A stretch of 64,000 nt of DNA from an uncultured Acidobacteriota bacterium (GTDB taxonomy: Bacteria; Acidobacteriota; Thermoanaerobaculia; Multivoradales; JAHEKO01), in contig CAVQNG010000034.1 in NCBI GenBank assembly GCA_963713825.1, positions 32,001-96,000 of the forward strand. The letters run 5' to 3'. The position numbers and the translations under genes are program-made. The notes beneath the pieces were generated by a model. It did not search any database. It worked only from the letters and a program-made list of their open reading frames with translations, and was not told the origin of the DNA. Shown here piece after piece: positions 1-64,000 of the stretch. Every line of letters begins with the position of its first letter. Within the stretch, counting starts at the first letter, position 1.

Positions 1-1881
1 GCGCACCTCGAAGGAGCGACCTACCTGGTTGATCCGAATCTCGTGCGACCCGAGGCGCCGGCCGTCACCGGACAGGGCATCGGCTCTAACGACGTGGGGC
101 TTGGTCTCGGCGCCGAACTCCATGACGGTGCGGAATGGTGGCTTCGGGTCGGTTGCCACCTTCTCGTTGTCGAGAAAGAACTCGACCTGCGCGACCCTCG
201 GATCACTGCCGAGAGTGTCGATCCGGACCTTGCCTGTCACCGGCTGGCGCCTCGGCGGCAGCAGCCGGATCAGCTTGCCGGCCGTCGAGGAGCCGCTGGA
301 GCCGGTCTCCGATGAGCGGCGTGGAGCGTTCCATTCTGCGACCCGTCGGCCGCTACCTCCTCCCAGGGAGTGATTCGAAATGTCGAGCGTGGCCGCGCCC
401 CACAACCCCGTGTTGAGCTCCTCGACGACGACGACGCCTTGCGTCAAGTCCTCCGGCACCAAGATCGCTTGGCGGTACCGCCAGCGGTCCATCCCCGACA
501 GGCTGCCAGGCCGAATCTGCTCATAGCCGATCGACGGTGGGTCGTCGATGACGGTCAGCGCCATCGTGACCCTGAACTGGGGGCTCTCGACGTTCTGAAT
601 GCCTTGCAGGTCCAGGCCGATCTCGAGCAGTGCTCCCATCATGCCGGGACGAGAGGCGTCAGCGGTGTCAGGCCGGAGAATCGCCTCGATCGGAAGTGAG
701 TGAGTGTCGGCGTCAGGCTCGTCGAAGAGACGACCAGCCCGTGCTGCCGAGACCCAGAGCGGAGTTGCCGCGGAGATCCACTTGGGTGCCAGAACGCCTT
801 GGCCTGAATCCCCGGCCCTCACTTGGAGCGTCAGAGGCTGGCCTGTCGATTCGCCAGCGACCATGACTCGCAAGCGCTGGGCGTCGCCCAGCGCGCTCAG
901 AGCGGCAGCAAATTCGTCGCGGCTCGAAGCGACGAGGCCCCCAGTCGCGTCTGCCAGTACCCGGACCCCTGATCGGGAGGCGGGGAAGAGCTCGTCGGCC
1001 GACTGTCTGGGCTCGAGTCCGACGACGGTCCAACCAGTCACGGCCAGCAATTGGCCGACCTGAGGCAGGAGCCCTGCGTCCTCGTTGGTCTCGGTAGCCG
1101 ACGTGCCCCCGTAGAAGAGCTGCGGTGAATGATCGACGGCCTCTTGCGCCACGATCAGGCAGCGAGGCGTTCCCTGATTGCCGGACGCTAGCCATCCGGC
1201 GAGCTCGCCCAAGTGATCGGACAGGATATTGAGCTCACGATTGAGGGCTGCTCCTGGATCCAGCAGCTGTCGGCCTTGCTCGGGTTCCCGGAGGGCCGCC
1301 CGCTGATCTTCCAGCTCGCCGGCCGTTTCCACCAGGTCGTAGTAGAGCTCCAGGGTTTCTCTGATTGCCTCCGGATCGCGCGTCGACTCGAGGGCCGTCT
1401 CGGCGAAGGGCTCGGCGACGACGATTCGAACGGCCCCAATGCGGGTCAAATTCTCGGCCTGGGAACCCAACCACTCGAATGCTTGCTGCATCCCGCTGCG
1501 GGTGGAAAGAACGGGATCCAGATAGACCTCGAAGTGCCAAGAGGAGGCTCCGGACGTCGTACCCTTGTCAAGCCGGCGCAGATCGATCTTGTGCACGGGA
1601 CTTCCATCAACGAGAACTTCGAGGTCCTGGAGACTTGGTCTCTCCGCGCTTGCGCTCGGGGCGAGGAGGAGAACCTCACGCTCCACCGCGAGGCGATCAG
1701 CTCCCTCGCCCTGGAAGCCGATCTCCGGAGGCCTTTCTGAGGATGGGGTCAGGGGAGGAATGGAGCCCTGAACCGCGTTCGCCCCGAGCACTAGCGCCAG
1801 GACCAGAAACCCCTCAGCAAGGCTTGGAAGGCGGCCGGCGAGATTTTGGCCGGCCGCCCTGGGAGTGCAATTGCGTTTCAT
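1..1881 (-). CDS. Secreted VWA-related / Ig-like domain protein (3' end runs off the window)
   Basis: Absent from the ORF track. Manual reading gives a stop-free minus frame from ATG 1881 to base 1: MKRNCTPRAA...GFLVLALVLGANAVQG (signal-like), VRVLADATGG (typical VWA-related C-terminal motif), then VAQVEFFLDNEKVATDPKPPF (Ig-like/Big domain). Confidence 0.75.
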   Translation of the reverse strand, partial: MKRNCTPRAAGQNLAGRLPSLAEGFLVLALVLGANAVQGSIPPLTPSSERPPEIGFQGEGADRLAVEREVLLLAPSASAERPSLQDLEVLVDGSPVHKIDLRRLDKGTTSGASSWHFEVYLDPVLSTRSGMQQAFEWLGSQAENLTRIGAVRIVVAEPFAETALESTRDPEAIRETLELYYDLVETAGELEDQRAALREPEQGRQLLDPGAALNRELNILSDHLGELAGWLASGNQGTPRCLIVAQEAVDHSPQLFYGGTSATETNEDAGLLPQVGQLLAVTGWTVVGLEPRQSADELFPASRSGVRVLADATGGLVASSRDEFAAALSALGDAQRLRVMVAGESTGQPLTLQVRAGDSGQGVLAPKWISAATPLWVSAARAGRLFDEPDADTHSLPIEAILRPDTADASRPGMMGALLEIGLDLQGIQNVESPQFRVTMALTVIDDPPSIGYEQIRPGSLSGMDRWRYRQAILVPEDLTQGVVVVEELNTGLWGAATLDISNHSLGGGSGRRVAEWNAPRRSSETGSSGSSTAGKLIRLLPPRRQPVTGKVRIDTLGSDPRVAQVEFFLDNEKVATDPKPPFRTVMEFGAETKPHVVRADALSGDGRRLGSHEIRINQVGRSFEVR

Positions 1882-1903
1882 TCCGAGGCCCTTCGACAGG
1901 TGA

Positions 1904-2548
1904 CTAGAGAACGAATAGAAACAGCAGCACCAATAGACCGAGAATGACAAGAAGCCCCTTCGTCCTGCCCGTCATTGGGGATTGTCCACCCTTCTTGTCT
2001 GGTTTGGCCTGCCGCGAGACCTTGCTCCCGGACACCTTGGCGGGCGGCGACTTGGCTCGAGACTCAGTCTTCCTGGTGCTTGGCTGTTCCGGCGATGGAA
2101 CCGTGTCCGAGCGGTGGTCAGGCCTTTGCAGTAGTTGCGGTCGCTGGACGGGGCCTTTGGGCGCTGGCTCCGTCAACCCCTCGACTCCGAGGCTTTCGAG
2201 CGCCTCGAAAACTGCGGCCCTCAATCTGTCGCGATTGGTCTCGTCGAGATGCCCGAACTGGACACCCATTCCGGAGGGGACCTCGGGACCGAGCGAGTGG
2301 GCACGAATCCAGACGACCTCACCAACTCCACGGATGGGTTCTCCTTCGCCCAACTGTAGCTCGAAGCGCAGGAGCGTACCGACCGGTCTTGGGTTCCTTC
2401 CTTGGACGAACATGCCGCCGATCGACAGATTGGCTGTGAAGCCATCCTGGGGCTCTTCCAAGGTGTCGAATTGAAGGCGCACCGGAGCCGCCAGTGGGGC
2501 TCGGGAATTTTCCCGGAACTGGTGCTCAGAGGGGCCTGTGGGTGGCAC
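1904..2548 (-). CDS. PilZ domain protein (TIGR02266-like) with C-terminal membrane anchor
   Basis: RENSR (RxxxR), NLSIGG (D/NxSxxG), GEVVW..GMGVQF, low-complexity linker, hydrophobic C-terminal tail GLLVILGLLVLLFLFVL. Confidence 0.85.
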   Translation of the reverse strand: MPPTGPSEHQFRENSRAPLAAPVRLQFDTLEEPQDGFTANLSIGGMFVQGRNPRPVGTLLRFELQLGEGEPIRGVGEVVWIRAHSLGPEVPSGMGVQFGHLDETNRDRLRAAVFEALESLGVEGLTEPAPKGPVQRPQLLQRPDHRSDTVPSPEQPSTRKTESRAKSPPAKVSGSKVSRQAKPDKKGGQSPMTGRTKGLLVILGLLVLLFLFVL

Positions 2549-2590
2549 AGCCCAGGGATGCTAGCAGATCGATGACAGCTGGACATTCCG

Positions 2591-4504
2591 GTGATTTCGT
2601 CGGTTACTGGTAGAATCGAGCGCCCCTGCCTCTCTCGAGTGTCCTCAATGGAAGCGAATTCGCGCACTCCCTCGCTAGCTTTCTCGTCGCGTGCCGAGCG
2701 CGGGGCCGAGGAATCCCACCCAACGGCGGGCTTCTTCCATCGCCCTGTCCGACCGGTCAAGCCGAGGCAGAAGGGCTCTATCGAGGTACCTGACCGCTAC
2801 GTCATCCGAGAAGACGAGGCTGGCTCGTATCTGAGTTGCCTCGAGGCTCCGGAGTTGATGGTTCGAGTCGATCGCGATCTTTCCTTCACTGCGAGTGCCG
2901 CCCGCAAGGCGGATGAGGGGACCATATTTCTGGATGGCGTCGCGCAAGGCGAGCCCTTCATGGAACTCGAACGGCGTGTCTATAACCTGGATCATCACGA
3001 GGGTTGTGTCCGACACTTCACGCTGTCGACCTGTGAACAGGCCCTGGTGCTGGTGGCCCGTGGTCTGGATCTGAGGGAGAAGCCCTGGCAGGTGTACGCC
3101 AATGAGCCGGACCTGGATGTCGTACTGGCCGTCTGGGTATTGTGCAACGGCATGCATCTACAGGCCGAGGACTCGGCGATCCGCAATGCGGTGGTTCCCC
3201 TGGTGAGACTCGAAGGCCTGATCGACTCGCACGGCCTCGAGTTGTACGAGCTCTCCGGCTATCCGCGACAGATGGTGGACGAGATCACCGGCAGTCTCGA
3301 GTCGCTGCGGGAAACCGAGCTGAAGCTCAAGACGGATGGCAAGTGGGAGGGAGCCGACCTGCTCAGGTACCTCCGGGATCAGCTGCGCCTGCTAGACCAG
3401 ATGGTGTACCCGGCGGACTTCTTCGAGGCCTTTCGCGGTATCGAGGAGCTCGCGAAGACCGAGCTCACTGACAATAGGATCGCTGTGGTTTGCCGCTGCG
3501 ATTGCGGCATCTACGAGCTGGAGAAGGAGCTGAAGCGTTTGTATGGCAAGCGGCTCGGGATCGTTGGGCTGCAGAAGGGGCCTGGCGTCTACACGCTACG
3601 CCAGGTAGATCCGTTTCTGCCAGTCGATCTCAACGAGGCTTTTCGCAAGCTCAACGTGCTGGACCCTGCCGTCCAGCGCGGCGGCTCGAGCAATCGCTGG
3701 GGTGGCTCGGGGGAGATTGGCGGCTCGCCTCGCAAGACCGGCACCGCCATGAGTCCGGTCGACATCGCCGAGGCAGTGAAGCTGGCCTATCGCCGGCCCG
3801 GACTGTGGGACCGGTTGCGCTCGATTGGGCTCGCAGTGGGCCTCAGCGCGCTTCCCATGGTGGCAGGCTGGCTCGTCGTGATGTGGAATCAAGTGGTTGA
3901 TGAGCCGCTGGGCCTGTTCTCAGACCGCCTGCTGGAGTTCCTCGCGATGTCCAGCGCAGTCGCGATCTGTTGTCTCTTGTTGCTGGGGCGTCGGCGGAAG
4001 CGGCGGGTCTTCGGCCTGCAAGCTCCTGAGGGTAGGGGCTGGACTCTGATGGCTCCGGTCGTCGCTCTGGGCGGCCTGGCTGGAGGGGTCTGGGTCTTCT
4101 TGCAGTCCTGGTTGCAAGCCGGGACGCTGGGCTCTTTCGGGGTGCCACAGCTCCTGGCACTGGTGGGTTTCCCGCTGCTTGCAGAGGTCGTCTTTCGCGG
4201 CGTGGCGCACGGCGTCATGGTGCACGATTTCAGCGTGCAACACGCCCAGGGCCGCTGGTTCGTGTCGTGGCCTGTTGCAATATCCGCGCTGCTGTTTGTC
4301 ATTTGGAGCTTGATCCTCCGACCCCTGGTGATTACGGACCTCTGGTGGCCCGGTCTGTCGTCCTGGATTCTTCCCTTTGGAGCTGCCGTATCCGGCTTGG
4401 CGCTCGGGATGGCAAGAGAGCGTTCGGGCAGCCTGCTCGCTTCTCTTGGCCTGCACTACCTGGCAGTGGCAATCGGTCTGGTTATCGTCTCGATTCTCCG
4501 CTAG
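2591..4504 (+). CDS. Fusion of a DHH-like phosphoesterase domain and a CPBP (Abi/CAAX) family membrane domain; start uncertain (2591, 2648 or later)
   Basis: Soluble part has IFLDG, NLDHHEG, NEPDLD and WGGSGEIGGSP. The C-terminal ~230 aa are multi-TM with AEVVFRG and ERSGSL..LGLH. Confidence 0.7.
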   Translation: MISSVTGRIERPCLSRVSSMEANSRTPSLAFSSRAERGAEESHPTAGFFHRPVRPVKPRQKGSIEVPDRYVIREDEAGSYLSCLEAPELMVRVDRDLSFTASAARKADEGTIFLDGVAQGEPFMELERRVYNLDHHEGCVRHFTLSTCEQALVLVARGLDLREKPWQVYANEPDLDVVLAVWVLCNGMHLQAEDSAIRNAVVPLVRLEGLIDSHGLELYELSGYPRQMVDEITGSLESLRETELKLKTDGKWEGADLLRYLRDQLRLLDQMVYPADFFEAFRGIEELAKTELTDNRIAVVCRCDCGIYELEKELKRLYGKRLGIVGLQKGPGVYTLRQVDPFLPVDLNEAFRKLNVLDPAVQRGGSSNRWGGSGEIGGSPRKTGTAMSPVDIAEAVKLAYRRPGLWDRLRSIGLAVGLSALPMVAGWLVVMWNQVVDEPLGLFSDRLLEFLAMSSAVAICCLLLLGRRRKRRVFGLQAPEGRGWTLMAPVVALGGLAGGVWVFLQSWLQAGTLGSFGVPQLLALVGFPLLAEVVFRGVAHGVMVHDFSVQHAQGRWFVSWPVAISALLFVIWSLILRPLVITDLWWPGLSSWILPFGAAVSGLALGMARERSGSLLASLGLHYLAVAIGLVIVSILR

Positions 4505-4539
4505 AGTCTGCCTCTCGCGGTGGCTCTGGCGGCTCGAGA

Positions 4540-5151
4540 ATGAGCTCCCTACCCATGAAGTCCTATCGGATCAACGAGATTTTCTTCAGCCTGCAGGGTG
4601 AAGGTGCGCGCACGGGACAGCCGAGTCTGTTCTTGCGATTTTCGAAGTGTAACTTGACCTGTAAGGTCGAGACCCATGGTTTCGATTGCGACACGGAGTT
4701 CGAATCTGGCCGGGACCTGACCGTCGATGAGATCCTCGCCGAGCTGAAGGCTCTCACCGCAGAGTGCTCCTGGGTGGTGCTGACTGGCGGAGAGCCAGCT
4801 CTCCAGATCGACCGGGCGTTGATCGACGCGCTGCACGAGGCCGGCTACCAGCTGGCTATCGAGACCAATGGGACCGTCGAGCTGCCGCCGGGCCTGGATT
4901 GGGTCACGGTCAGCCCGAAGGTCGCCGAGCACGCGATTCGACAACGGGTTGCTGACGAGGTGAAATATGTTCGTACATACGGACAGGCCCTTCCCGAAAC
5001 CTCGGTCAAGGCTGAGAAGTTCTGGATTTCTCCAGCCTTCGAGGGTGATCGAGTCGATCCGCGGACACTCGAGTGGTGTGTGCAACTGGTCAAGGACAAT
5101 CCGCACTGGGGACTTTCCCCACAAATGCACAAGTTCTGGGGCCTTCGATAG
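4540..5151 (+). CDS. queE: 7-carboxy-7-deazaguanine synthase QueE (radical SAM); alternative start 4555
   Basis: EIFFSLQGEG, FLRF..CNL, CDT, VLTGGEP, IETNG, VTVSPK and QMHK are QueE signatures. Confidence 0.9.
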   Translation: MSSLPMKSYRINEIFFSLQGEGARTGQPSLFLRFSKCNLTCKVETHGFDCDTEFESGRDLTVDEILAELKALTAECSWVVLTGGEPALQIDRALIDALHEAGYQLAIETNGTVELPPGLDWVTVSPKVAEHAIRQRVADEVKYVRTYGQALPETSVKAEKFWISPAFEGDRVDPRTLEWCVQLVKDNPHWGLSPQMHKFWGLR

Positions 5152-5252
5152 CCAGAGGGGAATGTCTCCATGGCTCCTTTCTTTGGCTAGGTGAGAGTGC
5201 TACCTTTTTGGATAGCCCCGAGCTACCCGTGTGTTTCGGAGATCACTACCCC

Positions 5253-5271
5253 TAATGAGGTTCCTCTCGCA
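5253..5271 (+). promoter_or_regulatory. Possible Fur-box-like operator
   Basis: TAATGAGGTTCCTCTCGCA loosely resembles the AATGAgaatcatTCTCA-type Fur site and lies upstream of a leader ORF plus TonB-dependent receptor. Confidence 0.3.
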
Positions 5272-5324
5272 CCGGTGTTTTCGTAGAGTCTGTTTGGGAA
5301 TGTTGAGTAGGAGCCGCTGAACAC

Positions 5325-5936
5325 ATGTCTTTGATCGCATTGAGAGCACGTCTGTCGGGTCGGCCCCAGGGTGGCAGCCGGACGGACAGATCTGCGCCTT
5401 CGGCTCCGGACGCTCGTCCCCACCTGGTGTTGCGCCGTCTGCTTCCCGTGGCACCGTCGGTGATCGCGGCAGTCATACTGGTCGCCTATCACCTGGTGCT
5501 TCTCTGGCATCGATTGACCGACTTGAGTTTGCTGCAGCCGGCTGTCGCCGTGCGGTGGATCGTCACGGTCGGTCTCTTGATTGGCCTTCGGCGGATGCAG
5601 GTGGCAGGCCTTCCCTTGCTTTGGGGGCGAAGAGCGCTTGCCTTTTGGCTGCTTGTTTTGCTCCTCCATGTGAGCTTCCTTGGACCGCTCTCCACCGAGT
5701 CGTCAGCCTCGGGAGATTGGAGCACCAGTGTCGGTTTGGCACTGGTCCTGCCGGCAGCAACGCCGCTGGTGCTGTTGTCGACGTTTCTGCTGGCCTGCTG
5801 GCTCGCGGCAAGAGCCACAGTAGCGAACTCACGACCACTGCAGTTACTGGCCTTTACGATCGCCAGCGCCGAGCACCCCTCCAGGGGAGGGTGGCTCCCG
5901 TCTCACTCCTCGAGACCCCCTCCAGCTACCTGCTGA
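5325..5936 (+). CDS. Four-TM membrane leader protein with C-terminal RPPP motif (candidate translation-arrest regulator)
   Basis: AGGAG upstream of ATG; 4 hydrophobic segments; H56, H62 and H115 in or near TM helices; ends SHSSRPPPATC*; directly upstream of the TonB-dependent receptor. Confidence 0.7.
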   Translation: MSLIALRARLSGRPQGGSRTDRSAPSAPDARPHLVLRRLLPVAPSVIAAVILVAYHLVLLWHRLTDLSLLQPAVAVRWIVTVGLLIGLRRMQVAGLPLLWGRRALAFWLLVLLLHVSFLGPLSTESSASGDWSTSVGLALVLPAATPLVLLSTFLLACWLAARATVANSRPLQLLAFTIASAEHPSRGGWLPSHSSRPPPATC

Positions 5937-6068
5937 CATCGGTTTACAACGCCGCCGACCCCTCGAAACGGCACGCTCGCTGTGGCTGCCCGAGGGAACC
6001 TGCTCGCACGGGCTCGAGATCCGGGTTCGGGCAAACCGTAGAACGATCAGCAACACTCTTTTGGAAGG
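5918..6068 (+). promoter_or_regulatory. Predicted SD-sequestering mRNA structure between leader ORF and receptor
   Basis: 5931-5947 pairs with 6038-6052, and 5918-5925 (CCCTCCAG) pairs 7/8 with 6061-6068 (TTGGAAGG). Internal hairpin CCCTCG..GGCA / TGCC..CGAGGG at 5960-5996. Confidence 0.55.
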
Positions 6069-6079
6069 AATTTGGAACC

Positions 6080-8419
6080 ATGCTCAGAACGACACAAGCA
6101 GTAGTCTGGATCTGCCTGCTGGCGCTGGTAATCGTGCCGGTCTCGAGTTGGGCGGCTCCGTCGCCTCAGCAGGATGAGGACGCGACAGTCGACCAAGAAA
6201 CAGATGCCGAAACCCCCGAAGGCGAAGGGGATACAGAACCCGCCGACTCTTTCTTCGAGGCCACCACAGTCACGGCCACTGGGACGGAGGTCGACGTATT
6301 CAGCATTGCGACTCCAGTCTCGGTGATTCCCGAGGAAGAGATCGAGAGGAAGCTTCCCGAGAACGCCGTCGATCTCTTCAGGGCACAGCCAGGCGTAGAC
6401 GTCAACGGTGTAGGCCCCAATCAGGCCAGGCCCATTATTCGAGGCCAGCGGGGTCTCAGGGTCCTGTTCATGGAGAACGGGCTGCGTCTGAACAACGCCC
6501 GCCGACAGTCCGATTTCGGCGAAGTTTCGGGTCTCATCGATATGGGTAGCGTCGGCAGTGTCGAGGTCTTGAGAGGCCCTGCTTCCGTCCTCTACGGGAC
6601 CGACGCAATCGGTGGCGTCTTGAATCTGGTGACCAAGTCACCCGCCTATGGAGACGGCAGTTGGACGGCTGGCTCCCTGGGACTCGGGTACCAGGACGCC
6701 AGCGATGGTTTCAGGGCTCAAGGCTATGTTCAGGGCCGGCAGCAGAAGTGGGCCTTCAATCTGGGTGCCACGTACCGTGACTCCTCGGACTACCTGGCAG
6801 CCGGTGGCAGCTATGGCGATATCACGTTGCCGGACGACACCCCGGTCAACGACACCGGACTGCAGGACGACTCCGTCTACGGCTTCCTGTCTTACGACTT
6901 CACCGACAGTCAGCTGTTGTCGTTCCGGTTCAACCGCTACCGGGCTGGCGAGACCGGGTTCGGTTGGGTGGATCCGATTCTCCTGGGTGAGCTGGACAAG
7001 GTCCAGATTACTTATCCTTTCCAGGATTTCGACCGATATACGATGGAGTACAACGCCAGTGCCCTCCAGTCTGCCCTGGCGAACACGGTGAGAGTCAACC
7101 TGCTGTACCAGGAGAATTCGCGGGAGCTCGTCAACAATATCGACGCCTACGACGACGTCGTTTTCGGGCAACCGTTGCCGCCTGGAATGTTCTTCCATGT
7201 GGGCGTGAACACCGAGAACTTCACGGATCTGTCGACCCTGGGCTTGCGGGCCGAGGCGAGCAAGATCCTGGGTGACAATCACCTGCTCTCCTATGGCGGC
7301 GAGTACTACGACGATGACTCGTTCAACACCGACTACTCGTTCACCTACGGTGCTTTGGCGATGCAGATGGACCCGACCCTGCCGCCCGAGGACATCACCC
7401 CGCCCTTCTTCACGGATGAGGACGACATCGCCAACACTCCCAACGCGGAGAACATCGCCTGGGGCCTGTTCGCCCAGGATCAGTTCCTGATCGGCAGCCG
7501 GTTCTCGGGTACCGCCGGTATTCGGTATGCGAATACCGAGACCAAGGCAAAGGAGACCCCAGGCCTGGACACGACGGGCTTGGATTTTTCCGACGACGAC
7601 TTCGTCGGGGCGGTCAGCGGCGTCTATCAGGTAACGAGCAATCTCAATGTCGTCGGCACCGCCGGCACCGCTTTCCGGGCGCCCAATATCGTGGAGAGGC
7701 TCTTCAACGGTCTGACGCCAGAAGGCAGTGGTTATCAGATTCTCAATTCGGATCTGAAGTCCGAGAACAGCACCAACTTCGATCTGGGCATGAAGTACAG
7801 GCGCATGAACGCCGTCTTCGAGCTCATGATCTTCCGCAACGAGATCAAGGACGGCATCGTGCAGGAGTTCCTGAGCGACGAGGAGATTGCCCAGCTGCCG
7901 CCTGATGTGCAAGAGGAGATCGAGGATTCGGGCGCCAGTGTTGTCGTACAGCAGCAGAACGTCTCCAAGCTCCGATACGAGGGAGTCGAGACCGTCATCG
8001 GTTGGCGCGCCAATAATGGAGTCTCTATCGGAGCCAACTACACTTATCTCGATGCCGAGCGGGTCGACACGGGCACTCCGACTGGCGATACCTATAAGAA
8101 CAAATTCAACTTTCACACCCGCTACGATCGCCCCACTGGTAGGTACTGGGTCGAGTATCGCTTGCGTCACAACGGCAGTACCGATTCCGTCAACGATCCC
8201 GATGCGCCGATCCCGGCGGTTGGTTTGACGTTGCCGGCTTTTACCATACACACCCTGAGCGGCGGCGTGGTGCTGTTCGAAAGAGGCAGACAGCAGCACA
8301 CCCTGACCCTGGTGATCGACAACTTCAGCGACGAGCTCTACTCCGAGTTCTCGAACGCCACCTTCTTCCGCCCGCAGTCGAGGCGGAACTTTCTCGTCAA
8401 CTATCGTCTGCGGATCTGA
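6080..8419 (+). CDS. TonB-dependent receptor (heme/hemoglobin-like FRAP subfamily)
   Basis: GGAAGGA SD; signal peptide; TonB-box-like TTVTAT; plug motif VEVLRGPASVLYGTDAIGGVLN; AFRAPN..NSDLKSE; C-terminal beta-strand RNFLVNYRLRI. The ORF-track start at 5555 is over-extended. Confidence 0.93.
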   Translation: MLRTTQAVVWICLLALVIVPVSSWAAPSPQQDEDATVDQETDAETPEGEGDTEPADSFFEATTVTATGTEVDVFSIATPVSVIPEEEIERKLPENAVDLFRAQPGVDVNGVGPNQARPIIRGQRGLRVLFMENGLRLNNARRQSDFGEVSGLIDMGSVGSVEVLRGPASVLYGTDAIGGVLNLVTKSPAYGDGSWTAGSLGLGYQDASDGFRAQGYVQGRQQKWAFNLGATYRDSSDYLAAGGSYGDITLPDDTPVNDTGLQDDSVYGFLSYDFTDSQLLSFRFNRYRAGETGFGWVDPILLGELDKVQITYPFQDFDRYTMEYNASALQSALANTVRVNLLYQENSRELVNNIDAYDDVVFGQPLPPGMFFHVGVNTENFTDLSTLGLRAEASKILGDNHLLSYGGEYYDDDSFNTDYSFTYGALAMQMDPTLPPEDITPPFFTDEDDIANTPNAENIAWGLFAQDQFLIGSRFSGTAGIRYANTETKAKETPGLDTTGLDFSDDDFVGAVSGVYQVTSNLNVVGTAGTAFRAPNIVERLFNGLTPEGSGYQILNSDLKSENSTNFDLGMKYRRMNAVFELMIFRNEIKDGIVQEFLSDEEIAQLPPDVQEEIEDSGASVVVQQQNVSKLRYEGVETVIGWRANNGVSIGANYTYLDAERVDTGTPTGDTYKNKFNFHTRYDRPTGRYWVEYRLRHNGSTDSVNDPDAPIPAVGLTLPAFTIHTLSGGVVLFERGRQQHTLTLVIDNFSDELYSEFSNATFFRPQSRRNFLVNYRLRI

Positions 8420-8440
8420 CCCAGACCTGACTTCCCTCTC

Positions 8441-8475
8441 GGCCCCGGAGTCCGCTCGGATTTCGGGGCCTTTTT
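8441..8475 (+). terminator. Intrinsic terminator of the receptor transcript
   Basis: GGCCCCGGAGTCCG-CT-CGGATTTCGGGGCC followed by TTTTT. Confidence 0.85.
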
Positions 8476-8496
8476 CCTTGCCGTCGGAGGGACTGA

Positions 8497-9534
8497 CTAA
8501 GGGAGCTGGCTGTGACGGGGAGGCAGGGCCTCTATTTCTAACCCCGCTATCTCGCGCAGTGCTGCCTCGGTATAACGTGCTGTCATCAGGCCGCGCCATT
8601 GGGCCTTGAAATCGGTGTTGTCCATCGGTGTTGCCAGTTTTCGAGCCTGCTGAGCGACTTCTTCGATTCGCTCCTCGGTCAGCGGGTGGCCGCGCAGGAG
8701 TTCGGAAACTGCCTCCACGGCAACGGGCCGCGATCCAACTGCACCCAGGAAGATCCGGGCGTCAGAGACGACGTTGTTGTCAGTGAACCAGACGGCAGCG
8801 GCTACGGACAGCACGGCAAAATCGATGGAACCACGGCGACGAAGCTTCCAGAAGCTCGACCGACAGTGCTCTTGGTCACTCTCGGCAGGAATCAGCACCT
8901 GCGTCACGATCTCGTCGGAGCGCTTCGCCAGATAGTCGATGCCGTCGTCGCGATACAAGTCGGTGAGGGCCAGGTCCCTTTCGCCCCTGGCCGACAGCAG
9001 GCTCACCCTGGCATCCAGTGCGGCGAGCATGGGGGCTGAATCGGCGGCGGTGTGCGCCCAACAGCGCGAAGAGCTGGGGGCGACCCAACAGACCGTGCCA
9101 TCCTCTTTCATGCAGTAGTCGATGGCTCGGCGCCAATCTTCGGTCTGGTTGTAGTACGTGCAGCGGGTGTCGAGGCAGATGTTTCCACCCAAAGTCCCCA
9201 TTTGGCGCAAGGGAGGCGAGGCTATCGAAGCGACCGCCTGAGCCAGGGCGGGGTAGCGTTGCCGCAATGCCGAATCCCGGACCACGTCCTCGAGCAGGGT
9301 CGTAGCGCCGATCCGAGCCTCGCTGGATGGGTCGATCGCATCGATGCCCGCCATATCCCCGATCGACATGAGGCTGACGACCGTCTCCGGCTTCTGGTGG
9401 CGCCGTTTCATGTTCGGCCAGAGGTCGGTGCCGCCCGCGACAACTCGAGCGCCCGGTCCTTCGGAGGCGAGGATCGTCGCGGCCTCACGAGTCGAGTCCG
9501 GCATGTGGAATCTGAATTGGGGCAAACGGAGCAT
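8497..9534 (-). CDS. FAD-binding subunit, 4-hydroxybenzoyl-CoA reductase beta-like (xanthine dehydrogenase family)
   Basis: VAGGTDL, TLGGN, Cys-rich [4Fe-4S] insertion RC..YC.K.DG..CWVA...RC, KLRRRGSIDF. Confidence 0.88.
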   Translation of the reverse strand: MLRLPQFRFHMPDSTREAATILASEGPGARVVAGGTDLWPNMKRRHQKPETVVSLMSIGDMAGIDAIDPSSEARIGATTLLEDVVRDSALRQRYPALAQAVASIASPPLRQMGTLGGNICLDTRCTYYNQTEDWRRAIDYCMKEDGTVCWVAPSSSRCWAHTAADSAPMLAALDARVSLLSARGERDLALTDLYRDDGIDYLAKRSDEIVTQVLIPAESDQEHCRSSFWKLRRRGSIDFAVLSVAAAVWFTDNNVVSDARIFLGAVGSRPVAVEAVSELLRGHPLTEERIEEVAQQARKLATPMDNTDFKAQWRGLMTARYTEAALREIAGLEIEALPPRHSQLP

Positions 9535-9578
9535 TGCGGTTCCTGTTCACTCCTCGAAGACTCGGAGCGCGAGTCGAG

Positions 9579-12131
9579 TCATTTGGTGGTCAGAGCTCCA
9601 TCCTTCCGCTTCAGGGCTTCGGTGCGGTCCGACATAGTGCCCGTGTCACCACGCATCTTGGAAGAGCGCTTCCGCTTGGGATCATTGCTAGCCCTGCCAT
9701 CTCCACCCTCGTCCGGCGTCGGCACGAGGAGCGTCTCCCCGAAGTTCACACGAGGGAAGCCTGTCGGGCCGAATCGAGCTTCTTCACCTCTTTCACCTGC
9801 CAGCAAGGCCTGGTGGATCATGTGGGGCTGGATCGGCACCTGATCGATGCGGACGCCGACCGCGTCGTGGATTGCGTTGGCCAGTGCCGGGGGTATGGGA
9901 AGTAGCGGCCCCTGACCTACCTCCTTGGCACCGAAGGGACCCTCCGGATCTGGATCCTCGATCAGGTAGCTGGTCACCTCGGGCATATCGAGGCAGGTCG
10001 GGCTTTTGTATTCGAGCATTGAAGGCATCTTGTGCACGAGAGCGTCAGACATGTGCCTTGGCAGGCGACGGAATGCCTGTTCCTCCATCATGGCCTCTCC
10101 CAGACCCATGTAGACGGAACCCTCGATCTGACCCAGGACCAGTGTCGGGTTGATGGCCCGGCCGATGTCGTGGGCCAGCCAGACGTGAACGGGGCGATAG
10201 ATGCCGCTCGTCGGGTCCACTTCCACCTCGATGACAGCGGCCGAGTAGGAGTAGGTGGGCGAAGGCCCGACCCCGGCGCCGCGGTATTTGCCCGGCGAGC
10301 GGGGCGGAATGTACGAGCCGACCGTGCCGAGCGTTCCGAATCGAGCCTCGGTCGTGATGACCGAATCCTCGAAGCTCAGGCCGCCCTCCGGATGCGCCGC
10401 GTCGAAGACCCGCCGGTTGGCGAAAACCAGATTCTCAGGTGCCGTCTCGAGGCGCTCGGCAACGGCTGTCGCGATGAGCTCACGAGCCCGCATTGCCGCC
10501 TGGACTGCGGCGTTGCCAGCCATGAGGGTTACCCTGGAGGAGTAGCTACCCAGGTCGACAGGTGTGAGGTCCGTGTCTGCCACGCAGAGTCGGATGTCCT
10601 TCAAATCCACGCCCAAGACATCGGCCACGAGTGCGGCCAATACCGAATCGGAACCCTGCCCGATTTCGGTCTCGCCACAGAACAGCGCGATGCCGCCAGA
10701 GCGGTCGAGCTTGAGCTGGACTCCCGACTGCGGGAGATGATTCCAGTAGATGGGTAGACCGGCGCCGCACATGTAGGCGCCACACGCCAATCCGAGACCA
10801 CGGCCCTCTGGTAACTTGCCTCGGCGTTGGCGCCATCCACTTCCTTCGACGACCGCTTCGATGCAGCGCCGCAAAGCGATCGTGCCCAAGCGCAGCCAGT
10901 TGGCGGTCACCTGGCCCGGGGAAGCGAGATTGGCCAGTCTCAGGTCTGCCGGATCGAGGTCCAGCTTCTCTGCCGCCTTGTCCAGATGAACCTCGAATGC
11001 AAAGCGCGGTTGCGGCGTTCCATGGCCTCGCTTGGGACCGCAGGGTGGCTTGTTGGTGAAACAGCGCACACCGTCGAATTGATAGCGCGGCAGCGAGTAA
11101 GTTGCCGTCTGCAGAGCTCCCGTGTAGTACGTGGAAGCCACTCCGTAGCTGCCGTAGGCGCCGCCGTCGAGAGCGGTCTGGAGGTGCTGGGCCGTGATCG
11201 CCCCCTCTTTCGAGAAGCCGGTTCGGATCTTCATCGCCACCGGATGGCGCCCCCGGTGGCAATAGAAGACCTCCTCGCGATTGAGGACTATCTTGGCCGG
11301 CCTGCCGAGCTCGAGGGCCATCTTCGCGGCGACGATCTCGTGGTTGAAGGGATCGCTCTTGCCGCCGAATCCACCCCCGTTGGGGCAAGCGATGACTCGG
11401 ATCCGGGAGGCGGGAAGTCCCAAGACCCGGGTGAGAGCACGGTGCAGATAGTGGGGTGTCTGAGTCGAAGAGTAGATGGTGACCCGGTCGACATCTTCGG
11501 GGACCGCTACCGTAGCGTGCTGCTCTAGCGCCAGATGAGTGTTGCCTTCGTAGAAGAATTGATCGTCGAGAATCAGGTCGGCATTGTCGAAGCCGGTCTG
11601 GAGGTCGCCAAATCGCAGAGACACGCTCTTGTGGACGTTGCCCTCAGAGCCGTAGTCGTGAATGCGAGGCTCGGGAGTGCCGAGGGCTTCTTCGACCGAA
11701 GCGATGGTTGGTAGCGGCTCGTATTCGACCTCGACGCAGAGGGCGGCCTCGTAGGCCGCGTCTTCGGAAGTCGCTGCCACCGCTGCGACGGGATCGCCGA
11801 CGAATCGCACACGGTCGAGACAGAGAGCGTGCTCGTCCTGGGAAACCGGCAGGATGCCGAAAGTCTCTGGCATGTCGGAGCCGACAAGGCTGCCGAGATA
11901 CCCCGCCACCTTCTCGGCCTGCCCGAAGTCGATTGACGAGATCTTGCCGTGGGGAATCGTGGATCGCACCAGACGGAGGTGACACATCCGTGGGAACTCG
12001 AGGTCATCGGCAAACCGAGTCACGCCACTGACCTTGTCCCGACCATCGACGCGGCGGAACGGCCTGCCGATGTAACGACCCGATGTGGGATCGAAGGGAC
12101 CGGCCTCGTGGCGAGTTTTGGATTCACCCAT
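9579..12131 (-). CDS. Molybdopterin-binding subunit, 4-hydroxybenzoyl-CoA reductase alpha-like
   Basis: RVDG..KVSG..RFADD, GGGFGGK, KRGHG, EIGQG, GSYSSR, GQIEG, GAKEVGQ. ATG 12131 is preferred over 12410. Confidence 0.88.
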   Translation of the reverse strand: MGESKTRHEAGPFDPTSGRYIGRPFRRVDGRDKVSGVTRFADDLEFPRMCHLRLVRSTIPHGKISSIDFGQAEKVAGYLGSLVGSDMPETFGILPVSQDEHALCLDRVRFVGDPVAAVAATSEDAAYEAALCVEVEYEPLPTIASVEEALGTPEPRIHDYGSEGNVHKSVSLRFGDLQTGFDNADLILDDQFFYEGNTHLALEQHATVAVPEDVDRVTIYSSTQTPHYLHRALTRVLGLPASRIRVIACPNGGGFGGKSDPFNHEIVAAKMALELGRPAKIVLNREEVFYCHRGRHPVAMKIRTGFSKEGAITAQHLQTALDGGAYGSYGVASTYYTGALQTATYSLPRYQFDGVRCFTNKPPCGPKRGHGTPQPRFAFEVHLDKAAEKLDLDPADLRLANLASPGQVTANWLRLGTIALRRCIEAVVEGSGWRQRRGKLPEGRGLGLACGAYMCGAGLPIYWNHLPQSGVQLKLDRSGGIALFCGETEIGQGSDSVLAALVADVLGVDLKDIRLCVADTDLTPVDLGSYSSRVTLMAGNAAVQAAMRARELIATAVAERLETAPENLVFANRRVFDAAHPEGGLSFEDSVITTEARFGTLGTVGSYIPPRSPGKYRGAGVGPSPTYSYSAAVIEVEVDPTSGIYRPVHVWLAHDIGRAINPTLVLGQIEGSVYMGLGEAMMEEQAFRRLPRHMSDALVHKMPSMLEYKSPTCLDMPEVTSYLIEDPDPEGPFGAKEVGQGPLLPIPPALANAIHDAVGVRIDQVPIQPHMIHQALLAGERGEEARFGPTGFPRVNFGETLLVPTPDEGGDGRASNDPKRKRSSKMRGDTGTMSDRTEALKRKDGALTTK

Positions 12132-12172
12132 CGTTCTGGTCCAGGTTCTCTTGAGTTTCTCGTCCAGACAAT

Positions 12173-12715
12173 TCAGCCGGCATCGGAGGAGGGAGGAGGA
12201 GTGCCATGGAGGGTTTCGGTCGAGTAGGGGCGCTCTTCGCCACGCATTCGAGCGGCAGCCACCTCGACGGCCTGGACGATCTTGTGGTACCCGGTACAGC
12301 GACAGAGATTCCCGGACAGTGCTTCTTCGATCTGATTTCTGGATGGCGTCTGTTCGTCCTGCAGAAGCGCGATCGATGTCATGAGGATGCCTGGGGTGCA
12401 ATAGCCACACTGCGCGGCATTGAGATCGGCCATGGCGGTCTGCAGCGGGTGAAGCTCATTGGATTCCTGCAAGCCCTCGACGGTCTGGACGTTCTTGCCC
12501 GCCAACTGGGCGGCCAGAAGCAGGCAAGAGAGAATCGGTCGACCGTCCACCAGTACCGTGCAGGCCCCACACTCGCCCAACTCGCATCCGTGCTTGGTCC
12601 CAGTGAGTCGAAGCTGCTCGCGCAAGACCTCGAGCAAGGTGTGATGGGTCGGAAAGGAGAGGGTCCTGGTCTCACCGTTGACGGTCAGCTCGAGGGATGT
12701 GATTTGCTCCGACAT
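12173..12715 (-). CDS. 2x[2Fe-2S] subunit (HcrC/CoxS-like)
   Basis: GTKHGCELGECGACTV, QCGYCTPG, NLCRCTGY. Confidence 0.93.
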   Translation of the reverse strand: MSEQITSLELTVNGETRTLSFPTHHTLLEVLREQLRLTGTKHGCELGECGACTVLVDGRPILSCLLLAAQLAGKNVQTVEGLQESNELHPLQTAMADLNAAQCGYCTPGILMTSIALLQDEQTPSRNQIEEALSGNLCRCTGYHKIVQAVEVAAARMRGEERPYSTETLHGTPPPSSDAG

Positions 12716-12851
12716 GGCAGTCTCGTTGATACAGCTTCGAGGGCGGACTCAGGCGTCCTTCGCCGGCGCCGGCTCGGGTGAGTCTGGCAAGACAGGCTCG
12801 ACTTCCAGCCTGAAGACCAGGGTATCCGCGAATTGCCCTACGAGCTACGAA

Positions 12852-12880
12852 ATTCTGGCCAGATGCAGCTTGGCTGTCAA
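12852..12880 (-). promoter_or_regulatory. Sigma70-type promoter of the molybdoenzyme operon
   Basis: Minus strand TTGACA-17 nt-CAGAAT. Confidence 0.6.
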
Positions 12881-12933
12881 GCGGGCTCTCGAGTCGCGGA
12901 GCTCACCCTTCAAGTGTTGCGGATGCCGAGAAA

Positions 12934-13683
12934 TCAGGGAGCTGCCGGCGATTGCTCGAGCTCGAAGGGGAGGATCTCTTCTTCTCGAATCACCATCCGG
13001 CCCTGAACGTAGTCGCGGAGCCGCTCGCGAGCGCCTTCTGGGAGGCGGACGAAGGTCACGCCCATTCCCTGGGTCTGCTCGGTGCCGGGACTGGTGTGGC
13101 GAACGACTTTGACCGCGCCGTCGATCGGCCGTGGATCTCCAGGCAGATGAAAGGTCACCTCGACCTCACTGCCCACTGGGGCTCGGCGACTGGTGTGGAT
13201 CAGCATGCCCGATTCGGACACGTTCGAGGTCTGACAGGCGCGCAGTAGATTGCCGGTTTCGACTGCGAGCTGCAGCTGAACCAGCAGGCGGCTCGTCTTT
13301 CGCTGCGCCACCCCGAGGCTGGCTGCCACGTGCTGTTGCAGGGCCTCGGCAGAGGCGCCGATTGGCAGGACTTCGACTCTGTCGCTATCGATCTGGGCGC
13401 CCAGGTCTTCGGCGTGCTCGTCTTTCGTCAGCAGAACGACCGGCGAATGGGCGTTGGCGAGAGTGGGGGACTGGAGGATCTCGAGGAAGTCGACGATGCT
13501 CAGGTCGGGAAGAGGATACTCGGCGACGATCAGGTCGTACCTCACGTTGGTAGCCAGGATCAGACTCCGGGTGCCGTTGGTGGCTCGGGTCACCTCCATG
13601 GATGCCCGCGTGAAGATCGGTTCCATCTTCTCGAAGACCGAGTCCTGCGTGATGATAGCGAGGATCTTTTTTGTCGATTCCAT
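12934..13683 (-). CDS. Pseudo-receiver plus PilZ domain protein
   Basis: REC-like fold (KKILAI, YDLIVAEYPLPD, PVVLLT); PilZ with RKTSR, NVSESG and GMGVTF. Confidence 0.85.
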   Translation of the reverse strand: MESTKKILAIITQDSVFEKMEPIFTRASMEVTRATNGTRSLILATNVRYDLIVAEYPLPDLSIVDFLEILQSPTLANAHSPVVLLTKDEHAEDLGAQIDSDRVEVLPIGASAEALQQHVAASLGVAQRKTSRLLVQLQLAVETGNLLRACQTSNVSESGMLIHTSRRAPVGSEVEVTFHLPGDPRPIDGAVKVVRHTSPGTEQTQGMGVTFVRLPEGARERLRDYVQGRMVIREEEILPFELEQSPAAP

Positions 13684-13792
13684 GGTGGAAGCCCCTCTTC
13701 GTTGGCACCCTTCGGATTGACCGACTAGAGCGCTATTCTTCGTCCAGCAGGAGTCGTGCTGCAGTGAAGTGCTTCACATTGGAGGTGGAGTC

Positions 13793-14599
13793 ATGAGTCT
13801 CGAGATCGTCCAGATCGATGCCTTTTCGTCACAGCCGTTCGGCGGCAACCCTGCCGCGGTCTGCTTGCTACCGAGATATCCAAGCAACGAATGGCTTCTT
13901 TCAGTCGCTCGAGAGATGAACCTGTCGGAGACCGCATTTCTGAAACCGCGGCAAGACGGCTTCGAATTGCGGTGGTTCACACCCGAGGTCGAAGTCGAGC
14001 TCTGCGGTCACGCGACTCTCGCGAGTGCACACTTTCTGTGGCAACAGGGACTACTGGAACCGGCGGAGCCGGCGCGATTTCACACCCTCAGCGGTTGGTT
14101 GGTCGCACAGCAACGGCAGGGTTGGATCGAAATGGACTTCCCGGCCGAACCGCCAGACGCGGTCTCGGCCACCCCAGTACTGCTTCGCGCGCTGGGAGTG
14201 GAGGCTCTCTACGTCGGCAAGAACCGCTTCGACTACCTGGTCGAGGTCGAGTCCGAATCGATCCTTCGGCAGATACAGCCGGACTTCAAGCTCCTTGCCG
14301 AGGTTTGCGACCGCGGTGTCATGGTGACCAGCGGCACCGACCAGACGGAGATCGACTTCGTGTCACGCTTTTTCGCTCCAGCCGTCGGAGTCGACGAAGA
14401 CCCCGTGACCGGATCTGCACATTGCTGCTTGGCTCCGTTCTGGTCCCGAAGGCTGGCCAAGGACGAGCTGGTGGGCTTTCAGGCCTCCCGCCGCGGCGGA
14501 GTGGTGAGGACCCGACTGCAAGGGAATCGAGTCCTGCTTTCCGGCCAGGCTGTCACAGTTCTCGAGGGCCACCTGCAACTCGAGGTGCCTACCTCGTAG
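13793..14599 (+). CDS. PhzF family isomerase/epimerase
   Basis: DAF...FGGNPAAV, EMNLSETAF, LRWFTP.EV.LCGHATLA, EDPVTGSAHC; GGAGG SD. Confidence 0.93.
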   Translation: MSLEIVQIDAFSSQPFGGNPAAVCLLPRYPSNEWLLSVAREMNLSETAFLKPRQDGFELRWFTPEVEVELCGHATLASAHFLWQQGLLEPAEPARFHTLSGWLVAQQRQGWIEMDFPAEPPDAVSATPVLLRALGVEALYVGKNRFDYLVEVESESILRQIQPDFKLLAEVCDRGVMVTSGTDQTEIDFVSRFFAPAVGVDEDPVTGSAHCCLAPFWSRRLAKDELVGFQASRRGGVVRTRLQGNRVLLSGQAVTVLEGHLQLEVPTS

Positions 14600-16340
14600 G
14601 CGGTTGCCAGCTGGCGTTGGGTGGCCGGAAGTAGACCTTGAGCCTGGCGAAACGGGGTTCCTCTGCGGAGGTGTTCTCGAAGATGCCCCACACCACCGTC
14701 GCATTGAAACCGCGCTGGACGACCGGGCTCGCAAGCCACTGGACCTGGGCCAGTGGACAACCGCGGTCTGGAGCACACTCTCCGCCACTGGCGTCGTCGT
14801 AGGCCTCGTATCGAAAACCGACGAAGCGGACGGACTTTGGAAGAACTACCGAAACAACCTGACAATTGCTCACTCCTCCAAGGTAACGCCCCAACTTCTG
14901 CGTGTACGCTTGGGAGACCGAGGACTCGGCCGATTTCAGCGCCTCGTTGCTCGAGCCGTCGGCGGCGGGGCCCACGAAACCGGAGAGCTCCAACTGCATG
15001 GAGTTCCCCAGGCCATCAGCCGCCTCCCGAGCGGCAGGGGTGACCGCGGCCGGACATGGGACGCTACCGGCGGCGACCGCCTGAGTGGCGGTGACCGCCC
15101 ATTCTCCGGTCCTGCACTCAGAGCAGCTCCCATCTCGATAGGTGGAGATCTCGGGAGCGTCCCGTGGGACCGCAATCGGTGGTGCACTGGGTGGCGCCGC
15201 TGGTTCGACCGCGGGAGCCTCGACTGCTGGAGCCGGAGCTGGCTCGACCTCGGCTGTTTCCATGGATTCGGGTACTTTCGCTGGTGTCGGCTCCAGACTC
15301 GGAGCCTCCTCCGTGACGCCGGACTGGACTGCAGTTGTAGACGTCGATTCCGGTAGAGCCTCTGAAGGCTGAGGCTCGGAGGGTGTTTCCGTGACCTCTG
15401 TGAGCTCGATTGGAGGCGCTGCCTCGACCGGTTTTGCGATGCCGGGCTCCGGCTCACTTGGTAGCGGTACCTGTGTTTCGGCGATCTCTTCCGCCACCTC
15501 GGGTGCCAGAGCCGGCTCGAGTTCCGTGGGTGCTGCTTCGGTGGCGACCGTCTCTGTTGGGATTCCCGACTGGCTCTCTGGCTCTTCAGTGACAGAGGGC
15601 GCTTCGATGGTGGGCTCGGGCTGCGGCTCGACTTCCTGAGGCGCTGGCAAGTCTTCCTCTTCTGGCTCGGGGTCCGGCATCGGCGTGAGCTCTGGAACTC
15701 GGACTTCCTGCACCTCCGGAATCGAGGGTTCGATCTCCGCAGCCGCAGGCTCGGCGGCTGATGGCGCCGGTGGCTCCTCTGCGACCTGGCTCACGGGCGC
15801 GGGGGCAGGCTGGGGCTCGGTCTTCTCCTGCGGGACTGGCTCGTCCTCGATCGTCGGCCTCGGTGCTGGGGCGGCTTCCACTGGTGGTGCTGTCTGGGTT
15901 CGAGCCTCCTGGGAGGGAAGCGGAGAGCTGGCGTCCCTCGGGTTCCCCTTCGAGAGCTTGACTTTCATGGGAGTCAGAGACCGGCCTCCGGCCTCCAGGA
16001 ACGAAGCGTTGATGGACGGTTTCTTGCCGCGCGACAGTTCGAATACCGCCACGTAGGAAAGGAAATCTGGATGTAGAACCTCGACTTGCCAGGGGCCTGC
16101 AGCAAGACCCGCGACGACGGCTCGGCCCTTGGAATCTGTTGCTACTTGCGGGGGATTGCCCTCGGATCCTCGACCCTGGAAGCTGAGTACGACCCGGGCT
16201 TCCGGGATGGGCTTGCCCTTCGAGTCGGAAGCCTGGATCCCGATGGCTTCGGTCCCGCTCCAAGTCTGGGCCTGGGCAGGAATAGTGATAGCCAGGGCGA
16301 GAAGGCCGGCAGCCAGGGCCAAGAGGCGGTGGTGATGCAT
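14589..16340 (-). CDS. Secreted protein: carboxypeptidase-regulatory-like domain, long Pro/Glu linker, Cys-containing C-terminal domain
   Basis: GGGGG SD-like run before MHHHRLLALAAG..AQA signal; DSKGKPIPEARV..TDSKG..GL..GPW.V; about 270 aa P/E/A-rich stretch. Confidence 0.75.
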   Translation of the reverse strand: MHHHRLLALAAGLLALAITIPAQAQTWSGTEAIGIQASDSKGKPIPEARVVLSFQGRGSEGNPPQVATDSKGRAVVAGLAAGPWQVEVLHPDFLSYVAVFELSRGKKPSINASFLEAGGRSLTPMKVKLSKGNPRDASSPLPSQEARTQTAPPVEAAPAPRPTIEDEPVPQEKTEPQPAPAPVSQVAEEPPAPSAAEPAAAEIEPSIPEVQEVRVPELTPMPDPEPEEEDLPAPQEVEPQPEPTIEAPSVTEEPESQSGIPTETVATEAAPTELEPALAPEVAEEIAETQVPLPSEPEPGIAKPVEAAPPIELTEVTETPSEPQPSEALPESTSTTAVQSGVTEEAPSLEPTPAKVPESMETAEVEPAPAPAVEAPAVEPAAPPSAPPIAVPRDAPEISTYRDGSCSECRTGEWAVTATQAVAAGSVPCPAAVTPAAREAADGLGNSMQLELSGFVGPAADGSSNEALKSAESSVSQAYTQKLGRYLGGVSNCQVVSVVLPKSVRFVGFRYEAYDDASGGECAPDRGCPLAQVQWLASPVVQRGFNATVVWGIFENTSAEEPRFARLKVYFRPPNASWQPPTR

Positions 16341-16505
16341 CGTATCCCCCTTCGATTGCGTCAGCGGGAGGCAGACCTGTTCGATCACTGCTCCGAGCAG
16401 CTTACCCTCAGGGAGGCGCTCGGACAAGCCGTCGTGAGCGGATGCCTGCGGACCCCGCCCGTCTGGCTCCCCTGATACGATTGGCGCGAATTTCAGGAGG
16501 AACCT

Positions 16506-17630
16506 ATGAATCCTTTGCGACAACTCCAGGCTCAGGGGCAAGCGGTCTGGTTGGACTACATCCGTCGGGACATTCTGCTCGACGGGTCTTTGCGCCGCAT
16601 GGTGGAGGACGATGGGGTCACTGGCGTGACCAGCAATCCAGCCATTTTTCAGAAGGCGATTGGCGAGAGTGAGCTCTACGACTCAGCCATCCAGGACTAT
16701 TTGACCGGTGAGCCCGAGGGCAGCGTGGAGGATCTCTATGAGGCCCTGGTCGTCGAGGACATCCGCCTCGCTGCTGACATCTTGACGTCGGTCTTCGAAA
16801 GTACGAGCGGCCGGGACGGGTTTGTGAGTCTGGAGGTGTCTCCGCACCTGGCTCGCGATGCCGAGGGTACGCTGGCCGAAGCGAGGCATCTTTGGCAACG
16901 AGTCGGACGACCCAACCTGATGATCAAGGTGCCGGCCACTGGCGAGTGCGTTCCAGCGATCGAGGGTTTGCTGGCGGAAGGAATCAACGTCAATGTGACC
17001 CTGATGTTCTCAATGGCTCACTACGAGGCTGTCGCCGGGGCCTACCTGCGAGGTCTGGAGCGCTGCGAGAGCCCGGATCGAACGGCTTCGGTGGCATCGT
17101 TTTTTGTCAGTCGCGTCGACACGAAAGTAGACGAGATACTGGAGAACCTGGGCAGCGAGGCGGCAGCCCAGCTCATGGGTAAGATCGCCATCGCCAACTC
17201 GAAGTTGACCTATGCTCGATACCAGGACGTGTTCGAGGGTGCTGTCTTCGAGGCGATGCGAAGTCGTGGCGCGGTCCCCCAGCGAGTCCTATGGGCCAGT
17301 ACCAGCACCAAGAACCCCGCTTATCGTGACGTGATCTACGTCGAGGAGCTTGTCGGTCCCAATACGGTCAATACGATTCCACCGGAGACCCTGGAGGCTT
17401 TCCGCGATCACGGGAAGGTAGGGCCGACGCTTCTCGAGGACTGGAGCGGAGCCCGAAGGGAGCTCGACGAGCTCGCCTCCCTCGGCGTTGATCTGGCGAT
17501 CGCCACGGAAGAGCTCCAGCAAGAGGGTCTCGAGAAGTTCGCCATGCCCTTCGATAGCCTTCTGGATACCTTGCGGAGCAAGCGAGATTCCCTGCGACCG
17601 GGTGTCTCGCTGAGCTCGACAGTCGAATGA
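16506..17630 (+). CDS. tal: Transaldolase
   Basis: GVTSNPAIF, VSLEVSP, NLMIKVPAT, VASFFVSRVD, LWASTSTK; AGGAGG SD. Confidence 0.96.
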   Translation: MNPLRQLQAQGQAVWLDYIRRDILLDGSLRRMVEDDGVTGVTSNPAIFQKAIGESELYDSAIQDYLTGEPEGSVEDLYEALVVEDIRLAADILTSVFESTSGRDGFVSLEVSPHLARDAEGTLAEARHLWQRVGRPNLMIKVPATGECVPAIEGLLAEGINVNVTLMFSMAHYEAVAGAYLRGLERCESPDRTASVASFFVSRVDTKVDEILENLGSEAAAQLMGKIAIANSKLTYARYQDVFEGAVFEAMRSRGAVPQRVLWASTSTKNPAYRDVIYVEELVGPNTVNTIPPETLEAFRDHGKVGPTLLEDWSGARRELDELASLGVDLAIATEELQQEGLEKFAMPFDSLLDTLRSKRDSLRPGVSLSSTVE

Positions 17631-17670
17631 GATTCCGATTGCACTCAGACATGCATTCCGGTAGGTCGGG

Positions 17671-18477
17671 ATGAGAGGCGGCAACCCGTTCCAGGGTGGC
17701 AGGGGCGGCGGATTCGGTGGGGAATTCGCAGGCCTCACGGGTCCGGTACCACGGGACTTGTGGATCCTTCTGGGTGTCGTCTTCGGCACCTTCACCCTGC
17801 AGTTCTTCCAGGCGACGGCATGGTTGCCCGAACTGCTTCGCCTCACACCCCTGGTCTGGAGAACTGGGTTCCTATGGCAACTGGCGACCTATCCCTTCAT
17901 CGGCACGGGCGCTCCCAATTTCTGGTTCGTTCTCGAGCTGCTGATTCTCTTTCTGTTCGGCCGCAGCGTTCTCAGCCGTCTCGGTAGACGTGGCTTCTGG
18001 AAGCTCCTGCTGTCCTCGACTGTGGTGGCAGGAGTTGCAGCGGCGGTGGTCGGATTGCTCGCGGATTGGATGACCGGGCCAGGACCGCCGCCGGCTTCTA
18101 CTCTGGTTCTCATGCAAGGCCAGCGCATGGTGCTGACGATTCTGATCGCCGCCTTCGCGACGATGAATCAGAACGCCACGATTCTGCTTTTCTTCGTGCT
18201 ACCGATTCAAGCGCGATGGTTCCTTTTCCTGGAAATTCTCTTTGCTTTTCTCGGCTTCCTGGCCACCCATGACCTGGCAGGGTTCATCGGTCTTTGTGTG
18301 GCGGTTGGCTTCACCTATGGTGCTCTGACCGGTTGGCGATCCCAGAACTTCCTGCGCCGTGGCAGATTGCATCTGCAGCAGCAGTGGCTGCGCTTCAAAT
18401 TGAAATGGATGCGAAAGAAACATGGCATCCACGTCGTGCGCGATGACGACGACCCTCGCGGTCCTTGGCTTCACTGA
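17671..18477 (+). CDS. Rhomboid-like membrane protein, apparently lacking catalytic residues
   Basis: WQLATYPF and several TM helices, ILLFFVLPI.ARW; no GxSG motif or TM6 His visible. Confidence 0.7.
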   Translation: MRGGNPFQGGRGGGFGGEFAGLTGPVPRDLWILLGVVFGTFTLQFFQATAWLPELLRLTPLVWRTGFLWQLATYPFIGTGAPNFWFVLELLILFLFGRSVLSRLGRRGFWKLLLSSTVVAGVAAAVVGLLADWMTGPGPPPASTLVLMQGQRMVLTILIAAFATMNQNATILLFFVLPIQARWFLFLEILFAFLGFLATHDLAGFIGLCVAVGFTYGALTGWRSQNFLRRGRLHLQQQWLRFKLKWMRKKHGIHVVRDDDDPRGPWLH

Positions 18478-18630
18478 GCGGCGGGAATTTTCCCTCGATT
18501 GACAGACGTTTGAAGTGATGAGCCGTTCCCGGCAAAGGGCAGGGACTCCAAAGGGATCGGGGAGGATGGGAGGGCGAGCCATTCATTCGAGAAACTCCCT
18601 GCCGCTGCACTTCAGCCACAAAGGAGAGTC

Positions 18631-21183
18631 ATGTCGGATACATTGACGTTACCAGTACTTCCACTCCGGGACACCGTTGTTTTTCCCGGGGTTACGACGC
18701 CCATCGGTGCCGGACGTCCCGGTACCCTGCGGGCAATTCAGGCTGTCTCGAGCTCCAAGGAAAAGCTGGTTTTCGCGGTATCGCAGCGCGAAAACCGCGA
18801 GATGGTCACCCCGGATCGCCTCCACACCATCGGTACCGTGGCGCGAATCGGCCAGCTGCAGAGAGTCACGGGAGGTGTTCAATTCCTCCTGCATGGCGAA
18901 TACAGAGGTATCGCCCTTCGGATCAGTGAATCGAGCGGTGACTACCTGGAGGCTGTCGTTCGCCAAGCGGAGGAAATGTCGCCGAGCGATCCTGCTGACA
19001 CGGCCTTTCTGGCTTTACAGCGAGAGGTCCGCGAAAGGGCGCTCGAGCTGGGGCAGAAGGCGGGATTCCCCGAGGACGTCGTCAAGCAGGTCCTGACTTC
19101 GGCCGAAGACTCGGCTCGACTTGCCGATCTGGTTGCCGCCTATCTGGAGGTGCCTCACCTGGAGCGACAGATGCTCCTGGAGACCCTCTCGGTCGAGGAG
19201 AGGCTGCGCCAGGTGCTCTTGCAGGTGCAGCGTCAAATCGGCGTGCTCGATGCGCAGCAGGACATCAAAAGCAAGGTCCAGCGAGAGCTTGGCGATCGGC
19301 AGCGCGAGATGGTGCTCCGTGAGCAGCTCAAGGCAATTCAAGAGGAGCTGGGAGAGACCGATGGCGATCCTGGAATCGGGGAGCTCAAGAACAGCCTGGA
19401 TGCTCTGGACCTTCCCCCCGAGGCGCAAAAGGAAGTCGATCGGGAGCTCGATCGTTTGGAGCGGATGAACCGTGAGTCGATGGAGCACCAAGTCATTCGC
19501 ACCTACCTGGAGAACGTTGCTGAGCTACCCTGGAACACCCGCAGCGAAGACGATCTGGATCTGCATCGGGCTGCCGACATTCTCGATGAGGACCACTACG
19601 GTCTGCAGGATGTCAAGGATCGGGTCCTGGAGTTTCTGGCCGTTCGCCAGCTGCAATCCGATCGGGAGCTGCGCCAAAAGGAGAAGGCCGAGGACGAATT
19701 GGTATCTGACTCCGAGATCCTGGAGAGCGGGTCCGAAGTCGCCGCGGCTTCGATGGCTGACGAGGCGTCTGAAGACAGTCCAGCCACGGGCGATCGACGG
19801 GTCGAGGAGGACCAGAACGCCAAGGGCCCGATTCTGCTGTTCGTCGGTCCTCCAGGTGTTGGTAAGACCTCGATTGCGAAGTCGATCGCGCGGGCCATGG
19901 GTAGAAAGTACGTCCGCATCTCACTGGGAGGCGCACGTGACGAGGCCGACATCCGAGGTCACCGCCGGACCTACGTCGGGGCCATGCCGGGTCGCATTCT
20001 GAAGGGGATGAAACAGGCGGGCACGAAGAACCCGGTCTTTCTGCTCGACGAGGTCGACAAGCTGGGGGTGTCCTACCAGGGCGATCCAGCGAGCGCCCTC
20101 CTCGAAGTCCTGGATCCGGCCCAGAACGACAGCTTCGTCGATCACTATCTCGGTGTTCCATTCGACCTGTCGGAGGTGCTGTTCGTCACCACGGCCAACT
20201 TCATCCAGAGCATTCCGGGGCCCCTCTTGGACCGCATGGAGATCGTCGAGTTCACCGGCTATACCGAACGGGAGAAGTTGGAGATCGCCAAGCGCTATCT
20301 GGTGCCTCGACAGTTGACCGGCAACGCCCTGGACGAGGGAACTCTGACGATCACGGACGAGGCGCTGGCAGAAGTCATCGCGCACTACACCCGTGAGGCT
20401 GGGGTGCGGCAGCTCGAGCGAGAGATCGGTCGGTTGGCCCGAAAAGTAGCCCGAAAGATTGCCACCAAAGAGGTGGAGACCTTCGAGGTGTCGCCGCCAA
20501 GCGTCACGGACCTGCTGGGCCGGTCGAAGATTCATCCCGAGAAGATGTCGCGCGAAGACCAGGTCGGAGTGGCGACAGGGATGTTCTATACACCCGTCGG
20601 TGGAGACATCATGTTCGTCGAGGTCAGCACCATGCGGGGGAAAGGCGAGCTTGTCCTGACCGGACAGCTCGGCGATGTGATGAAGGAATCAGCTCGGGCC
20701 GCATGGAGCTACGCGCGCTCTCATGCAGCGGAGCTCGACATCCCCGAGGACATCTTCGAGCAAAGAGATGCTCACATCCACTGTCCGGCGGGTGCCATCC
20801 CGAAGGACGGGCCGTCGGCAGGTGTCACGATGGCTACGGCGCTGGTGTCGGCGCTGTCGGGCCGGCCGGCCAGGCACGATACGGCCATGACCGGCGAGAT
20901 CACGCTTTCGGGTCGGGTGCTGCCTATCGGCGGCGTCAAAGAGAAGGTGTTGGGAGCGGTGAGGTCCGGCATTCATCGGATTATTCTGCCTTCCGAGAAC
21001 GAGAGGGATCTCGACGACCTTCCGGAGGATGTCAGGAACAGACTGGAAGTGATCGCCGTCAACGAGCTCGGTGAGGTGCTGGGTCCGGCAATTCAGGGCG
21101 GCTCGTTCGAGGACGGCAAGCTCTTGTTCAGTGAGGTCGAGAATAGCCGACCGGAGCGACCGTCCAAGCAACTCCAGCACTGA
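18631..21183 (+). CDS. lon: ATP-dependent Lon protease
   Basis: [44 protein letters not shown]; AAGGAG SD. Confidence 0.97.
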
Positions 21184-21244
21184 GCTGGCCCGCAGATCCC
21201 GTATACTTCCGCCGTCATCGGTATTCTGGTGGGAGAGAGCTGCT

Positions 21245-21922
21245 GTGCGGAATCGATTCATCATGGTGCTGGCAGTGGCGGTTGCAGCAGCCGTCTCGTT
21301 GTGTTCCTCTGCGGGTGCTCAGGAAAAACAGGCCATCAAGCTGGAGAACGCGAGGCTCGTCTACGAGGAGATGGTCGACGCCAAGGAGGGAGGCGTCCCG
21401 TCCAACCTCCGGGCGGAGGCCATGTGTGTCGCTGTCATCCCTCACGTAGTCAAGGGCGGCTTCCTGGTTGGTGGCCGCCACGGCAACGGAGTCATGAGTT
21501 GCCACGATGACGGGGGAATCTGGAGCCCGCCTGTCTTCATCGAGATCAGCGGCGCCAGCTTGGGGCTGCAGGTCGGCGGTCACGCCAGTGACCTGGTGCT
21601 GTTCTTCATGACCGAGAAAGCTGCCCGATCCCTGATGACGAGCAAGTTCACTCTGGGAGGAGATGCCAGCGTCGCGGCGGGTCCAGTCGGCAGGGAGACG
21701 CAGCCAGACTCGGATCCGAATGAAGAAGCGGAAATCTACTCCTATGCCAGGGCCCGTGGGCTGTTCGCCGGAGTCTCACTGCAAGGCAGCCAGCTGGCTC
21801 CTGATCAGAAGGCGATCGAGAGCTACTACGGCGAGCGGATCTTCCCGGAGAAGATCGTCTTCGAACATTGGGTACCGCGGTATCCCCCCGAAGCCAGGGC
21901 CTTCGCGGATTCCTTGCCCTGA
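21245..21922 (+). CDS. Secreted SYLF/Ysc84 lipid-binding domain protein
   Basis: Signal peptide; VIPHVVKGGF.VGG..G.G, WSPP.F, S.GLQVG, ASVAAGPVG, GLFAGVSL. Confidence 0.9.
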   Translation: MRNRFIMVLAVAVAAAVSLCSSAGAQEKQAIKLENARLVYEEMVDAKEGGVPSNLRAEAMCVAVIPHVVKGGFLVGGRHGNGVMSCHDDGGIWSPPVFIEISGASLGLQVGGHASDLVLFFMTEKAARSLMTSKFTLGGDASVAAGPVGRETQPDSDPNEEAEIYSYARARGLFAGVSLQGSQLAPDQKAIESYYGERIFPEKIVFEHWVPRYPPEARAFADSLP

Positions 21923-21986
21923 GTGGCTAGAGGCCCGTGTGTTGGACAAGGTCTGGGAAGGTCTCTAAGGGTGCTGTGAAGGCACC

Positions 21987-22181
21987 TCAGACTCCTTCGA
22001 GCTCCTCGAGGCGCTTTGCAGCTTGTTCGATCTCCGACTTCAGTCGGTCGATCGCGGACTCGACTTCGGCCAGCTGGTCCTGCAGGGATCGCCTCTGGAT
22101 CTCGAGGCGCTTGTCGTGGCTCTGCAGCCAGCGCAGGGAAGTCCGAAGGCGCGCGGCTTCCTCTTGACTCCGGTTCACCAC
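21987..22181 (-). CDS. Small coiled-coil hypothetical protein (64 aa)
   Basis: Heptad-rich sequence filling the gap just downstream of the DUF1566 gene. Confidence 0.55.
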   Translation of the reverse strand: MVNRSQEEAARLRTSLRWLQSHDKRLEIQRRSLQDQLAEVESAIDRLKSEIEQAAKRLEELEGV

Positions 22182-22212
22182 GCCTCGAGACCACCGTTTC
22201 GGATCGACCTCA

Positions 22213-22869
22213 TCATCGTTTCTTGGCCTCTTTCTGTAACTGCTCGATCAGGGCTCGTTCCTCTTCGGGCGGTCTTCGCATGCACAGGGCCCGATGGTCG
22301 TAGGTGTAGGAAAAGGCCCCCGAGAAAGGCTTGCTGAACTGGAAGTTGAAGTTCCACGCAGATTGCCCATCTTTCTTCGTCGAGCTCCACGGACAGCAGG
22401 CAGTCAGCCGGAACTTGGCGGGCAGGTTGTAGGCACCCTGGGCCATCGGTCGGAGCAAAGTCTCCAGATCGTCGAGGCTTGGAAGGGTCCAGTCTTCGAA
22501 GCCCGCCAGTACCAACGCTTTGCAGTAGGTAGCGGCACGGTGCCAATCGACGTCCCGACCGTTATCGGCGGTCGTCCAGAGCAGGCCGGTCGCCGGATCG
22601 AGGTAGACACTGCTGACCTTTTCCTCGACGATCCTCTCCTGCTCGAGAGCTTCGACGATCGAGGCGATCAGGGCACTCGAGACGAACGGGGCCGAGACAG
22701 GGCTCGACTCTACGGCTTCGTCGGATAGGGTCGGCTGGCCGAAGGCACTGGCTGTCGAGCCCATCAGGACGAGCACTTGTAGTGCCAAGGAGCGAAGAAG
22801 GTTGGAACTGAACGGGAGAAGCATGGAGCGGGCTGGTGATCGAGATCGTCGCGAGACGTAGGAGGTCAT
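22213..22869 (-). CDS. DUF1566 (Lcl C-terminal) domain protein; start uncertain
   Basis: DPATGLLW, W..A..YC..L.LAG..DW.LP...L, WSST, AW.FNF, ALCMR. Confidence 0.85.
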   Translation of the reverse strand: MTSYVSRRSRSPARSMLLPFSSNLLRSLALQVLVLMGSTASAFGQPTLSDEAVESSPVSAPFVSSALIASIVEALEQERIVEEKVSSVYLDPATGLLWTTADNGRDVDWHRAATYCKALVLAGFEDWTLPSLDDLETLLRPMAQGAYNLPAKFRLTACCPWSSTKKDGQSAWNFNFQFSKPFSGAFSYTYDHRALCMRRPPEEERALIEQLQKEAKKR

Positions 22870-22915
22870 TGTTCTGACTGGTGCCAGCGGGTGCTGGGTC
22901 TGTCGAAGCGAAAAC

Positions 22916-23134
22916 TCAGATCAGACCACCCAGAGAGCCGGTGAGAATAACCTGACAGTTCGGACAGAGCATGACCTGGCCCCGGCGTGGAAGGCTGGAA
23001 ACGAAGTTCACCTTCGTCCTGAGAATCCGAACTACCAGAAGCGATTCGATCTTCTCTCGACAGTGAGGGCACACAGCAGCGGACTCGAGGGTGAATTCCG
23101 CTTCAATTTCCCGCTCGCCCATTTTCTGATCCAT
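22916..23134 (-). CDS. Small zinc-ribbon protein (72 aa)
   Basis: GAAGGGAG SD before ATG 23134; CPHC...CPNC. Confidence 0.7.
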   Translation of the reverse strand: MDQKMGEREIEAEFTLESAAVCPHCREKIESLLVVRILRTKVNFVSSLPRRGQVMLCPNCQVILTGSLGGLI

Positions 23135-23370
23135 GACAGCTCCCTTCGATCGATGTCGTGCGGCCGAAAGCCAGAGGAACACGTCTCTGCCGCGCTTGGC
23201 CGAGAAGGTCGATTTGCCTGTGATTGTAGCCCATGTTCCTGCTGATCGAGGTGGGTCGATCCGGGGTTGGATTGGTCGCCTCGAGCGACTCTGAGAGCCG
23301 TCGAATCGCCAGTTCGCGCCGGACTCCAGAAGCCGTTCCCTATGCTACGATCATCGGCTCGGTGCCTACC

Positions 23371-24744
23371 ATGAATGGACCTCGGCGAAACGAGTTGATT
23401 GGTGAGACTCTGCGACGATTCGTGCGTCGCGGAGCCTCAGCCCATTTGTCCAAACTCCTGGGCAAGACAAGGCCAGAGGACGTGGCCCTGCAGTTCCCTC
23501 GCCTGACTCCGGCCGAGCAGCTCGAGGTCTTCGAAATCCTCATCGAGGAATACCCCGACAGTGCCGGAGACGTCCTGGTCGAGCTGGAGCCGCAGCAGCA
23601 GCAGGCGGTTATCGAGGCCCTGGACCGTCCGAGGATTGCGAGAGTGTTGTCGAACATGTCTGTCGACGATGCGGTCTCGCTGGTCGATTCGCTGCCTCCC
23701 GAGCTCAGAGATGAGCTGCTCGAGATTGTCGATCTCCGAAACTTGAACGAGCTGCAAACCCATCTGACCTTTGGCGACGACACGGCTGGGCGGTTGATGG
23801 ACACCGCCTATCTGGCGCTCGACGAGGCGATGACCGTAGCCGATGCGATCGGCGAAGTGCAGCGATCATCCGAGCTCGACAACGTCTTCTATCTCTACGT
23901 AGTGGATGGAGAGCACCACCTGGTGGGGGTCACTTCCTTGAGACAGTTACTGCTGTCACGCCCCGAGAGGACGTTGGGAGAGGTCATGACCCGGTCGGTC
24001 ATCAAAGTCCATACAGACACCGATCAAGAGGAAGTCGCGCAGCTGACCGCTCGGTACAACCTGCTGGCAATGCCGGTCACCGACGACTCGAATCATCTGG
24101 CTGGGATCGTGACGCTCGACGACATCATCGACGTCGTCGAAGAAGAGGCCAACGAAGATTTCTTCAAGATGGTCGGTACCACCGATGACGAGCTGGTGTA
24201 CCAGGACCGCTCGTTCAAAGTCGCCGGCTTCCGTCTGCCCTGGCTTTTGATCAACATGGCCGGCCTGCTGTTGGCCGGTGCGTTGATCGGCTTCTTCGAA
24301 GTGACGTGGAAGGAAGCCGCTCTTCTGGTGACATTCTTGCCGGTGGTGATGGGGATGGGAGGTAACATCGGTTCCCAGACATCGACCATAGCGGTTCGGG
24401 GACTCGCCACCGGGCGAATCGTCCTTGGCGAGTCCGTACGTCGCTTTCTCTGGCAACAGTTCAAGGTCGGAACGGTCCTGGCTGTGGTCTGCGCCTTACT
24501 GATCGGCGTCGGTGGCATGATCTGGGGCGCCAGCCCGGCCTATGGTCTGGTCGTCGGTCTCTCTCTGTTTCTGGTTCTGATGCTGGCTTCCGTCAATGGA
24601 GCCATGATTCCGATCGTCTTCGAACGGCTGGGTGTAGATCCCGCGGTGGCAGCCGGTCCGCTGGTGACCACTTCGAACGACATCACCGGGATCCTCATCT
24701 ACTTCGGCCTCGCTTCGATGTTCATCGAGTTCCTGGTGCGATAA
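23371..24744 (+). CDS. mgtE: Magnesium transporter MgtE
   Basis: N-domain, CBS pair (TAGRLM, LYVVD), RLPWL, GMGGNIGSQ, DPAVAAGPLVTT.ND. Confidence 0.96.
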   Translation: MNGPRRNELIGETLRRFVRRGASAHLSKLLGKTRPEDVALQFPRLTPAEQLEVFEILIEEYPDSAGDVLVELEPQQQQAVIEALDRPRIARVLSNMSVDDAVSLVDSLPPELRDELLEIVDLRNLNELQTHLTFGDDTAGRLMDTAYLALDEAMTVADAIGEVQRSSELDNVFYLYVVDGEHHLVGVTSLRQLLLSRPERTLGEVMTRSVIKVHTDTDQEEVAQLTARYNLLAMPVTDDSNHLAGIVTLDDIIDVVEEEANEDFFKMVGTTDDELVYQDRSFKVAGFRLPWLLINMAGLLLAGALIGFFEVTWKEAALLVTFLPVVMGMGGNIGSQTSTIAVRGLATGRIVLGESVRRFLWQQFKVGTVLAVVCALLIGVGGMIWGASPAYGLVVGLSLFLVLMLASVNGAMIPIVFERLGVDPAVAAGPLVTTSNDITGILIYFGLASMFIEFLVR

Positions 24745-24788
24745 AGCCAGGATCACAACGCCAAACCGACGATTACTGAAAATAAGAG

Positions 24789-25580
24789 ATGGAACTACGC
24801 AGCGCAGAAGCGCTTCTCTTGGATGTCGTGGATCTTCACGACTACGATCGCATAGTGACTTTCTTGACTCGAGAGTGGGGCAAGAAGAGGGGAGTGGCAA
24901 AAGGGGCGCGCCGCAAGCACAGTCGATTCGGAGGGCAGCTCCAGCCGCTGGCCCGGGCTCGGGTCGATTGGATGGAGAAGGACAATCGGGATCTGGTGCG
25001 AATTTCGGCAGTCGATCTTCAGCGCAGCGCCCGACAGCTGCAGGAGGACCTCGAAGGACTTCTACTGAGCGCCTATCTGGCCGATCACATTCAGGAATTC
25101 GTGCAGGAGAACGAACCCAGTGACCTGTTCTTTCGATTGTTGGACTCGACAGTGCTGGCGGTAGTCGAGGGGGTAGATCGGGGGCTGGCAACGCGATATT
25201 TTGAGGCCTGGGTTCTCAGGCTGGCCGGGATTTTCCCGGTGCCGGAGCTCTGCCCGCATTGCGGTCGGGTTCTAGAGGCCTCGGGAGTCGTGCTGCTGGC
25301 CAGCGGTGAGTCCATGGTCTGCGCGGCTTGTGGGACAGCAGAAGGAAGAGCCAGGAAGGTCTCGCCCGAGGCAGTGATGTTTCTCCGACGCATCGATGGC
25401 GCCAAGCTGGTGGACATGGATCGCCAGCCTCCGAGGGAGTCGACGCTCGACGAGATCGAGCAAATCTGTACCCTGGTTCGAAGGAGTTTCTTGCAGCACG
25501 AGCTCAGGAGCTACCAAGTCATCCGTGAAACGATTGCGGGGTTGCCTGGCAAGCCGGTGCCCCCTTCCGAGAATCCTTGA
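24789..25580 (+). CDS. recO: DNA repair protein RecO
   Basis: DRIVTFLTRE.GK..GVAKGARR..SRFGG.L; Zn-finger CPHC..CAAC. Confidence 0.92.
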   Translation: MELRSAEALLLDVVDLHDYDRIVTFLTREWGKKRGVAKGARRKHSRFGGQLQPLARARVDWMEKDNRDLVRISAVDLQRSARQLQEDLEGLLLSAYLADHIQEFVQENEPSDLFFRLLDSTVLAVVEGVDRGLATRYFEAWVLRLAGIFPVPELCPHCGRVLEASGVVLLASGESMVCAACGTAEGRARKVSPEAVMFLRRIDGAKLVDMDRQPPRESTLDEIEQICTLVRRSFLQHELRSYQVIRETIAGLPGKPVPPSENP

Positions 25581-25595
25581 GTAGAGAGAAGACAC

Positions 25596-26519
25596 GTGCA
25601 AAGCTTTCAAGAGTTGATTCTTCGTCTTCAGACCTTCTGGGCTGAGCGGGGATGCGTCGTGCAGCAGCCGTACGACCTGGAGGTCGGAGCGGGCACCATG
25701 CATCCAGACACATTCCTGCGGGTCCTGGGACCCGAGCCGTGGAATGTCGCCTACGTCCAGCCCTCCAGACGCCCGGCCGACGCCCGCTACGGAGAGAACC
25801 CTTTTCGGCTCGGCAAGCACTACCAGCTCCAGGTGGTCCTGAAGCCCTCCCCGAAAGACGTACAGGCTGTATACATCGACAGTCTTCGGGCACTGGGTGT
25901 CGATCTCGAGGTTCACGACCTGCGGTTCGAGGAGGACAACTGGGAGGCTCCAACCCTGGGCGCCTGGGGAGTCGGCTGGCAGGTCATGCTGGACGGCATG
26001 GAGATCACCCAATTTACCTACTTCCAGCAGGCCGGTGGAATCGAGTTGAAGCCCATCAGCGCCGAGATCACCTATGGCCTCGAGCGGATCACCATGTTTC
26101 TGGGCTTGTCGCGAAGTGTCTACGATGTCGAGTGGGTGCCGGGCGGCGTGAGCTACGGCCTCGTTCGCCATCAGGACGAAGTGGAGTTTTCGAAGTACTA
26201 CTTTGAAGTAGCCGACGTGGAGTTCTTGAAGATCAGGTTCGACGGCAACGAGAAGGAGGCCGAGCGCTGCCTGGAGGCTGGTCTGGTGTTACCGGCCTAT
26301 GAATGTGCCCTGAAATGCTCGCACCTGTTCAACGTTATGGACGCGAGAGGCGCAGTCTCGGTCACCGAGAGGGTGGCCTTGATCAAGCGGGTTCGCAACC
26401 TGGCGGTGGCCTGCGCGCACGAGTATGTGGCCAGTCGCGAAAGGCTCGGCTATCCATTGTTGGCAAAGGACAGGGGCTCAGCTGGCGTCAAGGAGGAGGT
26501 GCACGATGGCCGGGAGTGA
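25596..26519 (+). CDS. glyQ: Glycine-tRNA ligase alpha subunit
   Basis: [33 protein letters not shown]. Confidence 0.97.
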
Positions 26520-28620
26520 GTTCCTCCTCGAAGTGCGCTGTGAAGAGATTCCGGCCAGAATGCTGCAACCGGCGATGCGGGAACTGGCGACGCGGCTCTT
26601 CGAAGAGCTCATGGCCTTGAACCTGGCACCCGCAGAAATGGAGACCGGCTTCACGCCCCGGCGACTGATTCTCATGCTCAAGGGCCTACCCTCGAGAGAG
26701 AACGATCGCGACGAGGAGCTTGTCGGACCGCCTGTCAAAGCCGCGTTCGACAACGAGGGTCTCCCGACCCGTGCTGCCGAAGGATTCGCACGAAAATGCG
26801 GTGTAGAGGTCGAAGCCTTGCAACGAAAAGAGACCGACAAGGGAGAGTACCTGGCCGCTACCCGTAGCATCGTGGGTCGGCCGGTGTCCGAAGTCTTGTC
26901 TGAGCTGGTGCCACCCCTTGTCGAGGGACTCGGCTGGGCCAAGACCATGCGCTGGGGCGTTGGCGAAGGGCCCTGGGTGCGACCGATTCACGGTGTCGTG
27001 GCGCTCTGCGATGGCGAAGTCGTGCCGTGCAGCGTCTTCGACGTTACGTCTGGTTCCGAAACTTCGGGTCACGCGGTTCTTTCACCACGGCCGTTTACGA
27101 TTCGTAGCGTCGCCGACTACCGCCGAAAGATGGCCCGGCGACAAATCGTCATTCGGTTCGAAGAGCGTCGTCAGGATCTCCAGCGGCAACTCGATGCTGC
27201 TGCAAAGAGTCTGGGCGGCGAGTTGGTGGCAGATCCGGAGTTGTTGGATCGGCTGACGGCGATTTGCGAGATTCCAGGCACGGTAGTGGGCAGATTCGAG
27301 CCAGCCTTTCTGTCCTTGCCACGTGAGGTGCTGATCACCAGCTTGCGGGACCATCAGAGCGCTTTCACCCTGGAGTCCGGAGGCATGCTGCTACCGAACT
27401 TCATCACGGTGATGGACCGTCCCGACGACCCAAAGGGTCGGGTCAAGGCAGGCAATGAATGGGTCGTGGCGGCTCGCCTCGAGGACGCACGGTTCTTTTT
27501 CAAGGAAGACGGCAAGACGGGCCTCGAGAAGCGTAGAGAGAAACTGGATCACCTCACATTTCACGCCAAGCTCGGTAGTTACGCCGACAAGACGAAGCGA
27601 ACTACCGAGCTGACCAAGGAAATCTGTCAGTCCCTGGAGTGGGATGGCGATCTCGAGGATGCAATCCAGGCGGCGCAGCTGCTGAAGGTCGATCTGACCT
27701 CGGAGATGGTCAAGGAGTTCACTTCCCTTCAGGGCCTCGTCGGGGGTCTGTACGCCGAGCGTGAGGAGTATCCGGTCGACGTGTGGCAGGCGATCTACGA
27801 TCAATACCTGCCGGCTTCCACCGAGGACGCGATCCCACGGGGGAAAGTAGGGCAGGCGACGGCTCTCGCAGACCGCATCGACACCCTGGTGGGAATGTTC
27901 GGACTCGGCCTCATCCCGAGTGGCAGTCGAGATCCGTTCGGGCTGCGCAGAGCGGGGCAAGGAGTGGTTCGAATCCTCCTGGAAGGGGATTTGCCACTGG
28001 ATCTGGATCTGATTGCGGCCAGGAGCGTTTTGCTCTTCGGCGACATCCTGGAGCGCAGCGGCAAGGAGATCCTGTCCGATCTTCGCCTCTTCCTGCAGGA
28101 CCGGGTGCGCCACCTGCTGAGCCTCCGGGGCTATGCCTACGACACCATCGAAGCGGCGCTGGCCGCCGGTAGCTCGAATCTGCCAGACCTTCTGGCACGC
28201 GTCGATGCCGTCCACAAGGTGCGAGAGGAGAAGGACTTTCTCTCGGTGGTGTTGGCAGCCAAGCGCATTGCGAACATTCTTCGGGAGTCCCCGGATCAAG
28301 AGCTCGAGGAGTCTCGGCTAAAAGAGCCTGCCGAACGAGATCTTCATAGCGCCGCCGCATCCTTGCGCAACGATATCGATCAGGCAGAGAACGAAGGAGA
28401 CTATGAACAGGGTCTGCGAGCGATCGCGAAACTCTCAGAGCCGCTGGACAGGTTCTTCGTCGAAGTCCTGGTCATGGATGAGAATCGCGAGTTGAGGAAC
28501 AATCGGCTCGCGTTGCTGCAGAACATCCAGCGCATGATCTCGCGGACGGCGCTTTTGACCGAGGTCGTGGTAGACAAGAGTGAGCATCGTGAGCGCGGGG
28601 AATCCAAATCGTCCATCTAG
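26506..28620 (+). CDS. glyS: Glycine-tRNA ligase beta subunit
   Basis: [37 protein letters not shown]; AGGAGG SD. Confidence 0.96.
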
Positions 28621-28669
28621 GGTCGCTGCAAAGGGCCCATGATCCGTGAACGGAAGTGAGAGGGAAATC

Positions 28670-31369
28670 ATGAGTGAGAAGTGGATCTATTTCTTCGGCG
28701 ACGGAAGTGCCGAAGGTCGTGGTGATCAAAAGCAGCTGTTGGGTGGAAAGGGCGCCGGCCTGGCCGAGATGAGTGGTCTTGGCATACCGGTTCCGCCGGG
28801 ATTCACGTTGACGACCGAAGCGTGCATTCACTACCACGCCAACGATAAGAACTATCCCGATGGCTTGGAGGAGCAGTTCGCCGCACAGCTGCATCGGTTG
28901 GAAGAGCTCCAGGGGCGGAAATTCGGGGACCCTCAGAATCCCCTTCTGCTGTCCGTCAGATCCGGCGGCCCCGTGTCCATGCCAGGGATGATGGATACGG
29001 TGCTGAACCTGGGCCTGAATCGCGACATCGTCGACGCTCAGGTTGCTGCCGGCGTCGACGCCCGGTTCATCCGTGATTGCTACCGACGTCTGCTGACGAT
29101 GTATGGAGATGTTGTACTCGGTGTTCCTCATGCCCGTTTCGAAGAAGTTCTGGCCGCAGTCCGGAAGGACGAAGGGGTCGAGACCGACTACGAGATATCG
29201 GCGGCTGGACTGGGAAGGATCGTCGAAGCCTTCGAGGCAATCATCGAGCGCAGTGGCAAGCCCTTTCCAAAGGAGCCGATCGACCAACTCTGGGGCGGTG
29301 TGCGCGCGGTGTTCGATAGCTGGAATGTCCAGCGAGCGCTTGACTACCGACGACTCCACGGGTTGCCGGAAGATTCAGGTACGGGCGTCAATGTACAGAC
29401 GATGGTGTTCGGAAATCTCGGTCCCGACTGTGCGACCGGTGTCGCTTTCACGCGAGATCCGGCAACCGGCGAGAACAGGATCTATGGTGAGTACCTGGTC
29501 AATGCTCAGGGGGAGGATGTGGTAGCTGGGACTCGGACTCCCCACGCCATCGCCCCACGCGACGGGTCGAGTGGCCTGGGTGACGACTTCCCCGAGGCCT
29601 TCGAGACCCTGGAGGGGGTCTGCGCCACCTTGGAGGACCATCGACGTGACATGCAGGACGTGGAGTTCACAATCGAGCACGGCAAGCTCTACATGCTGCA
29701 GACCCGGGATGGCAAGCGCACTGGGGCTGCGGCGGTCCGAGTTGCGGTGGAGATGGAGGAGGAAGGACGAATCAGTCTCCAGGAGGCCCTGTCGAGAGTC
29801 GTGCCGGAGCAATTGAACCAGCTTCTGGCCCCTGTTTTCGACCTCGAGGAGAAGCGGCTCGCTGTAACCGGTGACCGACTGCTGGCCAAGGGCCTCGCGG
29901 CCGGGCCTGGAGCGGCTTCGGGCCGCATCGCTCTATCGGCGGACCGAGCTGCTGAGATGGCGGAGTCCGGCCCGGTGCTCCTGGTGCGCGATGAGACTTC
30001 GCCCGAGGACATTGTCGGCATGCACGCGTCGGCTGGCATCCTTACCAGCCGTGGAGGCATGACCTCTCATGCGGCGGTGGTGGCGCGTGGCCTCGGTAAG
30101 CCCTGTATCGTCGGGGCCGGGGCGATCGCTGTCAACGAGGAGAAAGGTGAGCTTCGCGTCGACGGCAAGGTCTTCAAGGAGGGAGATCAGCTATCGATCG
30201 ATGGCACGACGGGTGAGGTGATTGCTGGGGAGCTGTCGCCCAGACCCTCCGAGGTGCTGCGCGTTCTCTTGGAGGGGCAGGAGGCCGAGTCACCGGTAGT
30301 CCATGCCTTTTCCGAGATCCTGAACTGGGCGGATGGCGAGCGGCGAATGAAGGTGCGGGCCAACGCTGACACGCCGCATGATGCGACAGTGGCGCGAGCT
30401 CTCGGTGCCGAAGGGATTGGACTGTGTCGGACCGAGCACATGTTCTTCGAAGAAGACCGGTTGCCCTGGGTTCGCCAGTTGATCCTGGCACAGGAGGAGG
30501 AGCAGAGGCAGGCGGCTCTGACCCATCTTCTGCCGGTGCAGCAGCAAGACTTCGTGGGCATTTTCGAAGCGATGGATGGGTTGCCGGTTACAGTCCGGTT
30601 ACTCGATCCGCCGCTGCATGAGTTCCTGCCCCGGGACGCGAAGGTGATCGAGCAGGTTGCCGACCAGATGGGCATCTCGGCCGACGAGGTGAAGGCGAAA
30701 TCGGAGGCGCTCAGCGAATTCAACCCCATGCTGGGTCATCGTGGATGTCGCCTCGGGCTGACTTCACCGGAGATCTACGACATGCAGGTGGAGGCCATCG
30801 TTCGCGCTGCCTGCACCTTGAGCGCGCAGGGTAGGGACCCACGGCCGGAGATCATGGTACCCCTTGTTGGTAGTGAAGAAGAGATGGCCCGATTGAGGGG
30901 TCGAATCGAAGCGGTGGTCAAACGGGTGAAGGAGGAGCTCAGCGCGGACATCGGCATACCCATTGGAACCATGATCGAGGTGCCCCGTGCTGCCCTCGTG
31001 GCGGATAGGATCGCCCTCTTCGCAGATTTCTTTTCCTTTGGAACCAATGATTTGACTCAGATGGCATATGGCTTTTCGCGCGACGACGCCAGCCGCTTTC
31101 TGCCGGACTATCTCGAATCGGGAATCCTGGCGACGGACCCGTTCGAACGGCTGGACGTCGAAGGTGTCGGGCAATTGGTCTCTATGGCCTGTGAGCGCGG
31201 GCGTCAAACCCGCAGTGATCTCAAGATCGGCATCTGCGGGGAGCACGGCGGCGAATCGCACTCCATCGACTTTTTCGAAACGTGTGCCCTCGACTACGTG
31301 TCGTGCTCACCCTATCGAGTTCCAATTGCCCGTCTCGCGGCAGCCCGCGCCACCATGAACAAGGCTTGA
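28670..31369 (+). CDS. ppdK: Pyruvate, phosphate dikinase
   Basis: LLGGKGAGL, SMPGMMDT, GGMTSHAAVV, GIGLCRTEHMF, FSFGTNDL, GICGEHGG. Confidence 0.97.
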   Translation: MSEKWIYFFGDGSAEGRGDQKQLLGGKGAGLAEMSGLGIPVPPGFTLTTEACIHYHANDKNYPDGLEEQFAAQLHRLEELQGRKFGDPQNPLLLSVRSGGPVSMPGMMDTVLNLGLNRDIVDAQVAAGVDARFIRDCYRRLLTMYGDVVLGVPHARFEEVLAAVRKDEGVETDYEISAAGLGRIVEAFEAIIERSGKPFPKEPIDQLWGGVRAVFDSWNVQRALDYRRLHGLPEDSGTGVNVQTMVFGNLGPDCATGVAFTRDPATGENRIYGEYLVNAQGEDVVAGTRTPHAIAPRDGSSGLGDDFPEAFETLEGVCATLEDHRRDMQDVEFTIEHGKLYMLQTRDGKRTGAAAVRVAVEMEEEGRISLQEALSRVVPEQLNQLLAPVFDLEEKRLAVTGDRLLAKGLAAGPGAASGRIALSADRAAEMAESGPVLLVRDETSPEDIVGMHASAGILTSRGGMTSHAAVVARGLGKPCIVGAGAIAVNEEKGELRVDGKVFKEGDQLSIDGTTGEVIAGELSPRPSEVLRVLLEGQEAESPVVHAFSEILNWADGERRMKVRANADTPHDATVARALGAEGIGLCRTEHMFFEEDRLPWVRQLILAQEEEQRQAALTHLLPVQQQDFVGIFEAMDGLPVTVRLLDPPLHEFLPRDAKVIEQVADQMGISADEVKAKSEALSEFNPMLGHRGCRLGLTSPEIYDMQVEAIVRAACTLSAQGRDPRPEIMVPLVGSEEEMARLRGRIEAVVKRVKEELSADIGIPIGTMIEVPRAALVADRIALFADFFSFGTNDLTQMAYGFSRDDASRFLPDYLESGILATDPFERLDVEGVGQLVSMACERGRQTRSDLKIGICGEHGGESHSIDFFETCALDYVSCSPYRVPIARLAAARATMNKA

Positions 31370-31572
31370 GCGCGGAGCGTGAGGCAGCTGACTCGGAATA
31401 GCCTGAGAGTCGTCAAGGAGCCAAGTGCGACCTGGGTCGTGTGAACATGTAGTGACAAATTGCCAAAAACACGCCGTCTGGCAGGCGGCTGTGGTACAAC
31501 GACTTGAGAATGGGGCGGGCGCACTGGCTTCTTGGGGCGCCGGGTCCTGACCAAACGGAAGGAGTTTTGCCT

Positions 31573-32598
31573 ATGCAGCCCATACGAGTGGGCCTGGCGG
31601 GATTTGGGAGGATTGGCCGGAATCTGTTCCGCATCCTCTACAAAAACCCGGAGGTTCGAATTGGTGCCATCAGTGATACGGCAGACCATGCAGCTCTCGA
31701 GTACCTCATCCGGTTCGACACGATCTTCGGTCCCTTTCCGGAGGAGCTGAGCGTCAAGGAGGGCAACCTCTACGTCCATGGCCAACAGATTCCGATGTTC
31801 TCGGGTCAGCGGCCGGGTGATGTCCCCTGGGGCGATCTCGGGATCGACGTCGTCGTGGAAGCGACCGGGCAACAGCGGACTCGTGAGGAGTTGGAAGGGC
31901 ACCTGGAAGCCGGGGCCAAGGCAGTCATCCTCTGCGCTCCTCCCAAGGACCCACCCGACATCACGATCGTGATGGGCGTCAATGATCAGGATCTTCGATA
32001 CGAAGACAGGATCATCTCCAATGCTTCTTGCACGGCCCACTGCGCGGCACCGGTGATCAAGATTCTGCAGGAGGCATTCGGGATCGAGAAGGCCTTCTTG
32101 AATACCGTTCACGCCTACACCAACCAGCAGCGTCTGGCGGATGTGCCGGCGAAAGACCCACGCCGTGGTAGGGCGGCAGCGGAGAACATCATTCCGCAGC
32201 GCACCAACTCGGCGCAGATGATCATGGGTCTGATTCCGGCGCTCGAGGGCCGAGTTACCGGCGAAGCGATGAACGTTCCGGTGCCGAACGGCTCCTGTGT
32301 CGATCTGGTCTGCTGGCACGAGAAGCCGGTCACCGTGACTGCCGTCAACGAAGTCATCCGGACGGCGGCATCCGGCAACAGGTGGGCTGGAATTTTGCAC
32401 TACGAGGACGACCCGATCGTCTCCAGCGACATCATTCGGAGCCCTTACTCGAGCACGTTCGACTCGCTTGCCACGATGGTTTTGAGAGATCGTGTTTCGA
32501 AGACTCTTTCCTGGTACGACAACGGCTGGGGCTATGCTCACAGAGTCGTGGACCTGATCCGCTGCTGGATGAAGCTGGATCTCGAGGAGGCTGCCTGA
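31573..32598 (+). CDS. Type I glyceraldehyde-3-phosphate dehydrogenase family, divergent copy
   Basis: GFGRIGR, SNASCTAHC, TVHAYT, WYDNGWGYA. Confidence 0.88.
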   Translation: MQPIRVGLAGFGRIGRNLFRILYKNPEVRIGAISDTADHAALEYLIRFDTIFGPFPEELSVKEGNLYVHGQQIPMFSGQRPGDVPWGDLGIDVVVEATGQQRTREELEGHLEAGAKAVILCAPPKDPPDITIVMGVNDQDLRYEDRIISNASCTAHCAAPVIKILQEAFGIEKAFLNTVHAYTNQQRLADVPAKDPRRGRAAAENIIPQRTNSAQMIMGLIPALEGRVTGEAMNVPVPNGSCVDLVCWHEKPVTVTAVNEVIRTAASGNRWAGILHYEDDPIVSSDIIRSPYSSTFDSLATMVLRDRVSKTLSWYDNGWGYAHRVVDLIRCWMKLDLEEAA

Positions 32599-33605
32599 TG
32601 GCACTGCGAGTAGGTATCAACGGCTTCGGCCGCATTGGAAGGAGTGTCTTCCGGATCCTGAGCGATCGGGATGACATCGAAGTGGTAGCCGTCAACGACC
32701 TCTACGAGAACCAGCAGTTGGCGTATCTCTTGAAGTACGACACGGTCATGGGGGTGCTCGACAAGGACGTCTCAGTCGAGGGCGACCTGATGTTCGTCAA
32801 TGGTGATCGAATCGCGATGATCGACGAGATGAACCCTGCCGACCTTCCTTGGGCCGATCTGGGTGTCGATGTTGTCGTCGAGTCCACAGGGGTCTTCCGA
32901 CTCCGCGAACAGCTGGAGAAGCATCTCGAGGCCGGGGCGAAAAGGGTCATTCTCACTGTGCCGCCGAAGGACGAGATCGACGCCACGATCGTGATCGGAG
33001 TCAATGACCAGGATCTCGACCCCGCGGATCGGATCGTCTCCAACGCCTCCTGTACCACGAATTGTCTGGCTCCCATTGCCAAGATCCTCGATGATGCCTT
33101 CGGGCTCGAAGAGGGATTCTTGACAACGGTCCATGCTTACACCAATGACCAGCGGCTAGCCGATGTGCCGCATAAAGATCGCCGCCGAAGTCGTGCCGCG
33201 GCCGAGAACATCATCCCTACGACCACCGGCGCAGCCCGGGCCGTTGGCAAGGTGCTGCCTCATCTGGAAGGCAAGCTGGACGGTATGGCGATGCGAGTAC
33301 CGGTGCCCGATGGCTCCATTGTGGACCTCGTCTGCCGATTCGCAGCCGCACCCTCGCGCCAAGAGATCAATGCGGCTGTTCGAGAGGCTGCCGAGGGTCC
33401 GATGAAGAGGGTCGTCGAGTACAGTGAGGTGCCTCTGGTGTCCAGCGACATCATCGGCAACCCGCATTCATCGATCTTCGATGCCTTGTCGACTTCGACA
33501 CAAGATGAGGGGTTCGCCAAGGTCGTATCGTGGTACGACAACGAGTGGGGCTACTCGAATCGGGTGGTGGATCTGATGGAACGCTGGCTGGAGATGGATA
33601 GCTGA
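32598..33605 (+). CDS. gap: Type I glyceraldehyde-3-phosphate dehydrogenase, canonical copy
   Basis: GINGFGRIGR, SNASCTTNCL, IIPTTTGAA, WYDNEWGYS; TGATG overlap with the previous gene. Confidence 0.96.
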   Translation: MALRVGINGFGRIGRSVFRILSDRDDIEVVAVNDLYENQQLAYLLKYDTVMGVLDKDVSVEGDLMFVNGDRIAMIDEMNPADLPWADLGVDVVVESTGVFRLREQLEKHLEAGAKRVILTVPPKDEIDATIVIGVNDQDLDPADRIVSNASCTTNCLAPIAKILDDAFGLEEGFLTTVHAYTNDQRLADVPHKDRRRSRAAAENIIPTTTGAARAVGKVLPHLEGKLDGMAMRVPVPDGSIVDLVCRFAAAPSRQEINAAVREAAEGPMKRVVEYSEVPLVSSDIIGNPHSSIFDALSTSTQDEGFAKVVSWYDNEWGYSNRVVDLMERWLEMDS

Positions 33606-33752
33606 TCGGGCGATTCATCGCTGCGCCGAGCACGCCTGCCGACTGGAGTGCTTGATCGCCTGAGTCGATTGGTCGACAATGGTTGTCGAGCCGCTCCGCG
33701 GCGCGCCACGGACGAGCGGAATCGGCAAATTCAGGAAGCCGGAGGTATTGGC

Positions 33753-35018
33753 ATGGACAAGGTGGTAACCGCGATTCTCGGTGGAGGGCAGGGTTCGCGC
33801 CTGGAACCTCTGACCCGTTATCGCGCCAAGCCGGCGGTTCCAGTGGCGGGGAAGTTCCGTCTCATCGACATTCCCATCAGCAACAGTCTGCATGCCGGAA
33901 TCGATCGGATCTACGTACTGACGCAGTTCAACAGCGCCTCCCTGCATCGACACATCGCCCAGTCCTACCGGTTCGATGTCTTCAGCCGCGGCTTCGTGAA
34001 CATCCTGGCCGCCGAGCAGAGCGTCTCCAATCGGGATTGGTATCAGGGCACGGCTGACGCTGTGCGTCAGAATCTGCCGCGCCTGATCTACAAGCGGCCC
34101 TCCGAGGTTCTTGTTCTGTCCGGCGATCAGCTCTATCTGATGGCGCTGAAGAACTTCGTCGAGTGGCATCGGGCCAATCTGGCGGACCTCACGGTCGCGG
34201 TCAAAGCAGTGCCGAGGACTGAGGCTCACGCTTTTGGGGTGATGAAGATCGATTCCCAGGGTCGGATCATCGATTTCGTCGAGAAGCCCCAGGAGGAAGC
34301 CCAAATCGACGAGCTGGTGGTGCCGCCACAGTCGTTGGAGCGTCTCGGATTCGAGCCCGGACCGGACCAGTGTCTGGCCAGCATGGGGATCTATGTCTTC
34401 AGGCCTGCCGTGTTGAAAGCACTCCTGGACGATACCGATGCGACCGATTTCGGGCACGAAGTGATACCGAGTGCCGTACCTGACCTGCGGGTGTATGCCT
34501 TCGGCTATTCGGGATACTGGCGTGACATCGGAACAATCGATGCCTTTCATCATGCCAACCTGGAGCTGACGCGGCCGGTTCCACCCCTGGATCTCTACAG
34601 CCCGAGAACACCGTTCTATACCCATCCGAGGTTCTTGCCGGGAACCAAGATCGATGACTGCTCGGTCCATCACTCGGTCATCTGCGAGGGAAGTGTCGTC
34701 TCCGGCGCCAGCATCAGTAATTCCATCGTTGGAATTCGGTCGATGATCCGCCAAGGAACCGTCATCGACAGCACCGTCATGATGGGAGCGAACCTCTACG
34801 AGTGGGAGTCCGATACGCCAGACGTGCCTCTGATCGGCATCGGTCGAAACTGCACGATTCGCAATGCGATCATCGACCTGGATTCGAGCATCGGAGATGG
34901 GGTGCAGCTGACCAATGAGGCTGGTCGCGATGAAGTCATCGAGGAGGAGTACGCCATTCGGGGTGGGATCATCGTCATCCCGAGAGGTTCTTCGATTCCC
35001 AGTGGGACGGTCATCTGA
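33753..35018 (+). CDS. glgC: Glucose-1-phosphate adenylyltransferase
   Basis: ILGGG.GSRL.PLT..RAKPAVP, LTQFNSASL, WYQGTADAVRQN, FVEKP, YWRDIGT. Confidence 0.96.
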   Translation: MDKVVTAILGGGQGSRLEPLTRYRAKPAVPVAGKFRLIDIPISNSLHAGIDRIYVLTQFNSASLHRHIAQSYRFDVFSRGFVNILAAEQSVSNRDWYQGTADAVRQNLPRLIYKRPSEVLVLSGDQLYLMALKNFVEWHRANLADLTVAVKAVPRTEAHAFGVMKIDSQGRIIDFVEKPQEEAQIDELVVPPQSLERLGFEPGPDQCLASMGIYVFRPAVLKALLDDTDATDFGHEVIPSAVPDLRVYAFGYSGYWRDIGTIDAFHHANLELTRPVPPLDLYSPRTPFYTHPRFLPGTKIDDCSVHHSVICEGSVVSGASISNSIVGIRSMIRQGTVIDSTVMMGANLYEWESDTPDVPLIGIGRNCTIRNAIIDLDSSIGDGVQLTNEAGRDEVIEEEYAIRGGIIVIPRGSSIPSGTVI

Positions 35019-35030
35019 CGACGCGCACCG

Positions 35031-38000
35031 ATGAAGCTCTTCCTGCCTGGCTCTTTGCGTCGACAGCTCGGAGTGACACCCGAGGCGATGGCCTCGAGAG
35101 GTGGACTGGAGCTCCGGACAGCGCAGGATAGCCGTGATCTGGCGTACCGACTGAAGTTGATCGCTCGGGAGCGAGGTGTCGCCGCCACGGCGCCCAGTGG
35201 CGGCACGATCCACGGCCTGGCCCTCCTCGAAGAGGTGTGGCAACGGCTGATCGGTCGCTACTTGCAGAGTCGGGATTCCAGACTCTTGCATCGAGCCCTC
35301 GAGGTGCTGGCACAGCAGATCGGCGACAGGACCCTGCAGGAGGTGCTCGACAGGTTTGCCGCGGATTTCCTGGTACTCGACGCTGTTGCCTGCGAGGACT
35401 CGGCGGTTGGCAGCTCCGGCAGCAGTCACCTGACCGATCAGCAGGAGGTCTTCAAGGAGCTCCTCGTCTTCTGGCTCATCCACTCCAATCCTGCTGTCGG
35501 CCCGCAACTCGATCTGCTGCACGACTGCGACCTCGTCAAGGAACCCCTGTTCGAGACCTTTGCGTCGGCCCTGGAGGAGTTTCTTTCGAGCCTGCCAGGC
35601 CTCGATGAAGAGGACGAGAGCCTGCTCGCCATGCTGCTGGCTCCCTATCGAGCCGCACCAGATTCCATCGGTGAACAGCTCCGCTTGCTGTTGGCTCGCT
35701 GGGGCAAGATCCTGGCTGGGCTAGAGGGTCAGATTCAGCTGGGAATCGACGTCATAACGGAAGAAGAGGAGCCTAGGTTCAGTGGGGGAGCAGGCCCGAT
35801 TCAAGCTCCATCCCTGGCCGCAGAGTCCGGCACCGGGGCGGCGAGCTTCAGTCTGGACGGGGATTGGATGCCGGAGCTGGTCCTGGTTGCCAAGAATGTC
35901 TTTGTTTGGCTCGACCAGATCTCGAAAGTTCATGGGCGACCGATTCGTCGGCTCGACGAGATTCCGGATCCAGCCCTGGAGGATCTGGCCCATTCTGGCT
36001 TCAGTGGTCTGTGGCTGATCGGAATTTGGGAGCGCAGTCTGGCCTCGGCTCACATCAAGCGGGAAGCGGGCAATCCCGAGGCGATGGCCTCGGCGTACTC
36101 CCTGAGGCGATACCAGGTGGCCGAAAGCCTGGGAGGTGATACGGCGCTGGATGTGCTGGAGCATCGGGCTGCGAGGCATGGGATCCGCCTCGCCGCAGAC
36201 ATGGTTCCGAACCACACCGGTCTCGATTCCGACTGGCTCCTGGACCATCCAGACTGGTTTCTGGGCGAGCCTGTCTGCCCTTTCCCCAGCTACAGCTTCG
36301 AGGGGCCGGACCTGTCTCCCTCCTCCGAGGTCGGGATTTTTCTGGAGGATCACTACTGGGACCGCAGTGATGCGGCTGTGGTCTTCAAGCGCCTCGACCG
36401 CAGGTCTGGCGACGCTCTCTTCGTTTATCACGGCAATGATGGAACATCGATGCCATGGAACGACACGGCGCAGTTGGACTATCTCAACGCGGAGCTGCGG
36501 GAAGCCGTCATCGGCACGATCGTCAGTGTAGCCAGGAGTTTCCCCGTCATTCGTTTCGATGCGGCGATGACTCTGGCCAAGAAGCACTTTCAACGGTTGT
36601 GGTTCCCGGAGCCGGGAGATTCGGGTGCGATACCCTCCCGCGCCGAACGGGGGCTGTCCAAAGCCGAGTTCGACCGCTACATGCCGAAGGAGTTCTGGCG
36701 CGAGGTCGTGGACCGGGTCAGCGTCGAAGCTCCTGACACCCTGCTCATGGCCGAGGCCTTCTGGCTGATGGAGGGCTACTTCGTTCGGACTCTCGGCATG
36801 CACCGCGTTTACAACAGCGCCTTCATGAACATGCTCCGCGATCGCAAGAACGCAGAGTACCGAGCGCTCATCAAGGAAACCCTGGAGTACGACCCGCGGA
36901 TTCTCGGTCGCTATGTCAACTTCATGAGCAATCCGGACGAAGCGACGGCGGTCGAGCAGTTCGGACGTGACGATTTCTACTTCGGCATCTGTACGCTGAT
37001 GGCGACGCTGCCCGGCCTGCCAATGTTCGGCCATGGGCAAGTCGATGGACTGAGTGAGAAGTACGGAATGGAGTACGCCCAGGCGTACCGCGACGAGCAG
37101 GCTGATGACGGGATGGTGGCGCGTCACCGTTGGCAGATCGCTCCTCTGCTACATCGCCGCGAGCTGTTCGCTGGCGTCGAGAATTTTCTATTCTTCGATT
37201 GCTTCCGCAGCAGTGGGGAGGTCGATCAGGACGTGTTTGCTTTCTCGAATGGCACTGCCGAGGAGAGGGTCGTCGTCCTCTTCAACAATGGCGAAGCTGC
37301 GACGAGAGTCCGGCTTCAGGAGTCGGTGCCGTTTCGACAAGTCAATGCTGGCGAAGAGACTGGCGCGGTGAGAACCAGAATGCTCAGCGAGGGATTGGGA
37401 TTGGGAAGTGATCGGCGCCTCATGGTGCGGTTCGTCGACCGCATCTCTGGTCAGGAGTTCCTGGTTCGCTCCGAGGGCGTGGCCTCGCAGGGTCTCGAGG
37501 TCGACCTGGAACCCTTTCAGTGCCGCGTGTTCGAGAATTTCACAAGTCTGTGGGATCAGGATGGTCGTTGGGGGCCATTGGCCTCTCGTTTGGCCGGCAG
37601 GGGAGTCGACGACCTTCAGGTCGCCCAGCGTGGGCTGGAGTTGGAGCCGCTGCACATGGCCTTCGAGGAGGCCCTCTCCACGCCACTGATGGGCCGCCTG
37701 ATGGAGTTGCCCGAGTCGGCAGATGGGAGCCGAAGTCAGGAATGCAAAGAGCTCCTGCAGAACGGTCTCAGTGGTCTTCTGGACTGGATCGCGCGTCGGT
37801 GGAGCCAGACCCGGGGACACGATTCCGAAGAGGCCGATGCCGAGGCTTGGCTTCGGGCTGTGTTCTCATTGCTGGACGATCCCGAATCGGCCGAGACCGC
37901 CGATCTGCCTGAGGCTGAGGAATCGAGCGAGTCGAAGTCAGTGCAGACCCTCAGACAATCGCCAGAGATTCTGGTAGGGCTGTCAGCCTGGCTGATGATC

Positions 38001-38486
38001 CAGGCGTCGACCGACGTCCTGCGTCGCTCCCTGGCCGATTCGGAGTTGATCGATGATTGGCGGCCGTGTGCGGGCGTCGAAGAGCAGCTGATGTCGCTGA
38101 ATGTGCCGTACGTCAGGGTTCGGGGTCTGTCGCAGACGCTGGACCTGGCTGTGCGAAGACGCTGGCAGTCGATGGACCCGCCGAGCACGCCTTTGGAGTT
38201 GCTTGGCTCATGGCTGGCCGACGAGGAGATACGACGCATTCTCGACGTCCATCGATTCGAGACGGAGGAGTATCTGAGGAAGGAGGCCCTCGAGATTCTC
38301 CTGCGTTGGCACTTCCTGCAGGCAGTCCTGTACGAGAGGATCGGTTTCGGCCCGGAGGACGTCGATCAGGAAGCTCGGGTCGAGGCTTGGTGGGAACTGG
38401 TCAATGGCGTCACCGAAATGGCGGCAGCTTCCGAATACCGGGTTCGAGATCTGCTCGACCGATTGGAACGATCGAGCGAACCCTGA
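35031..38486 (+). CDS. Large GH13 alpha-amylase family protein (1151 aa)
   Basis: DMVPNH, WNDTAQLDY, IRFDAAM, MAEAFW, NPDE; long N- and C-terminal extensions. Confidence 0.88.
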   Translation: MKLFLPGSLRRQLGVTPEAMASRGGLELRTAQDSRDLAYRLKLIARERGVAATAPSGGTIHGLALLEEVWQRLIGRYLQSRDSRLLHRALEVLAQQIGDRTLQEVLDRFAADFLVLDAVACEDSAVGSSGSSHLTDQQEVFKELLVFWLIHSNPAVGPQLDLLHDCDLVKEPLFETFASALEEFLSSLPGLDEEDESLLAMLLAPYRAAPDSIGEQLRLLLARWGKILAGLEGQIQLGIDVITEEEEPRFSGGAGPIQAPSLAAESGTGAASFSLDGDWMPELVLVAKNVFVWLDQISKVHGRPIRRLDEIPDPALEDLAHSGFSGLWLIGIWERSLASAHIKREAGNPEAMASAYSLRRYQVAESLGGDTALDVLEHRAARHGIRLAADMVPNHTGLDSDWLLDHPDWFLGEPVCPFPSYSFEGPDLSPSSEVGIFLEDHYWDRSDAAVVFKRLDRRSGDALFVYHGNDGTSMPWNDTAQLDYLNAELREAVIGTIVSVARSFPVIRFDAAMTLAKKHFQRLWFPEPGDSGAIPSRAERGLSKAEFDRYMPKEFWREVVDRVSVEAPDTLLMAEAFWLMEGYFVRTLGMHRVYNSAFMNMLRDRKNAEYRALIKETLEYDPRILGRYVNFMSNPDEATAVEQFGRDDFYFGICTLMATLPGLPMFGHGQVDGLSEKYGMEYAQAYRDEQADDGMVARHRWQIAPLLHRRELFAGVENFLFFDCFRSSGEVDQDVFAFSNGTAEERVVVLFNNGEAATRVRLQESVPFRQVNAGEETGAVRTRMLSEGLGLGSDRRLMVRFVDRISGQEFLVRSEGVASQGLEVDLEPFQCRVFENFTSLWDQDGRWGPLASRLAGRGVDDLQVAQRGLELEPLHMAFEEALSTPLMGRLMELPESADGSRSQECKELLQNGLSGLLDWIARRWSQTRGHDSEEADAEAWLRAVFSLLDDPESAETADLPEAEESSESKSVQTLRQSPEILVGLSAWLMIQASTDVLRRSLADSELIDDWRPCAGVEEQLMSLNVPYVRVRGLSQTLDLAVRRRWQSMDPPSTPLELLGSWLADEEIRRILDVHRFETEEYLRKEALEILLRWHFLQAVLYERIGFGPEDVDQEARVEAWWELVNGVTEMAAASEYRVRDLLDRLERSSEP

Positions 38487-38519
38487 GCCTGCCCCTGGGG
38501 TTCCGCAGCCCGTCTGATC

Positions 38520-40565
38520 TCACAAGTCCGGTTCGAAGACAAGCAGCGCCACCGAATGTGGAGCCAGGTTGAGGCAGTGGGATCGCAGCCGTCTGGTGCG
38601 CAGGGTTGTGGTGTTGAACACCTGCTCCCAGGATCCAGGCGTCCCATCTTCTGGCATTTCGAATAGGCAGCTGTGGGCACCACTGTTGAACAGAGCGAGC
38701 GTCGGCCTTGGGGTTTCCAACCACAGTAATCCGATGGGATCCAGGCGGTCGTGGCTCCAATCGACCGCGGTCATGGGGGAGCCGTCAGGGGAGATCCATA
38801 CGAGTTTCTCGGAAATCTGGAGCCGACTCGAAAGCGCCAGCCCAAGATCCCGCCTGGCGGTGAATGCCTGGCGGCAGAACTCCAAAATCTCGAGCCGGTC
38901 CGAGTCCAGGTCCCAGTTGATCCAAGTCGTCGGGTCGTCGATGCAGTAGGCGTTGTTGTTGCCCTGCTGGCTTCGTCCAAGCTCGTCTCCATGGCTGAGC
39001 ATGGGAATGCCCTGAGAGAGTGCGAGAGATGCCAGAAAGCAGCGCTGAATTCGCAGTCGCTGAGTGCGGATGGAAGCGGATTGGGTGGGGCCCTCGACGC
39101 CCCAGTTACGACTCAGATTGTGGTTGTGTCCGTCGCGATTCTCTTCGCCATTGGCCCAGTTGTGCTTTTTCTCGTAGCTGACCAGATCGTGCAGCGTAAA
39201 GCCGTCGTGGCTAGTGACGAAATTGATGCTTGCTGTGGCGGGCTTCCTCGAGGGTCCGAAGACGTCCGCGCTGCCGGTGACGGACTCGGCAAATCCTCGT
39301 GTGGTTGACAGGTCGGAGCGCCAGAAGGAGCGCAGACGGTCGCGATATCTGTCATTCCACTCCGACCAGGCGAGCGGAAACTGGCCTAGGCGGTACCCCT
39401 CGGGTCCCAGGTCCCAGGGCTCGGCGATCAACTTGACTCCGGATAGCACGGAATCGGACTCGAGCGCCTCGAAGAATGGGGCTGCGGCGTCGTAGTCCTG
39501 TTCGGTTCGGCCGAGGCTCGTCGCGAGATCGAACCGAAAGCCGTCGACATGCATCTCCTTGATCCAGTATCGCAGGCAATCGACGAGAAATCGGACGACG
39601 ATCGGATTGCCACAGTGAAGCGTGTTGCCACAGCCTGTGAAGTCCTGGTAGTAGCGGCGTTCGGCCGGCTGCAAACGATAGTAGAGGGAGTTGTCGAGGC
39701 CCCGAAAGGTCAGGGTAGGGCCGAGATGGTTGCCCTCGGCCGTGTGATTGAAGACCACGTCCAGCAGCACTTCTATTCCCGCCGCGTGTAGCCCGCGTAC
39801 CATCGCCTTGAACTCCTGGACCTGGGCACCGTCGTGAGTGGCGTACCCTGCGTGGGGTGCAAAGAGTCCCAAGGGGTTGTAGCCGAAGTAGTTGGTCAGC
39901 CCATGGTGGGAGAGGGGCTCTTCTGTGGCGATCTGCTGGACAGGCAGGAGCTCTACGGCGGTGATGCCCAAGCTCTGAAGATGGTCGATCACCGGCTCCT
40001 GAATCATGCCGAGGTAGGTACCGCGCAGCGGCGCGGGTACGCCCGGGTGCAGTCGGGTCATGCCTTTGACGTGGCATTCGTAGATCACACTCTTTTCCCA
40101 CGGCGTTTGTGGTGGTCTGTCGTCCTGCCAGTCGAAGCGTGGGTCGACGACGACGGAGCGGGGCACGTAGGGCGCGCTATCTTCCAGGTTGGGTAGATCG
40201 TCGCTCTCGAACCGGCGAGAACCGAACAACGCAGGATGCCAGCGAAGCTCTCCTGTTACGGCTCGAGCGGCTGGGTCCAGTAGCAGCTTCGAGGTATTGA
40301 AACGATGTCCAGCGGACGGTTCCCAGGGGCCATCGACTCGGAAGCCGTACAGCTGGCCCGGCTCGACCTCACGGCTCGAGCCGATCCACAAATCTGGAGA
40401 AATTCGCTCCAAGGCCAGTCGGCGTGTTTCGTGATCCGGGTGTGTCGCATCGAACAGGCAAAGCTCGACCGCCGTAGCGGTAGCAGATCTGAGGCTGAAC
40501 CGGGTTTCTTCGCCGTTCCAGATGGCACCGGGAACCGAGTCCAAGGGGTGTTCACCAGCCTTCAC
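38520..40565 (-). CDS. glgX: Glycogen debranching enzyme
   Basis: YECHVKG, NYFGYNP, DVVFNHTAEG, DGFRFDLA, IAEPWD, HDGFTL, GNNNAYC; GTG start overlaps the malQ stop. Confidence 0.95.
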   Translation of the reverse strand: MKAGEHPLDSVPGAIWNGEETRFSLRSATATAVELCLFDATHPDHETRRLALERISPDLWIGSSREVEPGQLYGFRVDGPWEPSAGHRFNTSKLLLDPAARAVTGELRWHPALFGSRRFESDDLPNLEDSAPYVPRSVVVDPRFDWQDDRPPQTPWEKSVIYECHVKGMTRLHPGVPAPLRGTYLGMIQEPVIDHLQSLGITAVELLPVQQIATEEPLSHHGLTNYFGYNPLGLFAPHAGYATHDGAQVQEFKAMVRGLHAAGIEVLLDVVFNHTAEGNHLGPTLTFRGLDNSLYYRLQPAERRYYQDFTGCGNTLHCGNPIVVRFLVDCLRYWIKEMHVDGFRFDLATSLGRTEQDYDAAAPFFEALESDSVLSGVKLIAEPWDLGPEGYRLGQFPLAWSEWNDRYRDRLRSFWRSDLSTTRGFAESVTGSADVFGPSRKPATASINFVTSHDGFTLHDLVSYEKKHNWANGEENRDGHNHNLSRNWGVEGPTQSASIRTQRLRIQRCFLASLALSQGIPMLSHGDELGRSQQGNNNAYCIDDPTTWINWDLDSDRLEILEFCRQAFTARRDLGLALSSRLQISEKLVWISPDGSPMTAVDWSHDRLDPIGLLWLETPRPTLALFNSGAHSCLFEMPEDGTPGSWEQVFNTTTLRTRRLRSHCLNLAPHSVALLVFEPDL

Positions 40566-42079
40566 GCCGGTGGTCCCATCGACTCGGTTTCGAGGCGCCC
40601 CGCCAGGACTGTGATCCTCCGAAGCTGCGCCGCGGTTGGGTCGTCGGCCATCTCGGGTTGAAGCCTCCATACCCAATTGCCCTCTGCAGAGCTGGGAGTG
40701 TTCATCCGATGGCGCCCATCGAGGCCGAGCACGTCCTGCATGGGGAAGATCGACAAGTCGGCAACCGAGGTCGAGACGCTGCGGATCAGGTCCCAGTGGG
40801 CACGGTTACCGTCTCCACCGACATAGTCGAGGACTCTCTGGCGCTTCTCAGGCTCGAGTTCTTCGAGCCACCCGACCGAAGTGTCGTTGTCATGAGTCCC
40901 AGTGTAGGCGACGGTGTTCCGAGTGAAGTTGTGGGGCAGATGCTCGCTGTCGGGAGAGTCGAAGCCGAACTGCAGGACCTTCATGCCCGGCAACCCGAGA
41001 TTCGACTTCAGTTCTCGGACCTCGGACGTGATGTGACCCAGATCTTCTGCCACTAGGGGCAGCTCACCGAGTACCTCGCGGAGCCGCTCGAAGAGGTGAA
41101 CTCCCGGACCCGGGGTCCACTGACCGTTGACCGCTGTCGGTTCACTGGCGTCGATCTCCCAATAGTCGGCGAAGGCTCGAAAGTGGTCGATGCGGATGCT
41201 GTCGTAGGTGGCGAGGCTGTAACCGACTCGTTCTATCCACCAACGGTAGCCGTCCTCTGCGTGAGAGTCCCATCGAAACACCGGGTTGCCCCAGCGCTGG
41301 CCGGTTTCGCTGAAGTAGTCAGGCGGCACACCTGCAACGAAGGTAGGCTGCCCCTCTCCGTCTACCTTGAACAGATGCCGGTGAGCCCAGACATCGGCGC
41401 TGTCCAGGGCGACATAGAATGGCATGTCTCCCAGCAAGCGGACAGAGCGCTGTCGCGCAGTCTCTCTCAAGCGACTCCACTGGTCGGCAAATAGGTACTG
41501 AACGAACTGGTGGTAGCCGATGTCATCCTCGAGCTGCTGTCGGACCGAGGCCATGGCGGCAGCCTCACGATCTCGGAGAGCCGGGGTCCATTCTGACCAC
41601 GGTTTGCCGTCGAAGTGAGCCTTCAGGGAGGCAAACATCGCCCAGTCCTCGAGCCACGAATCTTGCTCAGGTCTGGTGGCCCAGTCCTCGAACAGCTCTC
41701 GGTGTCGATTCGGGTTGGATTGTCGAAACCGATTCCAAGCAAGCCTCAGGAGCCGGGATTTCCATTCGCCGGCCATCTCGTATTGGACGCTTTCATTGTC
41801 GAAAGGCGGCACGCCCACCAGGTCGGAGGCGGTCAGGAGACCGCCCTCTTCTAAATCCTGGGGAGAGATCAGTTGTGGGTTGCCCGCGAAGGCCGAAGAT
41901 CCGTCATAGGGCGAATGGCCGGCGCCGGCCGGAACGAGCGGCAGCATCTGCCAGGTCGTTTGTCCGGCTTCCTGAAGCCAGCTCAGAAAGTGGCGAGAGC
42001 TGGGTCCCAGGTCTCCGATGCCAAAAGGCCCCGGCAGGGAAGTTGGGTGCAGCAAGATACCCGAGGCTCGTCGAGTCAT
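40562..42079 (-). CDS. malQ: 4-alpha-glucanotransferase (amylomaltase)
   Basis: GILLHPTSLP, AGVPPDYFS.TGQ.WGNP, RIDHFR, YTGTHDN, RMN.P. Confidence 0.96.
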   Translation of the reverse strand: MTRRASGILLHPTSLPGPFGIGDLGPSSRHFLSWLQEAGQTTWQMLPLVPAGAGHSPYDGSSAFAGNPQLISPQDLEEGGLLTASDLVGVPPFDNESVQYEMAGEWKSRLLRLAWNRFRQSNPNRHRELFEDWATRPEQDSWLEDWAMFASLKAHFDGKPWSEWTPALRDREAAAMASVRQQLEDDIGYHQFVQYLFADQWSRLRETARQRSVRLLGDMPFYVALDSADVWAHRHLFKVDGEGQPTFVAGVPPDYFSETGQRWGNPVFRWDSHAEDGYRWWIERVGYSLATYDSIRIDHFRAFADYWEIDASEPTAVNGQWTPGPGVHLFERLREVLGELPLVAEDLGHITSEVRELKSNLGLPGMKVLQFGFDSPDSEHLPHNFTRNTVAYTGTHDNDTSVGWLEELEPEKRQRVLDYVGGDGNRAHWDLIRSVSTSVADLSIFPMQDVLGLDGRHRMNTPSSAEGNWVWRLQPEMADDPTAAQLRRITVLAGRLETESMGPPA

Positions 42080-42177
42080 GGGCGGGATGATAACCTGACG
42101 CGCTGAAATTCCCCCTGGGGTGTGAATGACATGCCCCGTAGGGTTCGAGATTCTAGACCCAATCGCGAGGTGGTGGA

Positions 42178-44367
42178 TTGCCCGACAGTAACCGACGTAT
42201 CAAGATTCCGTGTCGCCAAGTAGCTGACATCGAGCTGCCCCGAGAAGTGGAGAGGCTCTACGACCTGGCCTACAACCTGTGGTGGAGTTGGACTCCGCGG
42301 GCGAGACAGCTGTTCTCATCGATCAAAGTCGATTCGTGGGCACGCTACCGCAACCCGGTGGACCTGTTGCTGAACGTGGATCGTCACCAATGGGAGCAGC
42401 TCATCAGCAGCGATGCCTTCATGGGCTCGTACTCGAGGCTGATGCAGGATTTCGATCGGTATCTGAACGGCGGGTCCGACACCTGGTTCGAGCGCCACTA
42501 CCCGGACCACGATGGCGGTCCGGTGGCGTATTTCTCGATGGAGTACGGCTTGGATCGTTCACTGGCCATCTACTCGGGTGGACTCGGGGTGCTCAGCGGT
42601 GACCACTGTAAGAGCGCCAGTGACCTGGGGCTACCATTCGTCGGTGTCGGTCTGCTGTACCGCTCCGGATATTTCAACCAGGCCATCGATGCCGACGGCA
42701 TTCAGCAGCACATCTACCCCGACTACGACTTCAATCGCCTGCCGGTCAGGCCGGCCATGGATGAAAGAGGCAGAGATGTGGTCGTTGGGATCCCCCTGCC
42801 TGGACGAGAAGTCCAGGCCAAGGTATGGGTTGCCGAGGTAGGCCGAGTTTCCATTCTGCTTCTGGATACGGACCTGCCCGCCAACGACCCGGCCGACCGG
42901 CCGATCGCCAAGGTCCTGTATGTGCGGGGTCGAGAGATGCGATTGGTCCAGGAGATGATTCTGGGAGTTGGAGGAGTGAAAGCGCTCGCGGCTCTGGGTA
43001 TCGAGCCCGCCTTGTGGCACATCAACGAAGGGCACAGCGTCCTGCTGCAACTGGAGAGGATGAGGACTGCAATCGTTGCCGAGGGGGTCGATTTCGAGAC
43101 CGCTCTGGAGAGGGTCGGCGAGAACGTGGCTTTCACGACGCACACTCCGGTGCCGGCAGGCAACGAGCAATTCGACCCCGATCTCGCCACCAGCTACCTC
43201 GAGCTGTGGTCCGAGCCCCTGGGCACGAGCTCCGAGCGCCTTCTGCAAGTGGGAAATCCGGACCATGGCGAACCCGACCAGCCCTTCAATTTGACGGCCT
43301 TCGCCTTGCGAACCAGCAGTTTCGCCAACGGTGTGAGTCGCTTGAACGCCGAGGTCGCGGATCGGATGTGGCGGCACCTGTTCGCCGATCCCCCGGCCGA
43401 GGAGCCGGTCGTGCAGCCGATTACCAACGGCATTCATCTCCCGACCTGGTTGGGAACCGAGCTCCAGAATCTTTTCGCCGTGCAGCTCGGACCAGACTGG
43501 CAAGAGAGGCTCCTCGATCCGAAAGCGTGGGAGTTTGTCTATCAGCTTGCCAATGAGGATCTCTGGGCAGCGCATCGGTCTCAGAAAGAGCGGCTGATGC
43601 GATTCTCGCGATCCCGTCTCCTGGAGCAGTACGCCCGGCACGGCCGACCACCTTCCAAGTTGAGAGAGGTGGCGGCATTCTTCTCGGACGAGGCATTGAC
43701 CATAGGTTTTGCACGCCGATTCGCAACCTACAAGAGAGCGGGACTGTTGTTCAGTGATCTGCACCGATTGAGGGGCATCGTTCGCAGCACAGAGAGGCCA
43801 GTGTGCATTCTCTTGGCAGGCAAGGCCCACCCAGCAGATCGACCCGCTCAGGAGCTCATCCAGCACCTGTTCATGCTCAGCCAAGAAGCCGATCTCGAGG
43901 GTCGAGTGGCCTTTATCGAAAATTACAACATGCGGGTTGGACGCATGCTGGTGCAGGGTGTGGATGTCTGGTTGAACACGCCTCGGCGACCGTTCGAGGC
44001 CAGTGGAACCAGCGGCCAGAAGGCTGCAGTCAACGGCGTTCTCAATTGCAGCATTCTCGATGGCTGGTGGCCGGAAGGCTTCGACGGTGAGAACGGTTGG
44101 TCGATCGGTGCCGGGGAGACTGCAGCCGAAGAGTGGCAGCAGGATCAGCACGATGCCAATTCGCTCTACTCGATTCTCGAGGAGCAAATTCTCCCCACCT
44201 ACTACGAGCGCGACCAGCAGGGTTTGCCGGTGCGATGGATCGAGATGATGAAGCGATCGATCGCCTCGATCGGAGCGCGCTTCTCGGCGAGTCGAATGGT
44301 TCGGGAGTACACTGATCGGGCGTACATGCCCCTGGCTGGCGCCAAAGTGAGTCCCGAACGGGACTAG
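42178..44367 (+). CDS. glgP: Alpha-glucan phosphorylase
   Basis: NLWWSW, YSGGLGVL.GD, HINEGH, FARRFATYKRA, EASGTSGQKA. Confidence 0.95.
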   Translation: MPDSNRRIKIPCRQVADIELPREVERLYDLAYNLWWSWTPRARQLFSSIKVDSWARYRNPVDLLLNVDRHQWEQLISSDAFMGSYSRLMQDFDRYLNGGSDTWFERHYPDHDGGPVAYFSMEYGLDRSLAIYSGGLGVLSGDHCKSASDLGLPFVGVGLLYRSGYFNQAIDADGIQQHIYPDYDFNRLPVRPAMDERGRDVVVGIPLPGREVQAKVWVAEVGRVSILLLDTDLPANDPADRPIAKVLYVRGREMRLVQEMILGVGGVKALAALGIEPALWHINEGHSVLLQLERMRTAIVAEGVDFETALERVGENVAFTTHTPVPAGNEQFDPDLATSYLELWSEPLGTSSERLLQVGNPDHGEPDQPFNLTAFALRTSSFANGVSRLNAEVADRMWRHLFADPPAEEPVVQPITNGIHLPTWLGTELQNLFAVQLGPDWQERLLDPKAWEFVYQLANEDLWAAHRSQKERLMRFSRSRLLEQYARHGRPPSKLREVAAFFSDEALTIGFARRFATYKRAGLLFSDLHRLRGIVRSTERPVCILLAGKAHPADRPAQELIQHLFMLSQEADLEGRVAFIENYNMRVGRMLVQGVDVWLNTPRRPFEASGTSGQKAAVNGVLNCSILDGWWPEGFDGENGWSIGAGETAAEEWQQDQHDANSLYSILEEQILPTYYERDQQGLPVRWIEMMKRSIASIGARFSASRMVREYTDRAYMPLAGAKVSPERD

Positions 44368-44436
44368 AGCTTCCATTGTCCGGAATTGTCCGATGCTGCC
44401 GCCGAGGATAGGGCATCCGTCGGAGGAGGACACTGC

Positions 44437-46251
44437 GTGACCACCATTCAGATCCTCGATGATCGACTGATCAGTCAGATCGCGGCCGGGGAAGTCGTCG
44501 AGCGTCCCGCCTCGGTCGTCAAGGAGTTGGTGGAGAATGCCATCGACGCCGGCGCCCGATCGATTCGGGTGGACCTCGAAGCAGGCGGCAAACGCTCCAT
44601 TCGGGTCATGGACGACGGTGTAGGCATGGATCGCAATGATGCTCTGCTGGCCTTCGATCGCCATGCTACGAGCAAGATCGAGAGCTTTGATGATCTTCAG
44701 GGCGTCGCAACGCTCGGCTTTCGGGGCGAGGCCCTTGCTGCCATCTCGGCTGTGGCCCGGGTCGAGCTGACCACTGCCAAGGAGCCTGGTGACGGACATC
44801 GCATCCGAATCGACGGAGGTCATATCCGCTCGGTGGAACCGGCGGCTCACCCGAAGGGTACCTTGGTCGAGGTTCGATCCCTGTTCTTCAATGTGCCGGC
44901 GCGTCGCAAGTTCCTCAAGACCGTTCCCACGGAGCTGCGCCGGGCAACAGAGGTCGTCCAGGGCTATGCCCTGGCCAGACCCGAGATCGGCTTCACCCTC
45001 TCACATGAAGGCCGGACACTTCTGGAGGCCTCGCCTGCCGGAGACGATCTTGACGCGGCCCGGCGACGGGTCGCCGAGCTCTTCGGTGCACCGGCGGGCC
45101 AGGAGCTGGTCGAGTTCTCTCGGCAGGGCGCTGGAGGGGAGCGGATCTGGGGGCTCGTAGGAAATCGCAAGCGGGGTCGCGGCAGGCGCATCTTCACGTT
45201 CGTCAATCGCCGGCTCCTGAGAGATCGAACCGTGATGGCTGCGTTCTATAGGACGGTCCGAGAGACCTGGCGGAGCGACGAATTCCCCGCCCTCTTCCTC
45301 TTCTTGGACATTCCACCCGAAGAAGTGGACGTCAACGTGCATCCGCAAAAGGCGGAAGTCCGGTTCAGGGATGGGCGATTCTTCGGCCGTCTCGCCTCTT
45401 GCCTGCAGGAGGCGCTGGAGCGAGCGAGAGGGGAGGAACCAGCGCCTCTAGCGGTGCCCGACGGCCTGCCCGGGACTCCATTCGTCTGGCAGGGACTCGG
45501 CGAGCGTTCCCATTCCTGGACTGGCCGGAAGGCTGATGGAGGTGACAGCGGTGAGGTCAGAGAGCTCGATGGGGAGTGGTCCGGGGAGGGAGACAGTCGA
45601 TTGGCCGATGTGTCATTCGCCCCTCTCGCCAGGTCACCAGTGCCCCTTACGGGCCGGTCGGGCGTGGCGCGACCATTTCGGCTTCTGGGACAGTACAAGG
45701 GCACCCTGATCCTGCTCGAAGGGCCTGATGGTCTCTATCTCGTGGATCAACACGTGGCCCACGAAAGGGTCTTGTACGAGCGATTCCGTCGCCAACTGGC
45801 AGACACTGTCGTCCGAAGCCAGCGCCTTCTGGACCCGATTCTTCTGGAGCTCGCTCCCGCCGAGGCCATGAAGCTGGCCGAGATGGGACCCGATCTCGAG
45901 CAACTGGGGTTCTCTCTGAGCGAAATGTCGGGCAACGTGGTGGCCGTCAGCGCCACTCCCGCGGTGTTGACTCCTGGGTTGGCGGAGCAGATGCTGGTCA
46001 GCCTGGCGAGCGAAACCGGCGAAAATGACTCGACTGCCGAGGAATTGAAAAGACGCCTGCTGGAAGCCCTGGCCGCAAGCCAGTCCTGCCGTGCAGCGGT
46101 GAAGATGCACCACCAGCTTTCCGCCGAGGAGATGGAGTCCCTGATGAGTGAGCTGTTCACAGCGGAACAGCCGTACGCCTGCCCTCACGGCAGGCCGATC
46201 GTGCTGAAAATGGCGGACATAGAGCTGGAGCGGCGGTTCGGCCGGAGGTGA
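44437..46251 (+). CDS. mutL: DNA mismatch repair endonuclease MutL
   Basis: IAAGEVVERPASVVKEL, GFRGEAL, DQHVAHER, CPHGRP; GGAGGAGG SD. Confidence 0.97.
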   Translation: MTTIQILDDRLISQIAAGEVVERPASVVKELVENAIDAGARSIRVDLEAGGKRSIRVMDDGVGMDRNDALLAFDRHATSKIESFDDLQGVATLGFRGEALAAISAVARVELTTAKEPGDGHRIRIDGGHIRSVEPAAHPKGTLVEVRSLFFNVPARRKFLKTVPTELRRATEVVQGYALARPEIGFTLSHEGRTLLEASPAGDDLDAARRRVAELFGAPAGQELVEFSRQGAGGERIWGLVGNRKRGRGRRIFTFVNRRLLRDRTVMAAFYRTVRETWRSDEFPALFLFLDIPPEEVDVNVHPQKAEVRFRDGRFFGRLASCLQEALERARGEEPAPLAVPDGLPGTPFVWQGLGERSHSWTGRKADGGDSGEVRELDGEWSGEGDSRLADVSFAPLARSPVPLTGRSGVARPFRLLGQYKGTLILLEGPDGLYLVDQHVAHERVLYERFRRQLADTVVRSQRLLDPILLELAPAEAMKLAEMGPDLEQLGFSLSEMSGNVVAVSATPAVLTPGLAEQMLVSLASETGENDSTAEELKRRLLEALAASQSCRAAVKMHHQLSAEEMESLMSELFTAEQPYACPHGRPIVLKMADIELERRFGRR

Positions 46252-46308
46252 GTCGCCGTCGACCTTCGAGGTCGCAGCGGCGCCGGGGCAGTGCTAGCAT
46301 GGCGCGCG

Positions 46309-47034
46309 ATGTTGGAGAACCTTGTATCGCTCGGCGAACTCGAGGAACGGCTTCGATACCACTTCGAGAATTCGAGGCTGCTCGAAGCGGCTCTCACCCA
46401 TACGTCCTGGGCCAACGAACATGGGGTGGATGACGACTACGAGAGGCTGGAGTTCCTCGGCGATGCGATCGTGGGTGCCGTGGCGGCCAGCTGGCTCTAC
46501 GAACGACGTCCGGATCTGGACGAAGGGGAGCTCTCGAAGCTCAAAAGCTACGTCGTTAGCGAGTCTGTCCTGGCAGCGCATGCCGAGCATCTCGGCCTTG
46601 GAGAGTATCTCCGCCTGGGAGTGGGGGAGATCCGGTCGGGGGGACGTGAGAAGCGATCTTTGTTGGCCGATGCCATGGAGGCTGTGATCGGCGCGGTGTT
46701 TCAGGATGGCGGGCTCGAGGCGGCGCAGCGGATCGCTCAGCAGCTCTTGGAGATGGCGCTGGGCGAAGAGATCGAGATTCCAGAGGTGCAAGACTCGAAG
46801 ACCGCTCTGCAAGAGGCTGTCCAGGCTACGGGTGGACACCTGCCGGAGTATCGCCACGTGGCCGAGGAGGGGCCGGATCACAGGAAGCGGTTTCATGTCG
46901 AGTGCTGGGTCGAAGGCCGTCTTCTGGGTGATGGCGACGGCAGCACGAAGAAGCAGGCCGAGCAAAGCGCTGCCCGGACAGCCCTGGCGGCACTGAACCA
47001 TGAACCACCGGAGAGCGACACGGCTCTTCATTGA
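46309..47034 (+). CDS. rnc: Ribonuclease III
   Basis: ALTH.S, ERLEFLGDA, dsRBD KTALQE..KKQAEQSAA. Confidence 0.96.
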   Translation: MLENLVSLGELEERLRYHFENSRLLEAALTHTSWANEHGVDDDYERLEFLGDAIVGAVAASWLYERRPDLDEGELSKLKSYVVSESVLAAHAEHLGLGEYLRLGVGEIRSGGREKRSLLADAMEAVIGAVFQDGGLEAAQRIAQQLLEMALGEEIEIPEVQDSKTALQEAVQATGGHLPEYRHVAEEGPDHRKRFHVECWVEGRLLGDGDGSTKKQAEQSAARTALAALNHEPPESDTALH

Positions 47035-47075
47035 CCAGCAACCACCGAGTGCGTGGGGCGCGATAGGACTGAAAG

Positions 47076-48362
47076 ATGCAGAGGATCAAGGAGCTGCCGA
47101 AGCGAATCGGTGAAGAAGTCGTCCTGCAGGGCTGGCTGACGACCGCTCGATCGAGCGGCAAGATCGCCTTCCTGCAAGTTAGGGATGGTAGCGGCGTCGT
47201 TCAGGCCGTCGCCAGTCGGGGAGAGCTTTCCGAGCTCGCCTGGGAGGAGGTGCAGAAAGCAACCCAGGAATCCGCCATTCGGGTGACGGGCAATGTCAGT
47301 GAAGACCCTCGATCACCGAGCGGTGTCGAGATCCACTTGAGCGATTTCTCCGTTCTTCATCTGTCGGAGGATTTTCCCATCACCAAGAAGGAGCACGGCA
47401 CCGGCTTTTTGATGGAAAACCGACACCTTTGGCTGCGGTCCAGTCGGCAGCGGGCGGCGCTGAAGATCCGCAGCGAAGTGTGCCAGGCCATCCGCGATTT
47501 CCACTACGAGCGGGACTTTGTTCTCATCGACTCACCCATCCTGACTCCAGCTGCGTGCGAGGGGACTTCCACCCTCTTCGAGACAGACTACTTCGGGGAG
47601 CAAGCCTACCTGAGTCAGTCTGGGCAGCTCTACCTCGAGCCAGCTGCGGCGGTCTTTGGCAAGGTGTACTGTTTCGGGCCCACCTTTAGAGCCGAGAAAT
47701 CGAAGACGAGACGTCACCTCATGGAGTTCTGGATGGTCGAGCCCGAGGTGGCCTTCTTGGAGTTCGCTGGGCTATGTGACCTGGCTGAGGAGTTCATCAG
47801 CTACCTGGTGGCCAGGGTCCTCGAGCGTGGCGCTGAGGAGTTGAAGGTGTTGGAGAGAGAGACCGCCAAGCTCGAAGCTGCAACGAGCCCGTTTCCGAGG
47901 ATTACCTACACCGAAGCCGTGGCGAAGCTCAAAGAGGCAGGAGTGTCGATCGAGTGGGGCGAGGACTTCGGTGGCGATGATGAGACGATTCTGGCCGAGC
48001 AGTTCGATCGGCCCGTTCTCGTGACGCATTATCCGACCGCTCTCAAGGCCTTCTACATGGAGCCCGATCCGGAGAATCCGGAGTTGGCCCTGGCTGTCGA
48101 TGTGCTGGCACCGGAAGGATACGGTGAGATCATCGGGGGAAGCCAGAGGATTCACGATCATGATCTGCTCAAGCGACGTCTCGAGGAGCACGAGCTGCCG
48201 CTCGAGGCCTTCCAGTGGTATCTGGATGTGCGGCGGTACGGCACGTTTCCCCACAGTGGATTCGGCATGGGTATCGAGCGATTCGTGGCCTGGGTGTGCG
48301 GCTTGAAGCACCTGCGAGAGACCATTCCCTACCCGCGAATGCTGAACAAGATCTACCCCTAG
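47076..48362 (+). CDS. asnS: Asparagine-tRNA ligase
   Basis: [45 protein letters not shown]. Confidence 0.96.
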
Positions 48363-48376
48363 AACCCCGGTTCGAG

Positions 48377-49282
48377 TTGGCGGAATCCTCACGTTCCCTC
48401 ACCTACGCCGCCCTGGCGGTGCTGATCCTGATCTGGGGTACAACCTGGGCGGTGATCCGCATCGGCCTGCGGGGTTTGCCGCCGTTCACCGGAGTTGCGA
48501 TGCGATTCGGCATCGCGGCCATCGTGCTTTTCGCGGTAGCTCGGGCCTTCGGGGTGAGGCCGGATCGGGGTCGTCGAGCTCGGGTCCTGGGAGCCGTCAA
48601 CGCCGCCCTGGCGTTCTCGTTGTCCTACGGCGTCGTCTACTGGGCGGAGCAGTGGGTGCCGTCTGGCCTGGCCTCCGTTCTGTTCTCCACCTTTCCCTTG
48701 ATGGTCGCGGGGTTGGCCCATTTCGCGCTGCCCGGGGAGCGCATTCAACTCGCCTCTGCGGCCGGAATTCTCGTCGGATTCTTGGGGGTCTTGGTGATTT
48801 TTTCAGAGGATCTGGCAGCCCTGGGCGGGCAGCAGGCAGTCACGGCTTCGATCGTGTTCCTGCTGTCTCCCCTGGCTGCTGCAGTCGCGAATGTGGTGGT
48901 CAAGCGCTGGGGCAAGGGCGTCCATCCATTGTCGCTGACAGCCCCCCCCATGGCCGCTACCGCCGTGATCATGGGTGTCCTGGCCGTGATCTTCGAGAGA
49001 GGCCGGCAACTTTCGTTCGACGCGAGCTCTGTGGGGGCTTTGCTCTATCTCGCGATTGCTGGCACCGCGGTGACGTTCTTCCTCTACTTCTGGCTCCTGG
49101 ATCGCTTGCCGGCGACGCGGCTGTCACTCATCACCTACGGGATACCGGTTGTTGCCGTGACAGTCGGTACTCTCGGGCTTGGAGAGCCATTTACTGGTCG
49201 AATGCTCATGGGCTCAGGCCTGGTTCTGGTGGGCGTGTCGCTGGCGGTTGGGCTGTCGCCGGGCAATAAGAGCTCGACGTAG
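48377..49282 (+). CDS. EamA/DMT family transporter (start approximate)
   Basis: IWGTTW, about 10 TM helices in two repeats, PSGLASVL, LGEP. Confidence 0.9.
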   Translation: MAESSRSLTYAALAVLILIWGTTWAVIRIGLRGLPPFTGVAMRFGIAAIVLFAVARAFGVRPDRGRRARVLGAVNAALAFSLSYGVVYWAEQWVPSGLASVLFSTFPLMVAGLAHFALPGERIQLASAAGILVGFLGVLVIFSEDLAALGGQQAVTASIVFLLSPLAAAVANVVVKRWGKGVHPLSLTAPPMAATAVIMGVLAVIFERGRQLSFDASSVGALLYLAIAGTAVTFFLYFWLLDRLPATRLSLITYGIPVVAVTVGTLGLGEPFTGRMLMGSGLVLVGVSLAVGLSPGNKSST

Positions 49283-49331
49283 CCACCGTTCGTCTGCTTG
49301 CCGGAGGTTGTTGCAGAGAACGAGCCGAGGC

Positions 49332-50453
49332 TCAGGGTGCCTCGATACCCCGATTGTTGCGACGGAATAGGGTCTTCCAGGTCTTGAGATCAGCGGCAAG
49401 CTCCCTCAAGGCCGACGCCCAGGAGCCCCTGGCTATGCTCCATACGAGAAGAGCCGCCAGGAGCACGGCAGAAGCCACTTCTACCAGGCCGGCAGATTCT
49501 CCGGCCCCGATCGCGATCGGTGGACGCAGGGTCATGCCGAGACGATCGAGAGCCAGATCGAGCCCGTAGCCCATTCCAAGAGCGGTTACGATGACGCTAC
49601 CGAGGTAGATGGCGACGAACCTCCTGCCGAAGACCTTCGCGATGACAACCAGCGACGAGGCGTTGGTGGCCGGGCCGGCGAGTAGAAAGACCAGCGCCGC
49701 TCCGGGACTGATTCCTTTGAGCATGAGGGCTGCGGCGACCGGCGTGCTGGCGGAGGCGCACATGTAGAGCGGTACGCCCATCAGCAACATCGTGAAGAGG
49801 GCCCGCGAACCCTGGCCTACCGCGGTCTCCACGAGGCTGTCGGGGACCAGGGCGGTGATGACTCCGGTAAGCAGGAAACCACTGACCAGCCAGAACCCGA
49901 TCTCGTCCACCATGGTGACGAAACCGTAGCGCAGGGCGCGCTGGGTGAGTTGTCGTGGTCCCTCGGAACGAACGGAGGGTGAACAGCACTGGTCCGGCGC
50001 CGGATCGCTCTTGGACCCGACTTCGGGATCCTTCTCAGGGTCCCTGGGCGCGAGCAGTGAGGAAGCAGCTGCCACCAGGCTTGTCACGAGCGCGGCGATG
50101 GGTCGCAGTACTGCCATCAGAGGTCCCATCAGACCCCAGGTGAGCAGGATCGAGTCGACACCTGTCTCCGGTGTTGAGACGAGGAATGCCAGGCTGGCCT
50201 CGCGGCTGGCGCCTTTTCTGGACAGCTCGATGGTCACAGGAACCACAGCGCAGGAGCACAGAGGTAAAGGTATTCCGAGGCAGGCGGCGCGAAACGTGGC
50301 GCCGAATCCCGGCTTCCCGAGCCATCTCGAGATCTTCTCCGATGGAATCAAGACCGCCATCAGGCCCGCGGCTCCGAGCCCCAGGACTACGTAAGGGCTG
50401 GCGACGAGAAATACGCCCCAGGTGGCATTCAGGATCTCGATCAAGGTAGCCAT
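49332..50453 (-). CDS. Permease of the SO_0444/ArsP (DUF318) family, possible metal efflux
   Basis: PLPLCSCAV, FLVSTPETGVDS, PLYMCASASTP, LLAGPATN. Confidence 0.85.
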   Translation of the reverse strand: MATLIEILNATWGVFLVASPYVVLGLGAAGLMAVLIPSEKISRWLGKPGFGATFRAACLGIPLPLCSCAVVPVTIELSRKGASREASLAFLVSTPETGVDSILLTWGLMGPLMAVLRPIAALVTSLVAAASSLLAPRDPEKDPEVGSKSDPAPDQCCSPSVRSEGPRQLTQRALRYGFVTMVDEIGFWLVSGFLLTGVITALVPDSLVETAVGQGSRALFTMLLMGVPLYMCASASTPVAAALMLKGISPGAALVFLLAGPATNASSLVVIAKVFGRRFVAIYLGSVIVTALGMGYGLDLALDRLGMTLRPPIAIGAGESAGLVEVASAVLLAALLVWSIARGSWASALRELAADLKTWKTLFRRNNRGIEAP

Positions 50454-50560
50454 GGTTTTGCCGCGCTGATGGTAGCTGTGCTCCACTTCTGGAGGCAAAT
50501 CCAGGCATCCGATTCGACAGTGGGTTCGATCTCTGTGGTTTGCTAGACTCTGCGGCGCTC

Positions 50561-51934
50561 ATGGATACGAAGAAGCCAGCCCAGCGGGTGGGGATGATCA
50601 GTCTCGGTTGCCCGAAGAACCGGGTCGACAGCGAGATCATGCTGGGTGAGCTCCGCAAGCGGGGGCACGAAATCGTCAGTGAGATCGGCGATGCCGAAAC
50701 CGTCATCGTCAATACCTGTGGCTTCATCGAGGGGGCGAAGCAGGAGTCCATCGACACCATTCTGGAAGTCGCGGCCGCGAAGCAGAGTGGTGTGAAACAG
50801 GTGCTCGTGGCTGGTTGCATGGTGAATCGGGATGCGCCCGAGCTTGCACGGGAGATTCCCGAGATCGATGGCTTCATTGGACTGGACGACCTGCGAGATG
50901 TGGACAAGCTCGTCCAATTGGGCGGTGCCGAGCCGCGACCGCCATCGCCTTCCCACCTCGTCTTCGATCATCAAGCCGAGCGACTTCTGACGACTCCGGG
51001 CTATGCCTACCTGAAGGTTGCGGAGGGATGCGACAACCCGTGCACGTTCTGTGCGATCCCGTTGTGGCGCGGGCGATTCCGCAGCCGAACGATCACCAGC
51101 CTCGTGGAGGAGGCTCGGCGCGTGGAACGCGAGGGGGCTCGTGAGCTGTGCCTCATCGCCCAGGATACGACGCGCTACGGTGAGGACATTGGATTGGGGC
51201 GACACGGTCTGCTGCGACTGGTTGAAGAGCTTTTGTCGTCGACCTCGTTCACGTGGATTCGTTTCCTCTACGCCTACCCGACAACCCTGGACATCAAGTT
51301 GCTCGAGCTCATGGGCCAGGAAGAGCGCTTCGTTTCCTACGTCGACATGCCGCTCCAACACAGCCATCGAGAGATTCTCCGAGCCATGCAGCGCGGTGGA
51401 TCGGGCGAAACCTATCTGGAGTTGCTGGAGACGATCCGCGCCCTGGTTCCTGATGTCTTCCTACGCTCGACCTTCATTGTCGGTTTTCCTGGAGAGGAGG
51501 AGAACCACTTCCAACACCTCATGGACTTCGTGGAGCAGGCTCGTCTCGACCACGTGGGAGCTTTCGCCTACAGTCCCGAGGTAGATACCCCGGCCGCCGA
51601 GTTGCGAGGGCGAGTTCCGAGGACTCTCGCCAGAAACCGGTATGAGCAACTTCTGGAGCGCCAGCGTCCGATCTCTCTGGCGAGTCGGGAGCGGTTGGTT
51701 GGAAAGCGCCTGCAGGTCCTGGTCGAGGGCGCCTGCGACGAGTCGGAGCATCTGCTGGAAGGGCGCCACTACGGCATGGCCCCGGACATCGACGGCAGGC
51801 TCTTGATCAATGATGGGCTGGCACCGGCAGGCGAGATTGTGGAGGTCGAGATCACGGCAGCCTTCCCGGATGATCTGGTGGGGCGAATCGTTGGCCCCCG
51901 CTCAGTCCCCGGAATCCAGATTGCCGGCGGATGA
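50561..51934 (+). CDS. rimO: Ribosomal protein S12 methylthiotransferase
   Basis: SLGCPKN.VDSE, NTCGFI, AEGCDNPCTFCAIP, APDIDG TRAM domain. Confidence 0.95.
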   Translation: MDTKKPAQRVGMISLGCPKNRVDSEIMLGELRKRGHEIVSEIGDAETVIVNTCGFIEGAKQESIDTILEVAAAKQSGVKQVLVAGCMVNRDAPELAREIPEIDGFIGLDDLRDVDKLVQLGGAEPRPPSPSHLVFDHQAERLLTTPGYAYLKVAEGCDNPCTFCAIPLWRGRFRSRTITSLVEEARRVEREGARELCLIAQDTTRYGEDIGLGRHGLLRLVEELLSSTSFTWIRFLYAYPTTLDIKLLELMGQEERFVSYVDMPLQHSHREILRAMQRGGSGETYLELLETIRALVPDVFLRSTFIVGFPGEEENHFQHLMDFVEQARLDHVGAFAYSPEVDTPAAELRGRVPRTLARNRYEQLLERQRPISLASRERLVGKRLQVLVEGACDESEHLLEGRHYGMAPDIDGRLLINDGLAPAGEIVEVEITAAFPDDLVGRIVGPRSVPGIQIAGG

Positions 51935-52920
51935 CGGACGACTTTGCTGCCATGGTAGTCATCGAAGATGCTTGGCGTTGGCCCGAATCTCGCGGCCCCA
52001 GCGTTGTCACCATCGGCAATTTCGATGGCATTCACATCGGTCAACAGGCGATCCTGGATCAACTCGTGAAGCGTCAACGGGCTACGGGGCTCGATTCGGT
52101 AATGGTGACCTTCGAGCCCCACCCACAGACCGTGCTGCGACCGAGTCAATCGCCTCCGCACCTCACGACCCGCAGTCAGAAGCGTGCGTTGGTGGAGCGC
52201 CTGGGGGTGGCCACGATCGCCGAGGTGCGATTCGACGAGGCATTCGCGGAGACGACTGCAGCGCAGTTCGTCGAGACCTTCTTGCACGAGAAGCTCCAGG
52301 CAGTCGAAGTCTATGTGGGGAGCCAGTTCGTTTTCGGGCGTCGCAAGGAGGGGAACCTCGACCTGCTGCAGGAGCTTGGGGGCTCTCTCGGCTTCGAAGC
52401 GTTCGGTGTCGAGGAAGTGGTCTTTGATGGTCGAGCCGTGTCGAGCACCCGGATCCGCCAGGCGATTCATGAGGGCGGCGTCATGGACGCCGCCGCAATG
52501 CTGGGCAGGGCCTATTCCATCTACGGCACCGTTGTGCGTGGAGACGGACGGGGCAAGCTGCTGGGCTGGCCGACGATCAACGTCGCCACGGCTCACGAGT
52601 TGCTACCGAGGGATGGCGTCTACGCATCGAAGGCGTGGCTCCCCGCGGCGGGCCAACTGTTGAATTCGGTGACCAACGTCGGGTCTCGTCCGACCTTCTC
52701 CGCAGGTGGCCAGAGAGTGGTCGAAAGTCATCTCCTGGACTTCGACGAGCAGATCTATGGCAAGAGGGTAGAATTGTGCTTCCTCGAGAGGCTGCGCGGA
52801 GAGCAGGCCTTCCCTTCGGCCGGGGCGCTCACCAGCCAGATCGAACAGGATGTAGGGCAAGCGCGAGAATACTTGCAGCAGGAGAATTGTTTAGAGTTCA
52901 TGCCGACGATCGGCGAGTGA
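51931..52920 (+). CDS. ribF: Bifunctional riboflavin kinase / FAD synthetase
   Basis: IGNFDGIHIGQ, TFEPHP, VSSTRIR, G.PT.N, G.RPTF, LRGE..F. Confidence 0.95.
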   Translation: MTDDFAAMVVIEDAWRWPESRGPSVVTIGNFDGIHIGQQAILDQLVKRQRATGLDSVMVTFEPHPQTVLRPSQSPPHLTTRSQKRALVERLGVATIAEVRFDEAFAETTAAQFVETFLHEKLQAVEVYVGSQFVFGRRKEGNLDLLQELGGSLGFEAFGVEEVVFDGRAVSSTRIRQAIHEGGVMDAAAMLGRAYSIYGTVVRGDGRGKLLGWPTINVATAHELLPRDGVYASKAWLPAAGQLLNSVTNVGSRPTFSAGGQRVVESHLLDFDEQIYGKRVELCFLERLRGEQAFPSAGALTSQIEQDVGQAREYLQQENCLEFMPTIGE

Positions 52921-52994
52921 TGCCGACCGGATGGTGTCGAGCGAATCAACCACTTTGTGAAGCTTCAGGAAGAAGACAACCAAGGAAGGAACCC

Positions 52995-53321
52995 ATGGCA
53001 GACAACATTACGACAGTCAGTTCCGAGAGCTGGGAAGACGATGTGTTGAACTCCGACAGACCCGTCCTGGTCGATTTCTGGGCGGCTTGGTGTGGCCCGT
53101 GCAAGATGGTGGCCCCGGTTCTCGATGAGTTGGCTGGTGAGATGGGCGACAAGGTGCGGGTCGCCAAGTTGAATGTCGATGAGAACCAAGAGATAGCTCT
53201 GAAGTATGGCGTCAGGGGAATCCCGACCTTCATTCTGTTCAAAGATGGCGAAGTCGCGGACCGGATGACCGGAGCGATGCCCAAGAGTGCCTTCGAGCAG
53301 CTCATCGAGCGCAACACCTGA
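52995..53321 (+). CDS. trxA: Thioredoxin
   Basis: DFWAAWCGPCK, GIPT; AAGGAAGG SD. Confidence 0.96.
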   Translation: MADNITTVSSESWEDDVLNSDRPVLVDFWAAWCGPCKMVAPVLDELAGEMGDKVRVAKLNVDENQEIALKYGVRGIPTFILFKDGEVADRMTGAMPKSAFEQLIERNT

Positions 53322-53412
53322 GCACTGTGTGGGCAGGTATTTCTGGTCGGGAGAGGCTGGCCTCGACCGGGGCCCCTCCCGGTGTCGGGTGTCATGAAGG
53401 GGCCAGTCTGCG

Positions 53413-55851
53413 ATGAATCACTACGAGAAACTCGGGCAGTTCTACCTCGGCCGTACCACAGCCACAGACGGCGGCGAGGGCGAGCAGCCCTTGTTGCTGT
53501 ACGAATCGAAGGACCTGCTAACGCATGCCGTTTGCGTTGGCATGACGGGCAGCGGCAAGACGGGGCTCTGCATAGGGCTGATCGAAGAGGCTGCGATCGA
53601 TGGCATTCCTGCCATCGTCGTCGATCCCAAAGGCGACCTCGGCAACCTGCTTCTGACGTTCCCCGAGTTGCGCCCCGAGGATTTTCTGCCTTGGGTCAAC
53701 AAGGACGAGGCCCTCCAGCAGGGCGTCAGCGTCGAGGATTTCGCTGCGAGCCAGGCCGAGTTGTGGAGCAACGGCCTGCAGCAGTGGGGGCAAAGCGGCG
53801 AACGGATCGGCCGGCTTAAGGAGTCGGCCGACTTTGCGATTTTCACACCCGGCAGCGAAGCGGGGTTGCCGATCTCGGTACTGGACTCTTTCAAGGCCCC
53901 GTCACCCACCGATTGGGACGATGCCGACCTGATTCGCGATCGGATCGAGTCCACCGTCACGGGCCTACTCAGCCTTCTGGGGATCGAGGCCGATCCGATC
54001 CAGAGTCCAGAGCACATTCTCCTGTCGAACCTGCTCGAGCACTTCTGGCAGACCGGCACCGACGTCGGCCTGGTCGATCTCATTCAAGGAGTCCAGACAC
54101 CGCCTTTCGATCGGGTCGGAGCCTTCGACCTGGAGACGTTCTACTCGACCTCCAAGCGAACCACTCTGGCCATCAAGCTGAACAACCTCCTGGCTGCACC
54201 CAGTTTTCAAAGCTGGCTCGAAGGAGCGCCCCTCGACCTGGAGGAACTGCTCTACACGGAGTCTGGTCGACCCCGCGTGGCGGTCTTCTCGATCGCCCAC
54301 CTCTCCGACCAGCAGCGCATGTTCTTTGTCACACTCCTACTGAACGAGACTCTGAGTTGGATTCGCCGCCGGCCTGGAACCAACAGCCTGCGGGCCCTCT
54401 TGTACATGGATGAGATCTTCGGTTACCTGCCTCCCGTAGCCGAGCCACCCTCGAAGAAACCCCTTCTGACGTTGCTCAAGCAGGCCAGGGCCTACGGTCT
54501 GGGCGTCGTCTTGGCCACCCAGAACCCCGGCGACCTCGACTACAAGGGCCTGGCGAATATCGGTACCTGGTTCCTGGGCCGACTGCAGGCCGAGCGAGAC
54601 AAGGAGAAGGTTCTCGAGGGTCTCAAGGGAGTGACGGTCGATGGCGGCCCGAGTCGGAAGGAGCTGGACCGACTGCTCAGCGGACTCAAGAAGCGGACCT
54701 TTCTCCTTCACAATGTGAATGAGGACGGCCCGGTGTTGTTCGAGACGAGGTGGGTGATGTCGTACCTGCGGGGGCCTCTGACCCGAGATCAGATCCGCAC
54801 GCTGATGGCTGACCGGAGACTCGAGGAACCGGCGACAGAGGAGGCTGAGAGCACAGAGGCTTCCGCGGCTGACATGTCTGTCTCGGGTTCTGACGAGGCG
54901 GCGGCCGCCCAAGCTCCAGCAGCTGCCCCAACAGGCGCGCTCGAGAGTCCGGAGGTCGATCCCGACGTCGACCAGTACTTCTTTCAGCGGTCCTCAGACG
55001 ATCCCGCCTCGCCTCACTATGTGCCCTTCCTGCTGGGAGTGGGGAAGGTCGACTTTGTCGACCGGAAGACACGGGAGATTCTGTCCACCGACAAGGTCGA
55101 GCTGATCCTGCCACTCGAGGCAGAACAGGGTGAGGTCGATTGGTCGGTAGCCCAGGTCTTCGAGGCCGGGATCGACCAGCTTGGTCGAGAGCCAGCCACG
55201 GAGGCCACGTGGGGGTCGGTTCCTGAAGCGGCTCGAGATTCCACGAGCTACAAGGCGTGGAAGAAGGACCTGGAGGATTCTCTGTATCGGCAGCGCCGAC
55301 TCGAGATGTTCGAGAGCCCAGTGCTGAAGGTGACGTCGCTGCCGAAAGAGCCCGAACGCGATTTCAGAATCCGCCTGGCCGATCTTTCTCGCGCGGAGAG
55401 AGACCGACGGCTCGAAGCGCTGCGGGACTCCTTTTCAACCCGGCGGAGGAAGCTGGAAGATCGTTTGGAGCAAGCCGAAGGCCGTCTGGCGAAAGAAAAG
55501 GATCAGGCGAGTCGGGCCAAGCTGGAGACCGCCGTTTCGATCGGCACCACCCTGCTGTCTGTTCTGACAGGTCGGCGAAGACTCAGTCAGACGACGATCA
55601 ACCGAGCCGGCTCTTCGATTCGCGATGCTCAGGATTCGTCGCGGCAGGCCGAGGATGTTCGAGAGGCGAGAGAGTCGCTGGGGGCTCTCGAGGCGGAGCT
55701 CAGAGGGCTGGAGGAGGACCTGGCCCAGCAGGTAGAGGAGCTGGGACGAGATCTGGATCCGTACGAAGCGGAGCTCAAAACCCTGGTGATCCAGCCACGC
55801 CGAAGCGATGTGGATGTCCGGTCGGTGAGCTTGCTCTGGCTGAGTGACTAG
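53413..55851 (+). CDS. HerA/FtsK-like (DUF87-type) ATPase with C-terminal coiled coil
   Basis: THAVCVGMTGSGKT, VDPKGD, LYMDEIFG, KQARAYG, LATQNP. Confidence 0.85.
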   Translation: MNHYEKLGQFYLGRTTATDGGEGEQPLLLYESKDLLTHAVCVGMTGSGKTGLCIGLIEEAAIDGIPAIVVDPKGDLGNLLLTFPELRPEDFLPWVNKDEALQQGVSVEDFAASQAELWSNGLQQWGQSGERIGRLKESADFAIFTPGSEAGLPISVLDSFKAPSPTDWDDADLIRDRIESTVTGLLSLLGIEADPIQSPEHILLSNLLEHFWQTGTDVGLVDLIQGVQTPPFDRVGAFDLETFYSTSKRTTLAIKLNNLLAAPSFQSWLEGAPLDLEELLYTESGRPRVAVFSIAHLSDQQRMFFVTLLLNETLSWIRRRPGTNSLRALLYMDEIFGYLPPVAEPPSKKPLLTLLKQARAYGLGVVLATQNPGDLDYKGLANIGTWFLGRLQAERDKEKVLEGLKGVTVDGGPSRKELDRLLSGLKKRTFLLHNVNEDGPVLFETRWVMSYLRGPLTRDQIRTLMADRRLEEPATEEAESTEASAADMSVSGSDEAAAAQAPAAAPTGALESPEVDPDVDQYFFQRSSDDPASPHYVPFLLGVGKVDFVDRKTREILSTDKVELILPLEAEQGEVDWSVAQVFEAGIDQLGREPATEATWGSVPEAARDSTSYKAWKKDLEDSLYRQRRLEMFESPVLKVTSLPKEPERDFRIRLADLSRAERDRRLEALRDSFSTRRRKLEDRLEQAEGRLAKEKDQASRAKLETAVSIGTTLLSVLTGRRRLSQTTINRAGSSIRDAQDSSRQAEDVREARESLGALEAELRGLEEDLAQQVEELGRDLDPYEAELKTLVIQPRRSDVDVRSVSLLWLSD

Positions 55852-55896
55852 AGGTTCCCGACCGGTGGGAGTCGACCTGCTGAGCTCGGACTCGGA

Positions 55897-57378
55897 TCAG
55901 CGTTGTCGTTCGACCCAATAGTTGGGAGCTTCCTTGGTGATCAGCACGTCGTGGGCGTGGCTCTCTTTGAGCCCTGCCGAAGTGACTCTGACAAACCGGG
56001 CTTCGGCTCTCAACTCGCCGATGTCACCGCACCCGGCCAATCCCATACCCGACCGTAGCCCTCCCGTCAGCTGCGGCAGCATCTGGTGGACGCTGCCCTT
56101 GTAGGGGACCATGCCTTCGATGCCTTCCGGAACCATCTTGCTGAGCTCCCCGTTGGCGTCTTGAAAGTAGCGATCGGCGCTGCCCTTGGCCATGGCAGAC
56201 AGCGAGCCCATTCCTCGGTAGGCCTTGAAGGTCCGCCCCTGATAGAGGATGGTTTCTCCGGGACTCTCTTCGGTGCCGGCAAACAGTGAGCCGATCATGA
56301 CCGAGTGAGCGCCAGCGGCGATTGCTTTGCTGATATCGCCAGAGAACTTGATGCCACCATCGGCAATCACCGGGATGTCCTTTTCGGTCGCCGCCTCGCA
56401 AGCCTGTTGGATTGCGGTGATCTGTGGCATGCCGGCCCCGGTGACGACTCGTGTGGTGCAGATGGAGCCTGGGCCGATCCCGACCTTGACGGCGTCCACA
56501 TCGCGGTCGATCAGAGCCTGAGCGCCAGCCCGGGTGGCGACGTTGCCGGCGATCAGCTTGATGTCCGGGTACTGCTCCCTGAGAGTCGCGAGGGCCGACA
56601 GGACTCCGGCGCTATGAGCGTGTGAGGAGTCGAGTAGAAGAAAATCCACCTGTGCATCGATCAGAGCGGCTGCCCTATCCAGGCTATCCGTCGAAGCCCC
56701 GACTGCCGCCCCAACGCGTAGCCGGCCCAGCTCGTCCTTGCAGGCGCGGGGGAACTCGATCGCCTTTTGAATGTCCTTGACGGTAATGAGTCCCTTCAGG
56801 CTGCCGGCGGCGTCGACCACCAGCAGTTTCTCGATCTTGTGTTGGTGCAGGAGTGCCTTGGCCTCCTCCAGGGTCGTACCCTCGGCCACTGTGACCAGCT
56901 CCTCCTTGGTCATCAGGTCGTCGATCCGCTTGTCCAGGTTGGTTTCGAATCTGAGATCGCGGTTGGTGAGAATGCCGACGAGCCGACCGCCGTCCGAGGT
57001 CACAGGCACTCCGGAGATCTTGTAGCGCGCCATGACCTCCAACGCCTCGCCAATGCGCTGCTCGGGGCGCATCGTCACCGGATCGACGATCATCCCAGCT
57101 TCACTGCGTTTGACTTTGTCCACCTCTTCAGCCTGCGCGTCGATGGAGAGGTTCTTGTGGATGACGCCAACGCCGCCAGCCTGGGCAACGGCGATCGCCA
57201 GGCGCGACTCCGTGACCGTATCCATGGCCGCTGTGGTCACGGGAATGTTCATGTCGATGCCTCGACACAGGCGGGTCTTCAAATCGACCTCGTTGGGATG
57301 CACCTCGGAGTGACCCGGAGCGATCAGGACATCGTCGAAAGTAAGGGCTTCTTCAGGCAGCTTGTTGTGCTGGCTCAT
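55897..57378 (-). CDS. guaB: IMP dehydrogenase
   Basis: LTFDDVL, CBS pair, [25 protein letters not shown]. Confidence 0.97.
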
Positions 57379-57400
57379 GATGGACTCACGTGAATGTAGT

Positions 57401-57424
57401 GAAGAGAAGGCCCCCGCAGGGGCC
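57401..57424 (-). terminator. Possible intrinsic terminator after secA
   Basis: Minus strand GGCCCC-TGCG-GGGGCC then TTCTCTTC (weak U-tract). Confidence 0.4.
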
Positions 57425-57497
57425 GGCCGTGGCTAGCGTATCAGAAGCCAGGCGTGGGGAGGCGAAGGGATGGGAGCCGGGTTCCGCCAGCGGCGGC

Positions 57498-60197
<2,700 letters not shown>

Positions 60198-60334
60198 TCT
60201 GGAACTCTCTCTTGAGCTGGAGTAGGGGCAGAGACGCCCCGACAGGCGTTAACAAGGTCAGTGTAGCAAAGATTCCCTCGGACTCCTGGCCGTGCAGCAG
60301 GCCTGGCGGTCCGAATACGAAGGTCTGTTCGGGC

Positions 60335-61210
60335 TCAGGAGCGGCTCGGCCGCTTGTCCAGGATGTAGGCCAGGGGATTGACGGGTTGCCCTTCGACCCG
60401 GACCTCGTAATGCAAATGGAAGCCTGTCGTGCGCCCGGTATTGCCGACGAATCCGATCACTTCGCCGCGGCGGACTCGCTGGCCGGGCTCGACGTTGTAG
60501 CTCGCCAAGTGGCCGTAGCGTGTCACCACTCCATGACCGTGCGACAGATCGACAGAGTTCCCGAGGCGCCCGTTGCGCCGTGCACGCAAGACGACGGCGT
60601 CGGCCGTTGCCTTGACCGGTTGACCCGGGGAGGTGGAGATGTCGATGGCTCGATGCAGGGCGCGCTGTCCCGTGACGGGGTCGCTACGATACCCGTAGCT
60701 GCTGGTCAGAAGGCCGCGAACAGGCGAGATCGAGGGCGTAGCCGCAGCCAACTGCAGTCTCTCAGCCAACTCGGCGCTGATGCTCTGCAGGCCCCGGTCC
60801 AGAAGATCGGCGCGGTCGTTGAGATGTCCGAGCCTACCTTGCTCTGGCAGAAGTAGGTCTTCACCGCCGATGCCTGGGTCCTGTTCGAGTCCCAGGCCGT
60901 CGAGTCCTGCCACGATGGCCAATTGCCGGGTCCGATCCTCGAAGTCGGCCAATTGCCGGGTGAGGTCCCGGACACTGGTCTCAAAGTCCTGGTTGACTTC
61001 CCGGAGACGGAGGTTTTCCTTCTCCAGTTGCGTCAACTGGGCCTTGTCGATTGAGGCAAAAAAGAAGGACCAGGTCGAAACCACCGCCAAGAGCAACAGC
61101 AGCACAGCCGCAAGGGCCGCCACCGCGAGTTGACGCGAGCTGACGGTCCATTTGCGGAACTTGGCGCGCGAATGCGGCACCAAGATGATGGTGTGGTGCT
61201 TCAGTCCCAT
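60335..61210 (-). CDS. M23 family metallopeptidase with TM segment and coiled coil
   Basis: HRAID, TRYGHL, VGNTGRTTG.HLHYEV, VNP. Confidence 0.93.
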   Translation of the reverse strand: MGLKHHTIILVPHSRAKFRKWTVSSRQLAVAALAAVLLLLLAVVSTWSFFFASIDKAQLTQLEKENLRLREVNQDFETSVRDLTRQLADFEDRTRQLAIVAGLDGLGLEQDPGIGGEDLLLPEQGRLGHLNDRADLLDRGLQSISAELAERLQLAAATPSISPVRGLLTSSYGYRSDPVTGQRALHRAIDISTSPGQPVKATADAVVLRARRNGRLGNSVDLSHGHGVVTRYGHLASYNVEPGQRVRRGEVIGFVGNTGRTTGFHLHYEVRVEGQPVNPLAYILDKRPSRS

Positions 61211-61276
61211 GACAATTCGACAAGAGTCAAGGCGGCTAGGTCTTCCCCCAAGAAGAAACTGGCCCGGTCGGGGCCT

Positions 61277-61304
61277 ATTCTACTTTGGCTATGACGACTG
61301 TCAA
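61277..61304 (-). promoter_or_regulatory. Sigma70-type promoter for the M23 peptidase (possibly also secA)
   Basis: Minus strand TTGACA-16 nt-TAGAAT. Confidence 0.65.
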
Positions 61305-61311
61305 GGTGAGG

Positions 61312-61357
61312 GGGCGGAGCCGACAGGAGCGGTTCGGACAACCTGTCGGCTCCACCC
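61312..61357 (-). terminator. 16-bp stem-loop downstream of acs
   Basis: Minus strand GGGTGGAGCCGACAGG-14 nt-CCTGTCGGCTCCGCCC, fully paired with one G:U; no U-tract. Confidence 0.55.
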
Positions 61358-61436
61358 ATCGTTCTCGGGTTTAGCCTTCGTTCGTGCCGCCCGACAGAGG
61401 GTGGCGGATGCGACTCTCAGGCCTGGTCGATGTCGA

Positions 61437-63428
61437 TCAGCCCCTGCCCTCGATCAGGCTCTCGACGACGGACGGATCCGCCAGCGTCGAGGTGTCACCC
61501 AGATTGCCGGTGTCCTTCTCGGCCACCTTGCGAAGAATGCGTCGCATGATCTTGCCCGACCTGGTTTTGGGTAGAGCCGGCGCAAACTGGATGGCCTCCG
61601 GAGTCGCAATTGGTCCGATCTCGGTGCGGACATGCTTCACGAGGGCCATGCGCAGCTCGTCACTGGGTTCGACACCTTCGACCGGAGTCACGAAGGCGTA
61701 GAGACCCTGACCCTTGATGTCGTGGGGTACCGGTGTAACGGCCGCTTCAGCGACCGAGGGGTGACTGACCAGGGCGCTCTCGATCTCGGCAGTTCCCAGA
61801 CGGTGGCCCGAGACGTTGACGACATCGTCGATGCGGCCCATCAGCCAGAAGTCACCATCCTCATCGACTCGGCAGCCATCGGCCGTGAAGTACAGATCGG
61901 AGTACATTGTGAAATAGGTGTCGATGAAACGGTCGTGATCGCCCCACATGGTGCGCATCATGCCCGGCCAGGGTTTGCGCACGCAGAGCTTGCCGCCCTC
62001 ATTGGCATCGCACTCGCTGCCATCGTCGCGCAGAACGACTGCATCGACTCCAAAGAAGGGTCGCGAGGCGCTTCCAGGCTTCAGGGTGTGCGCACCCGGG
62101 AAGGGCGTGATCATGAAGCCACCGGTTTCCGTCTGCCACCAGGTGTCGACAATCGGGCAGCGCCCGTGTCCAATGCGGTCGTAGTACCACATCCAGGCCT
62201 CGGGGTTGATCGGTTCGCCGACTGTGCCGAGCACTCGCAGCGAGTCCAGCTTGTACTTGGCAGGCCACTCATCGCCCAGCCGCATCAGCGCCCGCAAAGC
62301 GGTCGGCGCCGTATAGAAGACCGTGACGCCGAACTTGTCACAGATCTGCCAGAAGCGGCCGGCGTCGGGGTAGGTCGGCACACCCTCGAACATGAGCGAG
62401 GTGGCACCGTTCGCCAGCGGTCCGTAGACGATGTAGCTGTGGCCTGTCACCCAGCCGATGTCGGCGGTGCACCAGTAGATGTCGTCGTCATGGACGTCGA
62501 AAATGAGCTTGTGAGACAGGCTCGTATGCATCAGGTAGCCGCCGGTCGTGTGAACCACGCCCTTGGGCTTGCCGGTGGAGCCGGAGGTGTAGAGGATGAA
62601 GAGCATGTCCTCGGCGTTCATGGGCTCCGCTTCGCATTCGGTGTCGACCTTGGCCATCTCATCGCCGTACCAGACATCCCTGCCCTCCTGCATGCCGCAG
62701 GGCTCGTCATTGACCTTCACCACGATCACCGTCTCGACCGATGGAGTTTCCTTGACAGCCTCGTCGACGATGTCCTTGAGGTGGATCTGCTTGCCGGACC
62801 GGCGCAGGATATTGGCCGTGATGATCATCTTGCAGTCGGAGTCGTTGACGCGGCCGCGGATCGCCTCGGCGCTGAAGCCGCCGAAGATCACGGAGTGGAT
62901 GGCGCCGATTCGCGCACAAGCCAGCATGGCGACTGCCAGCTCTGGAACCATCCCTAAGTAGACGGCGACTCGATCGCCCTTCTGGATGCCGTGGGCCTTG
63001 AGAACGTTGGCGAATCGACGGACCTCGTCGTAGAGCTCGCGATAGGTGATGTGCTGGACCGCGTCCTCTTCTTCACCTTGCCAGATGATCGCCGTCTTGT
63101 TCTCGATGGGCGTTCCCATGTGCCGATCGAGACAGTTGTAGGACACATTGAGGGCACCGTCGGCAAACCAGGTGTGCTCGATGCGGCGGTTCTCGGTGTC
63201 CCAGACGTACTCGAGTGTCTTCGTGGGCTCCTTGAACCAGGACAGGCTCTTGGCCTGCTCGAGCCAGAATTCGTCGGGTTGCTCGATCGACATGCGCCAC
63301 ATCGTCTCGAACTCTTCCGGGCTCGAGATGTGTGCCCTGCCACGAACTTCTTCGGACGGAGGGAAGGTCCGCTTCTCGGTCATCAGAGATTCGATGGACT
63401 TTTTCTTGGATTCCATGATTGTGCTCAT
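61437..63428 (-). CDS. acs: Acetyl-CoA synthetase
   Basis: [47 protein letters not shown]. Confidence 0.97.
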
Positions 63429-63822
63429 CTCCCTAGGCTGTCCATGAGTGGATCAAAGACTGTATCGTGATTCGGAATGCTTCGAAGCGAGATTGCGAGT
63501 CGCACGAGTGGATGCCAGTGCCGGACTTTTCCCCTTTTCTGGATCGACTTGCTGCGAGTGCTGCGGCTCCAGGAGTCTGGAGATTGACGGGCTCCCCAAA
63601 GGGGTGCCCTGAGTCTCATCGTAGTGTTGCAGCGAGTCGTGTTCGAAGGAACACCCGGCGGGGTAGGACGTCGCCTACCCCTTGAGGGCGTTGAATTTGG
63701 GCCCAACAATGCTACTTTTTTCCGAGTGGTCGGGGCCGCCCGAAGCAGGGTGGTCGACCGAGCTTCCCACGATCGGAAACTCCTTTTCGTTTCACCCATA
63801 AATAAGAGCTCGGAGGGACAGT

Positions 63823-64000
63823 ATGAGCAGGGAATCTGCCGGCAATCGCTGGACCGTAATCCTCGGAGGCCTGATCGTTCAGATCATCCTAGGTACCGTC
63901 TACGCCTTCAGCGTTTTTGTTAAACCCCTGGAGTCACAGATGGGTTGGGACCGGGCCACTACGCAGTGGGCCTTCTCGGTTACCTTGGCGACGTTCGCAA
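63823..64000 (+). CDS. OFA (oxalate/formate antiporter) family MFS transporter, truncated by the window edge
   Basis: Absent from the ORF track. GGAGG SD, then MSRESAGNRWTVILGGLIVQIILGTVYAFSVFVKPLESQMGW...WAFS. Confidence 0.8.
   Translation, partial: MSRESAGNRWTVILGGLIVQIILGTVYAFSVFVKPLESQMGWDRATTQWAFSVTLATFA

Follow-up and report, generated by a model that had tools for sequence, protein, structure and literature searches.

A conserved gene for a four-helix membrane protein lies directly upstream of a TonB-dependent receptor (TBDR) gene in the window (the whole 64 kb stretch of Acidobacteriota DNA analyzed here), and it probably acts as a heme-responsive arrest leader of the RAPP type, similar in its working to CruR and unrelated to it. 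The leader is a real gene, and its family is characterized by invariant residues, a constant distance between the last helix and a C-terminal R-x-P-P motif, a C-rich stretch, linkage to TBDR genes or hemA operons and an association with the absence of heme-synthesis genes. The features concerned are listed below, numbered from the first nucleotide of the window, with the basis of each in brackets.

5190 to 5228, + strand: conserved block GCTACC ... GGATAGC ... GCTACCC in the leader 5' region (alignment)
5310 to 5313, + strand: GGAG, 11 nt upstream of the leader ATG, likely Shine-Dalgarno sequence (read from sequence)
5325 to 5936, + strand: leader ORF of 203 aa for a predicted inner-membrane protein of four helices, with a proposed arrest motif at its C terminus (translation, homologs)
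5490 to 5492, + strand: codon of H56 in helix 1, a proposed ligand (invariant in 134/134 and 61/61)
5667 to 5669, + strand: codon of H115 in helix 3, at the end of a VLLLH motif, a proposed ligand (invariant in 134/134 and 61/61)
5730 to 5813, + strand: helix 4, residues 136-163, the last hydrophobic segment (hydropathy; AlphaFold2 helix 133-167)
5770 to 6030, + strand: C-rich, G-poor stretch over the leader 3' end and the first part of the spacer, candidate Rho loading site (composition)
5889 to 5924, + strand: proposed arrest module G189-W-L-P-S-H-S-S-R-P-P-P200 (position-wise frequencies, 262 proteins)
5913 to 5924, + strand: codons of R197-P198-P199-P200, the proposed stall site (translation; R197, P199 and P200 invariant)
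5937 to 6079, + strand: 143-nt spacer between the two genes, with good conservation in the genus (alignment)
6063 to 6069, + strand: GGAAGGA, Shine-Dalgarno sequence of the receptor gene (sequence, minimum-energy fold)
6080 to 8419, + strand: TBDR of 779 aa with signal peptide (Plug and TonB_dep_Rec_b-barrel domains)
8441 to 8480, + strand: intrinsic-terminator-like hairpin of 13 pairs with a T run (terminator scan)

The earlier note on this DNA had described a 203-aa polytopic membrane ORF at 5325-5936 with H56, H62 and H115 in or beside hydrophobic stretches and with no CxxC. This was confirmed by translation and by hydropathy, which placed the three His as described and gave four hydrophobic stretches (residues 38-64, 72-88, 102-124 and 135-164); the only Cys residues are C158 and C203, and no Cys or Met ligand motifs were found in the leader. 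Positive charges occur in the N-tail, loop 2 and the C-tail, a pattern that fits an N-in/C-in topology. RAPP-type arrest peptides carry an N-terminal signal or membrane helices, and the leader has the latter, in the form of four helices with a positive-inside pattern. The AlphaFold2 model placed helices at residues 42-66, 72-93, 102-117 and 133-167 with only moderate overall pLDDT (73.6; 84-93 for the region of helices 1-3), and structure comparison of this model with known heme-binding folds gave no match.

The start of the leader (MSLIALRA...) is kept in same-genus homologs. In an alignment of the 200 nt preceding the start codon, the block at 5190-5228 was near-invariant across five genomes of the genus and may represent a promoter or operator element; a promoter scan upstream of the leader found no sigma-70-like promoter. 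Third-position GC is lower in the leader (0.69) than in neighbouring genes (0.71-0.77), and antisense ORFs overlap the leader ORF. RNA contigs from four libraries of two studies, being contigs only and thus weak evidence, cover parts of the leader and parts of the receptor, and none of them bridges the leader-receptor spacer.

The leader ORF was matched in 36 of 61 related genomes, and its family extends over 624 representative clusters at 50% identity in the Acidobacteriota (E<=1e-3), with protein-level conservation reaching ~25-30% identity across orders and frames intact. Pfam and NCBIfam searches with the leader gave no match. DUF2946, the domain of CruR, gave none at E<=1, and with CxxC also lacking the proposal of a family distinct from CruR stands. 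Among 134 representatives sharing 22-75% identity with the window's protein, the sole invariant columns were H56, H115, R197, P199 and P200. Leaders from the two genomic contexts described below showed the same picture, H56, H115, P199 and P200 being invariant in 61/61 and R197 in 60/61. The conservation anticipated for the membrane His was therefore found for H56 and H115 (134/134; 61/61) and not for H62, which is mostly Gln in relatives. In the predicted topology the cytoplasmic ends of helices 1 and 3 are ~13 and ~11 residues away from H56 and H115, respectively, and the two His would therefore sit at similar depth.

Closer examination of the C terminus confirmed RPPP as residues 197-200 (codons 5913-5924), separated from the stop codon (5934-5936) by the three residues A-T-C. 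As had been predicted, R-x-P-P is conserved in homologs: it was found within the last 20 residues in 198/205 family proteins (RPPP in 154, RAPP in 35, RGPP in 8 and RQPP in 1) and in 262/271 proteins of a larger set, and it stands 1-14 residues from the stop throughout the family. The seven proteins of the 205 without it comprised four apparent fragments, two with LPPP and one other. For comparison, R-x-P-P near the end was seen in 14 of 6228 crude ORFs of the window's genome, and RAPP-like motifs are described as strongly avoided in ordinary proteins (PMC12992588). The 262 proteins further showed an extended conserved module G-Phi-L-P-x-L-A-S ahead of the Arg, with G at -8 in 66%, L at -3 in 61%, and R and PP in 100%, giving the consensus G-[F/W/L]-L-P-x-L-[A/S]-[S/P]-R-[P/A/G]-P-P, in which the residue following Arg is P, A or G (78, 18 and 3%, respectively). 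With Arg at 100% in the family and RPPP in the window, the motif is therefore a Pro variant of the core and not the canonical Ala or Gly form, and it was by this variant that an R-[A/G]-P-P core near the C terminus with an irreplaceable Arg was counted as present.

EF-P normally relieves PPP stalls, and the efp gene present in the window's genome was counted against an arrest reading. In E. coli lacking EF-P, RPPP is the strongest XPPP stall motif (PMC4176338), and in ApdA and ApdP the same substitutions of the core (Ala to Gly or Pro) leave arrest wholly or partly in place, Ala to Pro retaining it partly or largely (PMC12992588, section 7). By analogy with the RAPP-type stall position given in that section, the ribosome would stall at R197-P200 with R-P-P in the P site and Pro-tRNA in the A site. 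The last helix of the window's leader ends ~33 residues before R197 (~35 in the earlier note), and across 198 proteins the last hydrophobic window stopped a median of 33 residues short of the Arg (interquartile range 31-37). The length of this linker is kept and its sequence is not conserved; judging from the distance, helix 4 would be just outside the exit tunnel once the ribosome is at RPPP.

The genomic context of the family points to heme. In 71 of 71 distinct loci examined, a heme-linked gene on the same strand came next downstream of the leader, and no other gene type occupied that position in any of them; the location directly upstream of a (here putatively) regulated gene, a trait of RAPP-type peptides, thus holds throughout. 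A TBDR, or an unnamed membrane protein and a TBDR, followed in 54 loci, and HemA, or a CcsB-like protein then HemA, HemC and HemL, in the other 17. The median gaps from leader to downstream gene were 110 and 156 nt, and one genome carries a leader of each type. The linkage of homologs to a downstream TonB receptor, on which the earlier note had staked its reading, was seen in 20/20 homologs of one neighbourhood set and in the 54/71 loci overall.

It is unlikely that the leader is instead an ordinary membrane protein with a job of its own in heme handling, for example as a heme chaperone, an accessory to transport or a small b-type cytochrome, standing first in heme operons and with R-x-P-P as, for instance, a binding site or harmless pause and not a regulatory element. 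The 150-210 aa and well-conserved helix core of these proteins are large for a leader, the region of helices 1-3 is modelled at the higher pLDDT of 84-93, and the co-located unnamed membrane protein could be a partner. However, besides the two His only R, P and P are invariant, and the second position of the motif varies between P, A and G exactly as in the arrest core; the motif is always 1-14 residues from the stop, behind a linker that keeps its length and not its sequence, and such motifs are avoided in ordinary proteins and rare among the crude ORFs here, as noted above. Moreover, outer-membrane uptake and cytoplasmic synthesis have no common enzymatic step that one membrane protein could serve.

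The window's genome, which is 96.4% complete, gave no match to five heme-synthesis enzymes (GluTR_N, Porphobil_deam, ALAD, Ferrochelatase and URO-D) and contains two COX1 genes (heme-copper oxidases). In a hand tally of 61 genomes, 33 had the leader and no hemA, 3 had both, 21 had hemA and no leader and 4 had neither. The link is not absolute, a clear hemA being found in 3/36 leader-bearing genomes of one order and in 6/22 of a second order. In this second order, a GluTR_N match was lacking in 14/22 TBDR-leader genomes vs 13/113 leader-less genomes (hand tally). As the genomes are related to each other, the counts for both orders overstate independence. Leader-TBDR cassettes are enriched in genomes without hemA, and heme rather than a generic metal is supported both by this tracking of genomes without glutamyl-tRNA reductase and by the hemA-operon loci (17/71).

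The receptor of the window showed the plug, 22-strand barrel and signal peptide of the TonB-dependent receptor superfamily (PF07715, 1.2e-21; PF00593, 8.5e-39; signal-like N-terminus seen in the translation). Its start codon begins at 6080 and not at 6081, which puts it 155 nt past the last Pro codon, in agreement with the ~155 nt proposed earlier. Among 30 families, the best models were those for heme/hemoglobin, TIGR01785 TonB-hemin at 218.7 bits and TIGR01786 at 191.8 bits, both below their cut-offs (316.85 and 323.75, respectively), with B12 at 96.9 bits and copper at 36.3 bits; both leader-linked receptor clades scored best against the heme/hemoglobin models. The best solved relative of the receptor by sequence was the catecholate receptor CirA, with PhuR third.

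It seems quite unlikely that an arrest leader of this kind senses a ligand other than heme through the two His and that the receptor imports the compound concerned; candidates would be metal ions (iron or others), protoporphyrin and other tetrapyrroles, for example a cobamide. Two His are able to bind metal ions, copper is thought to be sensed by other RAPP leaders (PMC9426467; PMC12992588), and the receptor falls below the heme-family cut-offs with CirA nearest by sequence. Without hemA, hemB and hemC no tetrapyrrole can be made, cobamide and siroheme included, so that the imported compound could be another tetrapyrrole. Against this, the genes that would be controlled in 17 loci are hemA, hemC and hemL, the heme/hemoglobin models outscore those for B12 and copper as given above, no cobalamin riboswitch or other Rfam family was found, and the leader has no Cys or Met ligand motifs. 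For iron specifically, shortage should raise uptake and lower heme synthesis, yet one type of sensor heads both kinds of operon.

A helix-to-motif distance of ~33 residues would also suit force release through membrane insertion in a monitoring substrate of the SecM/MifM type, reporting Sec or YidC insertion capacity and not a small molecule, and the RAPP peptides ApdA and ApdP do precede sec genes (PMC7897499); this is nevertheless very improbable, as a sec or yidC gene came next downstream in 0/71 loci and the invariant His pair would have no role. Lastly, a chance open frame in GC-rich DNA, as the lower third-position GC of 0.69 and the antisense ORFs could suggest, has practically no probability left and was already refuted by the homolog searches, the protein being conserved to ~25-30% identity across orders with intact frames. 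All comparative tests that the earlier note had named as possible refutations were run, and none of them went against the interpretation, which as a whole they support.

How arrest might act on the receptor gene was considered from the spacer. No Rfam family or riboswitch and no intrinsic terminator was found in the leader-receptor spacer, and the stability of its predicted fold does not exceed that of shuffled sequences (z = 0.26). The interval 5900-5977 is 44% C and 19% G, an excess that is rare on the + strand of the 64 kb (0.04% of windows). C exceeded G from -20 to +40 around the Arg codon in 65/65 loci, where part of the C excess is Pro codons; in windows excluding the motif the excess was +10% upstream and only +4% downstream. 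A rho gene is present in the window's genome. In the predicted minimum-energy fold, the receptor Shine-Dalgarno sequence GGAAGGA can pair with the Pro codons (CCCUCCAG); family-wide the result was mixed, the arrest site being the best Shine-Dalgarno partner in only 4/21 loci (mean z = -0.69). The hairpin at 8441-8480 is likely the end of a two-gene unit.

From these features we infer a scheme in which the leader would be both a cis-acting regulatory element and a small polytopic inner-membrane sensor of four helices, N-in/C-in. The ribosome would arrest at R197-P-P-P200 like RAPP arrest peptides, with helix 4 freshly out of the exit tunnel and helices 1-3 already inserted in the membrane. Stalled on the C-rich, G-poor stretch, it would keep the downstream TBDR gene expressed: Rho could be kept from loading, as in CruR, or the Shine-Dalgarno sequence of the receptor gene could be freed. 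Available heme would be ligated by the two His of the nascent helix bundle, and the ensuing packing or insertion of helix 4 could pull on the chain and release the arrest; termination would follow three codons on and receptor expression would fall. The leader of relatives is placed before hemA operons, so that uptake and synthesis of heme would both be under one type of sensor. We more tentatively propose that this may be the first nascent-chain heme sensor, in which two transmembrane His ligate heme on the ribosome to release an RPPP/RAPP arrest and thereby set transcription or translation of uptake receptors and the hemA operon across the Acidobacteriota.

Sensing of small molecules by arrest peptides, by way of a domain that is folded or inserted in the membrane, has been recognized only recently, CruR and copper (2022) being the sole worked example in the part of the literature drawn on here (PMC9426467), and the 2025 survey of RAPP/RGPP peptides, in its portion used here, left the ligands of most members open (PMC12992588). 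The present family offers a clear test case, with two invariant His, one arrest core, a fixed distance between helix and core and two kinds of target operon pointing to heme. If confirmed, heme would join the signals read by nascent chains, and heme homeostasis would be run by the translating ribosome and not by a transcription factor, two-component system or riboswitch. This would explain the regulation of hemA and of heme scavenging in a large, poorly studied phylum, and the receptor and the unnamed membrane protein would become candidates for heme import in organisms seemingly unable to make heme. The motif counts of the family also show that searches restricted to RAPP/RGPP miss families with RPPP as the usual core.

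Among known systems, the TIGR01785/TIGR01786 receptors (PhuR, ShuA) are the best-scoring families for both leader-linked receptor clades, although the window's receptor scores below the curated cut-offs and thus outside their membership. As in SecM, MifM and VemP, arrest of the leader would end when a force pulls on the membrane-engaged nascent chain, and the SecM core RAGP is related to RAPP (PMC12992588, section 7). These substrates, however, report the activity of machinery and precede sec or yidC genes, whereas the leader has an invariant His pair and precedes heme genes, with no sec or yidC gene following it in any of the 71 loci.

ApdA, ApdP, ApcA and the Streptomyces lividans set likewise have a C-terminal R-[A/G]-P-P-type core, an N-terminal localization signal and a place upstream of the regulated gene (PMC7897499, PMC10951233, PMC12992588), and four helices are predicted for some S. 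lividans RAPP/RGPP members, which also have conserved His, as the leader does (PMC12992588); their downstream genes are sec, yidC, copper or thioredoxin genes, in contrast to the heme-related genes here. The survey extracted RAPP and RGPP ORFs, and its available text does not use the word RPPP, so most of the leader family (154/205) would have been missed. The uORFs before TBDRs in the same text almost all have signal peptides and not helices, unlike the leader.

The closest parallel is CruR (DUF2946) of Bordetella pertussis, a copper-responsive uORF before the TBDR gene bfrG in which a stall at RAPP blocks Rho (PMC9426467). In both cases, as far as that account of CruR goes, a protein-coding leader lies directly upstream of a TBDR gene, R-x-P-P stands few residues before the stop, the spacer is ~140-160 nt, C exceeds G over the leader 3' end and the spacer, and the distance between a ligand-binding motif (putative here) and the arrest motif is fixed. 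Publications of 2022-2025 describe RAPP/RGPP uORFs preceding TBDRs as well as RAPP arrest peptides with four helices (PMC9426467, PMC12992588), and the kind of switch is therefore less new than the earlier note had claimed. The family itself remains distinct from CruR: it is not related in sequence, with no DUF2946 match; it has invariant His in place of the conserved CxxC ~45 residues before RAPP; it has four membrane helices vs an exported domain with signal peptide, and a core that is mostly RPPP vs RAPP; and it occurs at heme uptake and synthesis operons of the Acidobacteriota, whereas CruR is found at copper genes, mainly in Proteobacteria.

Re-translation of the window bore out the coordinates that the earlier note had given for the leader, its RPPP motif and the receptor. 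The leader ORF encodes 203 residues, with RPPP at residues 197–200 followed by Ala-Thr-Cys and the stop codon. The features of the locus are as follows.

2591–5151 and 8497–12410: neighbouring genes; Pfam identifies a CAAX-protease-like domain at the C-terminus of one 637-aa product and a radical-SAM QueE-like gene, and two further genes, both large, lie on the - strand
5190–5228: near-invariant block 5' of the leader start, aligned in five genomes of the genus, with the words GCTACC, GGATAGC and GCTACCC
5325–5936, + strand: leader ORF
~5770–6030, + strand: C-rich, G-poor stretch (C 44% and G 19% in 5900–5977)
5913–5924, + strand: RPPP codons of the leader
5937–6079: spacer of 143 nt
6080–8419, + strand: receptor gene from its ATG, with Plug and TonB-dependent barrel domains

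Hydropathy analysis gave four hydrophobic stretches in the leader (38–64, 72–88, 102–124 and 135–164), and an AlphaFold2 model based on 134 sequences placed helices at 42–66, 72–93, 102–117 and 133–167 (mean pLDDT 73.6, with helices 1–3 at 84–93). Arg residues cluster in the N-tail (8), loop 2 and the C-tail while loops 1 and 3 hold acidic residues, a distribution that fits a predicted topology with both ends cytoplasmic. A first model (pLDDT 63.4) matched no PDB entry at E≤0.001, and the best match of the better model (Z 7.2 over 48 residues) was a generic helix hairpin, uninformative on fold. The leader protein had no match in Pfam or NCBIfam, and the ESM Atlas search matched only unnamed Acidobacteriota clusters. 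A word-based protein search returned 65 relatives, all of them uninformatively named and without Pfam domains. In a profile search over 1.84 billion representatives, 624 clusters matched at E≤1e-3, of which 537 reached E≤1e-10; almost all span 150–220 aa and align through the last profile position. Named records of the family belong to the Acidobacteriota class Thermoanaerobaculia; the leader is present with open frames in 36 of 61 related genomes (six-frame search), in 38 of the 151 genomes of a second order and in 14 of 301 genomes of a phylum-wide sample, other classes included.

The conservation of R-x-P-P that the earlier note had called for was found: 198 of 205 family proteins carry the motif within 20 residues of their C-terminus, as RPPP (154), RAPP (35), RGPP (8) or RQPP (1); the remaining seven are four apparent fragments, two proteins with LPPP and one other. 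Between one and 14 residues, most commonly one, separate the motif from the stop. The Arg is preceded by a module with G at -8 (66%), an aromatic residue or Leu at -7 and Leu at -3 (61%), then Ala/Ser and Ser/Pro, and the stretch from helix 4 to the motif is conserved in length (median 33, interquartile range 31–37) but not in sequence. As background, R-[A/P/G]-P-P occurs near the C-terminus of 14 of the 6228 crude ORFs of the source genome (G000), none of which resembles the leader and most of which appear spurious.

These features can be set against published arrest peptides. According to PMC12992588, ApdA, ApdP and ApcA stall with the third RAPP codon in the P site, their Arg is irreplaceable and EF-P fails to release the arrest; at position 2, Ala to Gly is fully permissive and Ala to Pro, Ser or Asp partly so, with Ala to Pro in ApdP almost matching wild type in B. 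subtilis. On these substitution data, the residues that the leader family has at this position (Pro, Ala, Gly) are exactly the tolerated set. The same source describes RAPP-like motifs as avoided in proteomes and as enriched toward the C-terminal ends of small proteins, secreted or membrane-bound, whose genes lie 5' of others, including those for TonB-dependent receptors; almost all of the receptor-linked uORFs have signal peptides. In E. coli without EF-P, RPPP is reported as the strongest XPPP stall and as under-represented (PMC4176338). Taken together, the sequence data are consistent with a RAPP-type arrest leader that responds to a ligand.

Elsewhere in G000, contig C3 (435942–436505, - strand) encodes a 187-aa exported protein with ankyrin repeats that ends in ...MLRAPPPPVEKP, with RAPP 10 residues before the stop, and the gene for a 695-aa exported protein lies ~120 nt 3' of it. 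This ORF may be another arrest-type leader or may carry RAPP by chance.

Residues H56, R63, W78, R102, V111–H115, R197, P199 and P200 were invariant in 33 leader relatives. Across 134 representatives with 22–75% identity to the window's leader, only H56, H115, R197, P199 and P200 remained so, and in 61 complete leaders from both contexts H56, W78, G95, W108, H115, P199 and P200 were present in 61/61 and R197 in 60/61. Of the three membrane histidines to which the earlier note had assigned ligand binding, H56 and H115 are thus invariant (134/134 and 61/61), and H62 is usually Gln in relatives. H56 lies ~13 residues from the cytoplasmic end of helix 1 and H115 ~11 residues from that of helix 3, which puts both at about the same depth on the outer-leaflet side, and we infer that they bind one common ligand. 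The only complete family member without any R-x-P-P, from G025 (L008/L027), still has the receptor as its next gene; the last 60 residues of this protein bear no relation to the rest of the family, which suggests a frameshift.

The proposed linkage to a downstream TonB-dependent receptor was confirmed in 20 of 20 loci from named genomes, where the receptor lies 3' of the leader on the same strand. About half of these loci have one more gene between the two, which encodes an unnamed ~250-aa membrane protein. Loci from more distant lineages have, 3' of the leader, either a receptor of a second clade, with 25–31% identity to the window's receptor and a CarboxypepD_reg domain, or heme-synthesis genes. 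The latter encode HemA (glutamyl-tRNA reductase), HemC (porphobilinogen deaminase), a CcsB-like membrane protein and, at the position of HemL, a class-III aminotransferase. At 71 distinct loci the next gene was the receptor (39), the membrane protein followed by the receptor (15), HemA (12) or the CcsB-like protein followed by HemA (5), with no other arrangement. Leaders linked to heme synthesis mostly end in RAPP (11 RAPP, 5 RPPP, 1 RGPP) and those linked to receptors mostly in RPPP (45 RPPP, 2 RAPP, 1 LPPP and 1 motif-less, probably by frameshift, in a set of 66 loci; all of five added receptor-linked loci have RPPP). One genome (G430) carries two leaders, one 5' of hemA and one 5' of the membrane protein and receptor. 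In a quick tree of 61 leaders, the context label needs at least two changes, and a single origin is compatible with the well-supported branches.

For both receptor clades the best-scoring models were those of heme/hemoglobin receptors, below the cut-offs, and the solved chains nearest the window's receptor by sequence were CirA and then PhuR. In one related locus (L012, from G050), the signal-peptide and mature parts of the receptor lie in different frames ~117–360 nt past the leader stop, owing either to a frameshift or to an error in the assembly. The unnamed multi-helix membrane protein was located as follows.

L028, 2929–3681: membrane protein, ~250 aa
L024, 6811–7557: membrane protein, ~250 aa
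L058, 5839–6549: membrane protein, ~250 aa
L026, L029, L033 and L035: membrane protein also present

Its gene travels with the receptor, either between leader and receptor or 3' of the receptor, and is absent from G000 and present in the same-genus genome G001. The protein has the conserved motifs LHxxVLHLP... and LHLLWWGIG..., matched nothing significantly in Pfam or NCBIfam and is closest, in the Atlas, to unnamed clusters of Actinomycetota and Chloroflexota. At four loci the frame of this protein continues into that of the receptor without a stop, giving ORFs of 1004–1126 aa in which the receptor signal peptide would be internal. From their sequences, the two large - strand neighbours may be molybdenum hydroxylase subunits, of the type found in xanthine or CO dehydrogenase; they and the QueE-like and CAAX-protease-like genes were rejected as parts of the unit, being common to only 7–8 of 20 loci.

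Searches of G000 (96.4% complete, 0.27% contamination) for GluTR_N, Porphobil_deam, ALAD, Ferrochelatase and URO-D found no match to any of them. COX1 is encoded twice in this genome, and cytochrome bd gave a weak match; the organism therefore appears to need heme yet to be unable to make it. GluTR_N is also absent from 32 of the 36 genomes of its family of Thermoanaerobaculia, suggesting that heme (tetrapyrrole) auxotrophy is widespread there. Among the 61 relatives, 33 have the leader without GluTR_N, 3 have both (G035, G050, G056), 21 have GluTR_N only (including G006, flagged unpublished) and 4 have neither (G005, G009, G018, G033; completeness 70–96%), in hand tallies over mutually related genomes that do not represent independent events. 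The pattern was seen again in the second order, likewise tallied by hand: of 22 genomes with a receptor-linked leader only, 14 had no GluTR_N match, 2 a weak partial one and 6 a clear one, while the match was missing in 13 of 113 genomes without the leader. Heme is thus the most likely ligand on these genomic grounds, and the data fit a leader that would control a heme-type receptor in an organism apparently unable to make heme.

As to the output step, no riboswitch or other Rfam RNA was found in 4900–6400 at E≤1, and no intrinsic terminator between leader and receptor, the only good one lying 3' of the receptor gene; the spacer fold was not unusually stable relative to shuffled sequence (z = 0.26). 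The C-over-G excess of 5900–5977 is reached by 0.04% of + strand windows and 0.8% on either strand, and the Arg codon is at the centre of such an excess in 65 of 65 loci from both contexts. Pro codons supply part of it, motif-free windows at receptor-linked loci averaging +10% upstream and +4% downstream. Rho is encoded in G000. Alternatively, the receptor Shine-Dalgarno (SD) sequence, GGAAGGA, can pair with the leader Pro codons in the window fold; in relatives from this genus its partner is a U/C-rich run directly 5' of the Arg codon, and a consensus fold of four same-genus spacers paired the arrest region with the SD, with two compensatory pairs. In a family-wide duplex test of 21 loci, the stall footprint was the best SD partner in 4 and z was below -1 in 9 (mean z -0.69), and on this mixed result SD sequestration stays an alternative to Rho. 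By analogy with CruR, we favour protection from Rho over opening of the ribosome-binding site as the probable output.

Four metatranscriptome libraries, from two studies, contain RNA contigs that cover 5040–5470, 5313–5662, 5693–5922 and several parts of the receptor; these data are contigs of low depth that carry no strand, end or level information, and none of them bridges the spacer or spans 5923–6043. One 230-nt contig (library X4, record 16; 5693–5922) is identical to the window and ends at 5922 inside the Pro codons, an end that was rejected as a transcript end, a single low-depth contig end not being evidence. The words of the block at 5190–5228 form a partial inverted and direct repeat, which makes the block a candidate operator or promoter through which transcription could add a second layer of control.

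Earlier publications already describe RAPP arrest peptides that are polytopic and have conserved His, as well as RAPP uORFs located 5' of TonB-dependent receptors. The literature searched, with the supplementary lists of PMC12992588 outside its scope, contained no heme-responsive arrest leader, no member of this leader family, no such control of hemA operons and no RPPP arrest core; those lists, of RAPP/RGPP uORFs by downstream gene, may include the 43 RAPP/RGPP members counted here. The closest worked example is CruR of Bordetella pertussis, described in PMC9426467 as a DUF2946 protein with CxxC and RAPP. There, the RAPP stall keeps Rho off a C-rich site so that the receptor gene bfrG is transcribed, copper acting via CxxC relieves the stall and Rho then terminates, and the distance from CxxC to RAPP matters. 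As the earlier note had proposed, the leader is distinct from CruR, with no DUF2946 match at E≤1 and no CxxC; by analogy it would work like CruR, to which it is unrelated in family.
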